From a virus (lineage: Duplodnaviria; Caudoviricetes): a stretch of DNA of 64,000 nt. The first letter of the stretch is position 1. Each line of letters begins with the position of its first letter. This document shows, in pieces, positions 1 through 64,000 of the stretch. A program made the position numbers and the translations under genes. The notes under the pieces were generated by a model. It did not search any database and was not told the origin of the DNA. It was given only the letters and a program-made list of their open reading frames with translations. The stretch lies in the IMG/VR virus record IMGVR_UViG_3300020576_007607, positions 5,448 to 69,447 of that record; one strand, written 5' to 3'.

Positions 1-6
1 GCGCGC

Positions 7-519
7 ATGAAAAGAGACCTGTCGGAATCCTGGTCACGTCTAACCAAAATTTTTGACGAAAATGACTTGGAAATAAACGATTATTATGACGTTTCAACCG
101 ATGGAATAAACAAAATAATATCGGACCTAGAGGAAATAAGCAGAAAAGACGGGAAGACGTATGAAAGGATAGTCGATATCTACAACACCATAAGGAAACA
201 AGACGATTTTGCAAGACTGCCCCAGGTACACCAGATTGAAGACGCTATTCTGAGTTTCATAGAAAACGAGAATTTCTACTTCCATCTACACATTTACTAC
301 TCAGGAACAAAACCATTTTACCTCTTATCGTTGAATTCAAAACCTGGGTCAGATCACACCCCCGAACAGCTCATCGAAACATTCAACAAAATTCAAAGGA
401 CAGTGAAAAAATTGAAGTTCCCAACTTGTCCAAACCCCTTTTTACAGAAAATCCAGTTATACAACTATGAACGAGAGGATTTAAAAAATTCAATCAGGAT
501 TGAAATCCTGATAAAATAG
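7..519 (+). CDS. hypothetical protein (true start may lie upstream of window)
   Basis: 170-aa ORF with phage-like composition; no recognisable motif. Confidence 0.55.
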   Translation: MKRDLSESWSRLTKIFDENDLEINDYYDVSTDGINKIISDLEEISRKDGKTYERIVDIYNTIRKQDDFARLPQVHQIEDAILSFIENENFYFHLHIYYSGTKPFYLLSLNSKPGSDHTPEQLIETFNKIQRTVKKLKFPTCPNPFLQKIQLYNYEREDLKNSIRIEILIK

Positions 520-562
520 TATAATAGGATATATATCATGATGTTGAATTTTTTCAGACAAA

Positions 563-1132
563 TCAATCGATGTTCAGATACGATTTAAGTTTCATTATCA
601 TGAACTCTGTAACGATATCTGAACAATTAAGAGTGTTCAGAAACTTGACGTCTATCTTGGCAGTCGACGAACGGTTTTCAACTTCGGACCCATCTCCCTT
701 CACGGCAATTTCGTGATAGTCATTTTCGTTCAGGGGAATGATACACGGATGAAATTTCATCGAAGAGAATTTTCCAATGAAAAGGGGCTTGTCGAATTCT
801 ATTTTGAAATTGTCCCGTAGCACAATCCCAGCTTCTTCTTGAAGTTCCCGTATCATAGCGACCTCGGGACTCTCACCCTGTTCTATGGCTCCTCCGACAC
901 AGTTCAGATGGAACTCTTGACCGTCCGCATATTTGAATGATGGGACATATTCCTGACGGATGATGAATTTGTTTAGTTCTATCAGATACGGGATGCAGAC
1001 AACCGAATCCCGTCCGGTAAGAACGGACCAATCCTCGTGTTTGATTATTTTAAGGAAATCGTCCTTGTAAAGGATGTCGTCCTTTTTGAAATTCTTCTCC
1101 TCTTCGGGTCTTATTCGTGAAAATCTCTGCAT
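563..1132 (-). CDS. NUDIX hydrolase
   Basis: Nudix box GGAIEQGESPEVAMIRELQEEAGI; TAATATATA motif at 1150-1158 upstream. Confidence 0.88.
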   Translation of the reverse strand: MQRFSRIRPEEEKNFKKDDILYKDDFLKIIKHEDWSVLTGRDSVVCIPYLIELNKFIIRQEYVPSFKYADGQEFHLNCVGGAIEQGESPEVAMIRELQEEAGIVLRDNFKIEFDKPLFIGKFSSMKFHPCIIPLNENDYHEIAVKGDGSEVENRSSTAKIDVKFLNTLNCSDIVTEFMIMKLKSYLNID

Positions 1133-1176
1133 GCTTATCTGTTTTTTGTTATATATTATTTTTAATATATACGTTT

Positions 1177-1716
1177 ATGGAACACAACTCATATGAAATG
1201 GACAAGGTAATGGAATACTGGAATGACATCACCCAGGACATCGGACTCATTTCCCAGGAACTCGAAATACCGGAAAACAAAGTTCGGGAAATTCTCACCC
1301 AATTACAAACCGAAAACAAAATTGACAATTTCGAGATCCTGGAATCAGTCGATCCGGAAACTGGAAACATCCTGAAACTGAAGCATTTCGGACCCGAATA
1401 TTCGTTCAGCAAACGGAAAATCAACAAGCTCTACGATGCACTCATATTCGAAATCGAGGTCAGAACCATGGAAGCCGACAACGAGTCGGTCGTCTTCGAC
1501 TGTGAGGTCAACTACAAGAACAGGAAATATTCTTTCCTGATTGTATATGACGCACAGGAAGAGGTATTCTACGGATCGAGGGACGGTGAGAAAACAGTAA
1601 GGGAACTCATGGAAGCCCTCGGTGAAAACATTGAAAGATTCCACCAGACCACCTTAAAAATAATAAACGAACTCCTCCCCGATGATTACTGGGAAGGAAA
1701 AAACAAACAGAACTAA
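1177..1716 (+). CDS. acidic hypothetical protein
   Basis: ATG at 1177 follows TAATATATA (1163-1171); the upstream extension in the ORF track overlaps the divergent gene. Confidence 0.7.
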   Translation: MEHNSYEMDKVMEYWNDITQDIGLISQELEIPENKVREILTQLQTENKIDNFEILESVDPETGNILKLKHFGPEYSFSKRKINKLYDALIFEIEVRTMEADNESVVFDCEVNYKNRKYSFLIVYDAQEEVFYGSRDGEKTVRELMEALGENIERFHQTTLKIINELLPDDYWEGKNKQN

Positions 1717-1884
1717 ATGAGAATCATGGATTTCAAAACATTCGAAGGAACCTCGGGATCAGGGGATGTCGCGGTGAAAACCCTGACCAAGGGAAAGAAA
1801 AGAGGCAAAATGGGAACCCCATCCCAGGTAAGCGATTTGAGGTTCCTGAAGAAATCAGGGGAAATAAAAAAGGTCACTGGGTGA
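1717..1884 (+). CDS. 55-aa basic protein with N-terminal tag (MRIMDFKTFE)
   Basis: ATG abuts the TAA of the previous gene; below the ORF-track cutoff; translated by hand. Confidence 0.6.
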   Translation: MRIMDFKTFEGTSGSGDVAVKTLTKGKKRGKMGTPSQVSDLRFLKKSGEIKKVTG

Positions 1885-1888
1885 CCTT

Positions 1889-2524
1889 TTAATACTTATA
1901 GTTTTTTGTCGGTTTCCTGAATTTCACCTGACTTTTTGAGTTGTTATCCTCCCTGTTACCAACCTCGAGTCTGGCATTTTTCCTTTTCAGGACCAACCCC
2001 TCAACCATGTCGATTTTCACAAGTTCGTCATACAGGTTCTTGAAATCCGAATAGTATGACCTTACCCGATATACGTTTTCGAAAACGGAATACAGATACG
2101 ATTTTTCCGATTCCCTTTTACCGAAAAGGGAATCAAGAAGGGAAATCCTTTCCTGAAAGGTCTGTCCGATAAGATATTCGGATTTGTAGACCAATATGTC
2201 GAATATCACAAGCTTGTGATTGAACGTTTCCCCCGTCTCATCCTTCTTTGACTTGTTGAGATATTCCCCATTCAGAACCATCCAACCCGATCCCGAGTAC
2301 AGTTTCAGCAAATCCTCTTTGACAAGGTCAAAATTGGTCATTCTCTGATTGTGTCGGTTATAGACATAAACATCACGTCCGTTCATGAATATGACCGAGT
2401 TCGAACCGTTCAGTTTCGGCTGGGCAATCATTATCCCATCATCCCAATTCGGGATTTCCTTTGGATCGACCGGATTTTTCGGACGAGGCGGATAGATGTA
2501 GCTGAAAGATTCGTATCTAATCAT
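1889..2524 (-). CDS. ATP-dependent ligase-like nucleotidyltransferase (adenylation domain only)
   Basis: Motifs AQPKLNG (KxxG), NGEYL, FDIL, EGLVLK; start set at 2524 just after TATCTTTG (2529-2536). Confidence 0.8.
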   Translation of the reverse strand: MIRYESFSYIYPPRPKNPVDPKEIPNWDDGIMIAQPKLNGSNSVIFMNGRDVYVYNRHNQRMTNFDLVKEDLLKLYSGSGWMVLNGEYLNKSKKDETGETFNHKLVIFDILVYKSEYLIGQTFQERISLLDSLFGKRESEKSYLYSVFENVYRVRSYYSDFKNLYDELVKIDMVEGLVLKRKNARLEVGNREDNNSKSQVKFRKPTKNYKY

Positions 2525-2549
2525 GATACAAAGATACTTAAAATCACCA

Positions 2550-3116
2550 TCAATTCCAAAGTCGGAGAACGTTTTCCACCTGTTTGAAAACCTCATCGGC
2601 AGTGGTTTCCCCGTCTATGACCACCAATCTGTTCCCACTCTTGTAGAAATCGACCAACGGTTCGGTTTCCTCCCTGTATTGTTTAAGTCTTTTCTCGGCG
2701 ATTTTAGGATCCTTGTCATCTTCCCTTCCGGACGATTTCCCCCTTGACTTAATCCTTTCCTTGGCGGTCTCGTCGGAAACGTCAATATACAGGACCAAAC
2801 CCACGTCTGTCACCTTATCAAGAAACTCTCCCTGGGCGACGGTTCTCGGGGTTCCGTCAATTATGACGGGTGGATTTACCGATTTGATCTTCTCCCTGAT
2901 GATTTCGAATATGATCTCATCGGGAACAAGATTTCCCTTTCCGAGGATGTCGTTTATCTTTTTCCCGATTTCGGAACCCGATTTCTTTTCCTCACGCAGG
3001 ATGTCCCCTGTGGATATGAGAGAGTATCCGTATTTGGAGACCAGGCTTTTAGCCAAGGTTCCTTTTCCGCATCCCGGTTTTCCGAGAAGAATTACATTTC
3101 CATTATACATATTCAT
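2550..3116 (-). CDS. adk: adenylate kinase
   Basis: GKPGCGKGT P-loop, STGDILR, GNLVPD, IDGTPR, GREDD, short LID type. Confidence 0.92.
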   Translation of the reverse strand: MNMYNGNVILLGKPGCGKGTLAKSLVSKYGYSLISTGDILREEKKSGSEIGKKINDILGKGNLVPDEIIFEIIREKIKSVNPPVIIDGTPRTVAQGEFLDKVTDVGLVLYIDVSDETAKERIKSRGKSSGREDDKDPKIAEKRLKQYREETEPLVDFYKSGNRLVVIDGETTADEVFKQVENVLRLWN

Positions 3117-3424
3117 TCCAATATTTTATTTATCTTATCATCCCTGTGATGATTCAACTGAATTGTCATTATCATGTAGACATCCTCATTCATAGGAATT
3201 CCATCCTTAACAAGGACCTGATCAGAGTCTCTGAACATACCCCTTATTCCCGTATTTGTTATTACAGCATATCCGACGGAATGACCATCGGGAGTATTGA
3301 TATTGAAACAATACCCACCTCCGGTCTTGAAATACGAACCGTCAGGTATAAGCATTCTATCAACACGGATATAACCTTTTCCTTTCAATGGAAGGACATA
3401 TTCATTATCCAAGAAAATAGACAT
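3113..3424 (-). CDS. hypothetical protein with C-terminal tag RDDKINKIL
   Basis: Overlapping stop/start with neighbours in a minus-strand operon. Confidence 0.7.
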   Translation of the reverse strand: MSIFLDNEYVLPLKGKGYIRVDRMLIPDGSYFKTGGGYCFNINTPDGHSVGYAVITNTGIRGMFRDSDQVLVKDGIPMNEDVYMIMTIQLNHHRDDKINKILE

Positions 3425-3429
3425 AAAAT

Positions 3430-3942
3430 TTATTTGAAAAAGTCCATAAAATCATCCAAATAAGCTTCCGTCGAAACATCTTCCTTAGGTTCCGATTTCA
3501 AACCAAGTTTTTCGAATTTCCTCCTTTGGTTTTCAGAGGACTTTATATTCGACCGTATCGACCCTTCCACCCATTTGACAACCTCATCGGAAGCATCCCC
3601 GCAGAAATTCCCCTTCTCGTCTATCTTATCGATTCGACCCTTGGAGAATATAAAGTTTCTGATGTCGGGATCAGGGGTGTCGAGAAGCTTGTTCAACTTG
3701 AAGTCCCGTTTTGACTGTTCGTCGAAAATGTTTCCCTCACAGAACTGGGCTCCCGTCAGCATATGGGAGTTCATTTTGATACCAAGTCTTTCGACGGCCG
3801 ACTTGAACGACTTGTATCGTTTCGCCTCGAACCAATTTTTGGAGAAAGAGTCCTCACATTTGTTCTTATATCCCACGAAATATCCATCTCCCTGGGTTGA
3901 ACTATATCTCTGGTAGGGGTTTTGCCAAACTATATACCACAT
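3430..3942 (-). CDS. hypothetical protein with internal tag RDFKLNKLL
   Basis: Operon context, 170 aa. Confidence 0.7.
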   Translation of the reverse strand: MWYIVWQNPYQRYSSTQGDGYFVGYKNKCEDSFSKNWFEAKRYKSFKSAVERLGIKMNSHMLTGAQFCEGNIFDEQSKRDFKLNKLLDTPDPDIRNFIFSKGRIDKIDEKGNFCGDASDEVVKWVEGSIRSNIKSSENQRRKFEKLGLKSEPKEDVSTEAYLDDFMDFFK

Positions 3943-3953
3943 ATCAAATTTTT

Positions 3954-4124
3954 TTACATGTAACCGTTCACATGAAGCCTGATATAAGCCTCACAGTCGG
4001 ATAGGGATCCGGAAAAAACCTTTTCCCACCAAACATCATCAACCAAAATTCCCGACTCCTCCATCAGTTCATAGACGGCGTAATCCCCGTCCCGCCAATA
4101 TTGGACCTTATATTTCTTATCCAT
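3954..4124 (-). CDS. 56-aa hypothetical protein (MDKKYKVQYW...GSLSDCEAYIRL...)
   Basis: Fills the gap between co-oriented genes; translated by hand. Confidence 0.6.
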   Translation of the reverse strand: MDKKYKVQYWRDGDYAVYELMEESGILVDDVWWEKVFSGSLSDCEAYIRLHVNGYM

Positions 4125-4132
4125 ATTTATAT

Positions 4133-4828
4133 TTAAAAATTCAAATCGAAAAAATAGAATTCCTTATCACCCTTAACCCTGAAACTGATATAAAGACAGT
4201 TCCATTTCATCTTATGTTGAGGCAAATCCTTCCTGAACTTAGCCTTATTCATATCTTCTATTGAGAAATCAGAAAAGTCAATTGTGGTCCGATATCCATA
4301 TTCATTCCCTTCAACATCATATTTGTATGACAGACTGATATATGGATCGAGAGTAGCGTATTTTTTCTCAAATTCACCCAAAGAAGATTTGATGTTATCT
4401 GGTGACAGGGTTTTCACTAGTTCATGAAACTCAGAAACCGCTTCCTCTGGTTTTGGAAATTCAATCGATTTCAGATTCCAAATTTTGGCTTCCTCATCCA
4501 CTATTTTACCTTCATCCTCAAACAGCCTCTTTATTCTCTTGGAAGGTTTCTCCAAATCATATTCACCCAAGTCGCCCCTTTCCATCAGCCTTGATTGGAC
4601 ATATCCGACGTTTTTTGACGTGAACGCCTCCGTCAGAAAGAAGTCCACGGCTTGGTCTATATCAGAGAACTTGGTCATACCGACATGATAAAAATTATCA
4701 TACTTATAGCATTTCAGTTCATCATACCAAGACGAAATACTTCCCTTGTGTGGGAACTGAAAGCTTATTCCCGATTCAAGGATTTCCTTGAGAGATTCTT
4801 TTTTAATCATCGCAACCCGATTCATCAA
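4133..4828 (-). CDS. hypothetical protein
   Basis: 231-aa ORF, stop/start overlap with upstream gene. Confidence 0.7.
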   Translation of the reverse strand: MMNRVAMIKKESLKEILESGISFQFPHKGSISSWYDELKCYKYDNFYHVGMTKFSDIDQAVDFFLTEAFTSKNVGYVQSRLMERGDLGEYDLEKPSKRIKRLFEDEGKIVDEEAKIWNLKSIEFPKPEEAVSEFHELVKTLSPDNIKSSLGEFEKKYATLDPYISLSYKYDVEGNEYGYRTTIDFSDFSIEDMNKAKFRKDLPQHKMKWNCLYISFRVKGDKEFYFFDLNF

Positions 4829-5226
4829 ATCTTAGATTTTACAAGTTCGGAAAGATGTTTCTTGTCGACAGGAAGATCAGCGAACGCCTTCATTACCGCA
4901 CCTATGTTGCTCGCGCCAGATGCGATGACCTCGTCTAGTTTGGCGATGATTTCGGCTTCCGACATCTGTTTCGGAAGATATGTTTCGATAATGGCGAGTT
5001 CTTCCTTTATCTTCTCATCATTGGTAAGCTTGATGGTCTCCTTCATGTTCTTGGCAAACTTGTTTAAGAGCTCCATAGATTTTTCATCTGAAAGGGCGTC
5101 AACATTCAGGACCTTTTTAAGGTTCTGCATCTCACCCTTAACCGTACCCAGAAGAGTCTTGACTTCCATGTTTCTTGACTTGAATGCGGACATGAAGTCC
5201 GTTTCAATGCGTTTTTCTATTGTCAT
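4825..5226 (-). CDS. GatB/YqeY-domain protein
   Basis: IETDFMSAFKSRN..KTLLGTVKGE..EELAIIETYLPKQMSEAEI..NIGAVMK pattern. Confidence 0.88.
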   Translation of the reverse strand: MTIEKRIETDFMSAFKSRNMEVKTLLGTVKGEMQNLKKVLNVDALSDEKSMELLNKFAKNMKETIKLTNDEKIKEELAIIETYLPKQMSEAEIIAKLDEVIASGASNIGAVMKAFADLPVDKKHLSELVKSKI

Positions 5227-5247
5227 AATTTTTTATTTTCCCTGTTA

Positions 5248-5388
5248 TTATTTACGGTTTGAAAGATAATAAATAAAATTAATCCCCGAAAGGAATAAAC
5301 TTATTCCACCTGAAACATAACTCGACTGAAAGATCTGATAAATCCCAGAAACCAGACAGATTAACGATAGTAATAGATTAAATTTCAT
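5248..5388 (-). CDS. 46-aa two-TM membrane protein
   Basis: MKFNLLLSLICLVSGIYQIFQSSYVSGGISLFLSGINFIYYLSNRK; overlaps the upstream small ORF stop. Confidence 0.5.
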   Translation of the reverse strand: MKFNLLLSLICLVSGIYQIFQSSYVSGGISLFLSGINFIYYLSNRK

Positions 5389-5512
5389 ATAAAAGATGAT
5401 TCATAAGTTCCTTAATTCGATAGTCAAAAACCATCGTCTGAAAATCCTGATATTGTTTCAGATTGTCCTGACTGAAATTTTCCCTGATGTATTCTATCGA
5501 TTGTTCGTCCAT
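5378..5512 (-). CDS. 44-aa hypothetical protein
   Basis: ATG 5 nt after TATCTTTG (5518-5525); translated by hand. Confidence 0.5.
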   Translation of the reverse strand: MDEQSIEYIRENFSQDNLKQYQDFQTMVFDYRIKELMNHLLYEI

Positions 5513-5530
5513 ATGGACAAAGATATGAAA

Positions 5531-5821
5531 TTATTTTCCTTTTTTCAAAGATTCTGGAAAAATATCCCCAAGTTTCGGATCCTTTTTCTCACCGAGTATC
5601 TCATCAATCTTCTCGTCCCGCAACCTTTCAGGATTTTCTAACCAATCATAATAAAATTCCGATGATCGGCATTTCTCATAAAGGTCATACTGACAGAAAT
5701 TATCCAAATCAGGATCGTCATGATATAAATATTTATAAAAATTGGACTTTAAGTTAAGGATATCCTCCCTAATTTCCTTTTCCACCTTCTTTGAGATCCT
5801 ATTCCGTTTCATCCTTTTCAT
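5531..5821 (-). CDS. hypothetical protein with tag RDEKIDEIL
   Basis: Operon context. Confidence 0.65.
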   Translation of the reverse strand: MKRMKRNRISKKVEKEIREDILNLKSNFYKYLYHDDPDLDNFCQYDLYEKCRSSEFYYDWLENPERLRDEKIDEILGEKKDPKLGDIFPESLKKGK

Positions 5822-6372
5822 AAAAGAATCTGTTTTATTCTGGAATCCCTGACCTCCTGTTTCAATTCACGGAGGAGAAATTCACGGTTGGACTGATTGT
5901 CACGTATGTGTATGACATCTTCCAATTCATATACACCATCAGTTCTTTCCCTCAGACACTCGAAAGTAGATATCTGGTTGTCATTAACACTATCCATAAC
6001 CCCCCGTTGATAAATATAACCATTAGTTATTTGGTTCCGACTGATTGACACTACAAAAAAATACCGGTTTTTTTCAGAAAGCATTCCTATAAACTCATTC
6101 AAGCCACAATCCGAATGAATCTGGTTAATATTGTCTATCACAACATCCCAAGAGTCGGTCATCGGCTTCAGCCACTGAAGTATTCCTTGATAGGTCGGGT
6201 TCTGCATGGTGACTTTCACAATCTTCCCTGATTTTACCGCCCTAGTGCCCCAACCGTTGTTCAAGTCGAAAAACAAACATTTCCTGTCCGATAGTTTGGT
6301 GAATTCCAAGGCAGCGGTTGTTTTTCCTGATCCTGCCTCCCCATAAATAAAATTAAACCTGTTTATATCCAT
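5818..6372 (-). CDS. P-loop NTPase with C-terminal tag RDSRIKQIL
   Basis: GEAGSGKTT Walker A; VVIDN Walker B. Confidence 0.75.
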   Translation of the reverse strand: MDINRFNFIYGEAGSGKTTAALEFTKLSDRKCLFFDLNNGWGTRAVKSGKIVKVTMQNPTYQGILQWLKPMTDSWDVVIDNINQIHSDCGLNEFIGMLSEKNRYFFVVSISRNQITNGYIYQRGVMDSVNDNQISTFECLRERTDGVYELEDVIHIRDNQSNREFLLRELKQEVRDSRIKQILL

Positions 6373-6373
6373 A

Positions 6374-6805
6374 CTATTGTTTTACAAGTTCCAATACCGA
6401 CAGGAATCGGTGGAATATCTTATCACGTCCTTCCTCATAGGTCAGGAAACCTGCCCAATCTATCTCCGAAGCCTGAAGCTGTTCCTTTGGGACAATTTCG
6501 GTTTCCAACCCTATCTCGGACAATTTGGATATCCAGACAACATAGACGTAAACCGTCTTGAACATAATCCCCCCTTTGTTGACATAATCGACCCGAATCG
6601 GATTTTTCGGGTTCGATATCTGAGAAGGATTTATTTCAATCCCAACCTCCTCACGACATTCTCGTATTGCCGCTTCCAAAAAACTCTCACCCAAATCAAC
6701 ACCACCTTTGGGAAGGGAAAATGAGTTGATCCAACGGTTGTTAGTCGGATGACAAAGAAGAAGTTTGTTCCGATATATTATAGCTATTCCTGCGCTTATC
6801 TTCAT
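6374..6805 (-). CDS. NUDIX hydrolase
   Basis: PKGGVDLGESFLEAAIRECREEVG; start at MKISAG, 1 nt after the upstream stop. Confidence 0.88.
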   Translation of the reverse strand: MKISAGIAIIYRNKLLLCHPTNNRWINSFSLPKGGVDLGESFLEAAIRECREEVGIEINPSQISNPKNPIRVDYVNKGGIMFKTVYVYVVWISKLSEIGLETEIVPKEQLQASEIDWAGFLTYEEGRDKIFHRFLSVLELVKQ

Positions 6806-6806
6806 A

Positions 6807-7271
6807 TTAGTCCAAATGTCTTGCGTCTTTATGACTTCCCTTTGGATGTTTGTTGTGAGTCCAAAGTCTGCAGAAAGGAGTTGTGAAATAATCGTTGTAT
6901 ATAAGGGTATCATCTATGTGAAGATCGATACTATGTTTGGCGCAGTACTCACCTTTTGTTTTGTCCCATTCATCATCTGATATCTGTGGAAACCCATATT
7001 TTGGATGAATTCCATTGGTTGGTGTTCCTTTTTCTCGGTGATAATCAGATATCGAGAAAAAATGAGTCCATCTTATCTTGTAATCCTCCAAAAGTTTGAC
7101 ATCTTTCTCCGACGTTCCACCAGTTATTATATGAACCTCTCCACCAGAGTCTATTATCGCCTTAGTGAAAAAAGAGAAGAATTCAGGCATTGAATCTATA
7201 ACACCGTGCAGATCTAGACCAACCTTGTAAGGTCTACCTAAACTCTCAGAGATTTTAGAAAACTTATACAT
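6807..7271 (-). CDS. HAD-superfamily phosphatase-like protein
   Basis: VGLDLHGVID motif I variant, IITGG motif II, HIDD motif IV. Confidence 0.7.
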   Translation of the reverse strand: MYKFSKISESLGRPYKVGLDLHGVIDSMPEFFSFFTKAIIDSGGEVHIITGGTSEKDVKLLEDYKIRWTHFFSISDYHREKGTPTNGIHPKYGFPQISDDEWDKTKGEYCAKHSIDLHIDDTLIYNDYFTTPFCRLWTHNKHPKGSHKDARHLD

Positions 7272-7292
7272 ATTTTACAAAAATAACAAATT

Positions 7293-7727
7293 TTATTTTA
7301 ACGGACAAAGGAATTCGAAATCTCCGAATGACAATTCCTTACCAGTTAAGTAACTGAAAAACTGAGAAAGCTCCTTTATCGAACTCTCATCCATACAGTA
7401 CCTTTCTGTCCCCCAAAATTTCTTTGGATCCTCAATTATCGAAATCATACCGTCCATTATGCTGAACGAGAATACCATGAAATCCCCACAGGTCATATCA
7501 ATATCTAGTTTTATGGAACCACCGACCGTAATCTTATAGATGTCAATCTCAAACGTATCAGGGAAACCATAGGTTGGATCTTCATAGGTTATCTGATATT
7601 GCATGTCAGAAGGTTCCATAATATTTCCTAACCTAAACGTATAGTTTTTCCCATCATGTAGTTTTATTTCCTTGGGAAGATGAGATTTCCAATCCCCTGA
7701 CCATTCGAAAAATTTTGATATTCTCAT
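7293..7727 (-). CDS. hypothetical protein with N-terminal tag (MRISKFFE)
   Basis: TAATATATA at 7733-7741. Confidence 0.7.
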   Translation of the reverse strand: MRISKFFEWSGDWKSHLPKEIKLHDGKNYTFRLGNIMEPSDMQYQITYEDPTYGFPDTFEIDIYKITVGGSIKLDIDMTCGDFMVFSFSIMDGMISIIEDPKKFWGTERYCMDESSIKELSQFFSYLTGKELSFGDFEFLCPLK

Positions 7728-7738
7728 TACATTATATA

Positions 7739-9022
7739 TTATTTCAACAATATCCTATTTGGCATCCCAGGCATGTATATCCCAATCAGATCCACCAACT
7801 CCTTCTTAACGACAGGAGTCAAGCTTTTCGATCTTTCCCTGTTCAGCAAGGTCATCCACTCACTGACCACCTTATTGAACTTGAACGACTCGGTATACCC
7901 GAATATCCTTTTCCTGAACTGGTCGACATCAATCGTGTCGTCACCTTCCCTGGACATCCATTCGGAAAAGCGGGAGACGAACCGCTCGACACCCGAGATG
8001 TTCCGATCCGACCAAACACCACCGTCAAAGAAATGAGAAATAAACATCAAATAGAATCTCATGATGTCAGAATCGTAGTCGTCTGGATTGACAACATTTC
8101 CTCTTGACTTTGACATCTTATTCCCATCACCCGCCAATATCATTCCGTTATGGATCAATTTTTTGAATGGTTCTTCACATGGAACTACACCAATGTCATA
8201 CAAAAACATATGTATGAAACGACTGTATATCAAATGATTAGTGGCCAATTCCACCCCGCAACAGTAGGTATCAACCTGTCTGTACTTCTCCATTGAACAG
8301 ATCTCATTTCGGTTTTCTGGATCACAATACCTGATGAAATAAAAAGATGAGTCCACAAAGGTGTCCAATGTATCAGTTTCACCTTCGATCGGTATCGGAG
8401 CCCCGAATTTCCTCTGCCTACCAACCGACCAATCTTTCAAATTTGTCAACCAGTTTCTCTGTATTTTCTTAGTAGATTCTGGATAGTCCAACCAATCCAA
8501 GTTTTTAATCAACCTCTCACGGTAATCTGTTATCCTAAAATACCACTGGTCCATCTTTCTGATCTCAATCCTTTCCGAACACCTCTCACATCTGTCATCC
8601 TTGCACTGCTCGTTGGCCAAGGCAGTCCCGCACGACGGGCACCAATTGACATCGCCGAATTTCTTGTAGGCCAACCCGTGTTCCTTCAATTTGGAGAATA
8701 TCCACTGGGTCCACCTCACATATTCGGGATCATGTGTGGAAAACATCATTTCATACTCGGTTCCCATCGATGACAACTGTCTTTTGAAATTTCGGATGTT
8801 GTCCCAGGCGACATCACTCGGATCCTTACCAACTTTTTGAGCATATAATTCGGTCGGCAATCCATGAGTATCGAATCCCATCGGTTGGAATACCTCATTG
8901 CCCTGATACCTCAAGTATCTGGCGTACGAATCCATAATCCCGTAGGAATAAGCGTGTCCCATGTGAAGAGCTGATGAACTAGGAAACGGAAAGGCTGAAA
9001 GTATATAAATTTGTTTTTTCAT
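7739..9022 (-). CDS. leuS: minimal leucyl-tRNA synthetase (no CP1 editing, leucine-specific or C-terminal domain)
   Basis: AFPFPSSSALHMGH (HIGH), PMGFDTHGLPTE, CPSC/CERC Zn knuckle, QWYFRIT, DTLDTFVDSS, KMSKSRGN; QRNW joined almost directly to DWSVGRQR. Confidence 0.92.
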   Translation of the reverse strand: MKKQIYILSAFPFPSSSALHMGHAYSYGIMDSYARYLRYQGNEVFQPMGFDTHGLPTELYAQKVGKDPSDVAWDNIRNFKRQLSSMGTEYEMMFSTHDPEYVRWTQWIFSKLKEHGLAYKKFGDVNWCPSCGTALANEQCKDDRCERCSERIEIRKMDQWYFRITDYRERLIKNLDWLDYPESTKKIQRNWLTNLKDWSVGRQRKFGAPIPIEGETDTLDTFVDSSFYFIRYCDPENRNEICSMEKYRQVDTYCCGVELATNHLIYSRFIHMFLYDIGVVPCEEPFKKLIHNGMILAGDGNKMSKSRGNVVNPDDYDSDIMRFYLMFISHFFDGGVWSDRNISGVERFVSRFSEWMSREGDDTIDVDQFRKRIFGYTESFKFNKVVSEWMTLLNRERSKSLTPVVKKELVDLIGIYMPGMPNRILLK

Positions 9023-9105
9023 ATCTTTATTTTTTTTAAATGTGAGCAAATTTCTTCTCTAAATCCATAATAACAAGCTGCTCCCTATGTGTAGGGATAT
9101 GGTTT

Positions 9106-9216
9106 TTAATTAAAAAAAGAACCATCGATACAACTAAGTCCTTTTTGAATACCCATTAGTTGATGAGATCCGGAACCGGAAGGATAAGGGAAGGCGACCA
9201 ATACATATTTTTTCAT
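9106..9216 (-). pseudogene. 36-aa ORF whose first 18 aa resemble a LeuRS N-terminus
   Basis: MKKYVLVAFPYPSGSGSH matches the LeuRS FPYPSGxGLH motif, then diverges. Confidence 0.65.
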
Positions 9217-9239
9217 AATTCTATTTTTTATTTTTGGCA

Positions 9240-9270
9240 CAAAAAAACCGGACCTTTTGAGTCCGGTTTT
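9240..9270 (-). terminator. attenuator terminator hairpin
   Basis: AAAACCGGAC-TCAAAAG-GTCCGGTTTTTTT on the minus strand. Confidence 0.85.
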
Positions 9271-9288
9271 CAGATGAAGCAAAATCAT

Positions 9289-9348
9289 TCACTTCCGAAC
9301 TCTGGTCGGGATTGAAAGTAGAGCAAGAAGCAATGAATTCTGTTTCAT
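9289..9348 (-). promoter_or_regulatory. leucine leader peptide MKQNSLLLALLSIPTRVRK
   Basis: TTG CTT CTT GCT CTA CTT (5 Leu in 6 codons); GAGTTCGG (9302-9295) can pair with the terminator arm CCGGACTC (9266-9259). Confidence 0.8.
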
Positions 9349-9356
9349 ATTGTTTG

Positions 9357-9624
9357 TGGTTCCACCGAGAATCGAACTCAGATCTGGAGATTAGCTTACC
9401 ACTATGATTTTCATCACCTTTCGTTTGTGGTCTGGACTTTACCTTTACCATATTGTTTCCAACTTAGGTAATCGCCATCAAGTCTCTACACCTTCTATTT
9501 TAATAGCTTGGCTCGGTATTGGCATTTTAAAGCGTTCACCGAATTTGACGATATCCAACAAATCAATTTCTTGATAAGTCGCTCCATTAAAAGTCACCCG
9601 TTTTATCCATTAAACTATGGAACC
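9357..9624 (-). tRNA. tRNA-Leu(UAA), intron-containing; exons 9624-9591 and 9411-9357
   Basis: Acceptor GGTTCCA/TGGAACC + A73, D-arm GTTT/AAAC, anticodon loop CTT^AAAA, 21-nt variable region, T-arm CTGAG-TTCGATT-CTCGG; CCA not encoded. Confidence 0.88.
9412..9590 (-). ncRNA. group I intron (IC3-like), 179 nt, no ORF
   Basis: P/Q/R/S cores GTCAAATTCGGTGAA, AATACCGAGCCAAGC, GAAGGTGTAGAGACTTGATGGCG, AAGGTAAAGTCCAG; P1 CTT/GAG; GAAA loops in P2, P8 and P9; terminal G. Confidence 0.9.
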
Positions 9625-9635
9625 GTTTGTTTTGT

Positions 9636-9652
9636 TATATATTACAAATATA
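9636..9652 (-). promoter_or_regulatory. tandem TATATTTG and TAATATATA motifs upstream of the tRNA
   Basis: Both recurrent motifs lie 12-28 nt before tRNA G1. Confidence 0.65.
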
Positions 9653-9748
9653 TCAACTTGTTTTCAAATGACCAAAATATTCGACAGGAAAAATTCGGCT
9701 ACCTCCCTACAATATTCCCTTTCTATTTCATAGAGATTCTTGTTCATA

Positions 9749-10150
9749 TCAGTAAACCAAGTCTCTCCAATATGGATCGGTTATTAGAACAACAAGACAA
9801 TTAGGGTTTGTGAATTGTATTACTTGAGATTCATACTCTGAGTTTTCAAAATGAACTTCTATTCCCAAATCCTGGATCTTCTTGTCTTTGAGTTCCCGAT
9901 TGGTGAAGTGGACTTCACTGATACCGAGGTCCAAGGCAATTTTGTAAACCTTATCTGTCTCACCCATACCAGATTCTGGTCCATATCTCTTGGTTATTAT
10001 ACAGACCTGTTTCCCTGATCGTATCAAGTTTCTACAGATTTCCTGTATTTCCTCCTTTACTGGATTGGTGGTCCCGTCGAAGTCGTCATCTAGGGTTCCG
10101 TCGAAATCAAAGGAAATTTTGTGCTCAACTATTTTGGGTTTGAATGCCAT
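9749..10150 (-). CDS. HAD-superfamily protein
   Basis: ISFDFDGTL, IITKR, K..KI, HFEN. Confidence 0.75.
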   Translation of the reverse strand: MAFKPKIVEHKISFDFDGTLDDDFDGTTNPVKEEIQEICRNLIRSGKQVCIITKRYGPESGMGETDKVYKIALDLGISEVHFTNRELKDKKIQDLGIEVHFENSEYESQVIQFTNPNCLVVLITDPYWRDLVY

Positions 10151-10151
10151 A

Positions 10152-10622
10152 TTAGATTATTCTGATGTTGGTGATTTCAATTTCTAGTTTTCCGGCGGGG
10201 ATATCAACCTCGATATGATCTCCGACTCTATGGTTCATAAGTGATTTTCCAATCGGGCTGTTTGGTGATATTTTTCCTTCCTTCAGGTTTATTTCATGCT
10301 CGGGAACAATCCTATATTCGGTTTCCTTTCCAGTTTTCTTATTTTTGAACTTGACCCATGTCAGAAGTTGGACAGTACCATCATCTATAACCCCTTCGAT
10401 TATCTGACAGTTGGAAAGTATCTTCCCAATCTTACTCATCTTGTCGTTTAAATCATCCAAAGCCTGTTTGGCCACATCATACTCTGCATTCTCACTCAAG
10501 TCACCCTTATCCCTAGCATCACTAAGATTTTGAAGACATTCCCTAAGATCAACACTCTTCATGTGTTGAAGTTCAGATTCCATTTTCAAATATCCCTCAC
10601 GGGTCATTGGTATTTTTTCCAT
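10152..10622 (-). CDS. greA: transcription elongation factor GreA
   Basis: MTREGY, ARDKGDLSENAEY, ISPNSPIGKSL. Confidence 0.93.
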   Translation of the reverse strand: MEKIPMTREGYLKMESELQHMKSVDLRECLQNLSDARDKGDLSENAEYDVAKQALDDLNDKMSKIGKILSNCQIIEGVIDDGTVQLLTWVKFKNKKTGKETEYRIVPEHEINLKEGKISPNSPIGKSLMNHRVGDHIEVDIPAGKLEIEITNIRII

Positions 10623-10655
10623 TTATTTTAAAATTTTAATGTTGGTTATATTATA

Positions 10656-11279
10656 TTACCTGTTAAAAGTTTTCTCATATAGACCCCTTATCGCCTTAAT
10701 TCCATTTGGAAGGATTTCCCTAGTTCCTATACCAGCAAAATCCTGAACTTGGATCTGGGGAATTCCTTCAAATTTAACGAATGACATAGAAGAATAGCTC
10801 CATCGGAACCACGAATCCCTAACCTGATCGAAGACTAAAAGATCTCTATTATTCAATACAGCACACATACAAGCATAACCCGTCCCACCATCAACCGACT
10901 GGTATTTAGATCGACAATAGAAACCCTTATTGGTCTTTTCACCTGGACTCACAATCGTCCCAACGGCGAAAACCTGTCTGGAATATTTCACCTGAGCCCA
11001 GTTTCTTGCAAGAAGGTTCATATACTTATCTATTCCCCAACGGTTGAGCCAATGGTTGGCCTTTCTTACCTGCATTATGCCTTCCTGGTAGTCGGCTTCC
11101 GATATCTCGACCTTGTTGGGAGATTTGTGCATGGGTGTCTTATAGGAATAGGCTTTTGTGGAGACACCGAATTCCTCCCCTATTTTTTCGAAATAGGTGT
11201 CCGACCCACCCGCTCCTCCGGAATGGCATGTGATTTTTTCCAGGTCCAAAGGAATTGGACCAAACAAATCTATTGTCAT
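10656..11279 (-). CDS. SLOG/DprA-like nucleotide-binding protein
   Basis: HSGGAGGSD, LARNWAQV, GGTG motifs. Confidence 0.6.
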   Translation of the reverse strand: MTIDLFGPIPLDLEKITCHSGGAGGSDTYFEKIGEEFGVSTKAYSYKTPMHKSPNKVEISEADYQEGIMQVRKANHWLNRWGIDKYMNLLARNWAQVKYSRQVFAVGTIVSPGEKTNKGFYCRSKYQSVDGGTGYACMCAVLNNRDLLVFDQVRDSWFRWSYSSMSFVKFEGIPQIQVQDFAGIGTREILPNGIKAIRGLYEKTFNR

Positions 11280-11280
11280 C

Positions 11281-11688
11281 TTATACTTCTTTTCTTCCGT
11301 GAGTAAGTGTCACATAACGGTCATTTCGATATTCCCTCCATGTGTCTGTCCAAGGTCCTCTGAGGGTTAGGGTGAATGTCTTCTCGTGGGAAATAACCTT
11401 GTGGAAATTGTCACGAGATGTGTATTTTGGTTTCAAGGAAGGAGAGTAGTCTTTTTTCTCGCCGTTCAGTTTTTCTTCGGTCACCAAACCTTTGATCCAC
11501 CAGGTCAGAGCGTTAAAAGCGTGACTATGGTAGGCCTCTCTAGATCCTTTATTGAATCGAAGAATCCCGATTGAGAATACAGGTTTCCATTCTATTAGGA
11601 AATAGGCCATAACTCCCGAGTCTTTCCCGCCATCCGATCTCACACAGAAGAATCTTGGAAACCATTTGCTGTTGAATAATTTTCTCAT
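11281..11688 (-). CDS. cupin-like protein
   Basis: YHSHAF...E...FHKV...TLTLRGP. Confidence 0.55.
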   Translation of the reverse strand: MRKLFNSKWFPRFFCVRSDGGKDSGVMAYFLIEWKPVFSIGILRFNKGSREAYHSHAFNALTWWIKGLVTEEKLNGEKKDYSPSLKPKYTSRDNFHKVISHEKTFTLTLRGPWTDTWREYRNDRYVTLTHGRKEV

Positions 11689-11690
11689 AT

Positions 11691-11996
11691 CTATTTTAGT
11701 ATTTTGCTTATCAGTTTTTCCCTCTGTATCACGGGTATGTCAAGATCGAGGTTCCTCATCAGCTGGTCCCCGAATTCGGGGTCCGGTATTTTTCCCCGAT
11801 AAAGGGCGACGAAAAACTCACGGCTGTTCTTCATGTATATTTCCTCAATCGTCCACGAACCCGAAGAATAGGTCATCACATAGGATCCGATCGTCGACCC
11901 AGGAACCGGTTTGGTTGTCCAAACCGAAGTATCATCGGGATAAAAAGGATCCGGAACAAATTGGTAGTCGGTTGGGTCGAATATGTAATCACTCAT
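11691..11996 (-). CDS. hypothetical protein with C-terminal tag REKLISKIL
   Basis: Operon context. Confidence 0.7.
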   Translation of the reverse strand: MSDYIFDPTDYQFVPDPFYPDDTSVWTTKPVPGSTIGSYVMTYSSGSWTIEEIYMKNSREFFVALYRGKIPDPEFGDQLMRNLDLDIPVIQREKLISKILK

Positions 11997-12264
11997 CCGT
12001 AATAGAATTTATGTTTTTTTCCCTCAAATGTTTTTTCCAATCATCCATTCCCCCAAAATAGGTTCCGGGTTTCGGATTCTCCCACCTTGATGTGGTTTGG
12101 TAGTATTCGTAATTGGCAAAAAAATCCACTTTTCCGAAGAAATCCGAGATTTCGACGGATGTTACCCTTACCCGAAAACATTTTTCCTGGTCCCGGATCC
12201 AGTCACCAAGGAACCCAATCACGTCATACCTATCCCAATTATCCGGCCATTCCATCGTCTTCAA
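11989..12264 (-). CDS. hypothetical protein with C-terminal tag REKNINSIT
   Basis: Operon context. Confidence 0.7.
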   Translation of the reverse strand: MKTMEWPDNWDRYDVIGFLGDWIRDQEKCFRVRVTSVEISDFFGKVDFFANYEYYQTTSRWENPKPGTYFGGMDDWKKHLREKNINSITDE

Positions 12265-12544
12265 TTAATTTGTCTATCTTGTTTTCCCTTATTTTGGAAA
12301 GAATCTCCGCCAAAAAGAAATCGAGAGTTTTGACGTTGGGGTCCCGTTTGATCATACCCTCGTTCATGACGGTCAACCCAAAAACAACCTCATCTATGTT
12401 TTTAGGATCATCACACATTTCTTCGTATCTCCCAATCAGATAATTTGTTTCTTCGATCAGGTCACCACTACAAGTAGTGTTCCATTCCCTCATGTAACCC
12501 AAATACGACCTGAGTATGTGTATTGTCATTCTCCTATCCTTCAT
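12239..12544 (-). CDS. hypothetical protein with C-terminal tag RENKIDKLI
   Basis: Operon context. Confidence 0.65.
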   Translation of the reverse strand: MKDRRMTIHILRSYLGYMREWNTTCSGDLIEETNYLIGRYEEMCDDPKNIDEVVFGLTVMNEGMIKRDPNVKTLDFFLAEILSKIRENKIDKLIEDDGMAG

Positions 12545-13148
12545 GGTGATCTATCAGGGAAACTCCTTTGGAATCCATTATTGTTTTCAAGTTATTGTAT
12601 GAAATCGGTGTGTAGTCAAGACCGTTGCATCCGACATCGATGACTTTCCTGTTGTAGAACCAAGCCATATCTGGGTTCTTTGTCAAAGACTGGTGGCAAT
12701 GCCCGTGAAGGTGCCATGCCCCGTGGTGATGCTTGTTCCACGAAAGGATCGGATAGTGAGAAAGTTCTATATGCTGCCAACCTCCCTTAACCGACTCGTC
12801 CCTGACCTGTATCTTTCCGGCACCCTGGACATCGTCATCACCCCATATTTTCACAAACCTGTTCAGGTTCCTGATATCCCGATATCGGTCATGGTTTCCC
12901 ATGAAAAAATGTATTTCCCCGTTGAGCTGTTCAACGAACCATTTCACGGTGCTGATGTGACACCTCATCGAAAGGTCCCCGAGATAAAACACGGTGTCGT
13001 CTTCCTTGACGACCGAGTTCCAATTTCTTACAAGGACATCGTGCATCTCGTTCACATCTCCGAAAGGACGGTTGTCGAACCGGATGACGTTGGTGTGTCC
13101 TATGTGGAAATCGGATATGAAGTGTATGTTTTGGTTTTCAATTCTCAT
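12534..13148 (-). CDS. calcineurin-like metallophosphoesterase
   Basis: SDFHIGH, LGDL, GNHD, SHYP, HGHCH; TATATTTG at 13154-13161. Confidence 0.9.
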   Translation of the reverse strand: MRIENQNIHFISDFHIGHTNVIRFDNRPFGDVNEMHDVLVRNWNSVVKEDDTVFYLGDLSMRCHISTVKWFVEQLNGEIHFFMGNHDRYRDIRNLNRFVKIWGDDDVQGAGKIQVRDESVKGGWQHIELSHYPILSWNKHHHGAWHLHGHCHQSLTKNPDMAWFYNRKVIDVGCNGLDYTPISYNNLKTIMDSKGVSLIDHHEG

Positions 13149-13221
13149 TTGGGCAAATATAAAACAAACATATGGTTAAATCAAATAATTATATATAATC
13201 AGACAAAAAATTTTATTTCCC

Positions 13222-15276
13222 ATGAAGAAAATACTAACACTGCTACTCGTCCTACTGAGTTTTGTCAGGATGTCCGGACAGACATGCCCTACCCTTACCG
13301 TATCGACCGGAACGGTCAGCTGCACCACACCATGCACAAGCTTGAACGCTTCCGCCAGCATGGTCAGGAACACCAATACATATACGGTAACACCGACACC
13401 ATACGCCCCTTATTCGTATGTCGCGGGAACTCCGATTCCGACCACCACCGACGACATATATTCGGGTGTCATAACGATGCCGTTCAGCTTCTGCTTTTTC
13501 GGGAACAGCTACAACCAGCTTATAATCGGATCTAACGGAAACGTCTCTTTCAACACGGCCCTTGCCGGACTTTTCGACCCGTGGTCCATATCAGGACCGC
13601 TTCCCGGAAGCTCGGGGAACGCCACCTATAACTCGATTTTTCTCTGGAAGGACATCTATCCACCCGGGGGTGGAGGAACCATCGTCTACAACACCTACGG
13701 AACAGCCCCGTGTAGGAAATTTGTCATATCTTACAACAACCTGCCGATGTTCATACCACCGACCTGCACAAACAGGGCGACACATCAGATAGTGCTCCAC
13801 GAATCCTCCAACATCATCGACATCTATATCGGGGATCACACACCCTGCTCCTCATGGAACTCGGGAAGGGCCATTACCGGTATACAGAGCCCGACCCCCG
13901 GGACTTTCTTCTTCACCGCTCCCGGACAGAACGGAACGGCTTTCACAGCGACAAACCAAGGATGGAGATTTTCACCCAACGGGGGAGTGGTGACCTGGAA
14001 CTATGTCTGGACAGGACCCACCGGAACCGTGGGAACAGGACCCAACGTCATAGTATGCCCGACCGTCACAACCACCTACACCGTTTCGGCAACCACCACG
14101 TCATGCGCCGGAGTCTCCCTGACGGAGACAACCACCGTGACATCGACAATCGCGACCATAAGCGTAATGGGGGATTCCTCGATATGCCAAAACGGTTCGA
14201 CAGTCCTTACTTCACCCATATCAGGAGGAACGTGGGTCAGTTCCAATCCGTCCGTGGCCACGGTCACATCGGGAAACGTTACCGGAGTTTCCCCAGGAAC
14301 CGCCGTCATAACATACGGACTCGGACCTGCCTGTCAGGGAACCAAGACGGTCACCGTCAATCCCGTCTACGACCAGTCTATATCGGACCATATCTGCCAG
14401 GGCGAAACATACGAGTGGATAGACACCACAGTGGACCAGGCCGGATCATACACCAAGAGATTTTCAAGCGTCCACGGATGCGATTCAATAGTGACACTCA
14501 ACCTGACGGTTTATCCCATACCGACCATAAAAATGTGGCTTGATCGCGATTATATGTGTCTTGGGGATAGCGTCTACCTGATGTGGGACACACCTGATTC
14601 GGGAACCACATACATTTTCCAGCCGTCATACATACCTACGTCAACGACGTCAGGATCACACCCACTGACCTGGAACATCGACGGCATCTTCACAGTTTCG
14701 GGTTTCGCCCAGACCGCCTGGTGCCATTCGGACACTGTCAGGAAGACGGTTCTCGTTTCCAAATTCCCGACCGTCAAAATAGACACGATTCCAGACAGGA
14801 TATGTTTCGGGGATGAGATACTGTTCCAGCCCGTGGAAAAATGCCAGGAATGCTTCTATCTTTGGCAGCCTCAGGCATACTTTCCCATCAGAACCGAAAC
14901 CAACGCGTTGGGGATAATAGACTCATCAAGGAAGGTGACACTGAGGGTGACCAACAAATGGGGATGTTCCGCAACCGATTCGATAAACGTGACGGGTGAA
15001 GACTGCTGCCAGTTCTTCCTTCCGAACGCGTTCACTCCGAACGGGGATGGAAAGAATGATTTGTTTAAACCTGTCGGTGGACATATAAGGATAGTGGACT
15101 TCAAGGTGTATAACCGTTACGGACAGCTGGTCCACGAATCGTTCGGATTAAGGGACGGATGGAACGGAAGGTTCAGGGGAGAGGAAGCCGACATGGGAAC
15201 ATACTACTGGCAGATACAATACGAATGCCACGGAAAGGTCCTATTCAAGAAAGGTGATGTCACACTTGTCAGATAA
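13222..15276 (+). CDS. secreted surface protein with T9SS type-B (gliding-motility/CHU_C) C-terminal domain and an Ig-like domain
   Basis: Signal peptide MKKILTLLLVLLSFVRMSG-Q; C-terminus FLPNAFTPNGDGKND...VYNRYG...WNG...GTYYW...KGDVTLVR; WVSSNPSVATV..G.VTGVSPGTA Ig-like segment. Confidence 0.88.
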   Translation: MKKILTLLLVLLSFVRMSGQTCPTLTVSTGTVSCTTPCTSLNASASMVRNTNTYTVTPTPYAPYSYVAGTPIPTTTDDIYSGVITMPFSFCFFGNSYNQLIIGSNGNVSFNTALAGLFDPWSISGPLPGSSGNATYNSIFLWKDIYPPGGGGTIVYNTYGTAPCRKFVISYNNLPMFIPPTCTNRATHQIVLHESSNIIDIYIGDHTPCSSWNSGRAITGIQSPTPGTFFFTAPGQNGTAFTATNQGWRFSPNGGVVTWNYVWTGPTGTVGTGPNVIVCPTVTTTYTVSATTTSCAGVSLTETTTVTSTIATISVMGDSSICQNGSTVLTSPISGGTWVSSNPSVATVTSGNVTGVSPGTAVITYGLGPACQGTKTVTVNPVYDQSISDHICQGETYEWIDTTVDQAGSYTKRFSSVHGCDSIVTLNLTVYPIPTIKMWLDRDYMCLGDSVYLMWDTPDSGTTYIFQPSYIPTSTTSGSHPLTWNIDGIFTVSGFAQTAWCHSDTVRKTVLVSKFPTVKIDTIPDRICFGDEILFQPVEKCQECFYLWQPQAYFPIRTETNALGIIDSSRKVTLRVTNKWGCSATDSINVTGEDCCQFFLPNAFTPNGDGKNDLFKPVGGHIRIVDFKVYNRYGQLVHESFGLRDGWNGRFRGEEADMGTYYWQIQYECHGKVLFKKGDVTLVR

Positions 15277-15278
15277 CG

Positions 15279-15309
15279 GAAAAGGGGAGACTAAATGTCT
15301 TCCCTTTTC
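15279..15309. terminator. bidirectional intrinsic terminator
   Basis: GAAAAGGGGAGAC-TAAAT-GTCTTCCCTTTTC between convergent genes. Confidence 0.75.
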
Positions 15310-15676
15310 AAATTTTGAACGAGTCGAAACTGTCATCGATTATGGATGATAGTTTTATATCCCTCAATATTGTTTCGTCAACCTTTTCCCCCTTTCCGAA
15401 ACAGACATACTCGAAATAATTGTCATATCTCCAAACATCCTCATGAACCGACTGTGATTCAATCCTCATATCAAACCAACCGGACTTGTTATTGAAGGTG
15501 ATTCGATTCCCCCTCGAAAGGTCGGAAACGAATGACTCGTAATGGGTCTTGGGTATAAGGAAACTCATCTTACCGACGCCCTTCGGATAAAGGGCGAAAT
15601 AGCGATGAGGCCTCCCATTCACATAAATATTGTTTTCACCGGCACCACCGTATGTGACATCCCTATACAAGTTCAT
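15308..15676 (-). CDS. hypothetical protein with tag RDIKLSSII
   Basis: TATTTTTG at 15682-15689. Confidence 0.7.
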   Translation of the reverse strand: MNLYRDVTYGGAGENNIYVNGRPHRYFALYPKGVGKMSFLIPKTHYESFVSDLSRGNRITFNNKSGWFDMRIESQSVHEDVWRYDNYFEYVCFGKGEKVDETILRDIKLSSIIDDSFDSFKI

Positions 15677-15726
15677 AACTACAAAAATAACAAAAAAAAA
15701 CGAAATCCAAAAATAATATATATCGT

Positions 15727-16317
15727 ATGAAATGGATAAAAAAATACGAAACGTTCGTCAACGACGACAACAGGGGTGAGGACACCCAATATCCGGAACT
15801 GAACCCGGTGATAAAAATGGAAGCCGCCGAATACGTCGACTCCAAGCTGAGATCAAACGAGTACGCCGAGATATTCAACGCCGTCGGCGTCGATCTTCCG
15901 CAGGATCTTGATTCCGACGAGCTCGAGAAGGCATTCGACCAGGTTCGCGAAAAAGCAATCCAGTATTACATACAGAATCCCGAGGAGATAAAATCCCCCG
16001 CGACACACCGGACATTCAAGGTAAATGCCGGAGACGGAATACCGAGAACCAACCGTGTCGGTGGAACCTCACAGGCGGCATCCCGAGTGGTCGGCGAAAG
16101 CAAGATCAACCTCGATGCCGAGATGGACATCACCGAGGATGAGATGGACCTGTTCAAAAGGGAAGAACCCCTTATAGATCTTATCCGTCAGGGAAAGGTC
16201 AGGATGTCCAACAAGAAGGTCCATTTCAGCGAAACCGACAAGGAAACAATCGAAACCCTCGACATGTATCTCGAGATGGACAAGAAAACACTGAAGTCAG
16301 ACAATGAAACACATTAA
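15727..16317 (+). CDS. hypothetical protein with N-terminal tag (MKWIKKYETF)
   Basis: TAATATATA at 15714-15722. Confidence 0.75.
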   Translation: MKWIKKYETFVNDDNRGEDTQYPELNPVIKMEAAEYVDSKLRSNEYAEIFNAVGVDLPQDLDSDELEKAFDQVREKAIQYYIQNPEEIKSPATHRTFKVNAGDGIPRTNRVGGTSQAASRVVGESKINLDAEMDITEDEMDLFKREEPLIDLIRQGKVRMSNKKVHFSETDKETIETLDMYLEMDKKTLKSDNETH

Positions 16318-16729
16318 GAGAATAGACGAGATTTTCGGGTTAGAAAATCCGTTCAAATCAACCCCGGATGATGATATAGCTGAGAAAATACTAAAACTAG
16401 TATCCGACAAAACAAGAATTGTTTTGAAACGTGTCGTCCGTGGAGAAGAGATACAATTTGAGGCAGATGTGGATGGATATGAAATCAATGTCGAAATAGT
16501 ATATTATACCATATCCGGTTTGCCTATAGATTTGGATCTGTTCAAACCAAAACAATTTGTTCCAAAAACCTACGAGATATCTATCGACGGAAAAAAGTTA
16601 AAAACATCCAACTATGTTAGTAAAAAGGTTTTTGATAAAATCAAAGAGATCTTCCACAAAGAGAAAGATAGAAACAGAGATGACTACGATCCCGTTCAGG
16701 ATTTCAGAATGGCGTTCCGAACCAGATAA
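16304..16729 (+). CDS. hypothetical protein with N-terminal tag (MKHIKRIDE)
   Basis: Overlaps the upstream gene end. Confidence 0.7.
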   Translation: MKHIKRIDEIFGLENPFKSTPDDDIAEKILKLVSDKTRIVLKRVVRGEEIQFEADVDGYEINVEIVYYTISGLPIDLDLFKPKQFVPKTYEISIDGKKLKTSNYVSKKVFDKIKEIFHKEKDRNRDDYDPVQDFRMAFRTR

Positions 16730-16731
16730 AA

Positions 16732-17304
16732 TCATATCTTTTTCAAATAAACACCATAGATGAGATCCCCATATTCGGTTCCCGAATCGGGATGGATATT
16801 GGTTTGGTTACTGAATTTTCTTTTTCTCGAACTTTCTTCTGTGATATAATTTCTGGTTTCTATTTCATAACCCCTGACCCGCCTCCTGATAGGAATCATC
16901 AAGGACTCCATTTCATCCGAAAGGTTATTAAGATAATCCGAATATTTCCTTGCCCTATCCGATTTGTCCGTGATATGGAGAACCCCTCCTTCACCATCAA
17001 TCCCCGCCTTCCAGAAAATATTGGAATTCACGAACATATTTACTTGGATCCCAGGTGTCATATCCCCCGATTTTATCCTTTCCAGATATTCGGGAATCAT
17101 CGAATCCGTCACGGAATAAATGGTGCTCCTCGGATTTCCAATCAAAACGAAATTGACGCTGACAGACAGCCTGAGATCATCCACGAAACGAATGAACAAA
17201 TCCTCGATCTCTTCCCTGGTGTAACCCCATATTCCCTTCGTATCTGTTATCTCGTCGGCTCTATAGAATTTGAAAAAATCCTCGAAAATCTTAATATGTC
17301 TCAT
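16732..17304 (-). CDS. hypothetical protein with N-terminal tag (MRHIKIFEDF)
   Basis: TAATATATA at 17311-17319. Confidence 0.75.
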   Translation of the reverse strand: MRHIKIFEDFFKFYRADEITDTKGIWGYTREEIEDLFIRFVDDLRLSVSVNFVLIGNPRSTIYSVTDSMIPEYLERIKSGDMTPGIQVNMFVNSNIFWKAGIDGEGGVLHITDKSDRARKYSDYLNNLSDEMESLMIPIRRRVRGYEIETRNYITEESSRKRKFSNQTNIHPDSGTEYGDLIYGVYLKKI

Positions 17305-17330
17305 ATACCCTATATATTAAAACAAAAAAA

Positions 17331-18053
17331 CTACTTTAGGCGGATTCGGTTTTTCAGGTTTTCCCACAATATCTGATGTATGTTTTCAACCTGGTCATAT
17401 CTTATCCTTATCAGGTCGATATAGTTGTCCTCACAGTATTCGGATTTGATCCTATCCTCATCAATAACCTTGCCATAGGCCGAACCCCCACCTAATTCCT
17501 CTACAGGCTGGTAATGATGTATCCCAAAATACTCAACAGCGATTCTCGAGTCGACTAGATAGAAATCAAATTCAATCCCATCGACGACCCATCTCTTTAT
17601 GTACCCGACATCATGCTTTTTCAGGAAGGATTCTATTTCGGAACGAATGTCCGATTCGGAATCCCTTATAGTTTCCCGCAGGACAGCCTCTTCCTTTTTC
17701 CTGAATTCGGGAGCCATTCCGGACAGATGGGAATTTGCCCTCTGTTCGTATACCACCCCGTCATATATTATTTTCACGGTGTTCAGGGATCCCGTATAGT
17801 CGACCAGTGAGTAATCATACTTGTTTCCCCAGACGAATCTCGATTTCTCTATGAACATATCCGTGGTCATCCTGTCCGTCCTTTTCTCGGGACATCTTCC
17901 CGAAAGGTGTTTCGAGACCGACTGCGTGTAGATTCCCCCGTCAAATTCCATCTGTATCCGGTCCTGCAGGGTTATCTTATCAGGCAAATCCACATACCTG
18001 TATTTGTACCCGTGCTTGTTTCTCGCCTTTTCCAAAAATTCCATTTTTCTCAT
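17331..18053 (-). mobile_element. putative homing endonuclease (HG.KYDY repeats + PD-(D/E)XK/Vsr-like domain)
   Basis: KHGYKYRY and WGNKYDYSLVDY repeats; EFDFYL..RIAVEYFGIHHY. Confidence 0.75.
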
Positions 18054-18067
18054 ACAGTATATATCGG

Positions 18068-18127
18068 GAAATCCGACCCCCTTTCAGGATTTTTTAAAAA
18101 GTTTCCCGAAAGGGGGGTCGGATTTTT
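18068..18127. repeat. GC-rich inverted repeat between divergent genes
   Basis: AAATCCGACCCCCTTTC...GAAAGGGGGGTCGGATTT. Confidence 0.7.
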
Positions 18128-18158
18128 TTATATATAAATAAAAAGAAACAAAAATAAC

Positions 18159-19391
18159 ATGGCAAAAGCAAGTAAGGAAATCAAGAAATTCGAATTCAGT
18201 AAAGTCGGAACTATAATAGATAATATAGCAAAGAATATTCCAATTTTAGTTGAAAAGGAAATAAAAGAAAAGACGTTCATAACTACTGGTGTTTATCTAG
18301 TAGATGCAGCAATGTCAGGAAGACTATTAAATGGTGGTATAGCAACTAATAGAATTTCAGTATTCGCTGGTGAGTCCGGAGCAGGTAAATCATTTATGTG
18401 TTATTCATGTGCTAAAAATGCTCAAAAAATGGGATACTCTGTTATCTATATTGACACAGAACAAGCTATTGATTTGGAAGATTTACCAAAATTCGGTGTA
18501 GATAACTCACTTGAAAAATTCAGACTAATCCGTTCAAATAAAGTAGAAGATGTTAATGTCCTACTTACTCAACTAATAGATGACTTAAAGACTCAAAAAC
18601 TTGAGGGTTATGAGTTACCAAAACTAATGATTGTGATTGACTCACTTGGTCAAATGGCATCAAACAAAGAAAAGTCAGACCTACTAAAAGGAGATATCAA
18701 ACAAGATATGACTAAAGCAAAAGCACTCGGATCCCTTTTTAGAAGCATAAATACCGACTTGGGATATTTAGACATTCCACTTTTAGTAGCGAACCATACC
18801 TATCTAACACTTGACATGTTTCCAAAAAGTGTCATGAAGGGCGGTAACGGTCTACTATACTCAGCTTCAGTAATTGGCATGATGAGCAAATCTCAGCTAA
18901 AAACCGGAGAAGAAGATGAGATGGATTTGGGATCATCTGGAATCACCGTATTGTTTAAAACCCAAAAGTCGAGATTAGCAAAACCAAAGAAAATCCGTTT
19001 TGATATATCATTCGCACACGGTATGAATCCATATACAGGTCTTGACGCTTTCTGCCGTCCCGAGTATTTCAACCAAATCGGAATAGCTCAGGGAAAAATG
19101 GAGGTGGACAAGTCGACGGGGGAAATGGTTTTCAAACCAGGCGGAAACAGATGGTATGTGTCACACCTCGACAAGTCGTTCACCACGAAACAGCTTTTCA
19201 CCAACCAAATATTCACGATGGATGTCCTGAAGAAAATGGAACCGATTGTGAACGACTATTTCCGATTCAAGTCTCTCGACGAGATCGAGGAAACCGAAAA
19301 ACAGTTCAACACCATGATAGGGGAAGAAGATGAGAATACGGACGAAAACGGATTTTCGGACAGCGTAGACGCGGATGATCTTTTCAACTAA
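18159..19391 (+). CDS. uvsX: RecA/UvsX-like recombinase
   Basis: ITTG...D, GESGAGKS, YIDTEQA, IVIDSLG, ANHTY, MKGGNGLLYSAS. Confidence 0.92.
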   Translation: MAKASKEIKKFEFSKVGTIIDNIAKNIPILVEKEIKEKTFITTGVYLVDAAMSGRLLNGGIATNRISVFAGESGAGKSFMCYSCAKNAQKMGYSVIYIDTEQAIDLEDLPKFGVDNSLEKFRLIRSNKVEDVNVLLTQLIDDLKTQKLEGYELPKLMIVIDSLGQMASNKEKSDLLKGDIKQDMTKAKALGSLFRSINTDLGYLDIPLLVANHTYLTLDMFPKSVMKGGNGLLYSASVIGMMSKSQLKTGEEDEMDLGSSGITVLFKTQKSRLAKPKKIRFDISFAHGMNPYTGLDAFCRPEYFNQIGIAQGKMEVDKSTGEMVFKPGGNRWYVSHLDKSFTTKQLFTNQIFTMDVLKKMEPIVNDYFRFKSLDEIEETEKQFNTMIGEEDENTDENGFSDSVDADDLFN

Positions 19392-19414
19392 TGGACAAAA
19401 ATTAATTTAATATT

Positions 19415-19633
19415 ATGAAATTCGACATAACAAAACCGGCATTCGCCGTTTACATAAACGTAAAATCATTACCCAAAGCAAGAGCCGAAGAAGCCATCGA
19501 AAAAGTGATGGTGGAATTAAAGACCGAAGACGCCAACATGTTTTTCTTCCCAATAACAGAAATGGACGAGGGATCGACCAGAATAGAGTGCATCTACAAC
19601 CCGACAATAAACCAAACAATCTACCGACCATGA
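19415..19633 (+). CDS. hypothetical protein
   Basis: 72-aa ORF after uvsX. Confidence 0.6.
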   Translation: MKFDITKPAFAVYINVKSLPKARAEEAIEKVMVELKTEDANMFFFPITEMDEGSTRIECIYNPTINQTIYRP

Positions 19634-19830
19634 GACAGATGATCTTGAGAATACTCCAGGAAAGGAACATGGATTTCAAAAACCATGAACTCCTTTACAA
19701 GGCTGGACTCGATAACATAATCAGCAACATCGAATTCTATTTCGACAAGCCGTATACCTGTGAATCGGTTTTTCGGGAGCTTTTCCGAAGAGGAGTGATC
19801 AACGAGATAAGAAAAACCCAATCAGACTGA
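19630..19830 (+). CDS. hypothetical protein
   Basis: ATGA overlap with the previous stop. Confidence 0.55.
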   Translation: MRQMILRILQERNMDFKNHELLYKAGLDNIISNIEFYFDKPYTCESVFRELFRRGVINEIRKTQSD

Positions 19831-19842
19831 TTGGGTTTTTTT
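19812..19842. terminator. bidirectional intrinsic terminator
   Basis: AAAAACCCAATCAG-A-CTGATTGGGTTTTTTT at a convergence point. Confidence 0.8.
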
Positions 19843-20226
19843 AATTGTTATAAATCTTGTCCGATATAGAAGGATGATATTGGATATGTTGACCATGAGA
19901 ATTCCAGAAATGCTCAGGACCTGCTTCGCAAGTCCTGATGGTAGGAGAATGGAACTGATGTTGATAATAAAGGAAACACCAATCAGAAACATATAAATAT
20001 GAGGATTCTTTATTATCCATCTCTTCAGTTTGGGAACATCAATCCTTGATCCCATGAGCATCCTTATAGATATGTCCCTCTTACATTGGACACACATGTC
20101 ATAATAATCCTTTTCATCTGATGCCTTTATAATCAGAACACTGTCCCTTACCACCTCGTCCATGGTGTGGATTTCGGACTTGCAGTTGTAACAGGCGAAT
20201 CCCTTTTTCAGTTGATAGGATATCAT
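19822..20226 (-). CDS. Zn-ribbon membrane protein with internal tag
   Basis: CYNC/CVQC, RDISIRMLM, two hydrophobic helices. Confidence 0.65.
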   Translation of the reverse strand: MISYQLKKGFACYNCKSEIHTMDEVVRDSVLIIKASDEKDYYDMCVQCKRDISIRMLMGSRIDVPKLKRWIIKNPHIYMFLIGVSFIINISSILLPSGLAKQVLSISGILMVNISNIILLYRTRFITIKKTQSV

Positions 20227-20310
20227 CTGTCTTTTTTTTGGATTCTCTCGCGGAAAGATAAATCCAAAAAAATGACAGGACAGTAAAAAACAAATGTATC
20301 AGAATAAATG

Positions 20311-20808
20311 TCATATCAATTTAAGAAGCTTTGTCAGTTTGATGTCCCTTTCCAACTGCTTGTTCATGACCATCCTGACGCATTCAGGACCGAATCCCGT
20401 ATCTATGGATGTGGGAACCGTCAGACGTTTCCCGCATTTCCCGCATCGTCCCGAGTGGTATATCTCGATGAATTCCGGAAGGGCGGTCTTAGCCGGTTCA
20501 GTATCGGTTGCGGGACTGACAATTGTCTGGATTCTTTTGAGGACCCAATCGAAAACCTTCACAGACTGGGCGTCCGCCCCAATCGGGGACTTAGGTGAGT
20601 GTCGGAACCTATTTTCCGATGTTATCAGACCGATATACGTGTAGATATCCGGCCCTGTAAGGACATTGACATAATAGATGTCCGACTTCTTGTGCTTGAC
20701 AACCTTATACGTGAAACGGTTTTGGGTGTTGGTGTTGACGAACGTCATGAACGCCTTGCCTGCCAATATGAAATTCAACGCCAAATCGTGTCTGAGTATC
20801 CCTGTCAT
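20311..20808 (-). CDS. DUF6011-like Zn-finger protein with C-terminal tag RDIKLTKLL
   Basis: CGKCGKRLTVPTSIDTGFGPEC; TATCTTTG at 20825-20832. Confidence 0.75.
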   Translation of the reverse strand: MTGILRHDLALNFILAGKAFMTFVNTNTQNRFTYKVVKHKKSDIYYVNVLTGPDIYTYIGLITSENRFRHSPKSPIGADAQSVKVFDWVLKRIQTIVSPATDTEPAKTALPEFIEIYHSGRCGKCGKRLTVPTSIDTGFGPECVRMVMNKQLERDIKLTKLLKLI

Positions 20809-21052
20809 TTATCGTTTGTTTATACAAAGATACGGAAAAAACACCGAATAAAAAACCTGTTCCCTTACATGAGGAACATTTTGGAATCCTCCCGTTTATA
20901 GTTGTGTCGCAATATCCGCTTCCGTTGCATGTCAGACATTTGACCATTTTCTTCCCATGGGTTTCAAGCCATTTTTCGGTTCTCAATTTTTTCCTTTCCT
21001 TCCAATCCATGTCTAAGGTATCATAATATTCAGAATACAGTTTCTCTTCCAA
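20705..21052 (-). CDS. small CxxCxGxG Zn-finger protein (3' end uncertain)
   Basis: CLTCNGSG, CSSCKGTG; the tail overlaps the next gene by about 100 nt. Confidence 0.5.
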   Translation of the reverse strand: MEEKLYSEYYDTLDMDWKERKKLRTEKWLETHGKKMVKCLTCNGSGYCDTTINGRIPKCSSCKGTGFLFGVFSVSLYKQTINDRDTQTRFGVEFHIGRQGVHDVRQHQHPKPFHV

Positions 21053-21243
21053 GCAACAGCTGTCCAGAAATTTTTCCCGATTAGGTTATTGAAGAAAGCT
21101 TCCGTATCCATGAAATACATCCTACCATCCTCCGTCAGGATGAAATCCTCTGCATATTTAGAAACCCGAATAATCTGGTTGTCCTTTAGGGTGGCGACGT
21201 GATCATGACCGAGAGTCCGGAAAATGTAGTCTTTGGCTGTCAT
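21013..21243 (-). CDS. hypothetical protein
   Basis: ATG 4 nt after TATCTTTG (21248-21255). Confidence 0.6.
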   Translation of the reverse strand: MTAKDYIFRTLGHDHVATLKDNQIIRVSKYAEDFILTEDGRMYFMDTEAFFNNLIGKNFWTAVAWKRNCILNIMIP

Positions 21244-21317
21244 ACGACAAAGATACCGAAAACCTCCGAAAAACAAAAAATTTTCGAGGGGAGACAACTT
21301 TCTAGATATATAATTCC

Positions 21318-22256
21318 ATGGAACTGAACTCTAAGATATTCGTCGCTGGACACAACGGAATGGTCGGATCGGCAATAATCAGGAAACTGAAATCGCTGGG
21401 ATATGAAAACATCATCGTCGCCGACAGGAACAAATACGACCTGAGAAGCCAGTTCGGGGTCAACGACTTCTTCTACTACAACAGGCCAGAATACGTTTTC
21501 CTCGCGGCCGCCAAGGTCGGGGGAATAAAGGCTAATAACGACTTCAAGGCGGATTTCATAACCGACAACATCCTGATACAGACCAACGTCATTTCGGCAT
21601 GCCACAGATACGGAGTCAGGAAACTGGTGTTTCTCGGATCTTCCTGCATCTACCCAAAAATGGCGGAACAGCCGATAAGGGAGGAATCACTGATGTCAGG
21701 ATATCTTGAACCCACCAACGACGCCTACGCGATTGCCAAGATTTCGGGAATCAAGATGTGCCAATCATACAACCAACAGTACGGCACCGATTTCGTCTCG
21801 GTTATGCCGTGCAACCTTTACGGAATCGGAGACAACTACCATCCAGAAAACTCACATGTCCTGCCATCGATAATCAGGAAACTCCACCAGGCCAAAAAGG
21901 ACGTGAGCGGAAGAATCGAACTCTGGGGAGACGGAACCCCATACAGGGAGTTCCTTTTCGCCGACGATCTGGCCGACGCCTGCCATTTCGTCATGACCAA
22001 CCGGACACCTGACCTGATAAACATAGGGTCGGGAAAGGACCAGACAATACGTGAACTTGCCGAGACGGCAAGGGACATCATAAACCCAGGATGTGGGGTA
22101 TCCTTCGATGGAAGGTCCGACATCAACGGAACCCCGAAGAAGCTTCTCGACGTCACCAAGATGGAACGGCTCGGGTGGAAGGCCAAAACCGGACTTTCGG
22201 AGGGAATAGGAATCGCCTATCAAGACTTTTTGAGAAGACATGAGAGCGCTGCTTAA
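21318..22256 (+). CDS. fcl: GDP-L-fucose synthase
   Basis: VAGHNGMVGSA, LAAAKVGGI, LGSSCIYPK, YAIAK, MPCNLYG, WGDGTPYREF. Confidence 0.95.
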   Translation: MELNSKIFVAGHNGMVGSAIIRKLKSLGYENIIVADRNKYDLRSQFGVNDFFYYNRPEYVFLAAAKVGGIKANNDFKADFITDNILIQTNVISACHRYGVRKLVFLGSSCIYPKMAEQPIREESLMSGYLEPTNDAYAIAKISGIKMCQSYNQQYGTDFVSVMPCNLYGIGDNYHPENSHVLPSIIRKLHQAKKDVSGRIELWGDGTPYREFLFADDLADACHFVMTNRTPDLINIGSGKDQTIRELAETARDIINPGCGVSFDGRSDINGTPKKLLDVTKMERLGWKAKTGLSEGIGIAYQDFLRRHESAA

Positions 22257-22584
22257 AATCGAGGCCGACATCCCCGACGGCATTTCACCGGGGGACGAAA
22301 CCAAGTTCGTATACCATTACGACAAGGCACACCTTATCTTCCCACTCGAGGACTGGGAAATGGCCTTCGAGACCGACAAGAAGAAGCTCGCCGAACACAA
22401 CACCAGAATGAAATACTATCGGGAGAACTACATTTCGGACAAGAAACTGTCCAGAAAATTCGATGGACGAGAAATGACCGGGATATTCCATTCCAGATCT
22501 AGAATCGACAGGATACCGATTTTCGACGTCGACATCAGCATATCCCAACTCAGGGACGACAAAATAAACGAGATACTCAAATGA
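22240..22584 (+). CDS. hypothetical protein with C-terminal tag RDDKINEIL
   Basis: Overlaps the end of fcl. Confidence 0.7.
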   Translation: MRALLKIEADIPDGISPGDETKFVYHYDKAHLIFPLEDWEMAFETDKKKLAEHNTRMKYYRENYISDKKLSRKFDGREMTGIFHSRSRIDRIPIFDVDISISQLRDDKINEILK

Positions 22585-22589
22585 ATTTT

Positions 22590-22620
22590 GTGGGAATACC
22601 CAAAATTGAGGTATTCCCAT
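22590..22620 (+). terminator. hairpin, probable terminator
   Basis: GTGGGAATACC-CAAAATTGA-GGTATTCCCAT. Confidence 0.6.
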
Positions 22621-22675
22621 TAAATCACCAACATGTGTTCTCTATTTTTGGTTTTCAAAAAATAATATATAAGAT

Positions 22676-23389
22676 ATGAATTATATTGGAATTGACATTA
22701 GTTTAAATTCAACAGCTATCTATATTGAGTCTAGTGAAGGTAAATTTATACTCTCCTATACCAATAAAAAAGATAATAATATCTACATAAAAGAATTAGA
22801 TAGATGTGGTGTTAAATTTTTTCACCACAACAGGATATCATCCAACGATTACTCTGAAAATGAAATCCTTAAAATCAAACACTATAATATGTTATCCGAT
22901 ATTATAATTTCAGACATATCAAGTCGGATAAACCCAAATGAAAACACATATTGTAATATAGAGGGGTATTCGTTTTCAAAGAATACATCATCCATACTAG
23001 ATATAGTGTCTCTGTCAACTTTAATAAGATCCAATTTAATTAAAACCTTCCCAAATATCGATATCTCAATATTATCACCATCCACCTTAAAAGTTGAGTC
23101 TTGTAAGATTTGCTACAAACCGATAAATGTCGGTATAAAAAAACCAAAGTACGAATATAGAAACAACCAAGGTATATCAGGAGGATCCTTTAAAAAACCA
23201 CAAATGTTCAGAGCTATGGTTGAGGGAAAAATAGATTCCCCAATCTATAAATTTTTGTTAGAATATAAGCACCTTATGGATAGAGATAAAATACCAAATC
23301 CGATAGAGGACATAATTGACTCGATTTTTGCATGTAAAATAAAAATTAATGAAAATGATATTAGACAAGGAAATTCCAATAAAAGTTAA
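22676..23389 (+). CDS. RuvC-like Holliday junction resolvase
   Basis: YIGIDISLNSTA, NIEGYSF, LKV, EDIIDS; TAATATATA at 22663-22671. Confidence 0.75.
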   Translation: MNYIGIDISLNSTAIYIESSEGKFILSYTNKKDNNIYIKELDRCGVKFFHHNRISSNDYSENEILKIKHYNMLSDIIISDISSRINPNENTYCNIEGYSFSKNTSSILDIVSLSTLIRSNLIKTFPNIDISILSPSTLKVESCKICYKPINVGIKKPKYEYRNNQGISGGSFKKPQMFRAMVEGKIDSPIYKFLLEYKHLMDRDKIPNPIEDIIDSIFACKIKINENDIRQGNSNKS

Positions 23390-24551
23390 ATCTTCTAAAA
23401 TAATCTTTAAACTAAAAGAAGTGGGGATACATTGTGAAATTGGAGAAGACGTAATTGTTCCCATAGAAAATTTATGGAAAGGATCTAATATGAAAGTCCT
23501 AGTAAAGTGTGATATATGTGGATTTGAAAAAACGTTATCGTATAACCTCTATAATAAAAATATTTCTAAATACAACATATACTGCTGTAGCAATGTATGT
23601 TCTTCGGTAAAAAACAAAATGACAAGCTTAAAAAATCATGGTGTTGAAAACTATGTAAATAAAGAAAAATCAAAGAAAACTAAACTTGAAAAATACGGCG
23701 ACGAAAATTATATCAATGTCGATAAAATAAAAGAAACAAAACTTAAAAAATATGGAGACGAAAACTACAATAATATGGATCAAATAATTGAGACTAATTT
23801 AATCAGATATGGAGTAAAATCAACTCTTCAGGTTGATGTTTTTTCCGAAAAAGCCAAAAAAACATCAATTGAAAAATACGGCACGACAGACTATAGAAAA
23901 TCCAACTTTATAAAAGAAAAAAGGAAGAAAACTAATATGGAAAAATATGGAGTTGAATCATACATGGAAACAAATGACTTCAGGGAAAAGTCTAAAAAAA
24001 CATCATTAGAAAAATATGGAGTAGATAGCCCAAATAAATCCGACTTAGTTAAACTGAAAAAAGTTACAAAAATGATCGAAAAATATGGATGCATATCAAA
24101 TTCGATGACCACCGAATGTAAAGAAAAAGTCAAAAAAACAAATATGGAACGATATGGTGTTGAATATCCAATGCAACTTTTAGAATTCGCTTCGAAGCAG
24201 TTTAAAAATTCGTTAAGTATAAAATATTTTAATGATAAACTATATTACCAGAGTAGTTATGAAAAACATTTTTTAGATTATATGTCATCAAAAGGATTTG
24301 AAAGTCTAGTAACAAGAGGGTTCCCAATAAAGTATACATTCCAAAATGAAATTAAAATACATTATCCTGACTTTTTCATCGGGAAACTCAATTTGATAAT
24401 TGAGATCAAATCTGACTATTTTTACAAAAAATTCATAGATAAAAACCTTTCCAAGATTAAGAAATGTGAAGAAATGGGTTATAATTATCTATTTATAATA
24501 AATAAAAACTATACACTATTGGATTTTTTTCTTGAACGCCTAAGCATATAA
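23349..24551 (+). mobile_element. putative homing endonuclease (K.K.T.LEKYG repeats + PD-(D/E)XK domain)
   Basis: About 8 EKYG-type repeats; HYPDFFI..IIEIKS; very AT-rich. Confidence 0.75.
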
Positions 24552-24558
24552 TCAGGAA

Positions 24559-25320
24559 TCAATACCATTCCTTCTCCAAGAACCAATAAAGCTCCTCCAC
24601 ATCGTCACAGATGAAATATTCCGAGCCCCCGTAACGGTCAGATCGGTTTATAGCGAACCAATAGTCGTCGAGCCTTATTATCTCGGTGCTAGAACTTTTG
24701 GAGAAAATCTCGACGAAATCGGAATTCATCGAATAATGGAAATTGAAATCCCTTGATTTTCTCGCATTGAGAATTTCCAAAATTCTCTTCCTTTCGGTAT
24801 TGGTGAAATCAACCATCCTGTGATCCCGCCTTTTTTCCATGAACTCCTCAGAACTGACCTTTTTGGGTTTCCTCGAATTTGACTCGTTGAATCTCCTTAT
24901 TTCCATACGGCTTTTGTTACCAACTTTTTTCATCCCATACATTGAGTACAGTCGTTTCAGTTTTTCCCGATATTCTTCCATGTTCTGATCCGTCAGATCC
25001 TTGAAACGGTTCGGACTCGGATAAGCGTAGAGGTTCAGTCCGGGGAAATGCCTTTCCACCGCATCGACTATTATCCTGTCTATGTTCCTGTTCCTATATC
25101 CCTCATTTATGTAAAACCTTCTCGCCTCAGCCCAATATCCATCATCCTTCTTCTTCAGATTCATGAGATAGAGCCTACCTACTACCTTATCAGAGGAAAT
25201 ATCCCTAACAGCAATCTTGTAGGAGCTCTCGGTCTTAGTGACCTCTAGCATGAAATCTCCGATTTTCTCGCTCACAGGGGAGAAATCCAAAAAGCCCTCG
25301 TTGAACCTTAATATTCTCAT
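24559..25320 (-). CDS. N-tagged protein: GNAT-like domain fused to a DD.WF...CD domain
   Basis: Start MRILRFNE after TAATATATA (25326-25334); FYINEGYRNRNI resembles GNAT motif A; second tag MEIRRFNE internally. Confidence 0.65.
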   Translation of the reverse strand: MRILRFNEGFLDFSPVSEKIGDFMLEVTKTESSYKIAVRDISSDKVVGRLYLMNLKKKDDGYWAEARRFYINEGYRNRNIDRIIVDAVERHFPGLNLYAYPSPNRFKDLTDQNMEEYREKLKRLYSMYGMKKVGNKSRMEIRRFNESNSRKPKKVSSEEFMEKRRDHRMVDFTNTERKRILEILNARKSRDFNFHYSMNSDFVEIFSKSSSTEIIRLDDYWFAINRSDRYGGSEYFICDDVEELYWFLEKEWY

Positions 25321-25366
25321 ATGTGTATATATTAAAAACAACATCCGAAATTTTAATATAAAACAT

Positions 25367-25912
25367 ATGAAAAAGAAAAACCTGAAGAAGATAATCAAAT
25401 CCTCATTCGAGGAACTGATGGCTCTCAAAGATAACCAAAACCAAGCAAATTTTATTTCGACAGATTCCTTTGGTTCGACCACTTATGAGGAAAAAAGAAA
25501 TCCTTATGACGAGAAACAGTCCCAAAGATTTCTCAAGATGGTGATCGGCCTCATGGAACAGAATGAGACCAGCGTTTCCATGATGTCATCGGGAACCGTA
25601 AACATACACCAAAACCTCCAAAACGGAGAGGAACTCCAGATCGTGGTCACCCAAAAAGGATACACAATCAACAAGTGGAAACCGAACACCATCACACTGG
25701 GAACCTTTCCCAGCAAGCCGGTCCCGAACCACCGCTACTCGGACGAAACCATTCTAGAAAAGATAATGCCTATTGTGCGGAAAAAGATGGAGGATTACCA
25801 ACAGAACGCATTCAACGACCTGATCGACGACATATATGTCCTGACAAAACTGTCGAGGGACAACAATTTGGAAGAGATTCTGAAAGATGAAAATAACGAC
25901 AATAAATGCTGA
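25367..25912 (+). CDS. hypothetical protein with tag RDNNLEEIL
   Basis: ATG 25367; overlaps the sbcC start. Confidence 0.7.
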   Translation: MKKKNLKKIIKSSFEELMALKDNQNQANFISTDSFGSTTYEEKRNPYDEKQSQRFLKMVIGLMEQNETSVSMMSSGTVNIHQNLQNGEELQIVVTQKGYTINKWKPNTITLGTFPSKPVPNHRYSDETILEKIMPIVRKKMEDYQQNAFNDLIDDIYVLTKLSRDNNLEEILKDENNDNKC

Positions 25913-27609
25913 TAAGCGAAATATCGATAAGGGGATTCAAGTCGTTCGGAAACAACGAACAGACCGTAAGACTCAACACCGAAAAGGGTGAGCTGATACT
26001 ACTGACCGGAAGCAACGGAAACGGAAAATCTTCATTCATCGAAAGCTTCGAATACGTCCTATACGGAAAGGTCAAGTCGATGAAAAAGAAAAAATGGGCC
26101 ACACTCTCGACCCTACCCAACAGGATAAACAACGAGCTCCAGAACAGGATAAGCTTCGTCTCCAACGGGACCGAGGTCAACGTGGTCCGCGGGATAAACC
26201 CGAACACCCTGAAACTGATAGAGAACGGCATTGAGAACGACAGGGCCGGAAAGTCAAACATCGACGAGAAGATTGAAAACTATATAGGAATGGACATTGA
26301 AACCTTCAAGTCGTTCATATCCATGTCAATAAACGACTTCAAAAATTTCATTTCCCTATCCAACGAGGAAAAGCAGCTTCTTCTGGACAAGCTTTTCAAT
26401 TTGGAGGTGATCAACATCCTGAACCAAATCCTGAAGGATCTGGTAAAGGCCAACAAGATCCAGATGACCAAATACGATTCCGAGATATCTACCCTCAACG
26501 ATTCGATCGAATCAATCAGGAGATCGATCGCAAAGGCCATCGAAAAGGAAAAGGAAAACATCCAGACCGAAATCGAAACTATAAAGCAGGAAATGGATTC
26601 CAAAAAGGACGAATACCTGGAACTGAAGGAAAAAGTCGAGAAGGTCAAGGCAAAAGAGGCCGAACTTAAAGCCGACCTCGATCGGGAAAAGGAACAGTAT
26701 ATAAACATAAACGGAGAGATAAAGTCCGCCCAGAAAGACATAGACCTTTACGATTCGGGAAAATGCCCGACCTGCGGAACCGATTTCGACAACGACCACT
26801 TCCATAACCTGAAGGATGTCCTTCTCGAAAAAAAGAAATCTTTAGAGGGACTTAGATCGGAAATCGAGAACAACATCAGGATGGTAAAGGAAAAACAGGC
26901 AAAGCTCCAGACCATTTCCGACAACGTCAACCGAGCATTCAACGACATCACCTATCTCCTGAAGAACTACAAGAGCCAAATCGAAAGGCTTCAGACACAG
27001 AAGGAAAAGGAAGACGGAAAGTCGAGCCTGAACATACAGGAGTTCGAAAATACGATTTCCGAACTCGAGCAGAAAAGGGGAATCAGTGTCGAATACACAA
27101 CGGTATGTAAGGAAAAGGAAATCTATTACAAGGAACTTTCCAAGGTTTTCGGGGAGGACGGAGTCAAGAAAACGATCATCTCAGGCATAATAAAGCCGAT
27201 CAATTTCTTCATTTCGGAGAACATAAAGAAGATGAGACTCCCGTTCCAGGTCGAACTCGATGAGACGTTCACCGCCCAAATCAAAAGTTTCGGGAACCCG
27301 ATCGACCATGACAGTCTCTCTACCGGAGAAAACAAGAAAATCTCAATTTGTATACTACTCGCTTATTTAGAACTGATTCGAACCAAGAAGAATATAAATA
27401 TTCTTTTTTTAGACGAGGTCTTTTCATCGATTGACATAGAGGGGATAGAAAACATATTGCATATACTAAAAGATTTTTCGAATAAATATAGAATTAGCAT
27501 TTTTGTAATACACCATGCCATAATGAATCAAGAATACTTTGATAGAATAATAAGAGTAGATAAAGAAATTTTCACCAATTTGGTTGAGATAGACTGTCAG
27601 GGTCAATAA
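25906..27609 (+). CDS. SbcC/gp46-like recombination ATPase
   Basis: GSNGNGKSS, coiled coils, CPTC hook, LSTGE signature, LFLDE. Confidence 0.92.
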   Translation: MLISEISIRGFKSFGNNEQTVRLNTEKGELILLTGSNGNGKSSFIESFEYVLYGKVKSMKKKKWATLSTLPNRINNELQNRISFVSNGTEVNVVRGINPNTLKLIENGIENDRAGKSNIDEKIENYIGMDIETFKSFISMSINDFKNFISLSNEEKQLLLDKLFNLEVINILNQILKDLVKANKIQMTKYDSEISTLNDSIESIRRSIAKAIEKEKENIQTEIETIKQEMDSKKDEYLELKEKVEKVKAKEAELKADLDREKEQYININGEIKSAQKDIDLYDSGKCPTCGTDFDNDHFHNLKDVLLEKKKSLEGLRSEIENNIRMVKEKQAKLQTISDNVNRAFNDITYLLKNYKSQIERLQTQKEKEDGKSSLNIQEFENTISELEQKRGISVEYTTVCKEKEIYYKELSKVFGEDGVKKTIISGIIKPINFFISENIKKMRLPFQVELDETFTAQIKSFGNPIDHDSLSTGENKKISICILLAYLELIRTKKNINILFLDEVFSSIDIEGIENILHILKDFSNKYRISIFVIHHAIMNQEYFDRIIRVDKEIFTNLVEIDCQGQ

Positions 27610-27647
27610 ATCAACTTTTTTTGTTTCCCAAACTTAATATATATGTT

Positions 27648-28898
27648 ATGGAAAACAAATTTATAGACGAATATCGCAAAGCTCATGGAAACAAATATGA
27701 CTATTCCTTGGTAGATCTGAGAGAAAAGAAAATAAAAATAATATGTCCTATACACGGATTATTCGAACAAAACAAATTCTCACACAAAAAATATGGGTGT
27801 TGGAGATGCTCGGTGGAATACCGAGCATCAATCCAATCATTAGGAAAGGACGACTTTGTTAAAAAATCTGTAGGTATTCATGGAGATAAATATGACTACT
27901 CATTAGTTAAGTATAAGAATAACAATACGAAAGTAGAAATAATATGTCCTATACACGGATTATTCGGACAAACACCTGGTTCACATATGTCTGGAAATGG
28001 ATGTTCGAAATGTGGAACCACTTCGATGGCTTCGAAACAAAGTTATGACACGGAGAAATTTATCGAAAAGTCAAAAAAAATACACGGGGACAGATATGAT
28101 TATTCCTTATCTAAATATATCAATAATCATACCATGATCGACATAATATGTCAAAAACATGGATCATTTAAACAGTCTCCTCAAAATCATATGACTGGAC
28201 AAGGTTGTCCAAAATGTGTAGGTAAATCACTAACAAAAGAAGAAATATTGGACAGGTTTAAAAATAAACACGGAGATAAATATGACTATACAAACTTCAC
28301 TTACTCAACCGAAGAAAAAATAGAGATAATTTGTAAAAAACATGGTGTTTTTAAGCAAAAAATATCCAACCATCTATTTGGACAAGGCTGTCCAAAATGT
28401 GTAGGATTAAAAAAAAATACCTCCGATTTCATTGACGAGTGCATTAACATACATGGAAATATTTATAATTATTCGAAAACAGAGTATAAATCAGCCAAGG
28501 AAAAAGTCATAATCATATGCCAAAAACATGGAGAATTTAAACAAGCTCCAACACATCACCTATCAGGTCAAGACTGTCCAAAATGTAAATGTTCAAAGGG
28601 GGAGAAAAAAGTGAACAACATTTTATTAGAAAATAATATTAACTTTATACATCATTATGAGTTTCCCGATCTAAAAGATCACGAATTTGACTTTTTCATA
28701 CCAGATAAAAACATATGCATAGAATATGACGGAGTTCAGCATTTTAGACCAGTTGCCTTTTTTGGTGGAAAAAATACATTTGATGTCCAAAAAGAAAGGG
28801 ACCGAATAAAAGACGAGTATTGTTTGTTAAAAAATATCACCCTTATAAGGATTGCTTATTTTGATAACATAATGGAAAAAATTAAAAGTGTATTATAA
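27648..28898 (+). mobile_element. putative homing endonuclease (about 5 Zn-ribbon HG.KYDY..C..HG.F.Q..H..G.GC..C repeats + PD-(D/E)XK)
   Basis: Repeats visible; EFDFFIP..CIEYDGVQHF; TAATATATA at 27635-27643. Confidence 0.8.
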
Positions 28899-29156
28899 AT
28901 GGAAAAGGAACTCATCGAAAAACTGGAAAAGATGCCGATACAGGTTCTTCGGGAACTTTCTGACATAAGGATCAAGAAACGCGAATCCGTCCAGAGGATG
29001 AGATTCGAGGATGCCCTTGATTTCAGAACGAAGGAAAGGGAGATTCTCGTAAAATACGGTATCCCAGGCAACGCCAAATTCGATACCGACATATTCACCT
29101 TTATGAGGGACAGAAAACTTGGAATTTTGACAGATGAAAACATTCAAGACCGATGA
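28899..29156 (+). CDS. UVR-like small protein with tag RDRKLGILT
   Basis: KKRESVQRMRFEDA..R helix; operon context. Confidence 0.65.
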   Translation: MEKELIEKLEKMPIQVLRELSDIRIKKRESVQRMRFEDALDFRTKEREILVKYGIPGNAKFDTDIFTFMRDRKLGILTDENIQDR

Positions 29157-29337
29157 ATGGGTCTGTCACAGCCATATTCACGGAAGGAAATTCAAAATCG
29201 TCAGGGAAATAACACCTTCCCAATATGAGATTTCGGATCCAACCGACGGAAAAACATACATAGAACCGACAGACTGCCTGTTGGGACTTGAAGAATCAAG
29301 AGATAACCTTTTAAAATTCTTATTGGATGAAAATTGA
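29134..29337 (+). CDS. hypothetical protein with tag RDNLLKFLL
   Basis: Operon context. Confidence 0.65.
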   Translation: MKTFKTDEWVCHSHIHGRKFKIVREITPSQYEISDPTDGKTYIEPTDCLLGLEESRDNLLKFLLDEN

Positions 29338-29593
29338 AAACATCAAAAAACCGTTTGTCCTTATCGGACTCGGACTGGTAAACATACTTCATGGAGGACT
29401 GCATCTGATTCAGTTCTTGCAGTCGATCCTGCTTGTCAACGAATCGGTGACACACCACGATTCCGGATTGGACAGGATACTCCACAATCCGATTTTCGCC
29501 CTTGTTTGGGGTTTGGTCGGACTCATGACCCTTTACATAGGAATAAAGGATTACATACACCACAGAAAATGCAAGCACAAACATGGCTATTAA
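29327..29593 (+). CDS. His-rich two-TM membrane protein
   Basis: Two hydrophobic helices; HGGLH, HHD, HHRK. Confidence 0.65.
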   Translation: MKIENIKKPFVLIGLGLVNILHGGLHLIQFLQSILLVNESVTHHDSGLDRILHNPIFALVWGLVGLMTLYIGIKDYIHHRKCKHKHGY

Positions 29594-29816
29594 ATTGGAC
29601 GATTTAAGCAAATACAAGAGCCCTGGAGTCTACACCGTCGAATACGACGTAAGCGATTTCCGCCCACACATTACGGAAAACATCGTCAACCACATCAACT
29701 CCCTGTACAGGATGTTGGGATCAGACATGACATTCTCCAAATGGAATTCCATGACGGATTCCGAACAGAAAAAATTCGAACGGGACCTTAAAATCAGAAA
29801 ACTATTGGACATATGA
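29583..29816 (+). CDS. hypothetical protein with tag RDLKIRKLL
   Basis: Operon context. Confidence 0.65.
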   Translation: MAIKLDDLSKYKSPGVYTVEYDVSDFRPHITENIVNHINSLYRMLGSDMTFSKWNSMTDSEQKKFERDLKIRKLLDI

Positions 29817-30112
29817 AGCAAAATCCAGCAAAAACCGGAGATCCCGCATTAATCAGGGAAACCCAAAAAGAGGAAAGGGTTGTCCGATCCTATGGAAAGA
29901 CGAAGATTTCAATCGACTTTAAACTTGACGGATTCGAATCCGAACTCGTTGAGACGACAGTCATGAAATTCAAAAAGGAATGTCCCGACGACAGGATTGA
30001 CGGATGGTATTACACCCTTTCCGACGGAAAGGAATACCATGAGAACGATCTCATAATCGGAAGGGAGGAAATAAGGGACCATAAAATACAAAAGCTGGAT
30101 GGGATTCAATAA
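29813..30112 (+). CDS. hypothetical protein with tag RDHKIQKL
   Basis: Operon context. Confidence 0.65.
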   Translation: MKQNPAKTGDPALIRETQKEERVVRSYGKTKISIDFKLDGFESELVETTVMKFKKECPDDRIDGWYYTLSDGKEYHENDLIIGREEIRDHKIQKLDGIQ

Positions 30113-30500
30113 GAAATACGTGGATCGGGGTTCGATACTCAGCAATCTCGAAAGGATAGACACCTTTTTCGATTCGGCAGACACCATCATATGCATGGAC
30201 AGCTGGTCGTCGAATTTCCTGTCAAACTACTTTCCCAAAGAAAGGGACATAAAAAGGAGAATCGAGGAAAAATTCCGTTTCGATTCGGGTGTTTCGTATC
30301 ACACCGATCAGGAATACAAATCCTTGAAATCGGTCAGCGACTGCCTGATAGGACTCTCAACCCAACCGACTTGGTTGGAAATCAATCTGACCATAGACAT
30401 CCTGAAACTGACACCCGATCCGGAAACCGAGTCGGGAAAGTTTGACATACTCAAATCAAAATGTTTGCATGCCATTATAGAACATTTTGACAAAAATTGA
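30099..30500 (+). CDS. hypothetical protein (MGFNKKYV...DSWS)
   Basis: Operon context. Confidence 0.65.
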   Translation: MGFNKKYVDRGSILSNLERIDTFFDSADTIICMDSWSSNFLSNYFPKERDIKRRIEEKFRFDSGVSYHTDQEYKSLKSVSDCLIGLSTQPTWLEINLTIDILKLTPDPETESGKFDILKSKCLHAIIEHFDKN

Positions 30501-30541
30501 TTTTTTTTTATAATATATAGTATTATAAAAAAAAAAAGGAT

Positions 30542-31024
30542 ATGAAACACATTAAAAAATTCAAGATTTTTGAGACAGAGGAAATAGAATTCGACAGATA
30601 TGGAAGATCCAATCCGAACGAAACCATCAGACAGGATGTGATGGATTTCATCGACGATATTTCAGAAGTCATCAATTATTATTATGAAGAAGGATACAAA
30701 GCAAGAGACTTCGAAATCCGACTTCGTATGATGATTCAGGAGGAGGGATGGTCATTCAGAAAAGGTGTTAACGAATCCATTATTGGAAAAGCTAAAGAAT
30801 GGTGGAATAAACGCAAACCTGAACCTCATGGTGAGGAAGAAATTGAGTTTGACAGATATGGAAGGACCAATCCTAACCAACCAATCAGACAAGACATCAA
30901 GGATTTCATTGATGATATGTATACCCACAAACTTATTCGGTTTGATGAAGACTACACAGCTAGAGGATTCATTCGATCTTTGATAAAAACGATACAGGAT
31001 AAAGGATGGACAATGTCCAAATAA
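30542..31024 (+). CDS. N-tagged protein with an internal duplication
   Basis: MKHIKKFKIFE; EEIEFDRYGR.NPN..IRQD occurs twice; TAATATATA at 30511-30519. Confidence 0.75.
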   Translation: MKHIKKFKIFETEEIEFDRYGRSNPNETIRQDVMDFIDDISEVINYYYEEGYKARDFEIRLRMMIQEEGWSFRKGVNESIIGKAKEWWNKRKPEPHGEEEIEFDRYGRTNPNQPIRQDIKDFIDDMYTHKLIRFDEDYTARGFIRSLIKTIQDKGWTMSK

Positions 31025-31083
31025 TAATCAAAAAGACTTGATACATTCATCAAGTCTTTTTTCATTACGATCATATAACCCAT

Positions 31084-31809
31084 ATGGATCTCAACAAAGA
31101 CTACTATTCCATATTGGGGGTTTCCAAAAATTCCGACACCAAGGAAATCAAGAAATCATACTACAAGCTTTCATTCTCCCTGCACCCGGACAAAGGAGGG
31201 GATCCCATCCTTTTCGGCGAGATAACCGAGGCGTATGATGTCCTTACCTCGGACACAAGATCAGAATACGACCGAAAAAGCAAATGGGGATCGGAGTATG
31301 ACGAGAAAACCGAAATCCTCAATTTCGAATTCAACAACATGGCCAAATCATGGGACGAGGACAAGCTGAATGCCTGGATAAACCAAAACCAGCTCAACAT
31401 CCTGATATACGTCGACGACAAGTTCAACGGAAAAATTGAATACGAGAGATGGGTGATATGCAAGGACTGCGGGGGTGACGGAAAAGACACCACGTCGAAA
31501 ATCGAGATAAAGGACGAGAACGGAAACCTGCTCAAGCTTTTCGAAGGAGCCGACGGATGTGACTTCTGCGAAGGAAGCGGCAAGAACTGGAATGGAGATC
31601 CCTGCTTTTTCTGCGGTGGAAAAGGAGAGGTCGGATGGACCGACTGCAAGACCTGCAAAGGACAGAAAAGAATTCTCGGAAAACAGAAACTTTCGGGCAT
31701 CAAATTCCCCAAAAAGGAAAAGGCCCATGAGGTTAAGAACATGGGACACTTTTCACAATTTGACATAGGAAAGGTCGGAAGCGTCTGGCTTATCCGGAAA
31801 ACTGAATAA
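31084..31809 (+). CDS. DnaJ-like co-chaperone
   Basis: J-domain DYYSILGV...HPDKGG; CxxCxGxG repeats. Confidence 0.88.
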   Translation: MDLNKDYYSILGVSKNSDTKEIKKSYYKLSFSLHPDKGGDPILFGEITEAYDVLTSDTRSEYDRKSKWGSEYDEKTEILNFEFNNMAKSWDEDKLNAWINQNQLNILIYVDDKFNGKIEYERWVICKDCGGDGKDTTSKIEIKDENGNLLKLFEGADGCDFCEGSGKNWNGDPCFFCGGKGEVGWTDCKTCKGQKRILGKQKLSGIKFPKKEKAHEVKNMGHFSQFDIGKVGSVWLIRKTE

Positions 31810-31861
31810 TATTTTTCCCATTTTCCCAAAGTAATATATATGTTAAAACTAATATGAATTT

Positions 31862-32392
31862 ATGAGACATTTGAAAAGGATATTCGAATCAGGATGGGAA
31901 AGTAATACTAGTAAATACTATACCGAAATCACTCCGTCAGAGTTTTTTAGTTTGGATGGTTCGTCAACCCTGACCCAGTCCAAGGCATTGGAAAAAGTTG
32001 CTAAAAGTCTCAATCCCGAGTTCGAGTCTGAAACACACCGTTCCGAAATCACGGTTTGGAGAAAGCCGAAATCCAAATTGCATACCAATTTGGGACTCAA
32101 ATTCCGGAATTGGATCGTAAACCCAATTCGGGGAAAAACCGATCTGAGCGAACCAGATATCCAGAAAAGGATGTTTGAGATCCAGAATTCTGATGTTTAT
32201 TATAGGATCAAGGAAGTGGATGACCAGTGGTTCATCGTCGAGAAAGTCAACCATAAATATCCAGGTTACCTTCCCGGTTTAGAAGTTTCCGACCTGATCG
32301 AATCACCCGAGGATTATCCGTGGTTTGAGTTTTACAAATGTGACCAAAAGGAGGGTCTCATGATTTTATTAAAAAAAGAAGGCCTTTTATAA
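31862..32392 (+). CDS. N-tagged protein, DD.WF...CDQ family
   Basis: MRHLKRIFE; VDDQWFIV...FYKCDQKEGL; TAATATATA at 31832-31840. Confidence 0.75.
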   Translation: MRHLKRIFESGWESNTSKYYTEITPSEFFSLDGSSTLTQSKALEKVAKSLNPEFESETHRSEITVWRKPKSKLHTNLGLKFRNWIVNPIRGKTDLSEPDIQKRMFEIQNSDVYYRIKEVDDQWFIVEKVNHKYPGYLPGLEVSDLIESPEDYPWFEFYKCDQKEGLMILLKKEGLL

Positions 32393-32420
32393 AAAAAGGG
32401 TTCGGAAACGAACCCTTTTT
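32393..32420. terminator. bidirectional intrinsic terminator
   Basis: AAAAAGGGTTCG-GAAA-CGAACCCTTTTT. Confidence 0.85.
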
Positions 32421-32423
32421 CTT

Positions 32424-35400
32424 TTAGAAGAAACTCGAACCTCCCGAAGCAGCACCGCTTGTATCGATGGTGGCACTTGCCATAGACGAATAAATCGATG
32501 ACGCTGCCGCTCCTAATGGAAGAGCCGTTATGCTACCCAGGGATGTCGCGTCCAATCTGAACGATACCGCCGACAGATAGTTGTTATAGACGAAATCAGT
32601 CGAGAAATTTATGAACGGAGCCGTCGCCTTCCAAGGAGCCATTATCGACTTGTCGACATTCGACTCGGTGGTGTATTGGAAGAACGGAATCCTATCAACC
32701 TCGTACAGGGAGACATTCGACAACCTAACTTCCCTTGGGGATGTCGCCCCTGTGAAAAATACATATAACCCCAAATCAGGCTTGTTGAAATAATACTCTT
32801 TACCATTACTTCCCGATGCCGCGTAGTTTATAAAGTTTGATGGACCACCAAATAGAGAATACGTCGCCTTGGTGTAAGAAGTATAAACATAGGTGGACGG
32901 ATAATCTATATAAGAAACCCCAACATCAATCATCGTATACCGTTCGGGTAAAACAGTCACATTTGTCGGGTTATCCAATTTGAATCCATCAGAATAAGTG
33001 GATGTCAATTTGAACGTATCTTCCGAAATAGCCGCCTCATATTCAAATGACGTTGATGTTGTAAGGGAAAATACCCATCCGTCATTAATGAAATTATCGG
33101 TCCCTGGAGGGTCCAACAAACTACTAAAAGCGTTTGTGAAATTACCATCATTTGGCAGGAACTGATCCAATATCGTATACTTTGTTCCAAGACTCAAGGT
33201 TCTTAATGTGCTCCTGTTACCCTTTCTGAAAACTGATGTGCTTGATAGGATATCATTAGTTATGTATCCGTTCAGATCAATCCTTGATGTTCTCGACGGA
33301 GAGGTGGCTGCCGCGAACCAAGCGGCATCACTATCACTCTGTGTTGACCATATTGACCCATCTCCTATGTTTGTCATGGATGTAGATGTCCAGTTGATAT
33401 CCATCCAAGACTGATATGTGAACTGATAAGGTCTCGCCACGTTGTTGTCCCTGAAATCCATATTCTGGACAAGACCCGTGTGATACGAATAGGTTATTCC
33501 GCTGTATGTGTATGAATCAATTCCGGATATGAAATGGCCACCGTCGAACTTACCATCCACCCAATAAGTCTTATCCATTTTGGTTATGTAAGGATATCCC
33601 TTGAACCACCCGCTGTTCCAAACACCAGTAAAATACCCGTTCAGGAAGACACCAGTCATCCACATGTTCTTGGTGACATAAACTATGTGATCCGAAGAAT
33701 CGACCTCAATCCTTTTCAGCGGGAAATTGTTGATGTATTCCACTATAAGATAATCGCCTCCGACCACAATCACACGGAACTTGTTCCACAACAGGACTCT
33801 TTTCTCGTCGATGTCTATTCCGACAAGGTTTCCGCATGTGACCCAATTTCCGACCCTGAACTGGGACAGTCTGGTGATGTCGTTGTCGACCACGGTAAGG
33901 AACATTCTGTGTGTGGTCTTGTTGAGAGAAATGTAGTTCGCCGATGTGTTCACTATGAACTTGGTAACTGTAGTATCGTCTCTCCAACCGTTATTCCAAA
34001 CTCCGTTCTCCCATATTCCGGATTTGAAAACACCGTTTCCGAATCTGGTGGAAACCCTCTGATAAGCGTTATTGACAGGATTATCCGATGTTGCCTCAAG
34101 AACGGTCAGTGTCGTCGGTAGTGACGCGGTTGAACCTACACTCGCCGAAACACCAGGATACAGCTTATTGTTGTAGGTCGGATAGTAGTTGATGTCCTGC
34201 TTGTCGACACTAATCGAAAATATGTTAGTCGTCAAACTTGTTGAGGAATAAACTTTAAATTTAAGATTAGAAGGAGAAGGACCTGTTTCAAAAGTAAAGG
34301 TCTGTATATTACCAGGGTCTCCAGACGGCCATATAAAGGGTCCTCCCCCACCAGCTCCTGGGGGCCATACTCCTATCCGACTTGATGTCGATCCAGAACC
34401 ATAATCTATATTCAGAATAGAGGTAAGGGTGGACGACAGTGGGACTCCAGATATCAAAGATCTAAAAGTCACAGTATATTTTGTGTTAGGATCGAGAGAC
34501 AAGGGAGAACTTGCTGAGGCAACAGTCAGTTCTCTAGAGTTGGATCCGTTCGTTGTCACCTTCAAATTATTCAAAAAAACCGTTCCAAACGGACCCGAGT
34601 AAGTCGAAGAGAACGACCATGCGGTCCCACTAAGAGACTGAATCAAGTCAGTCCCGATCGGATTTGATGCAAGGCTTATATTCTTCACAGAAACAACACT
34701 CCCAGTGAAGGCATTTATTATGTGGATGTTGTTCGAAGACGCGGCCTGAGCCACGTTCGACATCAACAGGGAAACCTTCTTCACGACCTGGTTCGATCCG
34801 GTAAGAGAATCGACCCCATAAGGAGATCCGTCCCAGTTTCCGTTTCTCCACAACCCGGTTTCCCAATAGATGTTCTCGGCAGTTCCGTAGTTCCACGTAC
34901 CGTTTCTCCATATGGCACCCGACATCAATCCGTTCTGGAAAACCCCCTTTTTCCACTCAGACATGTAAAACGAACCCGATGCGAAGACACCGTCGTTCCA
35001 AACCGAGGATTGGGTGTTGAACGAAGAGTTGGCGGTAACCCCCGCGAATTGACGGTCAACAAACGGATTGAAAACACCTCCGTCGAAAGTCCCCCGATTG
35101 AAACTTCCTCCCAACCAAAGGGAATTGTTCAAATTTCCCTGTTGATGGCTGAACGTACCCGACAGCCATAGAATGTTGTTGAGCTTCGCCTGATTCCTCT
35201 GGATCACTATGTTGTTGCCCTTATAGAGATTTGAAGCCTGAACCTGATAATCGTTCATCATGGGAAGGCTTTCAGCAACCCATCCGTCCTTCCAGAGACC
35301 GTAATAGTCTGTCCTGAACGAATCGGCATACAGAAATTCGGGAGATGATTGTGTTGTCGTGAGGACACCACTTCCGTTGAAGGATCCGTTCCTGAACAGA

Positions 35401-38400
35401 CCGTATCTCCAGAACCTACCCTGGAATATGCCTCCGTTGAATTCCCCATCGAACCAAACCGAGTTGGTCGCGGTAGATGCGTTTCCGAACTCACCACCGT
35501 TGAATCTTCCGAATTCCCACGCGTAGTCAGAAGCCACATTGGAAGACTGTGTCGGTGAGACATTTCCGATTCCGTAATACGACGTGAATTTTCCCCCATT
35601 GAACTTTCCGTTTTTCCACCTTGCCAGTCGCATAAACTTACCACCGTTGAACTCCCCGTCATACCATATGCTTTCGTTTGAGGAAACCGTCCCGTAACTG
35701 GTGAATTCCCCGTTGTTGAACTTTCCGTTGTACCAATAAACCGATCCGCTTCCTCCGACAACCGCGTTTTCAACCACCCCGTCCTTCCATACGGTGTAGG
35801 TCGCACTGTCGGTGACCGGATCGAGGAATCCCATTGTGGTGACCTCAGGCTGAAGATTGATGAGACCGAGTATGCCGTTGTTCCACAGTCCCCCATACCA
35901 GGTCGAATTGTAGAATCGTCCGTTGTTGAAAGTCCCATTGAGCCAAATCGACTTCTCGAAATAACCCAAATCGAATTTCCCATCCATCCACAGTTTTTTC
36001 CTCGGGGACAGATCGTAGTCAAACATCGTCGGCGTCGGATTCGAGGAATTGATGAAATATCCACTGCTGAAAGTTCCTGTCAACCAAGAAACGTTGTTGG
36101 CTACTCCGCTTCCGAATTTCCCCCCGTTCCATATCGAATTGTAAACCAATCCCCCCGTAAACGTATCGTCGACGAAATGGGACTTATATACCAATCCAGA
36201 CTGTATGTCGTTTCCGGTACGGCTGAACACCGTATTTACAATCCTCAGCTTTTCAACATTCGTGAAGGTTATGTTCTTGTCGGTGTTGTCAAATTCCGTA
36301 TTCGAGAATTTTGTATTCCTGAAAGAGGTATTTTTGAAAAGACCCCCGTTTACAGTGGAATTGCTGATAATAAAATTATTGATCGACACATATGAGTTCT
36401 GGGTGGCCCCAGGAACGTAATAGGAACCACCTAGCAAGTTAAGTGTTCCGATGTCAAGATCCGAATCCTTTTTCTCTATTAGGAATTTGGAATATGAAAA
36501 TGACGAAACTGGAGGTGTCGAATAGGTCACTCCGACAATCTTGTATCTACCGTCAAGATTGACCGACGTGGCACCATAAACGGTGGAATTGGTGGCATAG
36601 GTTATAGAGTTCAACCATATGTAATCACCAACCTGGTTATCAAAGTCATCAATCCGATAATCGAAATTCAGAGGGGAATAATCCGTGAATACAGAGATCC
36701 GATTCGGATCAAATGAAGGCTCAAGATTGAGACTTCCATCCGCAACGAATGATGTCGATGACGACGGTCTCAGAATCCTATTGGATTGGTAGTTGATATT
36801 GCCGCCGCTTACCCACTTGGAACCCTCAAAAACACCCTTCCGGAAATCACCGTCAGTAATGAGACAATTCAAAAAGACATTGTTGACATTGTCCAATCCT
36901 ATGGGAGAAAGATTGTAATAGCTCGAATACGTCACTTTGGTCGAGTCGAAAGACGAGACATAAGCGGTTTCCAAGTCACTGTAGTAATAGGCAAACTCCC
37001 TACAGTCTATATCTATGGACGCGTAGATGAAAGGGTTTGGAATTACGGAGTTCACCCCGTTTCCACCACTGTCCCTCGTGACAACCACCTTATACCTGTT
37101 ACTTGACTTGTTCTTGAGACTGACCTTTATCCGGTCAGAACTGAACTGGTCGAGATATGAATCCAAGACAAACCTGGTTTCTATGGGAAGAAGAACCTGT
37201 TGGTCCTTATCCAAGGATGAAAGTATGAACTGCTTGTTTATCCTAGTTATGTAGAAAACATCACCTATTACCAATTTCTCCAAATCCGAATCGGAAATGT
37301 AAAGCTTCAAAATACCTCTTATCGTGGATGATGGAAGAGGAGATCCCGAAATCTCATCGTATGACCACAGGTCGGCCCCCAAAATTTTTATACCGCTGTT
37401 GGTGTTGAATTCGGAATTTCCCGATGCCGAAGATCTTATCACCTGAGAGTTTATAAGTTTGGTTCCCGATATGTTGCTGTTGTAAATGTTGGTGTTTGTC
37501 AGAATGGCGTTCGAAACCTTTGAATCGAGAAAATCACACAGGAAGAACTGTCCGCCGTTTACGGTGATCGATTGGGATTGGGTGATTCCGTAATAGTTGT
37601 CCAAAGCCCCAAATCCAGATGAGATTCCAACATTGCAGTTTTCAAAGTTGCCGTTGTTGATTGTTCCAGCCCTGAACGTGGAATCTATCATGAAATTCAA
37701 TCCCCGACCGATGTTGTTGGAAAGATCCACTGTCTGAACTATCTTTCCGTTTGCCAGGCTTGCCCTGTAGACGGTCTCGCCTATCGAGGATTTTGAGTTC
37801 ATTATTCCGGTTATCCAATCCACATTCAGCATCAGTCCAGAATTCCAAGAACCACCAGTCCATCTCACAGATTTCATGTCTGTTCCGAAAACACCATCAT
37901 TGTGGACTCCCGAGAACCTGCCCGACCTGAAATTCAGTTTGGAAATCATCGGAGTCTTGAATTTCGATTCTATCTTCCAACCGCCGTCGTACCGGTACGA
38001 AACCCTTTGCTTGAAAAGCTGTCCGTTGTAAGTGAAATCCTCACCCACGACATAGATAAATCCACCGGTATAGTCGGGATTCGCCGACACCATCTTGTTT
38101 ACGGAGAATTGTGAGGAAATATCCCTCCAAATCGAAGAATCATCCTTGACCCAGAATCCCGGAGTCACTGAACTGAAAGTGCCTGACGAATATATGATCT
38201 GATTGTTGTACAAGGATACCGTACCCCCAACCACCGAATACTCCCCAAAAAATTGGGACCACACCCCATTCGAGTGAACAGAGAAGGATCCTGTCTGCAG
38301 GGGAACCTGCAGGCCATCGACATAGTCGAACTCCCTTTGGCTCGAAACGTGGGTGACACGTATGTAGTCGGAACCTCCGATCTCAAGCTCCTGATATGGA

Positions 38401-38735
38401 AGAATACCGGTGTAGTCAATATCAAGTATGATCCTGCACCCGTCAACCCCCAAGACGCGATACCCGTCAGTGAAAACCGCATACTTGTCCTGTGAGATGT
38501 ATGCGTTGGAATCATAGTTCCCATTGATCACAAACACCCTGTCACCAACGTTGAAATTGGTTCCGTATTCGGTATAGAACACGGTTTTTACAAAACCTCC
38601 GATGTTGACCGACTCAACATAGTTGAGAATTTTCGACGTGTAGAATTTGGTGTTGGTCCGGGAAACCGATTTCAAGTAGGTCGGGTCCTGGGACAGGACG
38701 GAATTGTTCAGGATTGATGGGATAACGGAAGCCAT
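32424..38735 (-). CDS. 2103-aa probable virion structural protein with W/F-x-x-G pentapeptide repeats
   Basis: Size, Gly/Asn/Ser/aromatic richness, repeats such as WLNGTFNNGRFYNSTWYGGLWNNG; TAATATATA at 38758-38766. Confidence 0.7.
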   Translation of the reverse strand: MASVIPSILNNSVLSQDPTYLKSVSRTNTKFYTSKILNYVESVNIGGFVKTVFYTEYGTNFNVGDRVFVINGNYDSNAYISQDKYAVFTDGYRVLGVDGCRIILDIDYTGILPYQELEIGGSDYIRVTHVSSQREFDYVDGLQVPLQTGSFSVHSNGVWSQFFGEYSVVGGTVSLYNNQIIYSSGTFSSVTPGFWVKDDSSIWRDISSQFSVNKMVSANPDYTGGFIYVVGEDFTYNGQLFKQRVSYRYDGGWKIESKFKTPMISKLNFRSGRFSGVHNDGVFGTDMKSVRWTGGSWNSGLMLNVDWITGIMNSKSSIGETVYRASLANGKIVQTVDLSNNIGRGLNFMIDSTFRAGTINNGNFENCNVGISSGFGALDNYYGITQSQSITVNGGQFFLCDFLDSKVSNAILTNTNIYNSNISGTKLINSQVIRSSASGNSEFNTNSGIKILGADLWSYDEISGSPLPSSTIRGILKLYISDSDLEKLVIGDVFYITRINKQFILSSLDKDQQVLLPIETRFVLDSYLDQFSSDRIKVSLKNKSSNRYKVVVTRDSGGNGVNSVIPNPFIYASIDIDCREFAYYYSDLETAYVSSFDSTKVTYSSYYNLSPIGLDNVNNVFLNCLITDGDFRKGVFEGSKWVSGGNINYQSNRILRPSSSTSFVADGSLNLEPSFDPNRISVFTDYSPLNFDYRIDDFDNQVGDYIWLNSITYATNSTVYGATSVNLDGRYKIVGVTYSTPPVSSFSYSKFLIEKKDSDLDIGTLNLLGGSYYVPGATQNSYVSINNFIISNSTVNGGLFKNTSFRNTKFSNTEFDNTDKNITFTNVEKLRIVNTVFSRTGNDIQSGLVYKSHFVDDTFTGGLVYNSIWNGGKFGSGVANNVSWLTGTFSSGYFINSSNPTPTMFDYDLSPRKKLWMDGKFDLGYFEKSIWLNGTFNNGRFYNSTWYGGLWNNGILGLINLQPEVTTMGFLDPVTDSATYTVWKDGVVENAVVGGSGSVYWYNGKFNNGEFTSYGTVSSNESIWYDGEFNGGKFMRLARWKNGKFNGGKFTSYYGIGNVSPTQSSNVASDYAWEFGRFNGGEFGNASTATNSVWFDGEFNGGIFQGRFWRYGLFRNGSFNGSGVLTTTQSSPEFLYADSFRTDYYGLWKDGWVAESLPMMNDYQVQASNLYKGNNIVIQRNQAKLNNILWLSGTFSHQQGNLNNSLWLGGSFNRGTFDGGVFNPFVDRQFAGVTANSSFNTQSSVWNDGVFASGSFYMSEWKKGVFQNGLMSGAIWRNGTWNYGTAENIYWETGLWRNGNWDGSPYGVDSLTGSNQVVKKVSLLMSNVAQAASSNNIHIINAFTGSVVSVKNISLASNPIGTDLIQSLSGTAWSFSSTYSGPFGTVFLNNLKVTTNGSNSRELTVASASSPLSLDPNTKYTVTFRSLISGVPLSSTLTSILNIDYGSGSTSSRIGVWPPGAGGGGPFIWPSGDPGNIQTFTFETGPSPSNLKFKVYSSTSLTTNIFSISVDKQDINYYPTYNNKLYPGVSASVGSTASLPTTLTVLEATSDNPVNNAYQRVSTRFGNGVFKSGIWENGVWNNGWRDDTTVTKFIVNTSANYISLNKTTHRMFLTVVDNDITRLSQFRVGNWVTCGNLVGIDIDEKRVLLWNKFRVIVVGGDYLIVEYINNFPLKRIEVDSSDHIVYVTKNMWMTGVFLNGYFTGVWNSGWFKGYPYITKMDKTYWVDGKFDGGHFISGIDSYTYSGITYSYHTGLVQNMDFRDNNVARPYQFTYQSWMDINWTSTSMTNIGDGSIWSTQSDSDAAWFAAATSPSRTSRIDLNGYITNDILSSTSVFRKGNRSTLRTLSLGTKYTILDQFLPNDGNFTNAFSSLLDPPGTDNFINDGWVFSLTTSTSFEYEAAISEDTFKLTSTYSDGFKLDNPTNVTVLPERYTMIDVGVSYIDYPSTYVYTSYTKATYSLFGGPSNFINYAASGSNGKEYYFNKPDLGLYVFFTGATSPREVRLSNVSLYEVDRIPFFQYTTESNVDKSIMAPWKATAPFINFSTDFVYNNYLSAVSFRLDATSLGSITALPLGAAASSIYSSMASATIDTSGAASGGSSFF

Positions 38736-38798
38736 TTAAACTTTCTAATCTTTTTGTTATATATTAAATAATCCACCATTCTATTCAATCATTTTGAC

Positions 38799-39041
38799 AT
38801 GAATCCAGAACTGCCCCAAGTCATTCAATACCTATTTGAAACCGAGGACAGGAAATACCCCCACCACAAGGTTATCAACATAGAGGTGATAAGCTCAAAC
38901 AACGGATACCGATACCGCTCCGAGATAATGTCCTCGATCTCGTCCAAGTACAAACTGTGGAAACCATGGCAGGAAATAGACGAGGAAACAATAACCCTCG
39001 AACTCAGAGAAAGAAACATCGACCAGATTTTGGGGATTTAG
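38799..39041 (+). CDS. hypothetical protein with tag RERNIDQIL
   Basis: 80-aa ORF divergent from the structural gene. Confidence 0.65.
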   Translation: MNPELPQVIQYLFETEDRKYPHHKVINIEVISSNNGYRYRSEIMSSISSKYKLWKPWQEIDEETITLELRERNIDQILGI

Positions 39042-39079
39042 TTTTTTCATATATTTTTACATTTCAAAATTGAATAAGA

Positions 39080-40168
39080 ATGTCAACCTTTAAAGTTTCA
39101 AAGCAGAAAATATCTCTGTTTACTCATTCCAACGCCGATTCTCTGGTACTCGGAAAGGTCGGATCATATCAGCTCGTTGTCCAAAAAGGACTTTATAACG
39201 ACGGAGATGAAGTCGTTTTCGCACCGGAAAAATCCGTCCTTACGGGACAGATCAAGACCGAGTTCGAGAAATACCTGGTCGGTCCCAATCATGACAGGGT
39301 TAAGGCCGTACGCCTTCGTGGGGAAATATCGAGCGGGATAATCATACCCAAAGATCTGGTTCCCGATTTCGACCAAGTCCCGATTGATGAGGACATTTCG
39401 GAAAAGCTCGGGATTTCAAAATACGAACCACCGATTCCAGCACAACTTGCCGGAAAGGTCAAGACATTCGACATGCCGTTTGTCGGACACCACGACTGCG
39501 AACACGCGGGAGTTTATGTCAACGAACTTATCGACGGGGAAAGAGTTGTCGTGACCGAAAAAGTACATGGGTCCCAATTCATACTCGCACACAACACCGA
39601 TGCTGGAGATACCATAATCTCCTCAAAGGGTCTTCTGAAAAGGGGACTTACCATCGAGGAGTCCGACTCCAACCTTTATTGGATGGCATCCAAAAACGAT
39701 AAGGTGGTCGAAAAGATCCGACACAATTGGACTGGAGGAATCGTACAGGTATTCGGGGAAGTCATACCCATCCAGACAGGATACTCCTACGGACAGAACA
39801 AGCCTACGGTGAGAGTTTTCGATATCAGACTGAACGGTGTTTCAATCCCGTATGACCAGGTTCCGCGGGATTTCAGGGATCTGTGGGTTCCTGTTATTTT
39901 TGACGGGACACTCGAACTTGACAAAAAAGAAGTGGTTATCTATTCAGATCCGGAAAAGGGAATCCTGAAGACCAAGACCGATTACCTGCTTCCGAAGGCG
40001 ATTGTCGACCTCTGCAAGGGAAACGAAACCGTTTCGGGAAAATCGGAACACATCCGGGAAGGTGTGGTTCTCCGTCCGTACATAGACCGTCTGGCCACCG
40101 ACGGGACACAGATCAGGCTGAAGATAATCAATCCGGCCTATAAGGAATCGGGCGAGGAAATCAATTAA
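39080..40168 (+). CDS. RNA ligase, DRB0094-like
   Basis: N-terminal OB-like segment (HSNADSL...VVQKG..RLRGEISSG); TEKVHG, FGE, FDI, EGVVLR, LKIINP. Confidence 0.85.
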   Translation: MSTFKVSKQKISLFTHSNADSLVLGKVGSYQLVVQKGLYNDGDEVVFAPEKSVLTGQIKTEFEKYLVGPNHDRVKAVRLRGEISSGIIIPKDLVPDFDQVPIDEDISEKLGISKYEPPIPAQLAGKVKTFDMPFVGHHDCEHAGVYVNELIDGERVVVTEKVHGSQFILAHNTDAGDTIISSKGLLKRGLTIEESDSNLYWMASKNDKVVEKIRHNWTGGIVQVFGEVIPIQTGYSYGQNKPTVRVFDIRLNGVSIPYDQVPRDFRDLWVPVIFDGTLELDKKEVVIYSDPEKGILKTKTDYLLPKAIVDLCKGNETVSGKSEHIREGVVLRPYIDRLATDGTQIRLKIINPAYKESGEEIN

Positions 40169-40206
40169 AAAACATCTTCTATGCCTTAAACATAGAAGAT
40201 GTTTTT
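40168..40206 (+). terminator. intrinsic terminator
   Basis: AAAAACATCTTCTATG-CCTTAAA-CATAGAAGATGTTTTT. Confidence 0.8.
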
Positions 40207-40224
40207 CCATACATACATAACAGT

Positions 40225-40446
40225 ATGGTAGTTTGTCTTCATGATTTTAAAATAGAAAGCTTAGGATTTCATCACCTTTTCATAAAAGGACACAAATATG
40301 CCTTCAGATTGGAATATTTTGATTTCATCTGTGACGAGATGATAACCATTTACGTCAACAACATACCGATCACAACATCCACATTCAAGGAAAATTTCAT
40401 CCGTCTCGAGGACTGGAGACACCAACAGATAAACAAGGTAATATGA
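40225..40446 (+). CDS. hypothetical protein with tag RHQQINKVI
   Basis: Operon context. Confidence 0.6.
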   Translation: MVVCLHDFKIESLGFHHLFIKGHKYAFRLEYFDFICDEMITIYVNNIPITTSTFKENFIRLEDWRHQQINKVI

Positions 40447-40988
40447 AAGCAAAGGAAATGTTCGAGGGCGACATCAGACACTTAAAACTCCAAATGATAC
40501 TTGGTGAAACACCAAACCTCGAACCTGACATAAAACGGATCAAACGGGGTGATAATTGGATTCTCAACAAGCCTTACTGGAAATGGATCGAAAAGTGGAA
40601 GGGTGAATCTGTGATAACAGGATCACTTTCACTACACGCCTTCGGCCTTCTCGAAAGGACCCCGACAGATCTTGATTTTCTGGTCAGAAAAGTCCCAGAT
40701 GGGATTACCCTATATCAAAACATATATATAGGAATGGAGGCAGAGGTGGATCTGTTGGGTTATTTTCCCGACAGATCGGCAAACATGAACATCGATTTTT
40801 TCCAACTGAAAGAATCGGATCAGATAATCGAAAAAGACGGGTATCTTTTTCACCATCCCTACCAGATAATGGAATGCAAGATGAGGATCTCGGAAAAGAG
40901 GTGGAACGATTCAAAGGATTTTTGGGACATCCACAGCTGTCTTAAAAAATTAATTCCCAATTATCAAGATCCGTTTGCCAGAAAATAA
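40443..40988 (+). CDS. nucleotidyltransferase-like protein
   Basis: ITGSLSL..FGL.ER..TDLDF; K..D..D at the C-terminus. Confidence 0.7.
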   Translation: MKAKEMFEGDIRHLKLQMILGETPNLEPDIKRIKRGDNWILNKPYWKWIEKWKGESVITGSLSLHAFGLLERTPTDLDFLVRKVPDGITLYQNIYIGMEAEVDLLGYFPDRSANMNIDFFQLKESDQIIEKDGYLFHHPYQIMECKMRISEKRWNDSKDFWDIHSCLKKLIPNYQDPFARK

Positions 40989-41011
40989 TATATATGTAAA
41001 AATCGGAAGTC

Positions 41012-41386
41012 ATGTCTATAAAAAGATTCGAAATAAGCAAAGAGGAATATAAGAAATCCCATTTAACTAGGGCGGAATATCTAATCATCAGATATAAGGA
41101 CTATATCAGAAACTTGTCTTTCATGTCGGGACTTACTCCTGATGTCATTGAGTTGGCATTCGGAAAATCCGATTTCAAATATCAGGGGGAATACAATTGC
41201 GATTGTTGGGGTCTTCAGTTGGATGGAGTTAGATTTATGATTATATCAGCAGATGGTAGAGGAACCACTGTCGAAAGCGAAACTGGGAATGTCGATATCA
41301 TAAAAAAATTCTATAAAGAAATTTTGGACATTTTCCTTAAAATAGACAACCCGAAAATTGAAACTTTAAAGATTTTCCTAAAATAA
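41012..41386 (+). CDS. hypothetical protein with N-terminal tag (MSIKRFE)
   Basis: TAATATATA at 40986-40994. Confidence 0.65.
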   Translation: MSIKRFEISKEEYKKSHLTRAEYLIIRYKDYIRNLSFMSGLTPDVIELAFGKSDFKYQGEYNCDCWGLQLDGVRFMIISADGRGTTVESETGNVDIIKKFYKEILDIFLKIDNPKIETLKIFLK

Positions 41387-41516
41387 TATATATTTGCATC
41401 ATGAATCAGTTTCAAAAAATATCCAAATCGGCTCAGCCTTGAGCTTTCTTGTAGTTTCAGTCCGCAACTATCTGGACTATTCATATCCATTATGAACAAA
41501 AACAAAAACTACAAAA

Positions 41517-42203
41517 ATGAAACAAGAATCAATAATACTCGAAATAAGAGCCGGAGAAGGCGGAATCGACGCCAAACTCCTGGTCAAGGACCAACTCAAC
41601 ATCTATATCAAATCGGCCAAAACCCAAGGGTTCGAATTCAAGATAGCCGAAGAAAGGGAAGCCTTTTCCTCAATCTGACTAACTGGAAAAGGTGTCAGGA
41701 AATTCTATTCCAACGAATCGGGATGCCATCGTTGGATCAGAATCCCACCGACCGAGAGAAACGGAAGAACACAGACCTCGACCATCACCGTCGCCATCAT
41801 AGATCCGAACCAGGAATTCAAGGTCAGTTTCGACCGTAAGGATGTCGAAAGGAAATACATCCGAAGCGGCGGAAACGGGGGACAGAACGTGAATAAGGTA
41901 TCAAGCTGCGTCCAACTGTTCCACAATCCGACAGGAATCCAAATAAAGTGTCAGGATACCAGAGACCAAAAGAAAAACGAGGAAATCGCCTGGAAACGTC
42001 TTGAGGACAGAATCGCGGAAATCCAAAGGAAATCTTTCGACGAGTCCGTATACAACCAAAGGTTCGACCAAATCGGATACTCACAGAGATCCGACAAGAA
42101 AAGAACATACAGGATAAAGGAAGATATGGTGATAGATCATGAAACGGGAAAAACAACAACCTTCGGAAACATAACCAAAGGTAGAATAGAACTCCTCAAA
42201 TAA
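41517..42203 (+). CDS. RF1-like peptide chain release factor lacking domain 1, with in-frame UGA at codon 54 (41676-41678)
   Basis: [12 protein letters not shown] before the stop; [26 protein letters not shown] (PxT) and [12 protein letters not shown] after it, same frame. Confidence 0.88.
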
Positions 42204-42205
42204 TA

Positions 42206-42231
42206 AAAACCCTCTCGATTGAGAGGGTTTT
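42206..42231. terminator. bidirectional intrinsic terminator
   Basis: AAAACCCTCTC-GATT-GAGAGGGTTTT. Confidence 0.85.
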
Positions 42232-42664
42232 ATATTTTATGGACACCAGGTTCTTCCGATCCGTCGAATGTTCTTCCCAATTTCACCATACAAGGGAAAT
42301 TGCCGATCTCATGGGCCGATTTGACACCGGTAATCCATTTCTCTGGTATGTCACCAACGGTATAACAAACCCTTATTTTTGGATCATCTATACCGAGACT
42401 TTCGAACATCGAGACAAATTCCTGATGGATCTCATTTCCGATCAACCCGATTGTTTCGGGAGTGGCGACGCATCCGGGAACTATCCTGAAATCGATCGGA
42501 ACAATCAGATCCTTTTCGAATCTTGAATTCAGCCCGTCAATAAGGGATTTCAATTCCGATTTCAAATCCTTGGGAAGGATATTGGTTAGAGCGCAATGGG
42601 AAAGCCAGTGGAGTCTGTGACTCCTTGGAAAACATGGTTTGGCATAAAGGATTCCAACATCCAT
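42230..42664 (-). CDS. hypothetical protein
   Basis: Operon context. Confidence 0.6.
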   Translation of the reverse strand: MDVGILYAKPCFPRSHRLHWLSHCALTNILPKDLKSELKSLIDGLNSRFEKDLIVPIDFRIVPGCVATPETIGLIGNEIHQEFVSMFESLGIDDPKIRVCYTVGDIPEKWITGVKSAHEIGNFPCMVKLGRTFDGSEEPGVHKI

Positions 42665-42666
42665 AA

Positions 42667-42873
42667 CTACCTTACAAAATATTTGGACAGGACCATCTCC
42701 ATCGCGTTGTGGATGTTGGATTCCAACTCTTTCGCCCCATCCTCATCCAATTCAAGATTGAAGGGAAGTTCGACATTGCATGAAACAGACCTATCCCCAA
42801 TTTTTATATTATATACAGCATCAGGTGTCTGACACTCGGTTTCCATCGCTTCGAATTTCTTAATCCGCATCAT
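42667..42873 (-). CDS. small protein with N-terminal tag (MMRIKKFE)
   Basis: Operon context. Confidence 0.65.
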   Translation of the reverse strand: MMRIKKFEAMETECQTPDAVYNIKIGDRSVSCNVELPFNLELDEDGAKELESNIHNAMEMVLSKYFVR

Positions 42874-42874
42874 T

Positions 42875-43441
42875 TTAATAATTTTTTTTGACCCAATCGA
42901 TCAGCTTCAGAAGATTCTCGGTGTTGTTGGGATACTTGTCCAAAAGGGACTCGAGGAATTTAAGACGTCCTTCCTTATACATCTCGTTCCCATAAACCGA
43001 GTATTCCTCATGGATTCCCTGTTCCCATTTCAACAGCTGGTCGAAATCCCTCTCGACTATCCTCATATCAAACCTGTTGAAGGATTCGGAAAGAGGGGTT
43101 GACGACCGATGTGTCTTGGTGTCGAGTATCGCGTCCCGTATCTCAAGAATGTCTGGATTTTGCTTATCCTCACAGAGGTTAATCAGAAACTCGGCGCTTC
43201 TTTCTTCATTGTCCTGCCTTGTCGGTTCGTATACGATGTCATGGAAAAGGGCGGTCAGTATCAGTTTCTCGGCTTTCTCCACTCCGATATCACCCGATTC
43301 GAAAGATTCGTTGATCTGATCGATGATGTCGGTAAGATGGTCCAGGTTGTGGAAGCTTCTGTGGGACTCATTCCAAATGTCGAGAAGCATGTTGATGTCG
43401 GCCCTTATTCCGTATTTGTTGAGCAATTCCTGTGAGTACAT
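42875..43441 (-). CDS. HD-superfamily phosphohydrolase
   Basis: RSFHNLDHL, ALFHDIVY..NEERSA, ILDTKTH, D. Confidence 0.85.
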   Translation of the reverse strand: MYSQELLNKYGIRADINMLLDIWNESHRSFHNLDHLTDIIDQINESFESGDIGVEKAEKLILTALFHDIVYEPTRQDNEERSAEFLINLCEDKQNPDILEIRDAILDTKTHRSSTPLSESFNRFDMRIVERDFDQLLKWEQGIHEEYSVYGNEMYKEGRLKFLESLLDKYPNNTENLLKLIDWVKKNY

Positions 43442-43468
43442 ATGTCGTGTTTTATTTTGTAAAATTAG

Positions 43469-44578
43469 TTATTTTTCTCCGAATTCGGTTTTATCATAAG
43501 ACAAATAAAATTTGTCGAAGTCGAAATATTTATCATAGATATCCATAACGCCATCATACGTGACCTCCTTCAGAATGGTGTGAATGTTCCATTCGGGCGG
43601 GCTTATCCATCTCATCACGTTGGCGTATCTGTTTATCTTTTCCTTTTCCACCTTTATAAGAAGGGAATTCTTTATTGTATTGAATCTTTCCTTGGTCATG
43701 AATTTTTTCGGATTTCCCAAAACGAACCTAACCGCGTCGTAAACCTTCTCGACATTGTCCGAACTTGTCTTGGTCGATATCGAAACAACCCCTTGGTTGT
43801 TGTATCTGGTCTGCCCGCATCTTATCGAATAAACCAATCCTTTATTTTCCCTCACCTCAGTGTAAAGAGGAGAAGAAAGTCCTACCGAAAGCATAGATGA
43901 CAGGAAAGTTATGTAGTTGAAATCAGATTCGTATATGGGAGAAACCATTATGATTGAAGCCTTGTCTCCGAAATCGGATCTTTTTTCCAATGGAACGTCG
44001 TCAAACGGACCGAACTCATACTTCTTGTCGGATTTGAGATCCGAAAAGTCTATGTCCATCTTGAGTGGGGTTTTCGAAACGTTTATTATTTTGGTGGGGT
44101 TCCTGAACTGTTTCTCATAGAATTTCATGACATCCATGAACTTCAGGCCCTCCAAGTCCTTCCTGAGACCGATCGGATCGTAGTCCCGAAAAAGCTTTCT
44201 GGCCAGGTTGAGCTGATGGGAAGACTGTTGGTCGGCGAAATAACTGTTGTACTCCTGAAGAACGATATTCTTCTCATTCTCGAACTGTTCCTTGGTGATC
44301 TTGAAATCTGTTATTAGATCGACTAGTCCCTCCCTGTATTTATTCAGGTTCTTCTCAAGACCCGTGAAGTAGAAAACTATGTTTCCAGAAGAAGTATAAG
44401 CGTTCCAATCGATTCCATTACTTTCCAACTCATCCCTCAAATGTTCGAAATTCTTGCACTGAAGGTGTTCCATAAGATGACTGGTGCCATATGTACCAGG
44501 AGTTTCGATGTATGTCGATCCGTCGAAGACGATGTAGAAACCCGACATGTCCGTCATTGATTTAAGATTTACAATCAT
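43469..44578 (-). CDS. M16 (insulinase-type) zinc peptidase
   Basis: GTSHLMEH (HxxEH), NAYTS, EKNIVLQE, LYTEVRENKGLVY; TAATATATA at 44584-44592. Confidence 0.88.
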   Translation of the reverse strand: MIVNLKSMTDMSGFYIVFDGSTYIETPGTYGTSHLMEHLQCKNFEHLRDELESNGIDWNAYTSSGNIVFYFTGLEKNLNKYREGLVDLITDFKITKEQFENEKNIVLQEYNSYFADQQSSHQLNLARKLFRDYDPIGLRKDLEGLKFMDVMKFYEKQFRNPTKIINVSKTPLKMDIDFSDLKSDKKYEFGPFDDVPLEKRSDFGDKASIIMVSPIYESDFNYITFLSSMLSVGLSSPLYTEVRENKGLVYSIRCGQTRYNNQGVVSISTKTSSDNVEKVYDAVRFVLGNPKKFMTKERFNTIKNSLLIKVEKEKINRYANVMRWISPPEWNIHTILKEVTYDGVMDIYDKYFDFDKFYLSYDKTEFGEK

Positions 44579-44625
44579 GATGATATATATTAAATTTCAA
44601 TTCCGTAAGTTTAATATATAACCAT

Positions 44626-45090
44626 ATGAGACTAATAAAGTTATTTGAGGATTTCGAAAGACCATACAGGAAAATCGGTCCCAACTTTTCCGAAGATGAA
44701 ACCATGGATATCGGAAACACACTTATTTCGGTCCTTGACGATTTCTGTGAAAAAATGGCGGCAGGAAACCAAAATATCTCACACGATGAGATCTCGATAG
44801 TGGGTGATAGGGACTACTACAAAACCAGTGGTCCAAAAATACAATGGTTCGTATATACTCCCATGAACCTAACAATAGACATCTATACAACATCCAAGGT
44901 GGTTTTGGACGAGCTTTACAGTTTCCTTGACCAAAAATTCGTGAAAAGACTGAAAACCAAGTTTCACATCTTCACATTCAAAAAATACGAAAGACATTCC
45001 GACATTGACATAAGATCGATAAACGACCAAGGTCAGGTTATGCCGAATGTTTGGATTGGACAGATAGCCATAGTAATCGGAAAAAACTAA
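44626..45090 (+). CDS. N-tagged hypothetical protein (MRLIKLFEDF)
   Basis: TAATATATA at 44612-44620. Confidence 0.75.
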   Translation: MRLIKLFEDFERPYRKIGPNFSEDETMDIGNTLISVLDDFCEKMAAGNQNISHDEISIVGDRDYYKTSGPKIQWFVYTPMNLTIDIYTTSKVVLDELYSFLDQKFVKRLKTKFHIFTFKKYERHSDIDIRSINDQGQVMPNVWIGQIAIVIGKN

Positions 45091-45096
45091 ACAAAT

Positions 45097-45459
45097 ATGA
45101 GACACATAAGAACATTCAACGAGGGTAAAACGGAAGAGGAATCTTGGAACCAGATTTATGATTCGATATGGGAAATTATGGACGATTTCGGAATAAAAGA
45201 AGAACCAGAAGAAGAGGTTATAGACGGATTCGGCCATTACATAGATGATGTTGACTATCCGTTCTTCGAAATGAGTTATAATGCAGACGGATCGATAAGA
45301 GGTATCAACATCACCAATCTCCAATCAAAGCCAAAAGCACAGGAAATCCTGAAAAGACTTAAAGAGATAAAACACACATGTGAGATTAGATCAAAACTGA
45401 AACTAGAAATTTGGTATTCGATTTCCGACGAATCCATCTTCATAAGAAAAAAGAGATAG
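45097..45459 (+). CDS. N-tagged hypothetical protein (MRHIRTFNE)
   Basis: Operon context. Confidence 0.72.
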   Translation: MRHIRTFNEGKTEEESWNQIYDSIWEIMDDFGIKEEPEEEVIDGFGHYIDDVDYPFFEMSYNADGSIRGINITNLQSKPKAQEILKRLKEIKHTCEIRSKLKLEIWYSISDESIFIRKKR

Positions 45460-45460
45460 T

Positions 45461-45937
45461 ATGAAACACATAAGAACATTCAACGAGGACATAAATCTGT
45501 TTGAGACATTTTCCGAACCAACATACTACCTGAAAATTTTTGAAGAATTTAAAGACAGTGACTATTTCAAAGAATTAGACGATAATGAAAAGAAAAAATT
45601 TTTTAATTCTAGATCTGAATTTAGAAAAAAAAACGAATATCTTTTTAATCAAAAAGAATATGAAAAATTAGAAAATTTCTTTGAAGAAGAAAACATAAAA
45701 TGGGCATCATATAGAAAACTTGGATATGATAGATACAATCGCGTTGTATTTTATCACAATGACAATAAAGCAGTATGCATTAGTCCAATATCAGATGATT
45801 ATTTTATAGTTTATAGTGACCTAAATAGCGTGTTTAATACTTCCCAAGTGAGGAGAAATGATCCTCTATTTCGGAAGGTTTTCAAGTGTGACCAAATAGA
45901 TGGTCTGATCTATCTAATAAAAAAAATATTTCTATGA
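45461..45937 (+). CDS. N-tagged protein (MKHIRTFNE), DD.F...CDQ family
   Basis: SDDYFIVY...FKCDQIDGLIYL. Confidence 0.72.
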   Translation: MKHIRTFNEDINLFETFSEPTYYLKIFEEFKDSDYFKELDDNEKKKFFNSRSEFRKKNEYLFNQKEYEKLENFFEEENIKWASYRKLGYDRYNRVVFYHNDNKAVCISPISDDYFIVYSDLNSVFNTSQVRRNDPLFRKVFKCDQIDGLIYLIKKIFL

Positions 45938-45995
45938 AATACCTACAGTTTATAAAGGATATGTCTTTGAAAATCCAAAATAAATAAGATGAGGG

Positions 45996-46157
45996 TCACT
46001 CATTTTCTGACACGTATTTTCTCAGAAGAAATTCAATAAGCCTTGATTTCTTGTAGAATCTATTTTTTATAATCTCATCTATCTTCTTATTTAATTCAGG
46101 ATCGATGCTTATCGATAACTTAACTTTTTTTTGTTCTTCCGACATTCTGTTACTCAT
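45996..46157 (-). CDS. ribbon-helix-helix DNA-binding protein (53 aa)
   Basis: KVKLSISIDPELNKKID...KSRLIEFLL; translated by hand. Confidence 0.7.
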   Translation of the reverse strand: MSNRMSEEQKKVKLSISIDPELNKKIDEIIKNRFYKKSRLIEFLLRKYVSENE

Positions 46158-46243
46158 AAACTATTTTATTTTTTTTTCTAAAAAAGTTAGAAAAAAGTAT
46201 GATGAAAGTAGTATTTTTTTATATATAAAATAAAAAGATAAAT

Positions 46244-47029
46244 ATGGATTGGTATGTATACGGACATATAAGAGAAGATAAGGATCAATTTTTTTATATA
46301 GGGATCGGAACACAAAAAAACTTTGGAAGAGCATTCACAAAAAAAGGAAGAAATGAAATTTGGGAAAGAATAACAAATAAAACATCTTATAAAATTGAAA
46401 TTCTTTTTAATGAACTTACCGAAGAACAAGCGAAGGAAATAGAGAAGGAACTGATAAAAAAATATGGAAAAATAAAAGATGGTGGAACACTATCAAATAT
46501 AACGGATGGTGGTGATGGGACATCCGGACTAAAACACACCGACAAGACAAAATCTATAATAAAGGAAAAAAGAAAAAATCAAATTTTTAGTGAAGAAACT
46601 AAAAAAATGTGGTCACAGAACAGATTTGGAAATTCTTTTGCCAAAGGAAAAGAACACTCAAATGAACTAAAAGAAGAAAAGTCAAAAAGACAACGGGGTA
46701 AATTTGGGGGCATTATAGTAAGGAAAGATGTTGAAGGAAATGTTTTGGAATTTAAAAGCATCAAAGATGCTGGGGATTCAATAGGAGTATCATACAAAAG
46801 CATATGGCATGCTTGTGTGAACAGAAATGGTAAACTATTTTACGGATATTACTGGGAGTATAAGGATGGGGAGAGACAGAAAAAAAATAAAGAAACACCA
46901 ACAAAAGAATATCTACACAACGAATATATTGTTAATAAAAAATCAGGAGAAAAAATTGGACAGGAATTAAATTGCTCTGGGAATAAAATATATAGATTAT
47001 TAAAAAAATATAAAATCATAAATGATTAA
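46244..47029 (+). mobile_element. GIY-YIG homing endonuclease with NUMOD3/NUMOD1-like tail
   Basis: YVYGH...FYIGIG...GRA...E...NITDGGDG; HTDKTK; FKSIKDA. Confidence 0.85.
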
Positions 47030-47804
47030 ATATAATCTTTTTTTGAAAGAACACAAGTTCTGGGGAAAAACCAACCGAGAGTTTTTAGAATGGATGAAAA
47101 CTAAGAGTGATAGAACATTTGTATTCTTGGATTGTGAGTCGACCGGCTTACCATCGGATCCCTATGAAATCCAACTGACACAGGTCAGCTGTCTCGTAAC
47201 CGAATATGATTTCAGTTCCAACCGATTCGAGGAAATCGACTCCTACGACAAAAAGATCAAACTGACACCGGAAACCCTCGGCCTCATGAACGACCCGACG
47301 ACAAGAATTAAAAAGGTCCTATCATTCAACCACTACGGCAAAAAGGGAGTCGAATACCATCCCGAGGGAGAAGTCCTTGAGGACTTCTTCAAGATGATTT
47401 CCAAGTACCGGAATCCGATGCTGGTCATACAGAACGCCGAATTCGACATGAGATTCCTCAACACCAGAAACCCTATCGTCAGGTTCGAAAACGAGGTTCT
47501 GGACACCAAGCAGGTCGCCCAGCTTTTCTACCTTCCGACCTTACAGAAACTTTCGGAAACCGAAACATCAGCGGCCGAAATGATTAGGAAGATCGGAACA
47601 TCCGACAGGGACAACGGACTCATCAGCTCATCCCTGAGCAAGATCGGACCGGCTTTGGGAATAAACATGACCAACTATCACGATGCCCTTACCGATTGTC
47701 GTCTGGCAGTCCAGATGCTCGAAAGGATGATCGATTTCATCAAGGACCATCAGGATGTGGACATCAGGAAATACCAGGCGGAAAGAATAATGACTAAAAG
47801 ATGA
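47022..47804 (+). CDS. DEDDh 3'-5' exonuclease with N-terminal tag-like start
   Basis: FLDCESTG, QNAEFD, YHDALTD; start MIKYNLFLKE. Confidence 0.85.
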   Translation: MIKYNLFLKEHKFWGKTNREFLEWMKTKSDRTFVFLDCESTGLPSDPYEIQLTQVSCLVTEYDFSSNRFEEIDSYDKKIKLTPETLGLMNDPTTRIKKVLSFNHYGKKGVEYHPEGEVLEDFFKMISKYRNPMLVIQNAEFDMRFLNTRNPIVRFENEVLDTKQVAQLFYLPTLQKLSETETSAAEMIRKIGTSDRDNGLISSSLSKIGPALGINMTNYHDALTDCRLAVQMLERMIDFIKDHQDVDIRKYQAERIMTKR

Positions 47805-48358
47805 TGCGGATTCTGAAATACGAAAGATTCACGGAATCGGTCCTGTTAAGACTTTCCGACAACGTGGATTATGAAATGGTCTCAAAGATCGAATCCCTTG
47901 TGGATCCACCAACCAAAATATTGGAAATATCCTGTGGGAATGGGGCTGACTCGATTTACCTGAAAAAAAGGGGATATGATGTTACATGCACTGACAACAA
48001 TCTCGATTATGTCGAAAACGCCGAAAGAAATGGACTGAAATCAGTAATACACGATACTTCGGAACCTTTCCCGTTTGAGGATGAGTCTTTCGATCTGATA
48101 TATTCCAGACTGGGACTACATTATTTCACGGAAGAGGTTTTGGATCGAATATTTTCGGAACTGAAAAGGATGACTAAAAAATACCTTGTGTTTTCCGTCA
48201 AGACCCTAAACGACATACAGACGGGAAAGATAATCCTGACTCCGGACAAATGGAGGGAAATAGTCAAAAGGCATTTCGACGTCTTATCATTTGAAGAAAA
48301 ATCGGGCATGCTTTACGACAACCCAAGCCAGTGGATTGAAATAACAGCAGAAAAATAG
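47801..48358 (+). CDS. class I SAM-dependent methyltransferase with N-terminal tag
   Basis: ILEISCGNG, CTD, PFEDESFDLIYSRLGLHYF; start MMRILKYERFTE. Confidence 0.85.
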   Translation: MMRILKYERFTESVLLRLSDNVDYEMVSKIESLVDPPTKILEISCGNGADSIYLKKRGYDVTCTDNNLDYVENAERNGLKSVIHDTSEPFPFEDESFDLIYSRLGLHYFTEEVLDRIFSELKRMTKKYLVFSVKTLNDIQTGKIILTPDKWREIVKRHFDVLSFEEKSGMLYDNPSQWIEITAEK

Positions 48359-48469
48359 ATTTCATTCCAAATCCCATCCGCAGTCACTGTCGTTCATGTC
48401 CTTTCCAAAATTTTAGGTATATATTATTCTGTTTGAGAAAAAAATACTATTTTTGAGAAAAGATTGCAA

Positions 48470-49123
48470 ATGATAAAAGTAGGACTCACAGGAAATTTTT
48501 GGTCGGGACACAACGAGGTGGCTGAACTTTTCGAAGAAAAGGACATCAAGGTTTTCGACGCTGACCTTGTCTTGAAATTCATACTTCTCTATTCACAGGA
48601 ACACATCACCAAAATACAGTCCAAATTCGGAAAGGAAATCTACCAGTCGGGTCTACTTGACCTCAAATACTTTGATGACAACCGAAAATTCAACCAGCTT
48701 TTCGACATCGTCCAGTTGGATCTGATAAAGGCGTATGAGAAATGGAGAATAAAAAATTGGAACTCGGTCTATACAATTTTCAAATCATCAGTTCTTTTCG
48801 AGCGTGATATGGACAAACATATGAACTTCACCATTTCGGTCTACAGACCTTCAAGTCTAAGGAAATGGGACCTAACACAGAACAGTCAAATCAACAAACA
48901 TACCATAGATTTTATTCTAGATAATGAGATGGATGAAGCAGTCAAAAATACGAAATCCACCTACCAAGTAAATAATTACTCTTCGATGGAGATATCATAT
49001 TCCGATAGAACGGAGAATCTAAAGAGACAGATCGAAAACATTCATTCGGCATTACTCAAGAAAAATCAAAACAACTTTCATGAGTACAACCGAACTGAAA
49101 GTTATAAGAACATGTTCATGTAA
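48470..49123 (+). CDS. dephospho-CoA kinase-like protein with a degenerate P-loop
   Basis: MIKVGLTGNFWSGHNEV, VFDAD, FG, VLFE; TATTTTTG at 48448-48455. Confidence 0.7.
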   Translation: MIKVGLTGNFWSGHNEVAELFEEKDIKVFDADLVLKFILLYSQEHITKIQSKFGKEIYQSGLLDLKYFDDNRKFNQLFDIVQLDLIKAYEKWRIKNWNSVYTIFKSSVLFERDMDKHMNFTISVYRPSSLRKWDLTQNSQINKHTIDFILDNEMDEAVKNTKSTYQVNNYSSMEISYSDRTENLKRQIENIHSALLKKNQNNFHEYNRTESYKNMFM

Positions 49124-49125
49124 GC

Positions 49126-49383
49126 TTATTTAACGTTGATTGTGAAGTCTTCACCAGCATCAACCTTTTCTTTGAAACATGTAAGTGCCTTTGCGATCAG
49201 GTAACGATCCAAGTCGTTAAAATGATCTTTATCGTATGATGCTTGAACTGCGCTTATCAAGATATTCATTGATGTGTTTGGGTCAAGTTTTTCAGCTTTG
49301 ATTAGTTCATTTATTTCTTCTATTCTTGCCTGCTCTTCAGGAGATATTTGGGACATATCCATTTCTTGCTGTTGGTTTTCCAT
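49126..49383 (-). CDS. hypothetical protein
   Basis: 85 aa; ATATATA motif upstream. Confidence 0.65.
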   Translation of the reverse strand: MENQQQEMDMSQISPEEQARIEEINELIKAEKLDPNTSMNILISAVQASYDKDHFNDLDRYLIAKALTCFKEKVDAGEDFTINVK

Positions 49384-49456
49384 ATAAGTATAGTTTTTTA
49401 GTTATATATCGGGAAACCGATTTGTTTCTCATCTATTTTCTTTTTATTTTTGTAGT

Positions 49457-49912
49457 ATGTCGGATATAAAAAAATTTTATTATTACGGAACTAGTTTGAT
49501 CATCTTAAAGACAGGAACCAATAAATTAAATTTGGTCAAAGCCATTAAACTTTTTTCAGGAATGGGACTGAAAGAATCTAAGGAAGTGGTGGATAAGGTA
49601 TCCATGGGTATCGAACAGGTTATTAAGGTGGAAACGTCTACTAGCTTATCTCTCATATCAGCGGTCAGAGAAATTCTATCCGAATGTGACGGGTGCGTAT
49701 GGAGACTCAGCGACCAGGAACAGATAAGAAACAAGAAACTGATAGACTTGGGCATGGGAACCAAGGAAGACCTGGTCGAATACCTGGTGGAAAAGGATCT
49801 TTTCGAAATACTCGAAAACGACAAAAGCTATGATGCGATATACCAAATCCTGAAATCGAGATACGACCAATTTTCTGAAAACACATTGAACCAAATCCTC
49901 AACATATGCTAG
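49457..49912 (+). CDS. protein with a ribosomal L7/L12 C-terminal-like motif and internal tag
   Basis: KLNLVKAIKLFSGMGLKESKEVVD; RNKKLIDLG; TATTTTTG at 49445-49452. Confidence 0.65.
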   Translation: MSDIKKFYYYGTSLIILKTGTNKLNLVKAIKLFSGMGLKESKEVVDKVSMGIEQVIKVETSTSLSLISAVREILSECDGCVWRLSDQEQIRNKKLIDLGMGTKEDLVEYLVEKDLFEILENDKSYDAIYQILKSRYDQFSENTLNQILNIC

Positions 49913-50730
49913 TAACCTGCAAAAAACCGAACAAATATACCGTAAAGGGGGTCACCTACAAAGTCCTGTTTCTCAACAACAAGAAAGACCCATCATCACG
50001 TTGGTTCTATCCTAGGATTATGATGGAAATAAAACCAGGGATCACCTCTACCTATTCCCCGAAAAACTTCACGATGACCGACGGGACACCGATACCCGAG
50101 ATCAACTACCAATCCACCGAATACAATCCCGAGTCTTGGAAAGACGGACTTATAAGCGAGGAGAACATGGTCAAGAAAGGGGACTATGTAGTATACCGAT
50201 ACGGCAGTTCCAAATTCATGGAAAAAGGAAAGACATACAAGGTTGAGGATGTCAGGGTCACACGACACAAATCCACATCTTCCACATGGGTCAACATCAC
50301 AATCAAGATTGAGAAAAACCCGAGGTGGATTTCAAGCACCTCATTCCGGAAACTATCCGACCAGGAATCAAGGGACATCAGCCTATCCGAACTTCTGGAC
50401 CAACCGGTTCCGGTTTCCGAAATCGACAAGTCGACAAGAAAATTCGACCAGATGAACAAGGATGACCAACATAGGACACTCCTGTCGACCTTGGCATCCG
50501 CGATGGTGGACGTGACGAGAAACAATATGAGCATCATAGATTGGGCTTGTGAGAAGATCGGAAAAAAATACGATTTGAAACCTGATGATTTCAAACCGAT
50601 ATTGAAGAAATCACTCAATACCCTCATTAAGGAGAGGGAACAAAAAAAGGAGGTCTTTCGACCTCCTTTTTTTGTTAGGAAACACTCAGATATATTTTCC
50701 TTGACATTCGATCGACCGCGATCACCTTGA
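49906..50730 (+). CDS. hypothetical protein with internal tag RDISLSELL
   Basis: 274 aa; the 3' end runs through a terminator hairpin. Confidence 0.65.
   Translation: MLVTCKKPNKYTVKGVTYKVLFLNNKKDPSSRWFYPRIMMEIKPGITSTYSPKNFTMTDGTPIPEINYQSTEYNPESWKDGLISEENMVKKGDYVVYRYGSSKFMEKGKTYKVEDVRVTRHKSTSSTWVNITIKIEKNPRWISSTSFRKLSDQESRDISLSELLDQPVPVSEIDKSTRKFDQMNKDDQHRTLLSTLASAMVDVTRNNMSIIDWACEKIGKKYDLKPDDFKPILKKSLNTLIKEREQKKEVFRPPFFVRKHSDIFSLTFDRPRSP
50642..50673. terminator. bidirectional intrinsic terminator
   Basis: AAAAAAAGGAGGTC-TTTC-GACCTCCTTTTTTT. Confidence 0.8.
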
Positions 50731-51760
50731 CCTTGACGATTTCACCCGTAGTGACCCTCTTGGTGGTCTTTTCAAGTTCAGATGTGTGGATCAGACCGTT
50801 GGTCTCATCATCAAGGATTACCAAAGCACCGAATGGTTTGATGTCCCTTACCTTACCACTAATCACCTGACCAACTTTGATGGTATCCCAAAGAGACTCA
50901 CGAAGGATTTGAGTAAGGATGATCTTATCCTTGATAATTTCCTTGATGTAGAATTCAATTTCAAATCCAGGAGATATAGATGTCAGTCGGTTGGCCCATT
51001 CAGGATCAATGTTAGTCTTATGGATCATACCAGTCAGACATTCATTGAACTCGATGAACACTCCGAAGTCTGTTGTTCCAGTGACATGACCCTTGTAAAC
51101 CTTACCATATTCCAACTGCTTGATTGCTTGTGGGATCAGAGTCTGGAGATATTTCCTTCTGCTTACGATATAAGTTCCCTCTTCCCTTGAGAACGATTCG
51201 ATCATGACATTGAATGTCTGTCCGAGAATCGTGGATGTATCATGAAGCTTGTTGATTCCAGCCAATGTGTTCGGCATGAATCCCGGCAGTGTAACACCTT
51301 CGTATTGGATGTCGACATTGTAACCCGCCGGTGTGAGTTCCCGTACGAAAGCCATTACCGAAACACCTTCCTCAAGTGAGGTCAGTGACCTGCGAGCCTT
51401 GCTTTCATAGATTTCCGAAATGCTTCCACGTATGATGAAATCACGATTGTTGATCTCAACAATGTAAACGTCGACCACATCACCTATATTGGTGTTTTTC
51501 AGGTATTTGGATTCTTGTGGACGGTTTTCAATCCTAACGAAATCTTTAAAACCACCATCAAAAACAAGATATTTTCCACTTACGCCAAGATAGTTTACAC
51601 TAACAACCTTCCCTTCTGTTGGGAATTTGACAGTGTATCCATCATACACCAAGGATTCCTTTTCTCTTCTTTCCTGATACCTCTGGACTGCATCCGAGTC
51701 GAGAACATCAATTCCGAGATCCATTTTCCTAGGATCTCCATAGTTTATTTTTTTACCCAT
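50675..51760 (-). CDS. ribosomal protein S1-like multi-S1-domain protein
   Basis: GHVTGTTDFGVFIEF..GMIH, GKVRDIKPFGALV..GLIHTSEL..KVIAVD plus upstream S1-like repeats. Confidence 0.85.
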   Translation of the reverse strand: MGKKINYGDPRKMDLGIDVLDSDAVQRYQERREKESLVYDGYTVKFPTEGKVVSVNYLGVSGKYLVFDGGFKDFVRIENRPQESKYLKNTNIGDVVDVYIVEINNRDFIIRGSISEIYESKARRSLTSLEEGVSVMAFVRELTPAGYNVDIQYEGVTLPGFMPNTLAGINKLHDTSTILGQTFNVMIESFSREEGTYIVSRRKYLQTLIPQAIKQLEYGKVYKGHVTGTTDFGVFIEFNECLTGMIHKTNIDPEWANRLTSISPGFEIEFYIKEIIKDKIILTQILRESLWDTIKVGQVISGKVRDIKPFGALVILDDETNGLIHTSELEKTTKRVTTGEIVKVKVIAVDRMSRKIYLSVS

Positions 51761-51824
51761 ATATGTTTTTTTAAAAAGTTACAAGTTATTGTATTAGAGG
51801 AAAAATGAAAGTTTACTATTCAAT

Positions 51825-52223
51825 CTAATTTCTTTTGATGTTGTGTTTGACCATATAATCCCGAATCCTAATCGCATCCTCGTATCTTTCCTCCTTGAGG
51901 TACTGATCGAGCTTTTGGTTTAACTCTTCCGGAGAAAGAGAAGATATTGGTTTTTTCTTTGTTCCAGTATCATCCATAAGGGAATTGAAGAATTCGTTCA
52001 TTTGAGTGATGTCGACAAAATAGACAGCCTTGATAAGAGACTTGGATTCCGTTTTACCGAGTTGATTCAGTTTGTCACTTTCAAGAATTTTCCTGATGAA
52101 GTCGGGATTGAAAGCGTTATTCTCAATAAGATATTTGGCCAAATGATAAGGCCTGTTCTTAAAAATCTTTAAAATAGACAGAAGGTTCTGGTATAGCTGT
52201 TCGTTATTCTGAAAATCTTCCAT
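51825..52223 (-). CDS. UVR-domain protein
   Basis: C-terminal LDQYLKEERYEDAIRIRD; ATG at 52223. Confidence 0.7.
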   Translation of the reverse strand: MEDFQNNEQLYQNLLSILKIFKNRPYHLAKYLIENNAFNPDFIRKILESDKLNQLGKTESKSLIKAVYFVDITQMNEFFNSLMDDTGTKKKPISSLSPEELNQKLDQYLKEERYEDAIRIRDYMVKHNIKRN

Positions 52224-52252
52224 AAATAATATATATTCCAATCCGAAAATGT

Positions 52253-52942
52253 TTAAATCTTCTCGAAAAAAAGATTGTAGTAATATTTGAAATTGTACTG
52301 GGATGACTGATCAGGCTGAGCAAATTTGACACGGAGATTCGACTCCTGGGGATCCGATTGGACCTCCAGCTTCGAAAACAGACAATCGGGCGATTCTATC
52401 GAACTGTCGAAAGTATTGGAAAACTGAAGGGCATTCGAGGTTTTCAAATCCACCGACTTGATGTAAAATTCTATTTTGGAAAACCTATACCTTCCCAAGA
52501 GATTGGTGACCACATATTCGCTTACGGCCGCACTCACATTGTTGTTCAAAGTCATCGAATTTCCCACTCCCTCAAATGTCCTCCACTTCTTGAGGACAGC
52601 TGAAAGATATCCATTCAGGACCGTTTTCATCTGTATGTCGAGAATCCACCTTGTGTACCCGTTTTTCTGATACTCGGATTGGGAATCGTCAAGAAACAGA
52701 ACATGTGTCTTTGATTTCTCGTCAACGGTATTGAATATCCTGGACGGGAAAAACCTTTCCGACTCAAGGTCAATCTGCTCACCATTCTCATTCTGGTAAT
52801 AGACTATACTTTCGTTTCCTATCGTAATCGAGTTTTCAATCGACAACATCTTAGATCCGAAAAAGGAACTCTGCTCTTTCATGTTGAATGTCCCATGAAC
52901 CTTCTCATAGACAAATTCGGGTGATATGTAGTTTCTGCGCAT
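52253..52942 (-). CDS. probable virion structural protein
   Basis: Co-transcribed with two large structural-type genes. Confidence 0.55.
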   Translation of the reverse strand: MRRNYISPEFVYEKVHGTFNMKEQSSFFGSKMLSIENSITIGNESIVYYQNENGEQIDLESERFFPSRIFNTVDEKSKTHVLFLDDSQSEYQKNGYTRWILDIQMKTVLNGYLSAVLKKWRTFEGVGNSMTLNNNVSAAVSEYVVTNLLGRYRFSKIEFYIKSVDLKTSNALQFSNTFDSSIESPDCLFSKLEVQSDPQESNLRVKFAQPDQSSQYNFKYYYNLFFEKI

Positions 52943-52956
52943 CCTAAAAAATTATT

Positions 52957-55900
52957 TTACAAATAGCTTGCCGTCGGGGATATCAAGGTCTCATTGCTAA
53001 CCACAGGCAACTCCGAAGGAGCTTCCTGACATTCGGTATAATAACGGTAATCCCATGTCGATCTGAAAACAAAAGAATCAGTCACATGATATCCGAACTC
53101 ATCAATCATCGGATATTGCGATTTCAAATCCGAATCGTTTCTAAGCCTCAATACGTTACCTCTCCGATTGACCTTGCTGACCAGCCTTTCCCTTATCTTT
53201 CCAAAATCGGTGAGTTCCGTGTCGAAACGGCTTCCCTGATAGTTCCTGTCGGAAGTCGTCGACATGAAAAGCGGAATCTCATGAAATATAACATCATAAT
53301 AACCGCTGTGCCTGTATGTCGAATTATAAACTATATTGATGTTCCCGTTGTAGTTTGGAATCGTGACCGGATCAATTCTGTTTCTCTCGACCGAGGTAGA
53401 AAGGCTTATTCCCGAATACCAGTTCAGCTGATCCAACGTGGTTATGTTTGAATTACTGAGCTGCCTGACCGACCTTATCCTGTTCTGGTCCGGAGAAACA
53501 GGTTTAACTATGTTCGAATTGACCCTACTGGAAACCTGATCTGGATATTCGCATGACACAAGGTAAGGCAGATTGACAATGCTGTTGAAGTTTCCGAAAT
53601 CGTAAACGTTCAGGCTGCCATCGACGTTCACGACCACATACCTGACATTGTCACTGAACTGATACTTGTTCAGCGGGTCGTTTATGTAGTTCATGAAATT
53701 GTTGGCGGTCAGCTTCCGATAGACATCCGAATAAAGAACGTCCCGATTGGCGTTGGAAAGGTTATCAAAGGTATTGTCATTGACATAGATATTTATCAGT
53801 ACGTTGTTCCACTTCTTGTTTATGTAGATATCGGCTCCGTTTTCCAAAGTCCTGTTCTGGTTCGAATATGTGGACGACGCAATCTCAACACACGAGTAAT
53901 ACCTGTTGTTCATATGTATGATGCTGTTGCCGGATATGGTCACCCCATATTGGTATCCGGTATCGGGAACCATACTGTAAACCCTTTTCCAAACACCGTC
54001 GGCCGCAGGTGCCAATCCCAACGAAGATGTCCCGACTGTCATGTAAACCGTGTCGTTATATACCACATAATGACCAGGATCGAACAGAGTCGTATTCCAT
54101 GTCGTATTGGATTGACCATATGACTTGGACTCGTTCCACAATTCCACCGGACTCCAGATAGACGAATATGTTGTCGATCTTATCCAATAATTATTGAATA
54201 TGTTGTCGGTCGTGTCTATCAGGAACGTGTTGCTCGAAGTCTGCGAAACCCATATCTCGTTCTTGAACAGAACCGGATCACCAACATTGTAAACCCCGTA
54301 AGGATTCCAAAAAGGAGCCTCCATTCCAGGAACAGCCTGAGTTCCAGTCGAATAGTAATACTCCCCCGTATTATAGACCAATGGTGGTATGTTCTCTGGA
54401 AACAGACCCCACATGTTGTTCGACGATGTCGGATTTTCGCCATTGTAATAATTGGGCGACCAGAATATGGTCTTCAATTCGGATGCGGTCCATCCAGTAC
54501 TTGTCGATGGGTCGATCGAAGGATCGTCGATTTTGATGTCCTGTGTGGATTTCCAAAGTATGTCATACCAATTGGCGACACTTCCCGAAGCGTATGTCTG
54601 GTTGAGTTTCCAATCGTCGACTATCTGCCATCTCAGGACATTGTCGGTTTGAGAGAGGGTTCCCGAATTTATGCTTTCGGGGAGGGAATTGACAACCCAA
54701 CTGTTCTTAGTTAGAACGATGCTGAATTTCCAATTCTCAAACTCATTAGATGACTTTACGTTTATCTTTTCCACCTGCCCGTTCGAAACCTGAACCGAAT
54801 CGACGTTCTTGATAGAGAATTTTATCCCCTTCCAAAGCGTCTGGTTCGGAACCACCGTGTCACCCGATACGAAATACGAGTACTTGGAGGTGTTTGACAC
54901 TATCCGGCCGCTGTCGAAGACCGACTTCTTACCAAAAAAGTAACTGAAATAATCCACTTTCGAGTTCAAATACTGACTCAGATCAAAGTTGAATCCCGGA
55001 GTCAGGTGATCCTCGACATGAAGACTGTGATGGACGTATGATGAGGTGAATGAGTTTACAGTCAGGAAATAATCCAAATTTCTCAGATTCCTCTCAGGCA
55101 GACCATTCCAAACATCGACCGACTTGTTAGACTCCTCCGACAGGAATGAATTGTTCAGAAGATACGGATAGTCGTTTGATGAAAGGGAACCCTTATATCC
55201 CCACTTGAGCCTTACCGGGTTCTTTCTCCACAGGGGATTCAGCTGACCGTCCTCCAAACGGAAAGTCTCGCTGTTTGCCGTATATTCCGAGGAACACGGT
55301 ATATTAACCTCGGTTCCGTTTATCTGATACCTGTTCAATTCCAAAGGCTGCGTTTTAGAGTCGAGGTTTGTCGTAAACATTTTGGGCTCGTCTGTTTCGG
55401 TAAGCTGGTTTCCCATCTCATACTCGAACTTCGAAAATTGCGTCTCGACAATATCCGTGTCAAAATCCTTGACCGGCGAAAATCGACATCGGTAAAGACC
55501 GAATTTCTTCGGAGGGTTATTTTCGTCTATGACAAGACTCAATTTCGTCCTGTATGACGGATCGGAACCGTTGATGTAGTATTCAAACGTCTCCTCGGTC
55601 TGGGAAAACCCATAATCGGTGTTTATGAAATACTGACCGTCCCTGTACATCACATTGTGATATTTTCCGTCTATCTCAATCATCCAAACGTCATAGTCGG
55701 AAAAATCCGCGATGGAAAAGGAACCCCCGTCGATATACGAGAGTATGCTCGTGTTGTCCGATTGGGTGGTTATTCTTATGATGTTTTTGTTTATTTCCGA
55801 TTCCCTGCCCTGAAGACCCACATCGGATATAATCTTGTACCTGGCCGTCAAAATGTCCCCAACCGCCTCGACAGACACAGAACCAGACAGACTTACGGTG

Positions 55901-56940
55901 GTGTTCCCCTGGGTAGTCTCTGTCACCGTCTCCACGACGTATAGATTGCCTCCAATCTCGACATACGGTGTCTTTTGATCGAGATACGAGTCCCTGAAAG
56001 GATTTCCGTGTGTCGGACTGGTCAGATAGTTGTTGGAATCTATGACCACATCGTCCCAAACCTCGGGAAGCCGATAAGGACTCAGATAAGTGACCAGATC
56101 GAGACTGTCCATGTAGAAACCCATATATCTGTTGAGAGACCACTTTCGGATCGAATCAGGTGTTGCTGGAGTGTCGTTGAACAGAAAGCTGAAATTGATT
56201 ATGTTCGGATAGACAACACGGTTGTTCTTATACCCATCGATAACCATTTTCTCAAGGTCGAAATAGGTGTTCTCATATTCGAGAACCGAGTCCATCAGAA
56301 AACTCTTTTCGGTATATCCGCCGTTGTCGTAATCGATTCCTGTCCATGACGAAAACTCGTTTTTCCTGAAATCCACATAGAGACTGTTTTTCGGATAGGA
56401 AGGGTTTTTGGTTATGTTGGTGTCGAGCCATTCCCCGATTGGTGTTGTCCTGCTCAAATCGATCACCCTGACGCATTTCAGCTTGTCCAAAATTTCGGAC
56501 CTGAAATTTTCCCGGTCTAAGCTTACCAGACCAGGACCGTCGACCCTGAATATCACGAAATTGGACGGCAGATTTCCCTTGACGATATAAAGCGGGGCGA
56601 AATACTCATAATCCTCACCATAGTTCTTGTTGTCCACTATGTTCCTTGCCCCGTATTCGTAAAGGTCGTCATATTGCTTGGAAAAATCAGAACCCATGTT
56701 TTCGGCGTCGCCGTCGTACTTGATCGAAAAGGCAATCTCGGTAGGAGTGTTCTTGAAGAAATAAGGAACCATCTCATCAAAAAAACTTTCCTTTGTGAAT
56801 TGGACTTTCTTATACCTGTTGTCGTCCAATTGGGGAATCGACAGGATCGATTCCAGGTAAATGCTGTAATCCTGGGAAACGACAAGTTTTACATTTCCCG
56901 TCAATCCGACGTTTGTTCTGAGTATACCGTGACTTTTCAT
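52957..56940 (-). CDS. 1327-aa probable baseplate/tail protein with CBM5/12-like repeats
   Basis: WKLNQTYASG, WNPYGVYNVGDPVLFKNEIW, WNESKSYG...VVYNDTVY. Confidence 0.6.
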   Translation of the reverse strand: MKSHGILRTNVGLTGNVKLVVSQDYSIYLESILSIPQLDDNRYKKVQFTKESFFDEMVPYFFKNTPTEIAFSIKYDGDAENMGSDFSKQYDDLYEYGARNIVDNKNYGEDYEYFAPLYIVKGNLPSNFVIFRVDGPGLVSLDRENFRSEILDKLKCVRVIDLSRTTPIGEWLDTNITKNPSYPKNSLYVDFRKNEFSSWTGIDYDNGGYTEKSFLMDSVLEYENTYFDLEKMVIDGYKNNRVVYPNIINFSFLFNDTPATPDSIRKWSLNRYMGFYMDSLDLVTYLSPYRLPEVWDDVVIDSNNYLTSPTHGNPFRDSYLDQKTPYVEIGGNLYVVETVTETTQGNTTVSLSGSVSVEAVGDILTARYKIISDVGLQGRESEINKNIIRITTQSDNTSILSYIDGGSFSIADFSDYDVWMIEIDGKYHNVMYRDGQYFINTDYGFSQTEETFEYYINGSDPSYRTKLSLVIDENNPPKKFGLYRCRFSPVKDFDTDIVETQFSKFEYEMGNQLTETDEPKMFTTNLDSKTQPLELNRYQINGTEVNIPCSSEYTANSETFRLEDGQLNPLWRKNPVRLKWGYKGSLSSNDYPYLLNNSFLSEESNKSVDVWNGLPERNLRNLDYFLTVNSFTSSYVHHSLHVEDHLTPGFNFDLSQYLNSKVDYFSYFFGKKSVFDSGRIVSNTSKYSYFVSGDTVVPNQTLWKGIKFSIKNVDSVQVSNGQVEKINVKSSNEFENWKFSIVLTKNSWVVNSLPESINSGTLSQTDNVLRWQIVDDWKLNQTYASGSVANWYDILWKSTQDIKIDDPSIDPSTSTGWTASELKTIFWSPNYYNGENPTSSNNMWGLFPENIPPLVYNTGEYYYSTGTQAVPGMEAPFWNPYGVYNVGDPVLFKNEIWVSQTSSNTFLIDTTDNIFNNYWIRSTTYSSIWSPVELWNESKSYGQSNTTWNTTLFDPGHYVVYNDTVYMTVGTSSLGLAPAADGVWKRVYSMVPDTGYQYGVTISGNSIIHMNNRYYSCVEIASSTYSNQNRTLENGADIYINKKWNNVLINIYVNDNTFDNLSNANRDVLYSDVYRKLTANNFMNYINDPLNKYQFSDNVRYVVVNVDGSLNVYDFGNFNSIVNLPYLVSCEYPDQVSSRVNSNIVKPVSPDQNRIRSVRQLSNSNITTLDQLNWYSGISLSTSVERNRIDPVTIPNYNGNINIVYNSTYRHSGYYDVIFHEIPLFMSTTSDRNYQGSRFDTELTDFGKIRERLVSKVNRRGNVLRLRNDSDLKSQYPMIDEFGYHVTDSFVFRSTWDYRYYTECQEAPSELPVVSNETLISPTASYL

Positions 56941-56948
56941 TCCTTATC

Positions 56949-59900
56949 TTATAAATTTGCTGACAGATTGTTAGGAGCGGAAGCTATCGCCTGATTCGCA
57001 GCCGAAACGTTGACGTTGACCGACAAGTCATTCAAACCCAACCTATCTCTTGTGCTGACCACCTTTTTCTGCCTGTTGATCCTGAATATCAGTGAGAAAA
57101 CGAACGACCTGTTGTCAGCCTCGTTCTCCAACAGGAATTTGATCTTCTTGATGTGAGTGGTCGGAGGCTTCGGATCGTTCAGGTTGACATACTGATAGTC
57201 GGCTCCGGTCCTGTTCGGATCAAGCGCGTTCAACTTGAAATAAATCCTGATTGGTATAACGATGTCGTTTTCCTGTCCTCCCTTGACGGTCCTGACCTTG
57301 TCGGAATTGGTTTCCTGGATCTTTGTCAGTTCCTGGACCATCGGGTGAACCGATGTAAGGAGCTTGTTTGTCGAGATGGCCGACTGCGAAACATCGATCC
57401 ACTTCCTCTTGTCCGTAAGGGACAAATCATTTCCGACGAAGGAAAGAATGGCGTTCTCGTTATATCCGAGATTGTAGCTGTTCGAAGAAAGGACAGTCGT
57501 AAGAGAGTTGTTGTTGTCGGCAACGAAATTGTTGCCTATATTTTCAGAAAGCTTGTCGATCGTTGTCTGATTGACATTGTCATAGTTGATCGACCACAAA
57601 TACTGATAGTCAATCTGGGTTTTTGTGACACCGGTGGTGTTCGAAACAATTAGCTCATCCGATTGGTTCACCCAAAAGACCTGAGGGGTAGCCGAATTGT
57701 AAGACTGGGCGTTGCTGACCGGATCATAAGTCCTGTTCGACAGGAGACCCAAGTCGGATTCCTGAGACTTGTTGCTTATGACCACACTGAACTCCTTCAC
57801 CACATAGACGTTGTTCGGATAAACCCGTCCGCTCGGAACACCCGGACTTACGAATTTCTCCTTGATGTAATCCTCACACTCTACAATATAAGTTGTTTCG
57901 GATCCGTTCTTGAGAACAGTCGGAACATTGTTTCGATAAACGACAACCTGTAGCTCTCCCTTGACGCGGGATATCTTTTCCTCAAGAGATCTGACCCTGT
58001 TTTCCAACCTGGTCAGATAGTCAAGCAGACTGAGAACCAACCCGTTCTCATCCTTGAACCCGGAAAGAATCCTGTCCGTGTTGTGCAGATAGTTGATGTT
58101 GTTGACTATGACCTGCTCAGAAAGGTGATCGTCCAATCCCTTGGCCGACAGATCGCTCTGTATCGAAACCCTGAGATCTTCCTTGGAAGCCTCCTGGAGA
58201 ATGAAATCTGTCTCGTTCAGGACATTGTTCAGGGAGTCCGGAAACTCCACCGAAAGGGTTTCGCTCCAATCGGACTCGACTGGAGAATCGGGATATCCGA
58301 CCTCGGATATAGATTTTATCCTGACCTCAACCTTCTCGTTCGGCCTGATCGGAATGTCCAACTGGTTTATGTTTGGAGTGTCGGCGTCGGATACATCCTC
58401 AATCTTCCAGGTGTATGTGCCGGTTGCGGCATTGAACAATCTCTGACGGACATCCGACTTGAATTCTATCCAGTTCGAAAAGGCCCCGTTTTTCAGGGTG
58501 CTCGCCGCATTTGCTGGAGCGTCCGCCAATTTGAAGGTCTCAACCGGAGATTCATTTCCGTCCTTGCTCAGATAACGGTACTGAACCCTGAACTGTATGA
58601 TTTCCTGAGGCTTGGTTCCCCTGGTCTGGACCGCTTCGGGTATAGACCAAAAACCCCTCAATCTGAATTCGGGAGAGACACCAGTGTTTCTCGGGGCCAC
58701 ATTAAGATTGGACGTGTTTATGATCTGCTTGTTCACCGACGCCAAAAGGTTCGACTTGCTGACACGCTGACGGTTCAGGCTATCCAAATCGTTCAGGCTC
58801 TGCTTTCTTGCTGCTTCCGACGTGAATCTCGTCGACCTGATGAGTTTATTCTTGTCCTGTATGGAATCGTTTATCTGGGTAATCTCCGACTTCAGAGTCT
58901 GGACCTGATTGTACATAGCCTTTATATCCATCGAGTTGCTGCTGGGGTTGAGATGTTGGTTTATTCGGACGACCTTGAAATTCGCAGAATTCAGAACCAC
59001 CGTGTTCGGGGTTCCAGCCAAAACGTTGGGTGTCTTCTTGGCCACCAAGTCCTTGAGAACCATACCATAATCGTAAACCTGACTGCTGTAATAGTCGGAA
59101 AGAGAAAGACTGTTGTCCTTATTTATGAGCTCGTTGGTGAAATAACCTATTCCCTTGCTCCAATTCTTGGACAGTATGTAATTGTCCATATCCAGGGATT
59201 TGACAAAGACCACGTTTCTCTCGTTATAACCGATGCTGACCCTTACCTTCTTGTTGTATATCACTGGGGAGTATATCTTGAGACCACCGACAATCCCTAT
59301 CGGGGGAGCCTCAAAACCCTCAATTGTCTCCAATCTCACCCTAGGGAGGGACTGAGACGTCGATATCTCGATAATCGAATACCTTGTGGTCGAAGCTCCT
59401 ATAACATTTACTATAAGTTCGTCACCCACAGCCAATTGCCTCTCCTGCTGGACATATGTGACACCATCCGACTGAAGTATATTCCTCACGTAAGACAGCT
59501 TGTCAAGTACATACCACGACTTCCTGTTGAGAGTGTCATCCTGAAATTGGGTTACCGTGAAGGTTCCGTCATATTCGAGCCTGTTCGGCTGAAGGTCAAA
59601 CATCTGCTCATCATAGTTCGGCCTCAGAGGCTCAACCAATCCCGGTGTGTTCCTATGCCAATTCTCATAGTCCTCCAAAGTGAACGAGTTCTTGCTCTTG
59701 AATAGGGCGTTGAAACTGTTGATGGCCTGAACACCAAGAGGAGTGGCGTTCCCATTGGTGTCGGTAGCGAATTCGGGTATGTATCTCCTACACAGTATTT
59801 TCCTGACATTATACTCAATCTGTCCTGTCAAATCCAATTCTATCGAAAGGGTCGGATTCATAAGACCGTCGAAAATCCAGTTCTTGTCGGTGACGAAAGT

Positions 59901-60248
59901 GGTGGGAGCTGTAAGGCTCGAAATGTCATTGGGTTCCCTGTTGAGGCTGACGGTGACCACTTTCTTGAACTGTGTCCCGTTGGAAGGCTGAATAAGTGCC
60001 GAACCGTAGTTGAGACTGTATATCGATTTAATACTGTTTTCAAGAGTCTTTATCTGAGACTGCAAATAGTTGAAAGAAGGTATGTTCAGCAGAGACGAGG
60101 TAAGTCCCGCAGAGTCGGTAACCTTGACGGCAATCGAACTGTCTGTGGTTTTCATGGCCTGGTCGATGCCGCTTAATATGTTTATGACGTTGGTATTGTA
60201 GTTTACTATCTGATCCGCAACTTGACTGAATGAACTTTGAACTGCCAT
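56949..60248 (-). CDS. 1099-aa probable virion structural protein
   Basis: Size, coiled-coil segments; TAATATATA at 60270-60278. Confidence 0.6.
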   Translation of the reverse strand: MAVQSSFSQVADQIVNYNTNVINILSGIDQAMKTTDSSIAVKVTDSAGLTSSLLNIPSFNYLQSQIKTLENSIKSIYSLNYGSALIQPSNGTQFKKVVTVSLNREPNDISSLTAPTTFVTDKNWIFDGLMNPTLSIELDLTGQIEYNVRKILCRRYIPEFATDTNGNATPLGVQAINSFNALFKSKNSFTLEDYENWHRNTPGLVEPLRPNYDEQMFDLQPNRLEYDGTFTVTQFQDDTLNRKSWYVLDKLSYVRNILQSDGVTYVQQERQLAVGDELIVNVIGASTTRYSIIEISTSQSLPRVRLETIEGFEAPPIGIVGGLKIYSPVIYNKKVRVSIGYNERNVVFVKSLDMDNYILSKNWSKGIGYFTNELINKDNSLSLSDYYSSQVYDYGMVLKDLVAKKTPNVLAGTPNTVVLNSANFKVVRINQHLNPSSNSMDIKAMYNQVQTLKSEITQINDSIQDKNKLIRSTRFTSEAARKQSLNDLDSLNRQRVSKSNLLASVNKQIINTSNLNVAPRNTGVSPEFRLRGFWSIPEAVQTRGTKPQEIIQFRVQYRYLSKDGNESPVETFKLADAPANAASTLKNGAFSNWIEFKSDVRQRLFNAATGTYTWKIEDVSDADTPNINQLDIPIRPNEKVEVRIKSISEVGYPDSPVESDWSETLSVEFPDSLNNVLNETDFILQEASKEDLRVSIQSDLSAKGLDDHLSEQVIVNNINYLHNTDRILSGFKDENGLVLSLLDYLTRLENRVRSLEEKISRVKGELQVVVYRNNVPTVLKNGSETTYIVECEDYIKEKFVSPGVPSGRVYPNNVYVVKEFSVVISNKSQESDLGLLSNRTYDPVSNAQSYNSATPQVFWVNQSDELIVSNTTGVTKTQIDYQYLWSINYDNVNQTTIDKLSENIGNNFVADNNNSLTTVLSSNSYNLGYNENAILSFVGNDLSLTDKRKWIDVSQSAISTNKLLTSVHPMVQELTKIQETNSDKVRTVKGGQENDIVIPIRIYFKLNALDPNRTGADYQYVNLNDPKPPTTHIKKIKFLLENEADNRSFVFSLIFRINRQKKVVSTRDRLGLNDLSVNVNVSAANQAIASAPNNLSANL

Positions 60249-60318
60249 TTGGATGGTTTTATTTTTGATTATATATTAATAATTTCAGGTTCTCAAATCG
60301 ATTTCATACATTTGTTGG

Positions 60319-60798
60319 ATGAATTACATCAAAAAAATAAAATCGATGGGCTTCCGAAAAATCAAACACCCTCTGGTAATCTATGAGGTCAACGATTACG
60401 GCAACAACATCCTTTATTCCGAGATAAAAGAAGCCAACACACTTATAATGGAAAGGACAGTCAAGAACAAAAGAAACCCGACTCAACCGATCCGAATCTA
60501 TGAGATGGGAATCACACTCACCAAAGAAACCATAGACACCCTTTCAACATACGCCTGGAAAGTAAACAGAAACCTGACCATATACCTGACCATACACAAC
60601 CAAGGGTTCACATGTTTCGGGGAAGACACCGAAGCCCCACCTATCATAACCGATGGATTCATATCCCCACACATAGAGAAAAAAGACAAGTTTTTCATAA
60701 TGCAACATGGAAAACTCAGTGAAACCTTTTGGAAGGATATTGTAAACGAGATGCCCTTGAAATACAAAAGGGAAATACTCCTAAATCAGATAATTTAA
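60319..60798 (+). CDS. hypothetical protein with tag REILLNQII
   Basis: TACATTTG at 60307-60314. Confidence 0.7.
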   Translation: MNYIKKIKSMGFRKIKHPLVIYEVNDYGNNILYSEIKEANTLIMERTVKNKRNPTQPIRIYEMGITLTKETIDTLSTYAWKVNRNLTIYLTIHNQGFTCFGEDTEAPPIITDGFISPHIEKKDKFFIMQHGKLSETFWKDIVNEMPLKYKREILLNQII

Positions 60799-62643
60799 AG
60801 ACTGTGACTCCCGTGTAACGTACACATAGGGATCCTCCCTGAAAATATGGTTGACCGAGTTCTCCTCCTCACCGAAACGGCTTTCCACCCACGTCGGGTT
60901 TTCCGGATTTCCCTGATAGGCCCAATCGTTCTTTCCCAACTCCTCAAACCTCTTTTTAATGTCAAGGTTGTAATGCCTCGAAATGCTCCTGACCCTCCTC
61001 TGTATGTCGGCACGGGTCTGGTTCTGGGTGTTGGAATTGTGATAGTACTGTAAATAAAGCATCTTGGGAATCCTGACCATTCTCGTTTTCAGAAAAGTCC
61101 GGACTATCAGCTCATAATCGTCGGCAATCGGAAGCCTCCGGTTGTGGCCCCCTATCGAATGGTAGAAAAACCTGTCCCAGGCCCTGAAATGGTTTGGAAC
61201 CCCGACTATATGGCGTATGGTCTTCGGATTTATGTTCGACGTGTTCATCGCCTTGTAGGTCCTTCCCTGATAAGTCTCATCCCTATACGAACCGTATCCG
61301 AACGAAAATCCGGGTTCGTAGGTTAGTGACTGGTGATTCTCATATATCTCGGCACAGTCGGAATAGACGAATTTGGCGTCGGGATACTTCCTAAAAGCCT
61401 CAACCATCCAATGAACCGCATCATGGGTAAGAGCATCGTCATGGTCGAGCTCCATAAGGTAAATGCCGCTACACAGGGAAGCAGCCCTGTATTTCGACTC
61501 ACCGACAACACCACCGGTCTTTTCCCGAAAATCGTAAACCCTGACACGGGGATCCGATTTGGATATTTCCTGGGCCACACGAAGAGTCTTTCCACCATCA
61601 TTCGAATCGTTGACCAGAACCCACTCCCAATTGGAATACGATTGGTTCCTAACCGACTGATAGGTCCTGACCAGCTTATCTCCGGTATTGAAAATCGGGG
61701 TGAAAAGGCTGACCAAGGGATTGTCCCTGTAGAAAGGATTCAGGATGAAATTCATCGAACACTGATAAGCGGCTTCCCCGACCGAATCGGTCAGGCCGGG
61801 AAAATGGATCCATCTTTTCCTGATGCCATACGGCTGCTTTGAAAGGTTCGGAAAAAGATTCCAAGTCTCACCAACGGTTATCACCGCGTCGGGATCGGAT
61901 TCGGAAAGGACCCGATAGACATCCGAATCGTCGGCACGGCAAACCATATCGAGATGGTCCGACTCATATCCGGCAACCTTGATGGATTTAAGATCGGCCT
62001 CACCCCCGATGAGCAGTACGGTCGGAGACGAACACCAGGTCGGGGAAAGACGGTTGTAATACGACAGGACCCGATTCACAAGGACAAAACTTTCAGGTTC
62101 GGATTTGAACCTTTCCTCTATGAAAAACCCGTCAAACGCGTAAGTGACCTGGAACCTTTCGACGAAATCCCTCCTGACGACAAACTGGGCGGAATCGACA
62201 CCCTGAAACCTCATGTTCTCGGGAATGGCTTCCCTGACATCCAATCCGGTGAAATCCCTTTTCCCGACATCCTGGGAAAAAACTATGGCCTTTTTGCCCT
62301 CAAGATCCATCTTCCCGATTTCCTTCCAGAAATCCGGGTGAAGGATGTTGTCGTCGTCAAGTATGTGAATCCATTCCTCGGGACCGATCTCGGGAAGGAT
62401 CTGGTTTATCATGTCAATCCCGCATGAGTTGTCGGATTCGGATTTCATGAATCTAATCTCGGTCGGGATGTCAGAAGAGTAAAGTCCGGATAATATGTCG
62501 ACATCTATTTCCCTGACGGAGTTCCTGTCGAACAGGACCCACCATCTAACGGATCCGATTTGGTTTTCCGAAATCGAATTCCTAACTTTATCGAGATTGT
62601 GGGGCCTCGTACATCTTGTAATAAGGTTCAGTATCATTTCCAT
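60781..62643 (-). CDS. two-domain GT-A (GT2-like) glycosyltransferase
   Basis: N-terminal HILDDDN; C-terminal SLFTPIFN..WEWVLVNDS..ELDHDD..IADDYEL. Confidence 0.85.
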   Translation of the reverse strand: MEMILNLITRCTRPHNLDKVRNSISENQIGSVRWWVLFDRNSVREIDVDILSGLYSSDIPTEIRFMKSESDNSCGIDMINQILPEIGPEEWIHILDDDNILHPDFWKEIGKMDLEGKKAIVFSQDVGKRDFTGLDVREAIPENMRFQGVDSAQFVVRRDFVERFQVTYAFDGFFIEERFKSEPESFVLVNRVLSYYNRLSPTWCSSPTVLLIGGEADLKSIKVAGYESDHLDMVCRADDSDVYRVLSESDPDAVITVGETWNLFPNLSKQPYGIRKRWIHFPGLTDSVGEAAYQCSMNFILNPFYRDNPLVSLFTPIFNTGDKLVRTYQSVRNQSYSNWEWVLVNDSNDGGKTLRVAQEISKSDPRVRVYDFREKTGGVVGESKYRAASLCSGIYLMELDHDDALTHDAVHWMVEAFRKYPDAKFVYSDCAEIYENHQSLTYEPGFSFGYGSYRDETYQGRTYKAMNTSNINPKTIRHIVGVPNHFRAWDRFFYHSIGGHNRRLPIADDYELIVRTFLKTRMVRIPKMLYLQYYHNSNTQNQTRADIQRRVRSISRHYNLDIKKRFEELGKNDWAYQGNPENPTWVESRFGEEENSVNHIFREDPYVYVTRESQSLNYLI

Positions 62644-62699
62644 TATATTTTGATCCGTATTTTTTGTTTTGAACCAAATTTTTTCCTATATTTGTTTTT

Positions 62700-64000
62700 A
62701 TGATTAAGGAACTCGCATCGAAAATCAGCGCAGCCAACCAGGCATACCGAATCGGAAACCCTATAATGTCCGATTCCGAATACGACCAACTTGTCGACGA
62801 ACTCCGAATTTTGGATCCCGACAACGAAATACTGAACCAAATCGGCCTATCCGTCGCCGACGAATCCCGCAAACGGAAGCTTCCTATTCAGATGAGATCG
62901 ATGAACAAGGTAAAGACCCTTGACGAAATCAAGGATTGGTTCAGGCTAAAAAACATACCCATCCAGACCGATCTGGTCATAACCCCTAAATACGACGGAC
63001 TGTCCCTCTGCGTCAATGAAACCACGGGAGAGGCCTGGACCAGGGGAGACGGTGAGTACGGACAGAAATCCGACGAGCACTACAAACTTATCGGAAACCA
63101 TTTCCATTCCGACGGACACTTTCCTTTCACACATACCTTCGGAGAAGTCATGATGCCGAAGAAAACCTTCGTCGACAAATACTCAAACGACTTCGCCAAT
63201 CCGAGGAACCTGGTAGCCGGACTACTAAACTCGAAAGAGGTGACCGAACCCCTCAAGGATCTCCTGTTCATCAAGTACGGAGTCGATTCGATGACGACCT
63301 ATTTCAAATCGGACATCCTTGACCGTCTCAACGCAGGACAGGAAACCAAGGTCCCTTACGAGGTAATCAAACTCGGGGAAATAAGCGAGGAACACCTCCA
63401 CGGACTGTTCAAGAAATGGTCGGAAGATTTCGAAATCGACGGACTAATAATAGAGGTGAACAACATGTCCCTACAGGACAGCCTGGGAAGGGAAACATCC
63501 TCAAACAATCCCTGTTGGGCGAGAGCATACAAATCACCACAGTTCGAGCAGACCGCCGAGACCGAAATCATAGGAATCTCATGGAACATATCGAAACAGG
63601 GATATCTGAAGCCGACCCTTCACGTCAATCCGGTCAAACTGGACGGGGTGACGGTTTCCAACGTGACCGGAAACAATGCCAGGTTCGTAAAGGATCTCGG
63701 ATTGGGAGTCGGAGCCAAGGTTCTCATCAAGCGTTCGGGAATGGTAATACCGATCATATACGAGGTTACATCGCCGGTCGAATTCCAAATGCCGACCATC
63801 CCAAACATCACATGGAACGATAACGGGGTTGAACTGATGACCATCGGGGAAACCGAGGACCAGAAGTTCAAGCAGCTGGTATCGTTTTTCGAAATCCTGG
63901 AATGCGACAATTTCGGCGAAGGTGTGATCTCACAGCTTTGGGAATCGGGATACAAAACCGTGAAGGACATAGTAAGCCTGACCAAATCCGATTTGGAGAA
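62700..64000 (+). CDS. ligA: NAD-dependent DNA ligase (partial, runs off the window)
   Basis: AY..G.PIMSD.EYD, PKYDG, TRGDGEYG, FGEV, NPRNLVAG, EIDGLII, RAYK, W.ISK.G.LKP; TATATTTG at 62687-62694. Confidence 0.93.
   Translation, partial: MIKELASKISAANQAYRIGNPIMSDSEYDQLVDELRILDPDNEILNQIGLSVADESRKRKLPIQMRSMNKVKTLDEIKDWFRLKNIPIQTDLVITPKYDGLSLCVNETTGEAWTRGDGEYGQKSDEHYKLIGNHFHSDGHFPFTHTFGEVMMPKKTFVDKYSNDFANPRNLVAGLLNSKEVTEPLKDLLFIKYGVDSMTTYFKSDILDRLNAGQETKVPYEVIKLGEISEEHLHGLFKKWSEDFEIDGLIIEVNNMSLQDSLGRETSSNNPCWARAYKSPQFEQTAETEIIGISWNISKQGYLKPTLHVNPVKLDGVTVSNVTGNNARFVKDLGLGVGAKVLIKRSGMVIPIIYEVTSPVEFQMPTIPNITWNDNGVELMTIGETEDQKFKQLVSFFEILECDNFGEGVISQLWESGYKTVKDIVSLTKSDLE

What the first reader, a model, noticed from the sequence alone, without database searches (positions are those of the whole stretch)
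9240..9348. Classical ribosome-mediated leucine attenuator in a phage
The 19-aa leader has five Leu codons in six positions (TTG CTT CTT GCT CTA CTT). Segment GAGTTCGG can pair either with upstream CCGAC (1:2) or with CCGGACTC (2:3 antiterminator), competing with a 10-bp terminator plus U7. The architecture parallels E. coli leuL. None of the control codons is UUA, so it mostly senses host-tRNA charging rather than the adjacent phage tRNA (inference).
Basis: partly seen in the sequence, partly recalled or inferred. Interest (0 to 1): 0.8.

Follow-up and report, generated by a model that had tools for sequence, protein, structure and literature searches.

The report
Leucine attenuator gating a phage LeuRS
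A huge bacteriophage puts a tiny leucine-rich test gene and a switchable transcription stop in front of its own leucyl-tRNA synthetase gene, so it probably makes the enzyme only when ribosomes read leucine codons slowly. The switch is the textbook trp/leu-operon type, but I found no paper describing it in a virus.

Summary
A 19-codon ORF (9348..9289) has five Leu codons in six positions. It is followed by a 10-bp hairpin and U7 (9270..9241). Segment GAGUUCGG can pair with the leader's 5' half or with the terminator's 5' arm.

The gated gene is the phage's own CP1-less leucyl-tRNA synthetase (LeuRS). Ten related huge-phage loci, including GenBank LR745206.1 and LR756501.1, carry a Leu-run mini-ORF plus terminator upstream of LeuRS or of tRNA-Leu arrays plus LeuRS. 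In every one, a segment near the leader stop codon mimics that locus's own terminator 3' arm. Cognate pairings averaged -13.7 kcal/mol against -8.1 for swapped pairings, and no reshuffled assignment among 200,000 permutations scored better.

78 mostly cellular leuS loci show none. One 508-kb relative has cognate leaders before its Ile, Val, His, Gln, Ser and Leu synthetases and before its tRNA arrays.

Two features are peculiar to this window. An intron-split tRNA-Leu(UAA) sits between promoter and leader. A stump of the LeuRS 5' end lies between terminator and gene.

The LeuRS ORF is written in UUG (23 of 28 Leu codons), while the sensor uses mostly CUN.

This scan noted the same class earlier on other phage DNA. 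I found no publication. Nothing has been tested experimentally.

The parts
9635..9676 (-). Promoter region. It holds a Bacteroidota-type -33 TTTG / -7 TAnnTTTG pair directly followed by the phage's recurrent TAATATATA motif.
   Evidence: Pattern matches: 12 promoter pairs against 1.5 expected, and 19 TAATATATA copies against 0.5 expected in the window. The motif block is nearly identical to the one that directly precedes the leader ATG in L089 and L138.
9591..9624 (-). tRNA-Leu(UAA) exon 1. It ends in U34 of the anticodon.
   Evidence: Reading. The spliced form is called tRNA-Leu(taa) by ARAGORN.
9412..9590 (-). Group I intron (179 nt) in the anticodon loop. It ends in G.
   Evidence: Rfam RF00028, 57.7 bits against a gathering score of 50, E 4.9e-12.
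9357..9411 (-). tRNA-Leu(UAA) exon 2, with a long variable arm. The discriminator A is at 9357, and CCA is not encoded.
9289..9348 (-). Leader ORF of 19 codons plus TGA. The ATG lies 8 nt after the tRNA.
   Evidence: Its first four codons are homologous to the leaders of L089 and L138.
9316..9333 (-). Control codons 6-11: TTG CTT CTT GCT CTA CTT.
9320..9348 (-). Region 1. This is the 5' arm of the anti-antiterminator hairpin and covers the start codon and the Leu codons.
   Evidence: MFE fold and the no-ribosome fold with region 4 withheld, dG -22.0.
9274..9303 (-). 3' arm of the 1:2 hairpin. Its first 10 nt (9303-9294, core GAGUUCGG) are region 2, the strand that switches partner.
9258..9271 (-). 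Region 3. This is the terminator 5' arm plus the start of the loop. CCGGACUC (9266-9259) pairs with region 2 in the antiterminator.
9241..9254 (-). Region 4 (terminator 3' arm) and the U7 tract.
9106..9216 (-). 36-codon stump. Its first 18 codons match the consensus LeuRS N-terminus. It starts 24 nt after the U tract, where relatives have the real LeuRS start.
   Evidence: family consensus. There is a weak full-length alignment to the first ~185 nt of the real gene.
7739..9022 (-). Gated gene: a 427-aa LeuRS without an editing domain, with HMGH and KMSKS motifs present. 23 of its 28 Leu codons are TTG.
   Evidence: TIGR00396 leuS_bact E 2e-113; Pfam; large family of ~420-aa phage homologues; codon counts.

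Best explanation
This is a ribosome-mediated (leader-peptide) transcription attenuator that makes synthesis of the phage's own leucyl-tRNA synthetase depend on how fast ribosomes read Leu codons.

Transcription starts at the promoter at 9676-9635. It first produces the intron-containing tRNA-Leu(UAA), then the 19-codon leader.

- Ribosome reaches the stop codon (charged tRNA-Leu is plentiful). It covers region 2 (9303-9294). The terminator (9270-9244 plus U7) forms, and transcription ends before the LeuRS stump and gene.
- Ribosome stalls on the Leu codons (9333-9316). Region 1 is held open and region 2 is free. Region 2 pairs with the terminator's 5' arm as that arm emerges. The terminator cannot form, and RNA polymerase reads on into LeuRS.
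- No translation. Regions 1 and 2 pair and the terminator forms, so the default is off.

Shown here: the sequence elements, the alternative pairings, their geometry relative to the stop codon, conservation and covariation in relatives, and the cognate nature of the gated gene.

Inferred: that the leader is translated, that stalling occurs, and that read-through rises when Leu charging is limited.
For: 1. The anatomy is at the stated coordinates.

2. The 132-nt fold has z = -4.4.

3. Folds with region 4 withheld and a ribosome footprint imposed give three states.
   - A-site on Leu codons 6-11: the 2:3 antiterminator forms, dG -14.3.
   - A-site on the stop codon: only -1.8 of structure remains.
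   - No ribosome: the 1:2 hairpin forms, dG -22.0.
   - The same three states appear in L001 (LR745206.1), L089, L136 and L138. L093 shares the stalled and stop-codon states, but its antiterminator also forms with no ribosome.

4. Leu-run mini-ORFs plus terminators lie upstream of LeuRS in L001, L089, L093, L136, L138 and L148. They lie upstream of tRNA-Leu arrays plus LeuRS in L122, L143, L149 and L161 (LR756501.1).

5. In a swap test on the window and nine of these loci (L161 was found later), each locus's upstream segment was paired with each locus's terminator arm.
   - Cognate pairs averaged -13.7 against -8.1 for non-cognate pairs.
   - No reshuffled assignment among 200,000 permutations scored better than the true one.
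   - For the window: -13.7 against -3.3 to -8.1.

6. On five alignable loci, 95.6% of antiterminator cells are paired, against 29-51% when partners are slid, with 2 double changes. The terminator has 96.7% paired and 4 double changes.

7. Region 2 lies within -26 to +15 nt of the stop codon in all ten attenuators tested.

8. Controls.
   - Among amino-acid runs followed by terminators in 891 kb of phage LeuRS loci, Leu is the only enriched residue.
   - All ten rows for the proposed leaders, from nine ORFs in eight loci, are on the LeuRS strand upstream of the gene.
   - The other 12 Leu rows are nested starts of one 42-aa ORF after the LeuRS gene in L145-L147.
   - 741 kb of mostly cellular leuS loci give none on the gene strand.

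9. In the 508-kb relative G001, leaders rich in Ile, Val, His, Gln, Ser+Arg and Leu precede IleRS, ValRS, HisRS, tRNA-Gln+GlnRS, tRNA-Ser/Arg+SerRS and LeuRS. Mixed leaders match mixed tRNA arrays. None of 200,000 permutations reaches the observed cognate score.

10. Promoter and leader start are homologous to L089 and L138, where there is no room for another promoter between terminator and LeuRS.
Against: - There is no experimental or expression data.
- At equilibrium the full-length RNA always folds into the terminator. The model therefore depends on co-transcriptional kinetics that cannot be computed here.
- In this window a 36-codon stump and about 220 nt separate the U tract from the real LeuRS start. 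Gating of the full gene assumes no hidden promoter or terminator in between. I saw neither motif there, but absence of a motif is weak evidence.
- The leader AUG is only 8 nt from the tRNA 3' end. tRNA processing could compete with ribosome loading.
- The polymerase that uses the TAATATATA-type promoter is unknown, and so is its coupling to ribosomes.
- Only about 11 of some 60 phage LeuRS loci carry the element.
- One member (L093) has a weak antiterminator of 5 bp, with shuffle fraction 0.07.
Confidence: 0.85

Rival explanations
1. The attenuator is real in the lineage but is a relic here. After the LeuRS 5' end was duplicated or replaced, leaving the stump, the full gene is expressed independently. 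The switch then only decides whether the stump is transcribed.
For: The stump ORF (9216-9106) occupies the place of the real start in relatives. The real ATG lies 222 nt after the U tract.
Against: All switch elements are intact and energetically strong. I found no -33/-7 pair and no TAATATATA motif between 9240 and 9023. There is no hairpin plus U-run on the minus strand there. The LeuRS ORF keeps the single-codon Leu usage typical of gated relatives.
Confidence: 0.08
2. The hairpin plus U7 is simply the terminator of the tRNA-Leu transcription unit, and the Leu-rich ORF is a chance reading frame.
For: The terminator follows the tRNA by about 90 nt. Short ORFs are common, with roughly 1,200 mini-ORFs in the window.
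Against: The same promoter and the same leader start occur in L089 and L138 without any tRNA. In-frame Leu runs recur in ten other loci with different nucleotide sequences. Region 2 covaries with each locus's terminator. It is the only Leu-run mini-ORF with a terminator in the window.
Confidence: 0.04
3. The leader RNA is a ribosome-independent switch. It would be read by uncharged tRNA-Leu (T-box-like) or by LeuRS protein binding its own mRNA, as at the thrS operator.
For: Synthetase genes are often controlled this way in Firmicutes and in E. coli thrS (established knowledge). The RNA is highly structured.
Against: No T-box or other Rfam family appears, even at E up to 5. What is conserved across loci is an in-frame run of Leu codons with start and stop, not a specifier loop or a tRNA-like fold. 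In G001 the conserved feature changes to the cognate amino acid at each synthetase gene.
Confidence: 0.03

Closest known systems
E. coli pheM-pheST attenuator, and the classical attenuators predicted upstream of leuS and trpS in Streptomyces (PMC1262725)
   Same: A leader peptide rich in the cognate amino acid, with antiterminator and terminator hairpins, stands directly upstream of an aminoacyl-tRNA synthetase gene. The logic is the same: low charged tRNA leads to more synthetase.
   Different: Those are cellular genes of Proteobacteria and Actinobacteria. This one is viral and lies in a phage with Bacteroidota-type promoters. It gates a truncated synthetase without an editing domain. In relatives it also gates arrays of tRNA-Leu genes. 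There is no sequence homology.
   Same: A run of Leu codons in a short leader ORF, the 1:2 / 2:3 / 3:4 alternative hairpins, and an intrinsic terminator. Non-UUR sensor codons are preferred (PMC1183508).
   Different: leuL gates leucine biosynthesis, not tRNA charging. There is no Rfam match, even at E up to 5. Here the leader is shorter (19 codons against 28 for leuL, from my own knowledge), and it lies downstream of a co-transcribed tRNA.
T-box leaders of leuS in Firmicutes
   Same: Transcription attenuation of a synthetase gene in response to the charging state of the cognate tRNA.
   Different: A T-box reads uncharged tRNA directly and needs no translation. No T-box features or Rfam match are present here. 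The conserved element is a translated codon run.
Leader-peptide attenuators gating phage tRNA arrays and synthetases, as noted earlier in this scan on other phage genomes (for example e1-5633662, e1-5326844, e1-5617988). These are unpublished AI notes.
   Same: The same design. I re-derived it independently on the relative G001 before reading those notes (then 75).
   Different: In this window the switch gates the synthetase alone. The only tRNA gene sits upstream of the leader, outside the switch. It carries a group I intron.

Membership tests
Ribosome-mediated leader-peptide transcription attenuators (trpL / hisL / leuL / pheM type) | Short ORF with start and stop codon in the transcribed leader of the regulated gene | tested here: met
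   19-codon ORF at 9348..9289, downstream of the promoter at 9676-9635 and upstream of LeuRS.
Ribosome-mediated leader-peptide transcription attenuators (trpL / hisL / leuL / pheM type) | Cluster of codons for the amino acid that the regulated gene product handles | tested here: met
   Five Leu in codons 6-11. The downstream gene is LeuRS. It is the only such ORF with a terminator in the window.
Ribosome-mediated leader-peptide transcription attenuators (trpL / hisL / leuL / pheM type) | Intrinsic terminator between leader ORF and structural gene | tested here: met
   10-bp hairpin plus U7 at 9270-9241, dG -13.7 to -15.9. It is conserved in position in ten other loci.
Ribosome-mediated leader-peptide transcription attenuators (trpL / hisL / leuL / pheM type) | Antiterminator that shares a strand with the terminator, supported by covariation | tested here: met
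   The GAGUUCGG with CCGGACUC duplex has dG -13.7. The swap test was unbeaten among 200,000 permutations. On five alignable relatives, which do not include the window, 95.6% of antiterminator cells are paired with 2 double changes.
Ribosome-mediated leader-peptide transcription attenuators (trpL / hisL / leuL / pheM type) | Anti-antiterminator (1:2) that includes the control codons, and a stop codon placed so that a terminating ribosome masks region 2 | tested here: met
   9348-9320 pairs with 9303-9274. Region 2 ends 3 nt before the stop codon. With a ribosome at the stop, only -1.8 kcal/mol of structure remains.
Ribosome-mediated leader-peptide transcription attenuators (trpL / hisL / leuL / pheM type) | Read-through rises when the cognate aminoacyl-tRNA is limiting and depends on leader translation | not testable with these tools
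   This needs in vitro or in vivo assays.
Rfam Leu_leader and other curated leader families (sequence and structure homology) | Significant covariance-model match | tested here: not met
   Only RF00028 (group I intron) matched in 9000-9700, even at E up to 5. The element is analogous to the enterobacterial families, not homologous.
T-box riboswitch | Specifier loop, T-box sequence, and an Rfam T-box match | tested here: not met
   No match at gathering score or at E up to 5.

The most novel reading that the evidence does not exclude
The switch may be one module of a phage-wide system that supplies translation spare parts on demand. This reading has four parts.

1. Codon-matched leader peptides sense shortage of each charged tRNA. 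They gate the matching tRNA arrays and synthetases.
2. The synthetases are written so that they can be made during that very shortage. Some have no cognate residue at all. Others use a single cognate codon that the sensor avoids.
3. In this window the division of labour would be explicit. The sensor reads mainly CUN codons. The LeuRS ORF is written in UUG.

A plausible purpose is to survive host defences or starvation that deplete particular tRNAs or block their charging.
Probability: 0.5. Interest if true: 0.9.

Novelty: new variant of a known kind. Interest (0 to 1): 0.8.

Why it matters
Leader-peptide attenuation is a textbook bacterial mechanism. As far as I could find, it has not been described in a virus or for phage-encoded translation genes (the huge-phage paper PMC7162821 does not mention attenuation).

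If it is real, huge phages do not merely carry synthetases and tRNAs. They also monitor decoding speed codon by codon and deploy these parts conditionally. That would turn the old question of why phages encode tRNAs and synthetases into a testable one: what depletes charged tRNA-Leu during infection?

The accompanying codon design (sensor codons differ from enzyme codons, and relatives have Leu-free LeuRS) is an extreme natural case of cognate-amino-acid avoidance. It also offers compact, portable parts for synthetic biology.

Tried and rejected
The contigs of the closest LeuRS homologues (P0002-P0016, 67-75% identity) could not be fetched.
- The single metagenome scan used patterns that are too general and returned mostly cellular LeuRS. 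I reused those loci as a negative control.
There is therefore no expression, 3'-end or splicing evidence.
- MAFFT could not place the tRNA insertion or align the window's attenuator with its relatives (A2 and A3). I used a swap-and-permutation test instead, plus a 5-locus alignment (A4).
- Equilibrium folding of the full leader always gives the terminator. This is uninformative for a kinetic switch, so I replaced it with folds that withhold region 4.
- Brute-force splice-junction testing with ARAGORN does not discriminate. I chose the junction by group I rules (U before the 5' splice site, G at the intron end) and by the canonical U34/A35 site.
- An Arg-run mini-ORF with a terminator at 15934..15875 lies inside a plus-strand ORF. 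I rejected it as chance.
- An Asn-run 'leader' in G001 overlaps the AsnRS start, and I dropped it.
- The Asp 'leader' in G001 has only two adjacent Asp and is weak.
- No other synthetase gene appeared among ten large ORFs of the window.

Full report
**What is there**

Every feature in this section lies on the minus strand.

- A promoter block sits at 9676-9635. It holds a Bacteroidota-type -33 TTTG / -7 TAnnTTTG pair, immediately followed by TAATATATA.
- Both motifs are strongly over-represented in the window. There are 12 promoter pairs against 1.5 expected, and 19 TAATATATA copies against 0.5 expected.
- Next comes a tRNA gene at 9624-9357. ARAGORN misses it because a group I intron splits its anticodon loop (Rfam RF00028, 57.7 bits).
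- Splicing at U34/A35 gives a type II tRNA-Leu(UAA).
- Eight nucleotides after the discriminator base, the 19-codon ORF of the finding begins (9348..9289). Codons 6-11 are TTG CTT CTT GCT CTA CTT.
- Nineteen nucleotides after its stop codon, the A-U base of the terminator hairpin begins. The terminator is a 10-bp hairpin with U7 (9270-9241).
- Twenty-four nucleotides further on starts a 36-codon ORF (9216-9106). Its first 18 residues are a near-perfect LeuRS N-terminus.
- The complete 427-aa LeuRS gene starts at 9022. It matches TIGR00396 at E 2e-113 and has no CP1 editing domain.
- The contig is an IMG/VR record of 69 kb, estimated 13% complete. The phage is therefore about half a megabase.
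- Its closest GenBank relatives are the 634-kb and 735-kb phages of Al-Shayeb et al. 2020. That paper assigns them to a clade predicted to infect Bacteroidetes (PMC7162821).

**The switch in this window**

- The 132-nt leader folds much better than shuffles: dG -37.6, z -4.4.
- At equilibrium the terminator always wins. That is expected for a kinetic switch.
- When region 4 is withheld to mimic a polymerase that has not yet made it, three states appear.
  - No ribosome: the 5' half of the leader, including the Leu codons (9348-9320), pairs with 9303-9274, dG -22.0.
  - Ribosome A-site on any of Leu codons 6-11: region 2 (9303-9294, core GAGUUCGG) pairs with CCGGACUC (9266-9259) in the terminator's 5' arm, dG -14.3.
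  - Ribosome on the stop codon: region 2 is covered and only -1.8 kcal/mol of structure remains, so the terminator can form.

**Comparative evidence**

- A profile scan of IMG/VR gave about 55 loci with the same minimal LeuRS.
- Leu-run mini-ORFs followed by a terminator lie on the LeuRS strand at these loci:
  - upstream of LeuRS: L089, L093, L136, L138, L148 and L001 (LR745206.1);
  - upstream of arrays of five to seven tRNA-Leu genes plus LeuRS: L143, L149 and L161 (LR756501.1);
  - upstream of one tRNA-Leu, one tRNA-Ser and LeuRS: L122. Five more tRNA-Leu genes lie downstream of its LeuRS.
- The peptides share little except the Leu run. Nucleotide sequences and Leu codons differ from locus to locus.
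- In every locus a segment at or near the leader's stop codon (-26 to +15 nt) imitates that locus's own terminator 3' arm.
- I paired each locus's upstream segment with every locus's terminator arm, using the window and nine relatives. L161 was found later and is not in this test.
  - Cognate duplexes averaged -13.7 kcal/mol and non-cognate ones -8.1.
  - No reshuffled assignment among 200,000 permutations scored better than the true one.
  - The true assignment is also the best of all 720 for the six loci with unrelated terminators.
  - For the window: -13.7 against -3.3 to -8.1.
- On the five alignable loci:
  - the antiterminator is paired in 95.6% of cells, against 29-51% when partners are slid, with two double changes;
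  - the terminator is paired in 96.7% of cells, with four double changes.

**Controls**

- On both strands of the window, 8 mini-ORFs have at least 4 Leu in 6 codons. Only this one has a terminator.
- In 891 kb of phage LeuRS loci, Leu is the only amino acid whose runs are enriched before terminators.
  - Ten of the 22 Leu rows belong to the proposed leaders. They come from nine ORFs in eight loci, and all sit upstream of LeuRS on its strand.
  - The other 12 rows are nested starts of one 42-aa ORF after the LeuRS gene in L145-L147.
- In 741 kb of mostly cellular leuS loci there is none on the gene strand.

**Generality**

I fetched the whole 508-kb genome that holds L093 (G001, 97% complete). 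I scanned it for any amino-acid-run mini-ORF followed by a terminator.

| Leader content | What follows the terminator |
|---|---|
| Ile run | IleRS |
| Val run | ValRS |
| Alternating His | HisRS-like gene |
| Gln run | four tRNA-Gln genes and GlnRS |
| Ser/Arg alternation | tRNA-Ser and tRNA-Arg genes and SerRS |
| Leu run | LeuRS |
| Three mixed leaders | tRNA arrays whose amino acids they spell |

These assignments rest. None of 200,000 permutations of leader against operon reaches the observed cognate score. This makes a ribosome-read signal, rather than a protein- or tRNA-binding RNA, by far the simplest reading of the Leu element.

**Codon design**

- The window's LeuRS uses TTG for 23 of its 28 Leu codons. 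TTG makes up 19.5% of Leu codons in 47 long ORFs of the window (P = 1.6e-12). Four of the five sensor codons are CUN.
- In L001, L089 and L093 the LeuRS uses only TTG, and the leaders never use it.
- Pooling the window with L001, L089, L093 and L138: leaders have 1 TTG in 24 Leu codons, and LeuRS genes have 91 in 99. Fisher P = 3e-17.
- Other family members are nearly all CTG. L122 uses only CTT, CTC and CTA, and it has tRNA-Leu(GAG) just upstream.
- The 508-542-aa LeuRS of L143, L148, L149 and L161 contain no leucine at all. Their leaders sample at least five of the six Leu codons, and all six in L149 and L161.
- In G001, each synthetase avoids its own amino acid:
  - IleRS, ValRS, AspRS and HisRS have none of their own amino acid;
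  - GlnRS and AsnRS have one each;
  - SerRS uses only AGY codons.
- This fits enzymes meant to be made when their own product is scarce. It also fits the selective-charging theory, in which sensor codons should be the starvation-sensitive ones. For E. coli that theory ranks UUG and UUA as the least sensitive (PMC1183508).

**Peculiarities of this window**

- The promoter block and the first four leader codons are homologous to L089 and L138. In those loci the promoter abuts the leader ATG.
- Here the 268-bp intron-bearing tRNA gene lies between promoter and leader, flanked by CAAAC on both sides. The tRNA is therefore made whenever the promoter fires and lies outside the switch. In relatives, tRNA-Leu genes lie behind the switch.
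- The stump occupies the position of the real LeuRS start in relatives. It aligns weakly with the first ~185 nt of the full gene. This suggests duplication or replacement of the 5' end.
- I found no promoter motif and no minus-strand terminator between the U tract and 9022. Gating of the full gene is likely but is an inference.

**Comparison with what is known**

- Mechanistically this is a classical leader-peptide attenuator. All sequence-level defining features are met.
- It is not homologous to the curated enterobacterial leader families, and it is not a T-box.
- Synthetase genes under such control are known or predicted in cells: pheST in gamma-proteobacteria, and leuS and trpS in Streptomyces (PMC1262725).
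- Full-text searches found nothing for phages or for tRNA genes. The library lacks most subscription journals, so this is not proof of absence.
- This scan's own earlier notes describe the same class, and the avoidance of cognate amino acids, on other phage genomes. I read those notes after deriving both on G001.

**Caveats**

- No experiment or transcript data supports the model.
- The polymerase and its coupling to ribosomes are unknown.
- tRNA processing 8 nt from the AUG could interfere with ribosome loading.
- The element is present in only about 11 of some 60 phage LeuRS loci.
- L093's antiterminator is weak.
- The LeuRS genes of L136 and L138 are frameshifted in their contigs.

Noticed in passing
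window 9357-9624 (-); intron 9412-9590: A tRNA-Leu(UAA) gene is split at U34/A35 by a 179-nt group I intron (Rfam 57.7 bits), so ARAGORN finds no tRNA in the window. The intron core is 80% identical over about 160 nt to a stretch of LR756501.1, 1.6 kb downstream of that phage's LeuRS. It also matches a Pelagibacter phage and a marine phage contig.
   Followed up: partly
window 9106-9216 (-): This 36-codon ORF begins with a consensus LeuRS N-terminus. That start is closer to the family consensus than the full gene's own start. The rest decays into a weak, gapped copy of the gene's first ~185 nt. It looks like a 5'-end duplication or replacement scar.
   Followed up: partly
window 7739-9022 (-), and loci L089-L141: Minimal phage LeuRS genes restrict leucine to essentially one codon. 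The window has TTG in 23 of 28. L089, L090, L093 and L121 are 100% TTG. L095, L101 and L108 are mostly CTG. L122 uses only CTT, CTC and CTA. This also holds in loci without an attenuator.
   Followed up: partly
L143:2501-4060, L148:2408-4036, L149:2501-4036, L161:2986-4512 (LR756501.1): Four LeuRS proteins of 508-542 aa contain no leucine at all. At 8% Leu the chance of this is about 1e-19 for each. The leaders upstream sample at least five of the six Leu codons, and all six in L149 and L161.
   Followed up: partly
G001 (IMGVR_UViG_3300049793_000366), loci L175-L200: This 508-kb phage has cognate leader-plus-terminator cassettes before IleRS (51619), ValRS (396545), HisRS (415056), tRNA-Gln x4 plus GlnRS (393928) and tRNA-Ser/Arg plus SerRS (412151). 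Three mixed tRNA arrays (319910, 407257, 419437) have them too. Its IleRS, ValRS, AspRS and HisRS contain none of their own amino acid.
   Followed up: partly
G001:121630-121702: ARAGORN calls a tRNA with a CUA anticodon, an amber suppressor type, in this phage. This raises the possibility of TAG recoding. I did not examine it.
   Followed up: no
L149:1155-1227, L143:2179-2490, L122:4100-4176 and others: Several genes that ARAGORN calls tRNA-Leu in the gated arrays are only 73-77 nt long. They therefore lack the long variable arm typical of bacterial tRNA-Leu. They sit next to LeuRS genes that lack the usual C-terminal and editing domains.
   Followed up: no
window, 19 sites (for example 1150-1171, 7733-7741, 44584-44620): TAATATATA occurs 19 times against 0.5 expected, often just upstream of gene starts. 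It is a candidate phage-specific promoter element. It coexists with 12 host-type -33/-7 promoter pairs.
   Followed up: partly
window 10152-10622 (-): This ORF is a phage-encoded GreA/GreB-type transcript-cleavage factor, with both Pfam domains at E 1e-22 to 1e-25. It lies 0.5 kb upstream of the attenuator's promoter.
   Followed up: no
L136:2495-3767 and L138:2501-3756: The LeuRS genes behind these two attenuators are interrupted by a frameshift in the contigs, near codon 195 and codon 235. This could be an assembly error, a pseudogene or programmed frameshifting.
   Followed up: no
L002:2650-2990: About 330 nt of non-coding sequence, apparently structured, lies between a terminator and this locus's LeuRS start. 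It has no Leu leader and no Rfam match.
   Followed up: no

Follow-up and report, generated by a model that had tools for sequence, protein, structure and literature searches.

The stretch of phage DNA analyzed here, referred to as the window, is 64,000 nt long and corresponds to bases 5448-69447 of a 69,447-bp IMG/VR record (IMGVR_UViG_3300020576_007607) that CheckV rates as 13% complete, indicating that the record is a fragment of a very large phage. Positions 9624 to 9357 of its minus strand hold a tRNA gene split in the anticodon loop by a group I intron, and the genes in the neighborhood include those for a UvsX-like recombinase, an SbcC-like protein, homing-endonuclease-like ORFs, and GreA/GreB. 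The long ORFs of the window read cleanly in code 11, with in-frame stops absent, and a megablast comparison of 25 kb of the window with isolated phages returned no match. The protein encoded at 13222-15276 carries a type IX secretion (T9SS) C-terminal domain, a sequence feature that hints at a Bacteroidota host. A candidate promoter for the tRNA gene, read from the sequence, lies on the minus strand at 9676 to 9645: TTTG (9676..9673) is followed by 20 nt and by TATATTTG (9652..9645), so that the arrangement TTTG-N20-TATATTTG ends approximately 20 nt upstream of tRNA G1. It resembles what we take to be the Bacteroides −33/−7 consensus, TTTG / TAnnTTTG, and fits the hint of a Bacteroidota host from the T9SS-domain protein; a sigma-70 scan of the same region gave at best 9 of 12 matches, which is the level of shuffled sequence. 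Two free-standing ORFs on the plus strand, at 23349-24551 and 27621-28898, are like homing/HNH endonucleases (PHROGs 12131/3339 and 559/681, respectively); the SbcC-like gene lies between them, and nothing evident connects either ORF with the tRNA intron, which itself is ORF-less.

An earlier note on this DNA, made from the sequence alone, had proposed a group I intron here, and the Infernal/Rfam check confirmed it: the Rfam group I intron model RF00028 matches 9600 to 9415 on the minus strand at 57.7 bits, above the gathering score of 50 (E 4.9e-12; 1.3e-15 in a single-genome search), and this match is the sole ncRNA that Rfam finds in the window. Plain ARAGORN over the window called no tRNA. 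The intron spans 9590 to 9395 on the minus strand, is 196 nt long, and lacks an ORF, as delimited by the Rfam match, a gapless alignment, pair counts, a covariance model (R1, below), and invariant columns. Its first base is U9590, directly after U9591, where the earlier note had also put the 5′ boundary, and its omega G is G9395. At the 5′ splice site, the U9591.G9584 wobble is followed by U-A and C-G pairs, and GACTT^ (the caret marks a splice junction) is invariant in the viral intron family. The earlier proposal of an IC3-type intron that interrupts a phage tRNA anticodon after nucleotide 34 is upheld. With ~80% identity to viral Leu.3Ug-type introns and a 26-nt core that also occurs in cyanobacterial and rhizobial tRNA introns, the window intron is, by its sequence, a member of the bacterial tRNA (IC3-type) intron family, with the IC3 label taken from the literature. 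The note had also stated that ORF callers mis-annotate the locus as a 76-aa ORF; a mechanical ORF does exist at 9451 to 9221 (minus strand), but its exact product is absent from a collection of 15 billion proteins, so that the statement gained no backing.

The helices, all on the minus strand, could be placed along the whole intron. P1 (9597 to 9578), read from the sequence, joins exon bases G28 U29..C32 U33 U34 to the guide GAGCGAC (9584..9578), and P10 comes to one pair only, which G9585, just 5′ of the guide, can form with C9394. P2 (9575 to 9562; ATCAA-GAAA-TTGAT, with a GAAA tetraloop) is part of the RNAfold minimum-free-energy structure, and all five of its pairs covary in the family. 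P4 (9543..9537 with 9518..9512; 98.9% paired) encloses a short P5 (9533..9522) with CG/GC covariation, and the P6 stub (9506 to 9495; CTAT-TAAA-ATAG) is 98% paired, with three of four pairs covarying. P3 (9552..9547 with 9476..9471 as the 3′ strand) is 98.7% paired and includes four covarying pairs, while P7 (G[A]GACT at 9486..9481 with AGTCC at 9438..9434) is invariant and 100% paired. The P7 region (9486 to 9434) encloses the 3′ strand of P3 as well as P8 (9469..9447), which has a CCTAAG...TATGG receptor-like internal loop, a GAAA loop, and a proximal part that is 100% paired. P9.0 (ACCAC at 9431..9427 with GTGGT at 9402..9398) is also 100% paired, with a C-G to U-A change in seven sequences, and contains both the P9 mini-hairpin (9423..9418; C-GAAA-G) and P9a (9417..9404; GTGAT-GAAA-ATCAT), the latter being 99.2% paired with compensatory changes in four of its five pairs.

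Across the family alignment, 21 pairs change on both sides, in support of a conserved P3-P8 core with its P3/P7 pseudoknot, and the covariation score of the whole structure is 0.329, as opposed to 0.122 for shuffles (reached by none of 500) and at most 0.09 for slid partners. RNAfold alone recovers P2, P4, P5, P6, P8, P9.0, and P9a. Of 105 alignment columns without variation in 24 relatives, 97 are unchanged in the window intron. Of the rest, five belong to the guide region, where MAFFT shifted the alignment, one belongs to J2/3, and two are the bases that open the 3′ exon (AA to CT); no helix is disrupted. P5 and P6 are indeed as short as the earlier note had described them, but this is not special to the window intron, since short P5 and P6 are common to the whole viral family of ~197-nt introns.

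At the other end of the intron, the 3′ boundary had previously been set at 9412, which is 17 nt early, and the resulting length of 179 nt is replaced by 196 nt on the basis of alignment, pairing, and the R1 model. G9412 opens the GAAA tetraloop of P9a, and bases 9411..9395 (AAAATCATAGTGGTAAG) are made up of the 3′ strand of P9a, the 3′ strand of P9.0, and the terminal AAG, and are therefore intronic. The window sequence can be aligned gaplessly to some 50 related viral tRNA introns and, when extended to 9389, to 24 family introns through GTGAT-GAAA-ATCAT-AG-TGGTAAG^, and G9395 falls on the invariant family terminus GTGGTAAG^ that follows P9.0. After this terminus the window reads CTAATC; the string AAAATC lies inside hairpin P9a. 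A covariance model trained on the 3′ domains of 24 relatives, the window excluded (R1), matches 9500 to 9389 end to end at 107.5 bits (E 4.5e-26); all pairs in the match are standard, and the terminal G is placed at 9395.

A ~17-nt hairpin that seemed to be deleted in the window was an artefact of cutting the MAFFT alignment at 9412, and it was gone once the window was extended. A search pattern with a short P9, AGTCCAGAC-N(8-26)-GAAAATC, found mostly chance matches, and the real introns among them were matched inside P9a rather than at the splice site: in these, GCGAT-GAAA-ATCG forms a hairpin within the intron, and the actual splice site follows later, after TAGTGGTA[A/T]G. It was the failure of this pattern that exposed the misplaced 3′ boundary. 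Four further loci (L174, L193, L206, and L220) have the same hairpin with GAAAATC inside it and a true splice site clearly further on. With ATC behind it, the P9a GAAA loop looks like the Leu-class junction G^AAAATC, a resemblance that created the false 179-nt ribozyme together with an odd tRNA-Leu.

When the exons are joined between 9591 and 9394, ARAGORN reports tRNA-Arg(tct), which is 72 nt long, belongs to class I, and has a D stem of 4 bp, a TGGATA D loop, and a 4-nt variable loop. The spliced anticodon loop is CUUCUAA, with the insertion between nucleotides 34 and 35, and the predicted junction is GACUU^CUAAUC, not GACUU^AAAAUC as had been proposed. The 5′ exon, nucleotides 1-34 (9624 to 9591 on the minus strand; G1 = 9624, U34 = 9591), was delimited by ARAGORN on the joined exons and by homologues; it consists of the acceptor strand GGTTCCA, a 4-bp D stem with the 8-nt D loop AATGGATA, the anticodon-stem strand GGTGA, and C32 U33 U34. 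The 3′ exon, nucleotides 35-73 (9394 to 9357 on the minus strand; C35 = 9394, discriminator A73 = 9357), rests on ARAGORN and on intronless homologues, and CCA is not encoded in the gene. The anticodon stem includes one U29.U41 mismatch.

Independent indications of the tRNA identity come from the intron and from uninterrupted genes. The guide-adjacent base, just 5′ of GAG, should pair with the first base of the 3′ exon and co-varies with it: 48 of 50 Leu-class introns (A35) have T there, and G is found in the window (C35) and in each of the three Arg-class introns that could be assessed, so that the window G calls for C as the first 3′-exon base. An IMG/VR search with the D arm of the window tRNA plus ACTT retrieved 14 contigs, 13 of which carry an uninterrupted tRNA-Arg(UCU) gene that reads GACTT-CTAATC straight through and continues ...GTTCGATTC, with the D arm and the ...GACTT end in common with the window 5′ exon. 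Five of these homologues were compared with the spliced window tRNA, four being 71-73% identical to it and the fifth (L272) 66%. The split arrangement CTT^...GTGGTA[A/C]G^CTAA likewise recurs at the IMG/VR loci L033, L245, L247, and L258, the last with the same guide as the window, AATG-GAGCG. The tRNA body was also ranked against a panel of 353 phage tRNAs; in this body-only ranking Arg(UCU) came first, weakly and by a small margin. The D loop of the window tRNA has A20, which in the E. coli literature is an arginine identity element. The true Leu hosts of the intron family have GTGGCGGAA..GGTAGACGC D arms with a 3-bp D stem and an 11-nt loop. Codon usage in the window fits the Arg(UCU) assignment, as AGA and AGG make up 72% of Arg codons and TTA 7% of Leu codons.

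The host gene, which the earlier note had taken for tRNA-Leu(UAA), is accordingly tRNA-Arg(UCU) by ARAGORN, by the guide base, and by the intronless homologues, and the 21-nt variable region attributed to it exists solely under the wrong splice. ARAGORN with introns allowed gave a further reading, tRNA-Sup(UUA) with a 177-nt intron, which was rejected for its shifted anticodon stem with a C.A mismatch, for ARAGORN's assumption of a canonical intron position, and for the code-11 ORFs free of in-frame stops. What these data establish is that the intron exists, where it begins and ends, how it folds, and which tRNA it interrupts.

Directly downstream of the tRNA gene and on the same strand, 7739-9049 (minus strand) encodes a LeuRS-like protein of 436 aa. 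It matches TIGR00396 (leuS_bact) at 2e-113 with 380 bits, which is below the 548-bit cut-off because the protein is about half the normal length. Relatives with ~50% identity are found in six other IMG/VR contigs. None of the five detected relatives with an upstream flank has an intron-split tRNA beside the LeuRS-like gene (the flank in L403 is 264 nt), and the closest relative has an uninterrupted tRNA-Arg(UCU) nearby and no tRNA-Leu. The tRNA-Arg(UCU) of L402 was considered as a close homologue of the window tRNA and rejected, as only 27 of 72 positions match. The misplaced 3′ splice site accounts for three artefacts: a length of 179 nt, a Leu tRNA with a 21-nt arm, and, by extension, the link to the LeuRS-like gene.

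The best explanation of the locus, to which a probability of roughly 90% was assigned, is a large-phage tRNA-Arg(UCU) gene (9624 to 9357, minus strand) that is split between U34 and C35 by a 196-nt ORF-less IC3-type intron. Counted against it were the U29.U41 mismatch and the single-pair P10, along with the neighboring LeuRS-like gene and the fact that a splice at G9412 passes ARAGORN as tRNA-Leu(UAA). The last two points are also what speaks for a 179-nt intron (9590 to 9412) in a tRNA-Leu(UAA) gene with a 21-nt variable region, terminal G9412, and junction GACUU^AAAAUC: ARAGORN accepts the 9591/9411 splice as a 90-nt tRNA-Leu(taa), the local G^AAAATC mimics the true Leu-class junction AAG^AAAATC, the Rfam alignment ends at 9415, and the LeuRS-like gene is next on the same strand. 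This reading is nonetheless very improbable, since it would place the terminal G in a conserved P9a tetraloop whose hairpin is shared with L174, L193, L206, and L220, and would turn into exon the bases 9411..9395, which form P9a and P9.0 with family-wide covariation. The window exons, moreover, are class I (4-bp D stem, 8-nt D loop), unlike those of the family's Leu genes, the supposed variable arm would be 3 bp with an 11-nt loop, the intronless homologues are tRNA-Arg(UCU), and the guide-adjacent base is G, not T. Still harder to credit is the use of both G9395 and G9412, whereby one gene would supply, besides tRNA-Arg(UCU), a Leu(UAA)-like tRNA with a long arm, to be used by the half-size LeuRS-like enzyme. 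Both spliced forms do fold as tRNAs in ARAGORN, both would have A73, and the neighboring gene is LeuRS-like; if true, this would be ribozyme-driven alternative splicing giving two tRNA identities. However, all of the structural evidence speaks against it. G9412 belongs to the loop of a hairpin and lacks the positioning that P9.0 gives, no family member shows that a second exon frame is under selection, and the match of AUCAU to the anticodon stem amounts to three Watson-Crick pairs and one wobble. TTA is rare, too, and the tRNA near the closest LeuRS-like relative is an uninterrupted tRNA-Arg(UCU), not a tRNA-Leu.

A different objection accepts the intron boundaries and concerns activity: the intron may be a decayed or protein-dependent relic whose self-splicing is no longer efficient, with the gene a pseudogene or in need of a phage or host cofactor. 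Peripheral tertiary contacts are known from the Azoarcus intron, and the very short P5 and P6 of the window intron may make such contacts weak; the U.U mismatch in the anticodon stem and an RNAfold z-score of only −1.9 point in the same direction. This possibility is unlikely, though it carries more weight than either Leu-based alternative. The retention of 97 of 105 family-invariant positions with every helix intact speaks against decay, as does the presence of the P2 and P9a GAAA loops and the P8 CCTAAG/TATGG motif, and the occurrence of short P5 and P6 in dozens of diverged relatives with compensatory changes argues for selection on the fold.

For the preferred reading, a 196-nt intron in tRNA-Arg(UCU), self-splicing by the standard two-step guanosine-initiated mechanism can be inferred. 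The primary transcript would fold into the P1-P9 core, with the guide GAG (9584..9582) pairing with C32-U33-U34 to give the U9591.G9584 wobble. Exogenous guanosine would attack after U9591, whereupon G9395, positioned by P9.0 (ACCAC/GUGGU) just upstream, would take the G site. The 5′ exon would then attack after G9395, and the exons would be joined as GACUU^CUAAUC. End trimming and CCA addition would yield the 72-nt class I tRNA, which is predicted to read AGA and probably AGG, the dominant Arg codons of the phage.

The window intron has numerous relatives in both phages and bacteria. The 26-nt core pattern GGTGYAGAGACTNGAYGG-N5-ACC matched at least 120 IMG/VR contigs, and among the matches listed were 103 calls of intron-containing tRNAs, 76 of them tRNA-Leu(UAA) and the rest including Arg(UCU), Arg(CCU), Met, Gln, Thr, and Lys. 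All 50 unique Leu-class introns among the matches listed have the form GACTT^...AAG^AAAATC and measure 196-263 nt, mostly 196-202 nt. Bacteria have the same core as well, in at least 120 genomes, among them those of cyanobacteria, rhizobia, and Acidobacteria; there, ARAGORN intron sizes among the matches listed range from 194 to 514 nt (median ~235). Given a viral family of 196-202 nt and a bacterial range starting at 194 nt, the claim of an exceptionally small ribozyme does not hold. Shorter introns of 162, 173, and 184 nt were reported by ARAGORN intron mode in oddly assigned tRNAs at three other loci (Ala-ggc in L020, Val-aac in L106, and Lys in L116); these may be similar boundary miscalls, and structure-based mapping is needed before any small-ribozyme claim.

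Other phage sequences carry related elements. Leu-class introns are also present in LR756501 and LR756511, two records from the 'clades of huge phages' set. In the former (LR756501.1, a 735-kb uncultured phage), a tRNA-Leu(UAA) gene at 2920-3210 contains a 205-nt intron of the family that goes unreported at the Rfam gathering threshold and was found by ARAGORN intron mode, indicating that standard pipelines miss such genes. In the latter (LR756511.1, a 595-kb uncultured phage), a 3′ exon of tRNA-Leu(UAA) type follows the same intron terminus at 1100-1650, and the intron, which has an HNH-like ORF with a CPNCH motif upstream of its core, is a mobile version of the family. In Pelagibacter phage HTVC120P (MH598807.1, 19433-20607), the capsid is annotated as two CDS, gp29 and gp30, and the unannotated stretch between them is 73% identical to the core of the window intron; to judge from this identity, it is probably an unannotated group I intron that splits the capsid gene.

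Among known systems, the Azoarcus tRNA-Ile(CAU) intron is the model small IC3 ribozyme. The window intron presumably shares with it the IC3 layout, the L2 GAAA loop together with the P8 CCUAAG/UAUGG receptor-like motif, and the J6/7-P7 segment AAGGUGUAGAGACU. Compared with the Azoarcus intron, which we take to be 205 nt long, the window intron would be 9 nt shorter, with much shorter P5 and P6 and two small hairpins inside P9.0, and it presumably also differs in its tRNA and in its position in the loop. A closer counterpart is the Arg.3Ug class described in bacteria (Williams 2020, bioRxiv 10.1101/2020.01.27.920355, supplement gpI.sto, seed Rba190.Arg.3Ug). Like the window intron, the intron of that seed interrupts a tRNA-Arg behind nucleotide three of the anticodon loop (CUU^C...), has U at −1 and G at omega, and shares the core; its 3′ architecture is that of the window: ACCA-Caaa, a hairpin, a GAAA hairpin, uggu, and aag. 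The window intron differs from the bacterial Arg.3Ug introns in having an uncultured large phage as its host and in being, at 196 nt, at the compact end of the size range, which is 194-514 nt (median ~235) in the bacterial sample. The Leu.3Ug introns of cyanobacteria, plastids, and other bacteria are placed in subgroup IC3 by a database that Williams 2020 cites. With these and the ~197-nt phage relatives, the window intron has in common the insertion between nucleotides 34 and 35, the GACUU 5′ exon, the 26-nt core, and the same helices, but its 3′ exon begins CUAAUC rather than AAAAUC, its guide-adjacent base is G rather than U, and its host is a class I tRNA-Arg rather than a class II tRNA-Leu.

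According to a 2014 review (PMC3984707), all phage group I introns then known were in protein-coding genes, and ones in tRNA genes were unknown. Devoto et al. 2019 (PMC6784885) described 'enigmatic' tRNA introns in Lak megaphages and noted that phage tRNA introns were previously unreported. Like the window phage, for which a Bacteroidota host is hinted at, the Lak phages are huge, infect Bacteroidota, and have interrupted tRNA genes; in contrast to the window intron, which is clearly group I, the Lak introns were not classified as group I in that study. No publication on group I introns in phage tRNA genes came up in literature searches.

With regard to origin, the window intron is ~80% identical to its nearest viral relatives, which are Leu-class introns, and the two target sites, GACTT^AAAATC (Leu) and GACTT^CTAATC (Arg), differ at two bases only. 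Both facts are consistent with a lineage that moves between tRNA-Leu(UAA) and tRNA-Arg(UCU) genes, as they suggest, and we infer that the intron was once mobile and is now most likely carried as a selfish passenger, with other members of its lineage in tRNA-Leu(UAA) genes.

The group I intron at this locus, 196 nt long, of Arg.3Ug type, and housed in a phage tRNA-Arg(UCU) gene, is thus real, ordinary, and of a kind already known; this arrangement is known in bacteria and is common, yet unannotated, in IMG/VR phages. The main value of the result is corrective, in that neither a record-small ribozyme of 179 nt nor an odd tRNA-Leu is present. The trap set by the P9a loop could also affect other 'very compact' phage tRNA-intron calls, as well as pipelines that trust the 3′ boundary given by ARAGORN or Rfam. 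For phage biology, the locus is a further example of group I introns that are common and unannotated in phage tRNA genes.

Follow-up and report, generated by a model that had tools for sequence, protein, structure and literature searches.

The window, by which we mean the whole 64,000-nucleotide stretch of viral DNA analysed here, carries at positions 41517-42203 (+) one release factor reading frame of 228 codons, which opens with an ATG at 41517, is interrupted by a single in-frame TGA at 41676-41678 (codon 54; context TCA ATC TGA CTA ACT) and is closed by a tandem TAA TAA at 42201..42206 (+), the true terminator of the frame. TAA is likewise the final stop in 60 of the 78 listed release factor genes of relatives. 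The 53 codons before the internal stop (41517..41675, +) encode the start of release factor domain 2 (EIRAGEGG...), as indicated by the sequence, by Pfam, by the alignment to RF1 and by dN/dS, and codons 55-228 (41679..42200, +), which need readthrough for their translation, encode the remaining part of domain 2, domain 3 with its GGQ motif, and domain 4. The internal stop together with the C at its +4 position (41676..41679, +) is referred to below as the gate. Beyond it lie the tripeptide PPT, an RF1-type PxT 'anticodon', at codons 77-79 (41745..41753, +) and the GGQ catalytic motif at codons 121-123 (41877..41885, +), which is invariant in the family alignment. A bidirectional intrinsic-terminator hairpin with an 11-bp stem (42206..42231) is common to the release factor gene and the convergent gene at 42230-42664 (-).

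No Shine-Dalgarno (SD) sequence precedes the ATG at 41517. The 130-nt gap 5' of the gene contains the element TATATTTG (41389..41396, +), which fits TAnnTTTG, the consensus of the Bacteroidota -7 promoter element, and which we regard as a lead only; weak sigma-70-like matches were also found 5' of the gene at 41358-41394, and the scan returned three promoter-like sites where 2.3 were expected, a difference that is not significant. Two other arrangements of the locus were rejected. A split gene with reinitiation would have to use the first in-frame start after the gate, at 41889, which is already past the PPT motif, and a domain 1 encoded separately upstream was dismissed because the ORFs at 40443-40988 and 41012-41386 have no Pfam match and no resemblance to domain 1. 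Further upstream, an RNA ligase gene at 39080-40168 (+) (Pfam RNA_ligase PF09414 and a PHA02142 OB-fold domain) lies 1.35 kb 5' of the release factor gene; its homologue in genome LR745206 is ~25 kb away from the release factor gene of that genome, so the proximity of the two genes is not conserved. A 2103-residue ORF at 32424-38735 (-) has no Pfam match and shares 29-45% identity with sequences in LR745206 and LR756502.

The read-through protein is an RF1-type factor without domain 1

The read-through protein matches Pfam PCRF (PF03462, 2e-19) over residues 3-92, a span that includes codon 54, and Pfam RF-1 (PF00472, 4.8e-29) over residues 100-208, and its alignment to residues 104-322 of Thermus thermophilus RF1 needs no frameshift. 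Homology therefore spans the stop, as the initial annotation had proposed in describing a single TGA flanked on both sides by release factor sequence in one frame. With the NCBIfam models the protein scored 190 bits for prfA (189.8; cut-off 400), 130 bits for prfB and 72 bits for PrfH, all of them under cut-off, and the prfA match covers only model positions 103-332 of 347. Domain 1, which comprises the ~105 N-terminal residues of a normal RF1, is absent from the protein, and this absence had escaped the initial annotation, as had the two changed decoding residues described below. An AlphaFold model built on 40 relatives reached a mean pLDDT of 91 and resembled domains 2-4 of ribosome-bound RF1 (TM 0.89) more closely than PrfH (TM 0.65). 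In this model codon 54 falls within a beta-strand (residues 50-57) of domain 2, and the residue at this position varies among ungated members of the family (R, K, E, S, C or L), so that any residue inserted there should be tolerated.

The PPT tripeptide aligns with the PVT of T. thermophilus RF1 and is of the PxT type, as opposed to the SPF of RF2; it is present in nearly all of the 76 distinct family members described below, three of which have SPT. At the positions of Gln181, His193 and Thr194 (T. thermophilus RF1 numbering) the alignment places Ile (41736-41738, +), Gln (41772-41774, +) and Thr in the window protein. Gln181 is retained in most of the family and is replaced by I, V, L, N or S in the clade of the window gene, and His193, which is universal in RF1 and RF2, is Gln in the window protein and its clade. 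In the family table the gate codon, TGA or TAG, shows no link with the decoding residues. The PxT motif had initially been taken to mean UAA/UAG specificity; the RF1-type nature of the tripeptide stands, and the reading of UAA and UAG by the window factor is best treated as a prediction and not a certainty, since the changes from Gln181 to Ile and from His193 to Gln make its codon specificity uncertain. Specificity in the window's clade may also have been narrowed (UAA-only) or altered in other ways.

TGA is a normal stop elsewhere in the window and in related genomes

The window is derived from a 69,447-base linear IMG/VR virus record that is ~13% complete according to CheckV. Its proteins match those of the 'Mahaphage' genomes LR745206 and LR756501/2/3/4 (634-735 kb; Al-Shayeb et al., 2020), which are predicted to infect Bacteroidetes (Al-Shayeb et al., 2020). 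ORFs of at least 100 codons span 96% of the window, and its crude gene set ends 47 times with TAA, 21 times with TGA and 18 times with TAG. Seven of the TGA-ended window genes finish 0-16 codons from the ends of their homologues in related genomes, which bears out the view that UGA is a normal stop in the rest of the window and that the gate is therefore specific to this gene. TGA closes 16-24% of genes in LR745206, LR756502 and a 211-kb IMG/VR contig, the three related genomes that were scanned whole. TAA is the commonest stop: it closes 55% of the genes of the window and 66-73% of those of the relatives. Under code 11 the three related genomes have coding densities of 0.89-0.94 and the window's contig one of 0.95. 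The comparison of the other window proteins with the three related genomes, over ~28,000 aligned residues, brought up practically no in-frame TGA, and a scan of 1.56 Mb for conserved in-frame TGA codons, which covered sites flanked by 40 open codons on either side and matched by a homologue in a second genome, returned only the release factor gene.

The search for a UCA-anticodon tRNA, which had been suggested as a possible source of UGA suppression, came out negative: the 69-kb contig contains no tRNA gene that we could find, and ARAGORN detected no such tRNA among the 60, 47 and 68 tRNAs of the three related genomes. A suppressor tRNA was thus rejected for the contig and the three whole related genomes. 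Only ~13% of the genome of this phage is in hand, so that such a tRNA could lie elsewhere in it. Genome-wide recoding of TGA (code 4/25) was rejected as well, given that TGA is a normal gene end, that no other conserved in-frame TGA was found and that no UCA-anticodon tRNA was detected. The proposed coupling of the gene to a phage-driven shut-off of RF2 was not borne out either, with no suppressor tRNA in the contig or the three whole genomes and no candidate RF2 inhibitor identified.

Three further observations concern UGA in these genomes. The tRNA-Trp(CCA) genes of LR745206 (343033-343104) and of IMGVR_UViG_3300037087_000760 (91320-91391) have a U11-A24 pair in the D stem, which we take to be the configuration made by the Hirsh UGA-suppressor mutation (G24A) of E. 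coli; from this resemblance, the pair might raise UGA reading by the phage tRNA-Trp(CCA). LR756502, scanned whole with ARAGORN, has no tRNA-Trp. In LR745206, the gene at 275009-275914 (-), a homologue of the contig gene at 4302-5255 (contig positions) just upstream of the window, contains one in-frame TGA within a 309-residue alignment of 47% identity, and by its sequence it is possibly another read-through gene or a broken one. Within the window, three successive ORFs at 19621-20808 (-) (165, 134 and 66 aa) share one frame with only TGA between them; their co-phasing is probably due to chance, because the first ORF ends where its homologues end.

The gate is conserved across diverged phages

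Two scans of IMG/VR added 84 loci, and the removal of duplicates and two incomplete copies left 76 distinct genes. As many as 69 of these 76 genes (~91%) are gated, 45 by a stop that calls for in-frame readthrough and 24 by a +1 frameshift, and seven are ungated. The gate codon is TGA in 57 of the gated genes, TAG in 10 and both in two; TAA is never used. A stop at codon 54 occurs in 33 distinct sequences from independent assemblies (31 TGA, 2 TAG), among them the 634-735 kb phage genomes LR745206, LR756501 and LR756502, and the other recurrent gate sites of relatives are codons 39-41 and codon 46. All four of the closest GenBank genomes have an in-frame TGA in the release factor gene; in three it occupies codon 54. 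In the maximum-likelihood tree the window gene belongs to a 13-member clade (SH-aLRT 98), all 13 members of which have a readthrough gate, and over the whole tree the type of gate switches at least 10 times.

For 12 fairly close pairs of genes (synonymous difference 0.2-0.7) dN/dS was 0.04-0.29 before the stop and 0.07-0.20 after it. These values show purifying selection on either side of the stop, and those after it indicate that the sequence past the stop is translated. As a control, bacterial genome contigs were scanned with the same profile that had been used for the relatives. None of the ~60 full-length bacterial RF1 genes recovered (PAT/PET/PKT, with long open frames upstream) has an internal stop, and 17 of the 19 PPT-type genes from the same scan are gated. 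It had been left to homologues to decide between a conserved stop and a pseudogene or sequencing error, and the 33 distinct relatives with a stop at codon 54 decide for the former; a recurrence of this kind is explained neither by chance nor by sequencing error. Taken together, these data provide good support for the conclusion that the stop is real, conserved across diverged phages and a gene-specific gate of programmed readthrough.

Several relatives show additional features around the gate. The release factor gene of LR756501 (L003) and that of an IMG/VR contig (L094) differ at synonymous sites by 0.07 in the first 53 codons and by 0.63 beyond them, and this step in the sequences suggests recombination at or near the gate in this pair; in several other pairs, too, the part before the stop has diverged less at synonymous sites than the part after it. 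Three IMG/VR contigs (L103-L105) have TGA at codon 46 and TAG at codon 54 in one gene, so that two different stops would need to be bypassed. In L109 and L110 a partial second copy of the N-terminal part (positions 481-675; query residues 8-77, 47% identity) is located ~1 kb upstream of the full gated gene.

Leaky context and RNA structure at the stop

Of the 33 sequences with a stop at codon 54, 24 have C at +4 and nine have A, and none has T or G, while C follows only seven of 178 true TGA gene ends in four genomes (Fisher p 3e-18, uncorrected for phylogeny). Where the residue right after the gate is Leu, its codon is always CTN; TTA and TTG make up 52-67% of the Leu codons of the three related genomes. 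Selection thus maintains C or A, which make for leaky termination, at the +4 position of the gate. A C at +4 weakens bacterial termination, above all at UGA, and tRNA-Trp tends to misread UGA followed by A (PMC5289835). The weakness of the UGA-C context noted in the initial annotation is thereby backed by the literature and by its retention in this family. According to Karow (1998), as cited in PMC7918605, UGA readthrough in Bacillus subtilis rises from 6% to 19-54% in prfB mutants.

The window sequence has a hairpin of its own 12 nt past the stop (z -2.25), which the relatives do not share, and RNAalifold found no consensus structure after the stop among the 13 members of the clade; synonymous sites around codon 54 are unconstrained. 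Selenocysteine insertion was rejected on the same alignment of 13 clade members, in which RNAalifold found no conserved stem-loop directly 3' of the UGA. Since a stimulatory RNA structure is not conserved, readthrough may be inefficient, in which case the gate could act as a simple attenuator.

Frameshift-gated and bacterial relatives

In 24 relatives the frame is shifted by +1 exactly at a CTT-stop, which is CTT-TGA in 15 cases (mostly followed by C) and CTT-TAG-C in nine. Nineteen of these genes, mostly on GC-richer contigs, have the gate at codons 40-41 (TGA in 15, TAG in 4), mostly with an SD-like element a few bases before the CTT and in most cases in the form GGAGG(N3-4) CTT TGA C. The other five, from AT-rich relatives, have an SD-less TGY CTT TAG C gate at approximately codons 54-56. 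Bacteroidia ribosomes normally work without SD pairing, and prfB frameshifting in these bacteria is inefficient and SD-independent (PMC10798248); the occurrence of SD-containing and SD-less gates may therefore track the use of Shine-Dalgarno pairing by the host. The distinction drawn initially between this gene and the +1 frameshift of prfB holds for the window gene itself and fails for the family, in which close relatives have an SD plus CTT-TGA-C +1 gate 14 codons upstream. In view of these relatives, readthrough is one of several interchangeable gates.

A short PPT/PPN-type factor with an SD and a CTT-TGA/TAG +1 gate was also found in MAG contigs of Myxococcota (Kofleriaceae/Haliangiales; loci L179, L175, L192, L195, L197, L199, L202, L205 and L228). 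In the Kofleriaceae MAG (L179; 6.26-Mb contig, 1896243-1899903) the gene lies amid ordinary cellular genes (SnoaL-like, DUF1697, alcohol dehydrogenase), and the short release factor family is hence not restricted to phages. A doubly TGA-gated PPT factor typical of the huge-phage clade is present on a 170-kb contig binned as Methanobacterium sp. (L171; PLXT01000115.1), which is probably derived from a phage and was placed in an archaeal MAG by a binning error.

Discussion

Our analysis indicates that the locus probably encodes an RF1-type class-I release factor that lacks domain 1 and whose synthesis is gated at codon 54, a leaky UGA-C, by programmed readthrough. In the best reading of these data, we infer that synthesis of the factor is inversely tied to the capacity of the cell for termination at UGA, and hence to RF2. 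At codon 54, host RF2 would compete with a near-cognate tRNA, most likely tRNA-Trp(CCA). Where RF2 wins, a useless 53-residue peptide would be released; where RF2 is scarce or busy, the ribosome would read on and produce the 228-residue factor. Going by its PPT tripeptide and overall similarity, the factor is predicted to terminate at UAA and possibly UAG, and the handling of UAA by the phage factor would free RF2 for UGA, which would close a negative-feedback loop on termination capacity. The gate might in addition put a ceiling on a product whose overabundance may be harmful. Relatives would achieve the same with a second UGA, located at codons 39-46, or with a CTT-TGA or CTT-TAG-C site for +1 frameshifting. 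A sensing role of this kind, and the purpose it would serve, are suggested by the family as a whole; the TAG gates of ten members with the same PPT motif are not covered by a simple rule that the gate senses RF2. More broadly, and with somewhat less than even confidence, we propose that the short PPT-type factors of huge phages and some Myxococcota may constitute a third class-I lineage, whose interchangeable gates (UGA or UAG readthrough at two sites, and SD-dependent or SD-less +1 frameshifting) would sense RF2 (or RF1) capacity and act as a phage-borne termination homeostat.

An unlikely alternative is autoregulation as in prfB, in which a factor of broadened or shifted specificity would read its own UGA (or UAG) gate and, at high level, stop its own synthesis. 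Such a mechanism would fit the CTT-stop +1 gates of 24 relatives, 19 of which, at codons 40-41, mostly copy the self-sensing prfB cassette. It would also fit the odd decoding residues (the family-wide PPT, with SPT in three members, and the replacement, within the window's clade, of Gln181 by I, V or L and of His193 by Gln), and an omnipotent factor would account for the combination of TGA and TAG gates with one motif. However, the proline at the first position of the tripeptide speaks against it, since under the tripeptide rule, reportedly formulated by Ito et al. in 2000, this residue, a hallmark of RF1, bars G from the second position of the codon. Moreover, the prfA score (190 bits) is well over that for prfB (130 bits), and TAA is never a gate, though it is the codon that the factor should read best.

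Scarcely less unlikely is the possibility that the gate is a plain attenuator, whose leaky stop would hold a toxic-prone factor at a few per cent of initiations without any sensing. An excess of release factors is harmful in B. subtilis, strongly for RF2 and mildly for RF1 (PMC12421855), and the lack of a conserved stimulatory RNA element and the location of the gates at tolerant, variable positions are in line with simple attenuation. Yet weakness of the promoter or of the start site would suffice for this, and the repeated exchange between readthrough and prfB-like frameshifting, the avoidance of TAA and the RF-sensitive contexts point to the sensing of termination.

A timed switch of the genetic code, in which a UGA suppressor or RF2 antagonist encoded elsewhere in the phage would open the gate as part of a change from a standard to a TGA-recoded programme, appears improbable to a slightly greater degree. 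Recoded phages, for which a 'code-change module' has been proposed, do carry RF1 or RF2 together with suppressor tRNAs (Borges et al., preprint), the part of this phage genome that is available is small, and the 47-68 tRNAs of the related genomes include a few with odd anticodon loops. Against such a switch stand the absence of a UCA-anticodon tRNA from the three related genomes scanned whole, the share of their genes that end with TGA, the lack of any other conserved in-frame TGA in the 1.56 Mb searched and the fact that the RF1 gene of the recoded Jade phages is itself written in the standard code (Borges et al., preprint). Finally, a pseudogene or an assembly or sequencing error, for which the division of the frame by one single stop might be taken to speak, has a negligible probability and was ruled out by the conservation of the codon-54 stop in 33 distinct sequences from independent assemblies and by dN/dS, with purifying selection past the stop, intact catalytic motifs and a gate in 91% of the family.

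Recoding control of a release factor is known only for RF2 (prfB), and here an RF1-type factor is gated in ~90% of its copies. If the gates operate as proposed, this family would be the first case of an RF1-type factor under the control of programmed readthrough, and also the first under that of a prfB-like frameshift. If the gates sense the termination capacity of the host, huge phages would use feedback to adjust a core step in the translation of the host. The family would also provide a comparison set for the determinants of stop-codon leakiness, for SD-independent frameshifting in Bacteroidota and for the extent to which a class-I factor is able to function in the absence of domain 1 and with altered decoding residues. 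Because gene callers split or miss gated genes, inventories of phage translation genes under-count them.

Comparison with known release factor systems

Full-text searches of the literature returned no paper on phage release factors with in-frame stops or frameshifts, and none describing leaky-stop gating of an RF1-type factor. PrfH (RF-H), which works with RtcB on damaged ribosomes, is similar in length to the window protein and also lacks domain 1. However, the window protein scores only 71.7 bits against a PrfH cut-off of 166.65, its model fits PrfH less well than RF1 (TM 0.65 versus 0.89), and in contrast to PrfH it retains a PxT-type decoding loop. RtcB was not found among the 10 genes neighbouring the release factor gene, and a PrfH-like rescue system was ruled out on profile score, fold and neighbours.

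The release factors of recoded phages, RF2 in the TAG-recoded Lak and Agate phages and RF1 in the TGA-recoded Jade phages (Borges et al.), are likewise class-I factors encoded by phages, and the Lak phages and the closest relatives of the window belong to the same broad 'Mahaphage' clade. In the recoded phages, however, a stop is recoded genome-wide with the help of suppressor tRNAs and the release factor genes are reported to be in standard code, whereas the window phage has a standard-code genome in which only the release factor gene holds an internal stop. Unlike the window factor, the factor of Lak-C1 is complete, domain 1 included, and has an SPY motif; its gene is free of internal stops over the stretch examined (L168:301-1380).

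RF1 (prfA) is the best match in both sequence and structure, and it shares with the window protein the PCRF and RF-1 domains, a PxT-type tripeptide and the GGQ motif. The window protein differs from it in the absence of domain 1, in a score of 190 bits against a cut-off of 400, in the Ile and Gln at the positions of Gln181 and His193 and in the stop gate of its gene, which is absent from the ~60 canonical RF1 genes.

Among known systems, the nearest is bacterial prfB (RF2), with its autoregulatory +1 programmed frameshift at an SD-like element and CUU UGA C. By comparison with prfB, the gate of the window gene is passed by in-frame readthrough, both sides being in one frame, and has neither a CTT nor an SD; it lies in domain 2 (codon 54, or codons 39-46 in relatives), while that of prfB lies in domain 1. 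Furthermore, the product is of RF1 type (PPT) and so, by its motif, is not predicted to read its own UGA, and TAG serves as a gate in 10-12 relatives of the window gene. In contrast, a survey of 12,753 bacterial genomes (2025) found that TAG is never the gate of prfB and that prfA has no programmed frameshift (PMC12421855). Despite these differences, each of the two is a class-I release factor gene that is broken near its beginning by a UGA with a weakening C after it, the prfB cassette recurs almost unaltered in relatives of the window gene as GGAGG(N3-4)CTT TGA C, and in both systems the output depends on how well ribosomes terminate at the internal stop.
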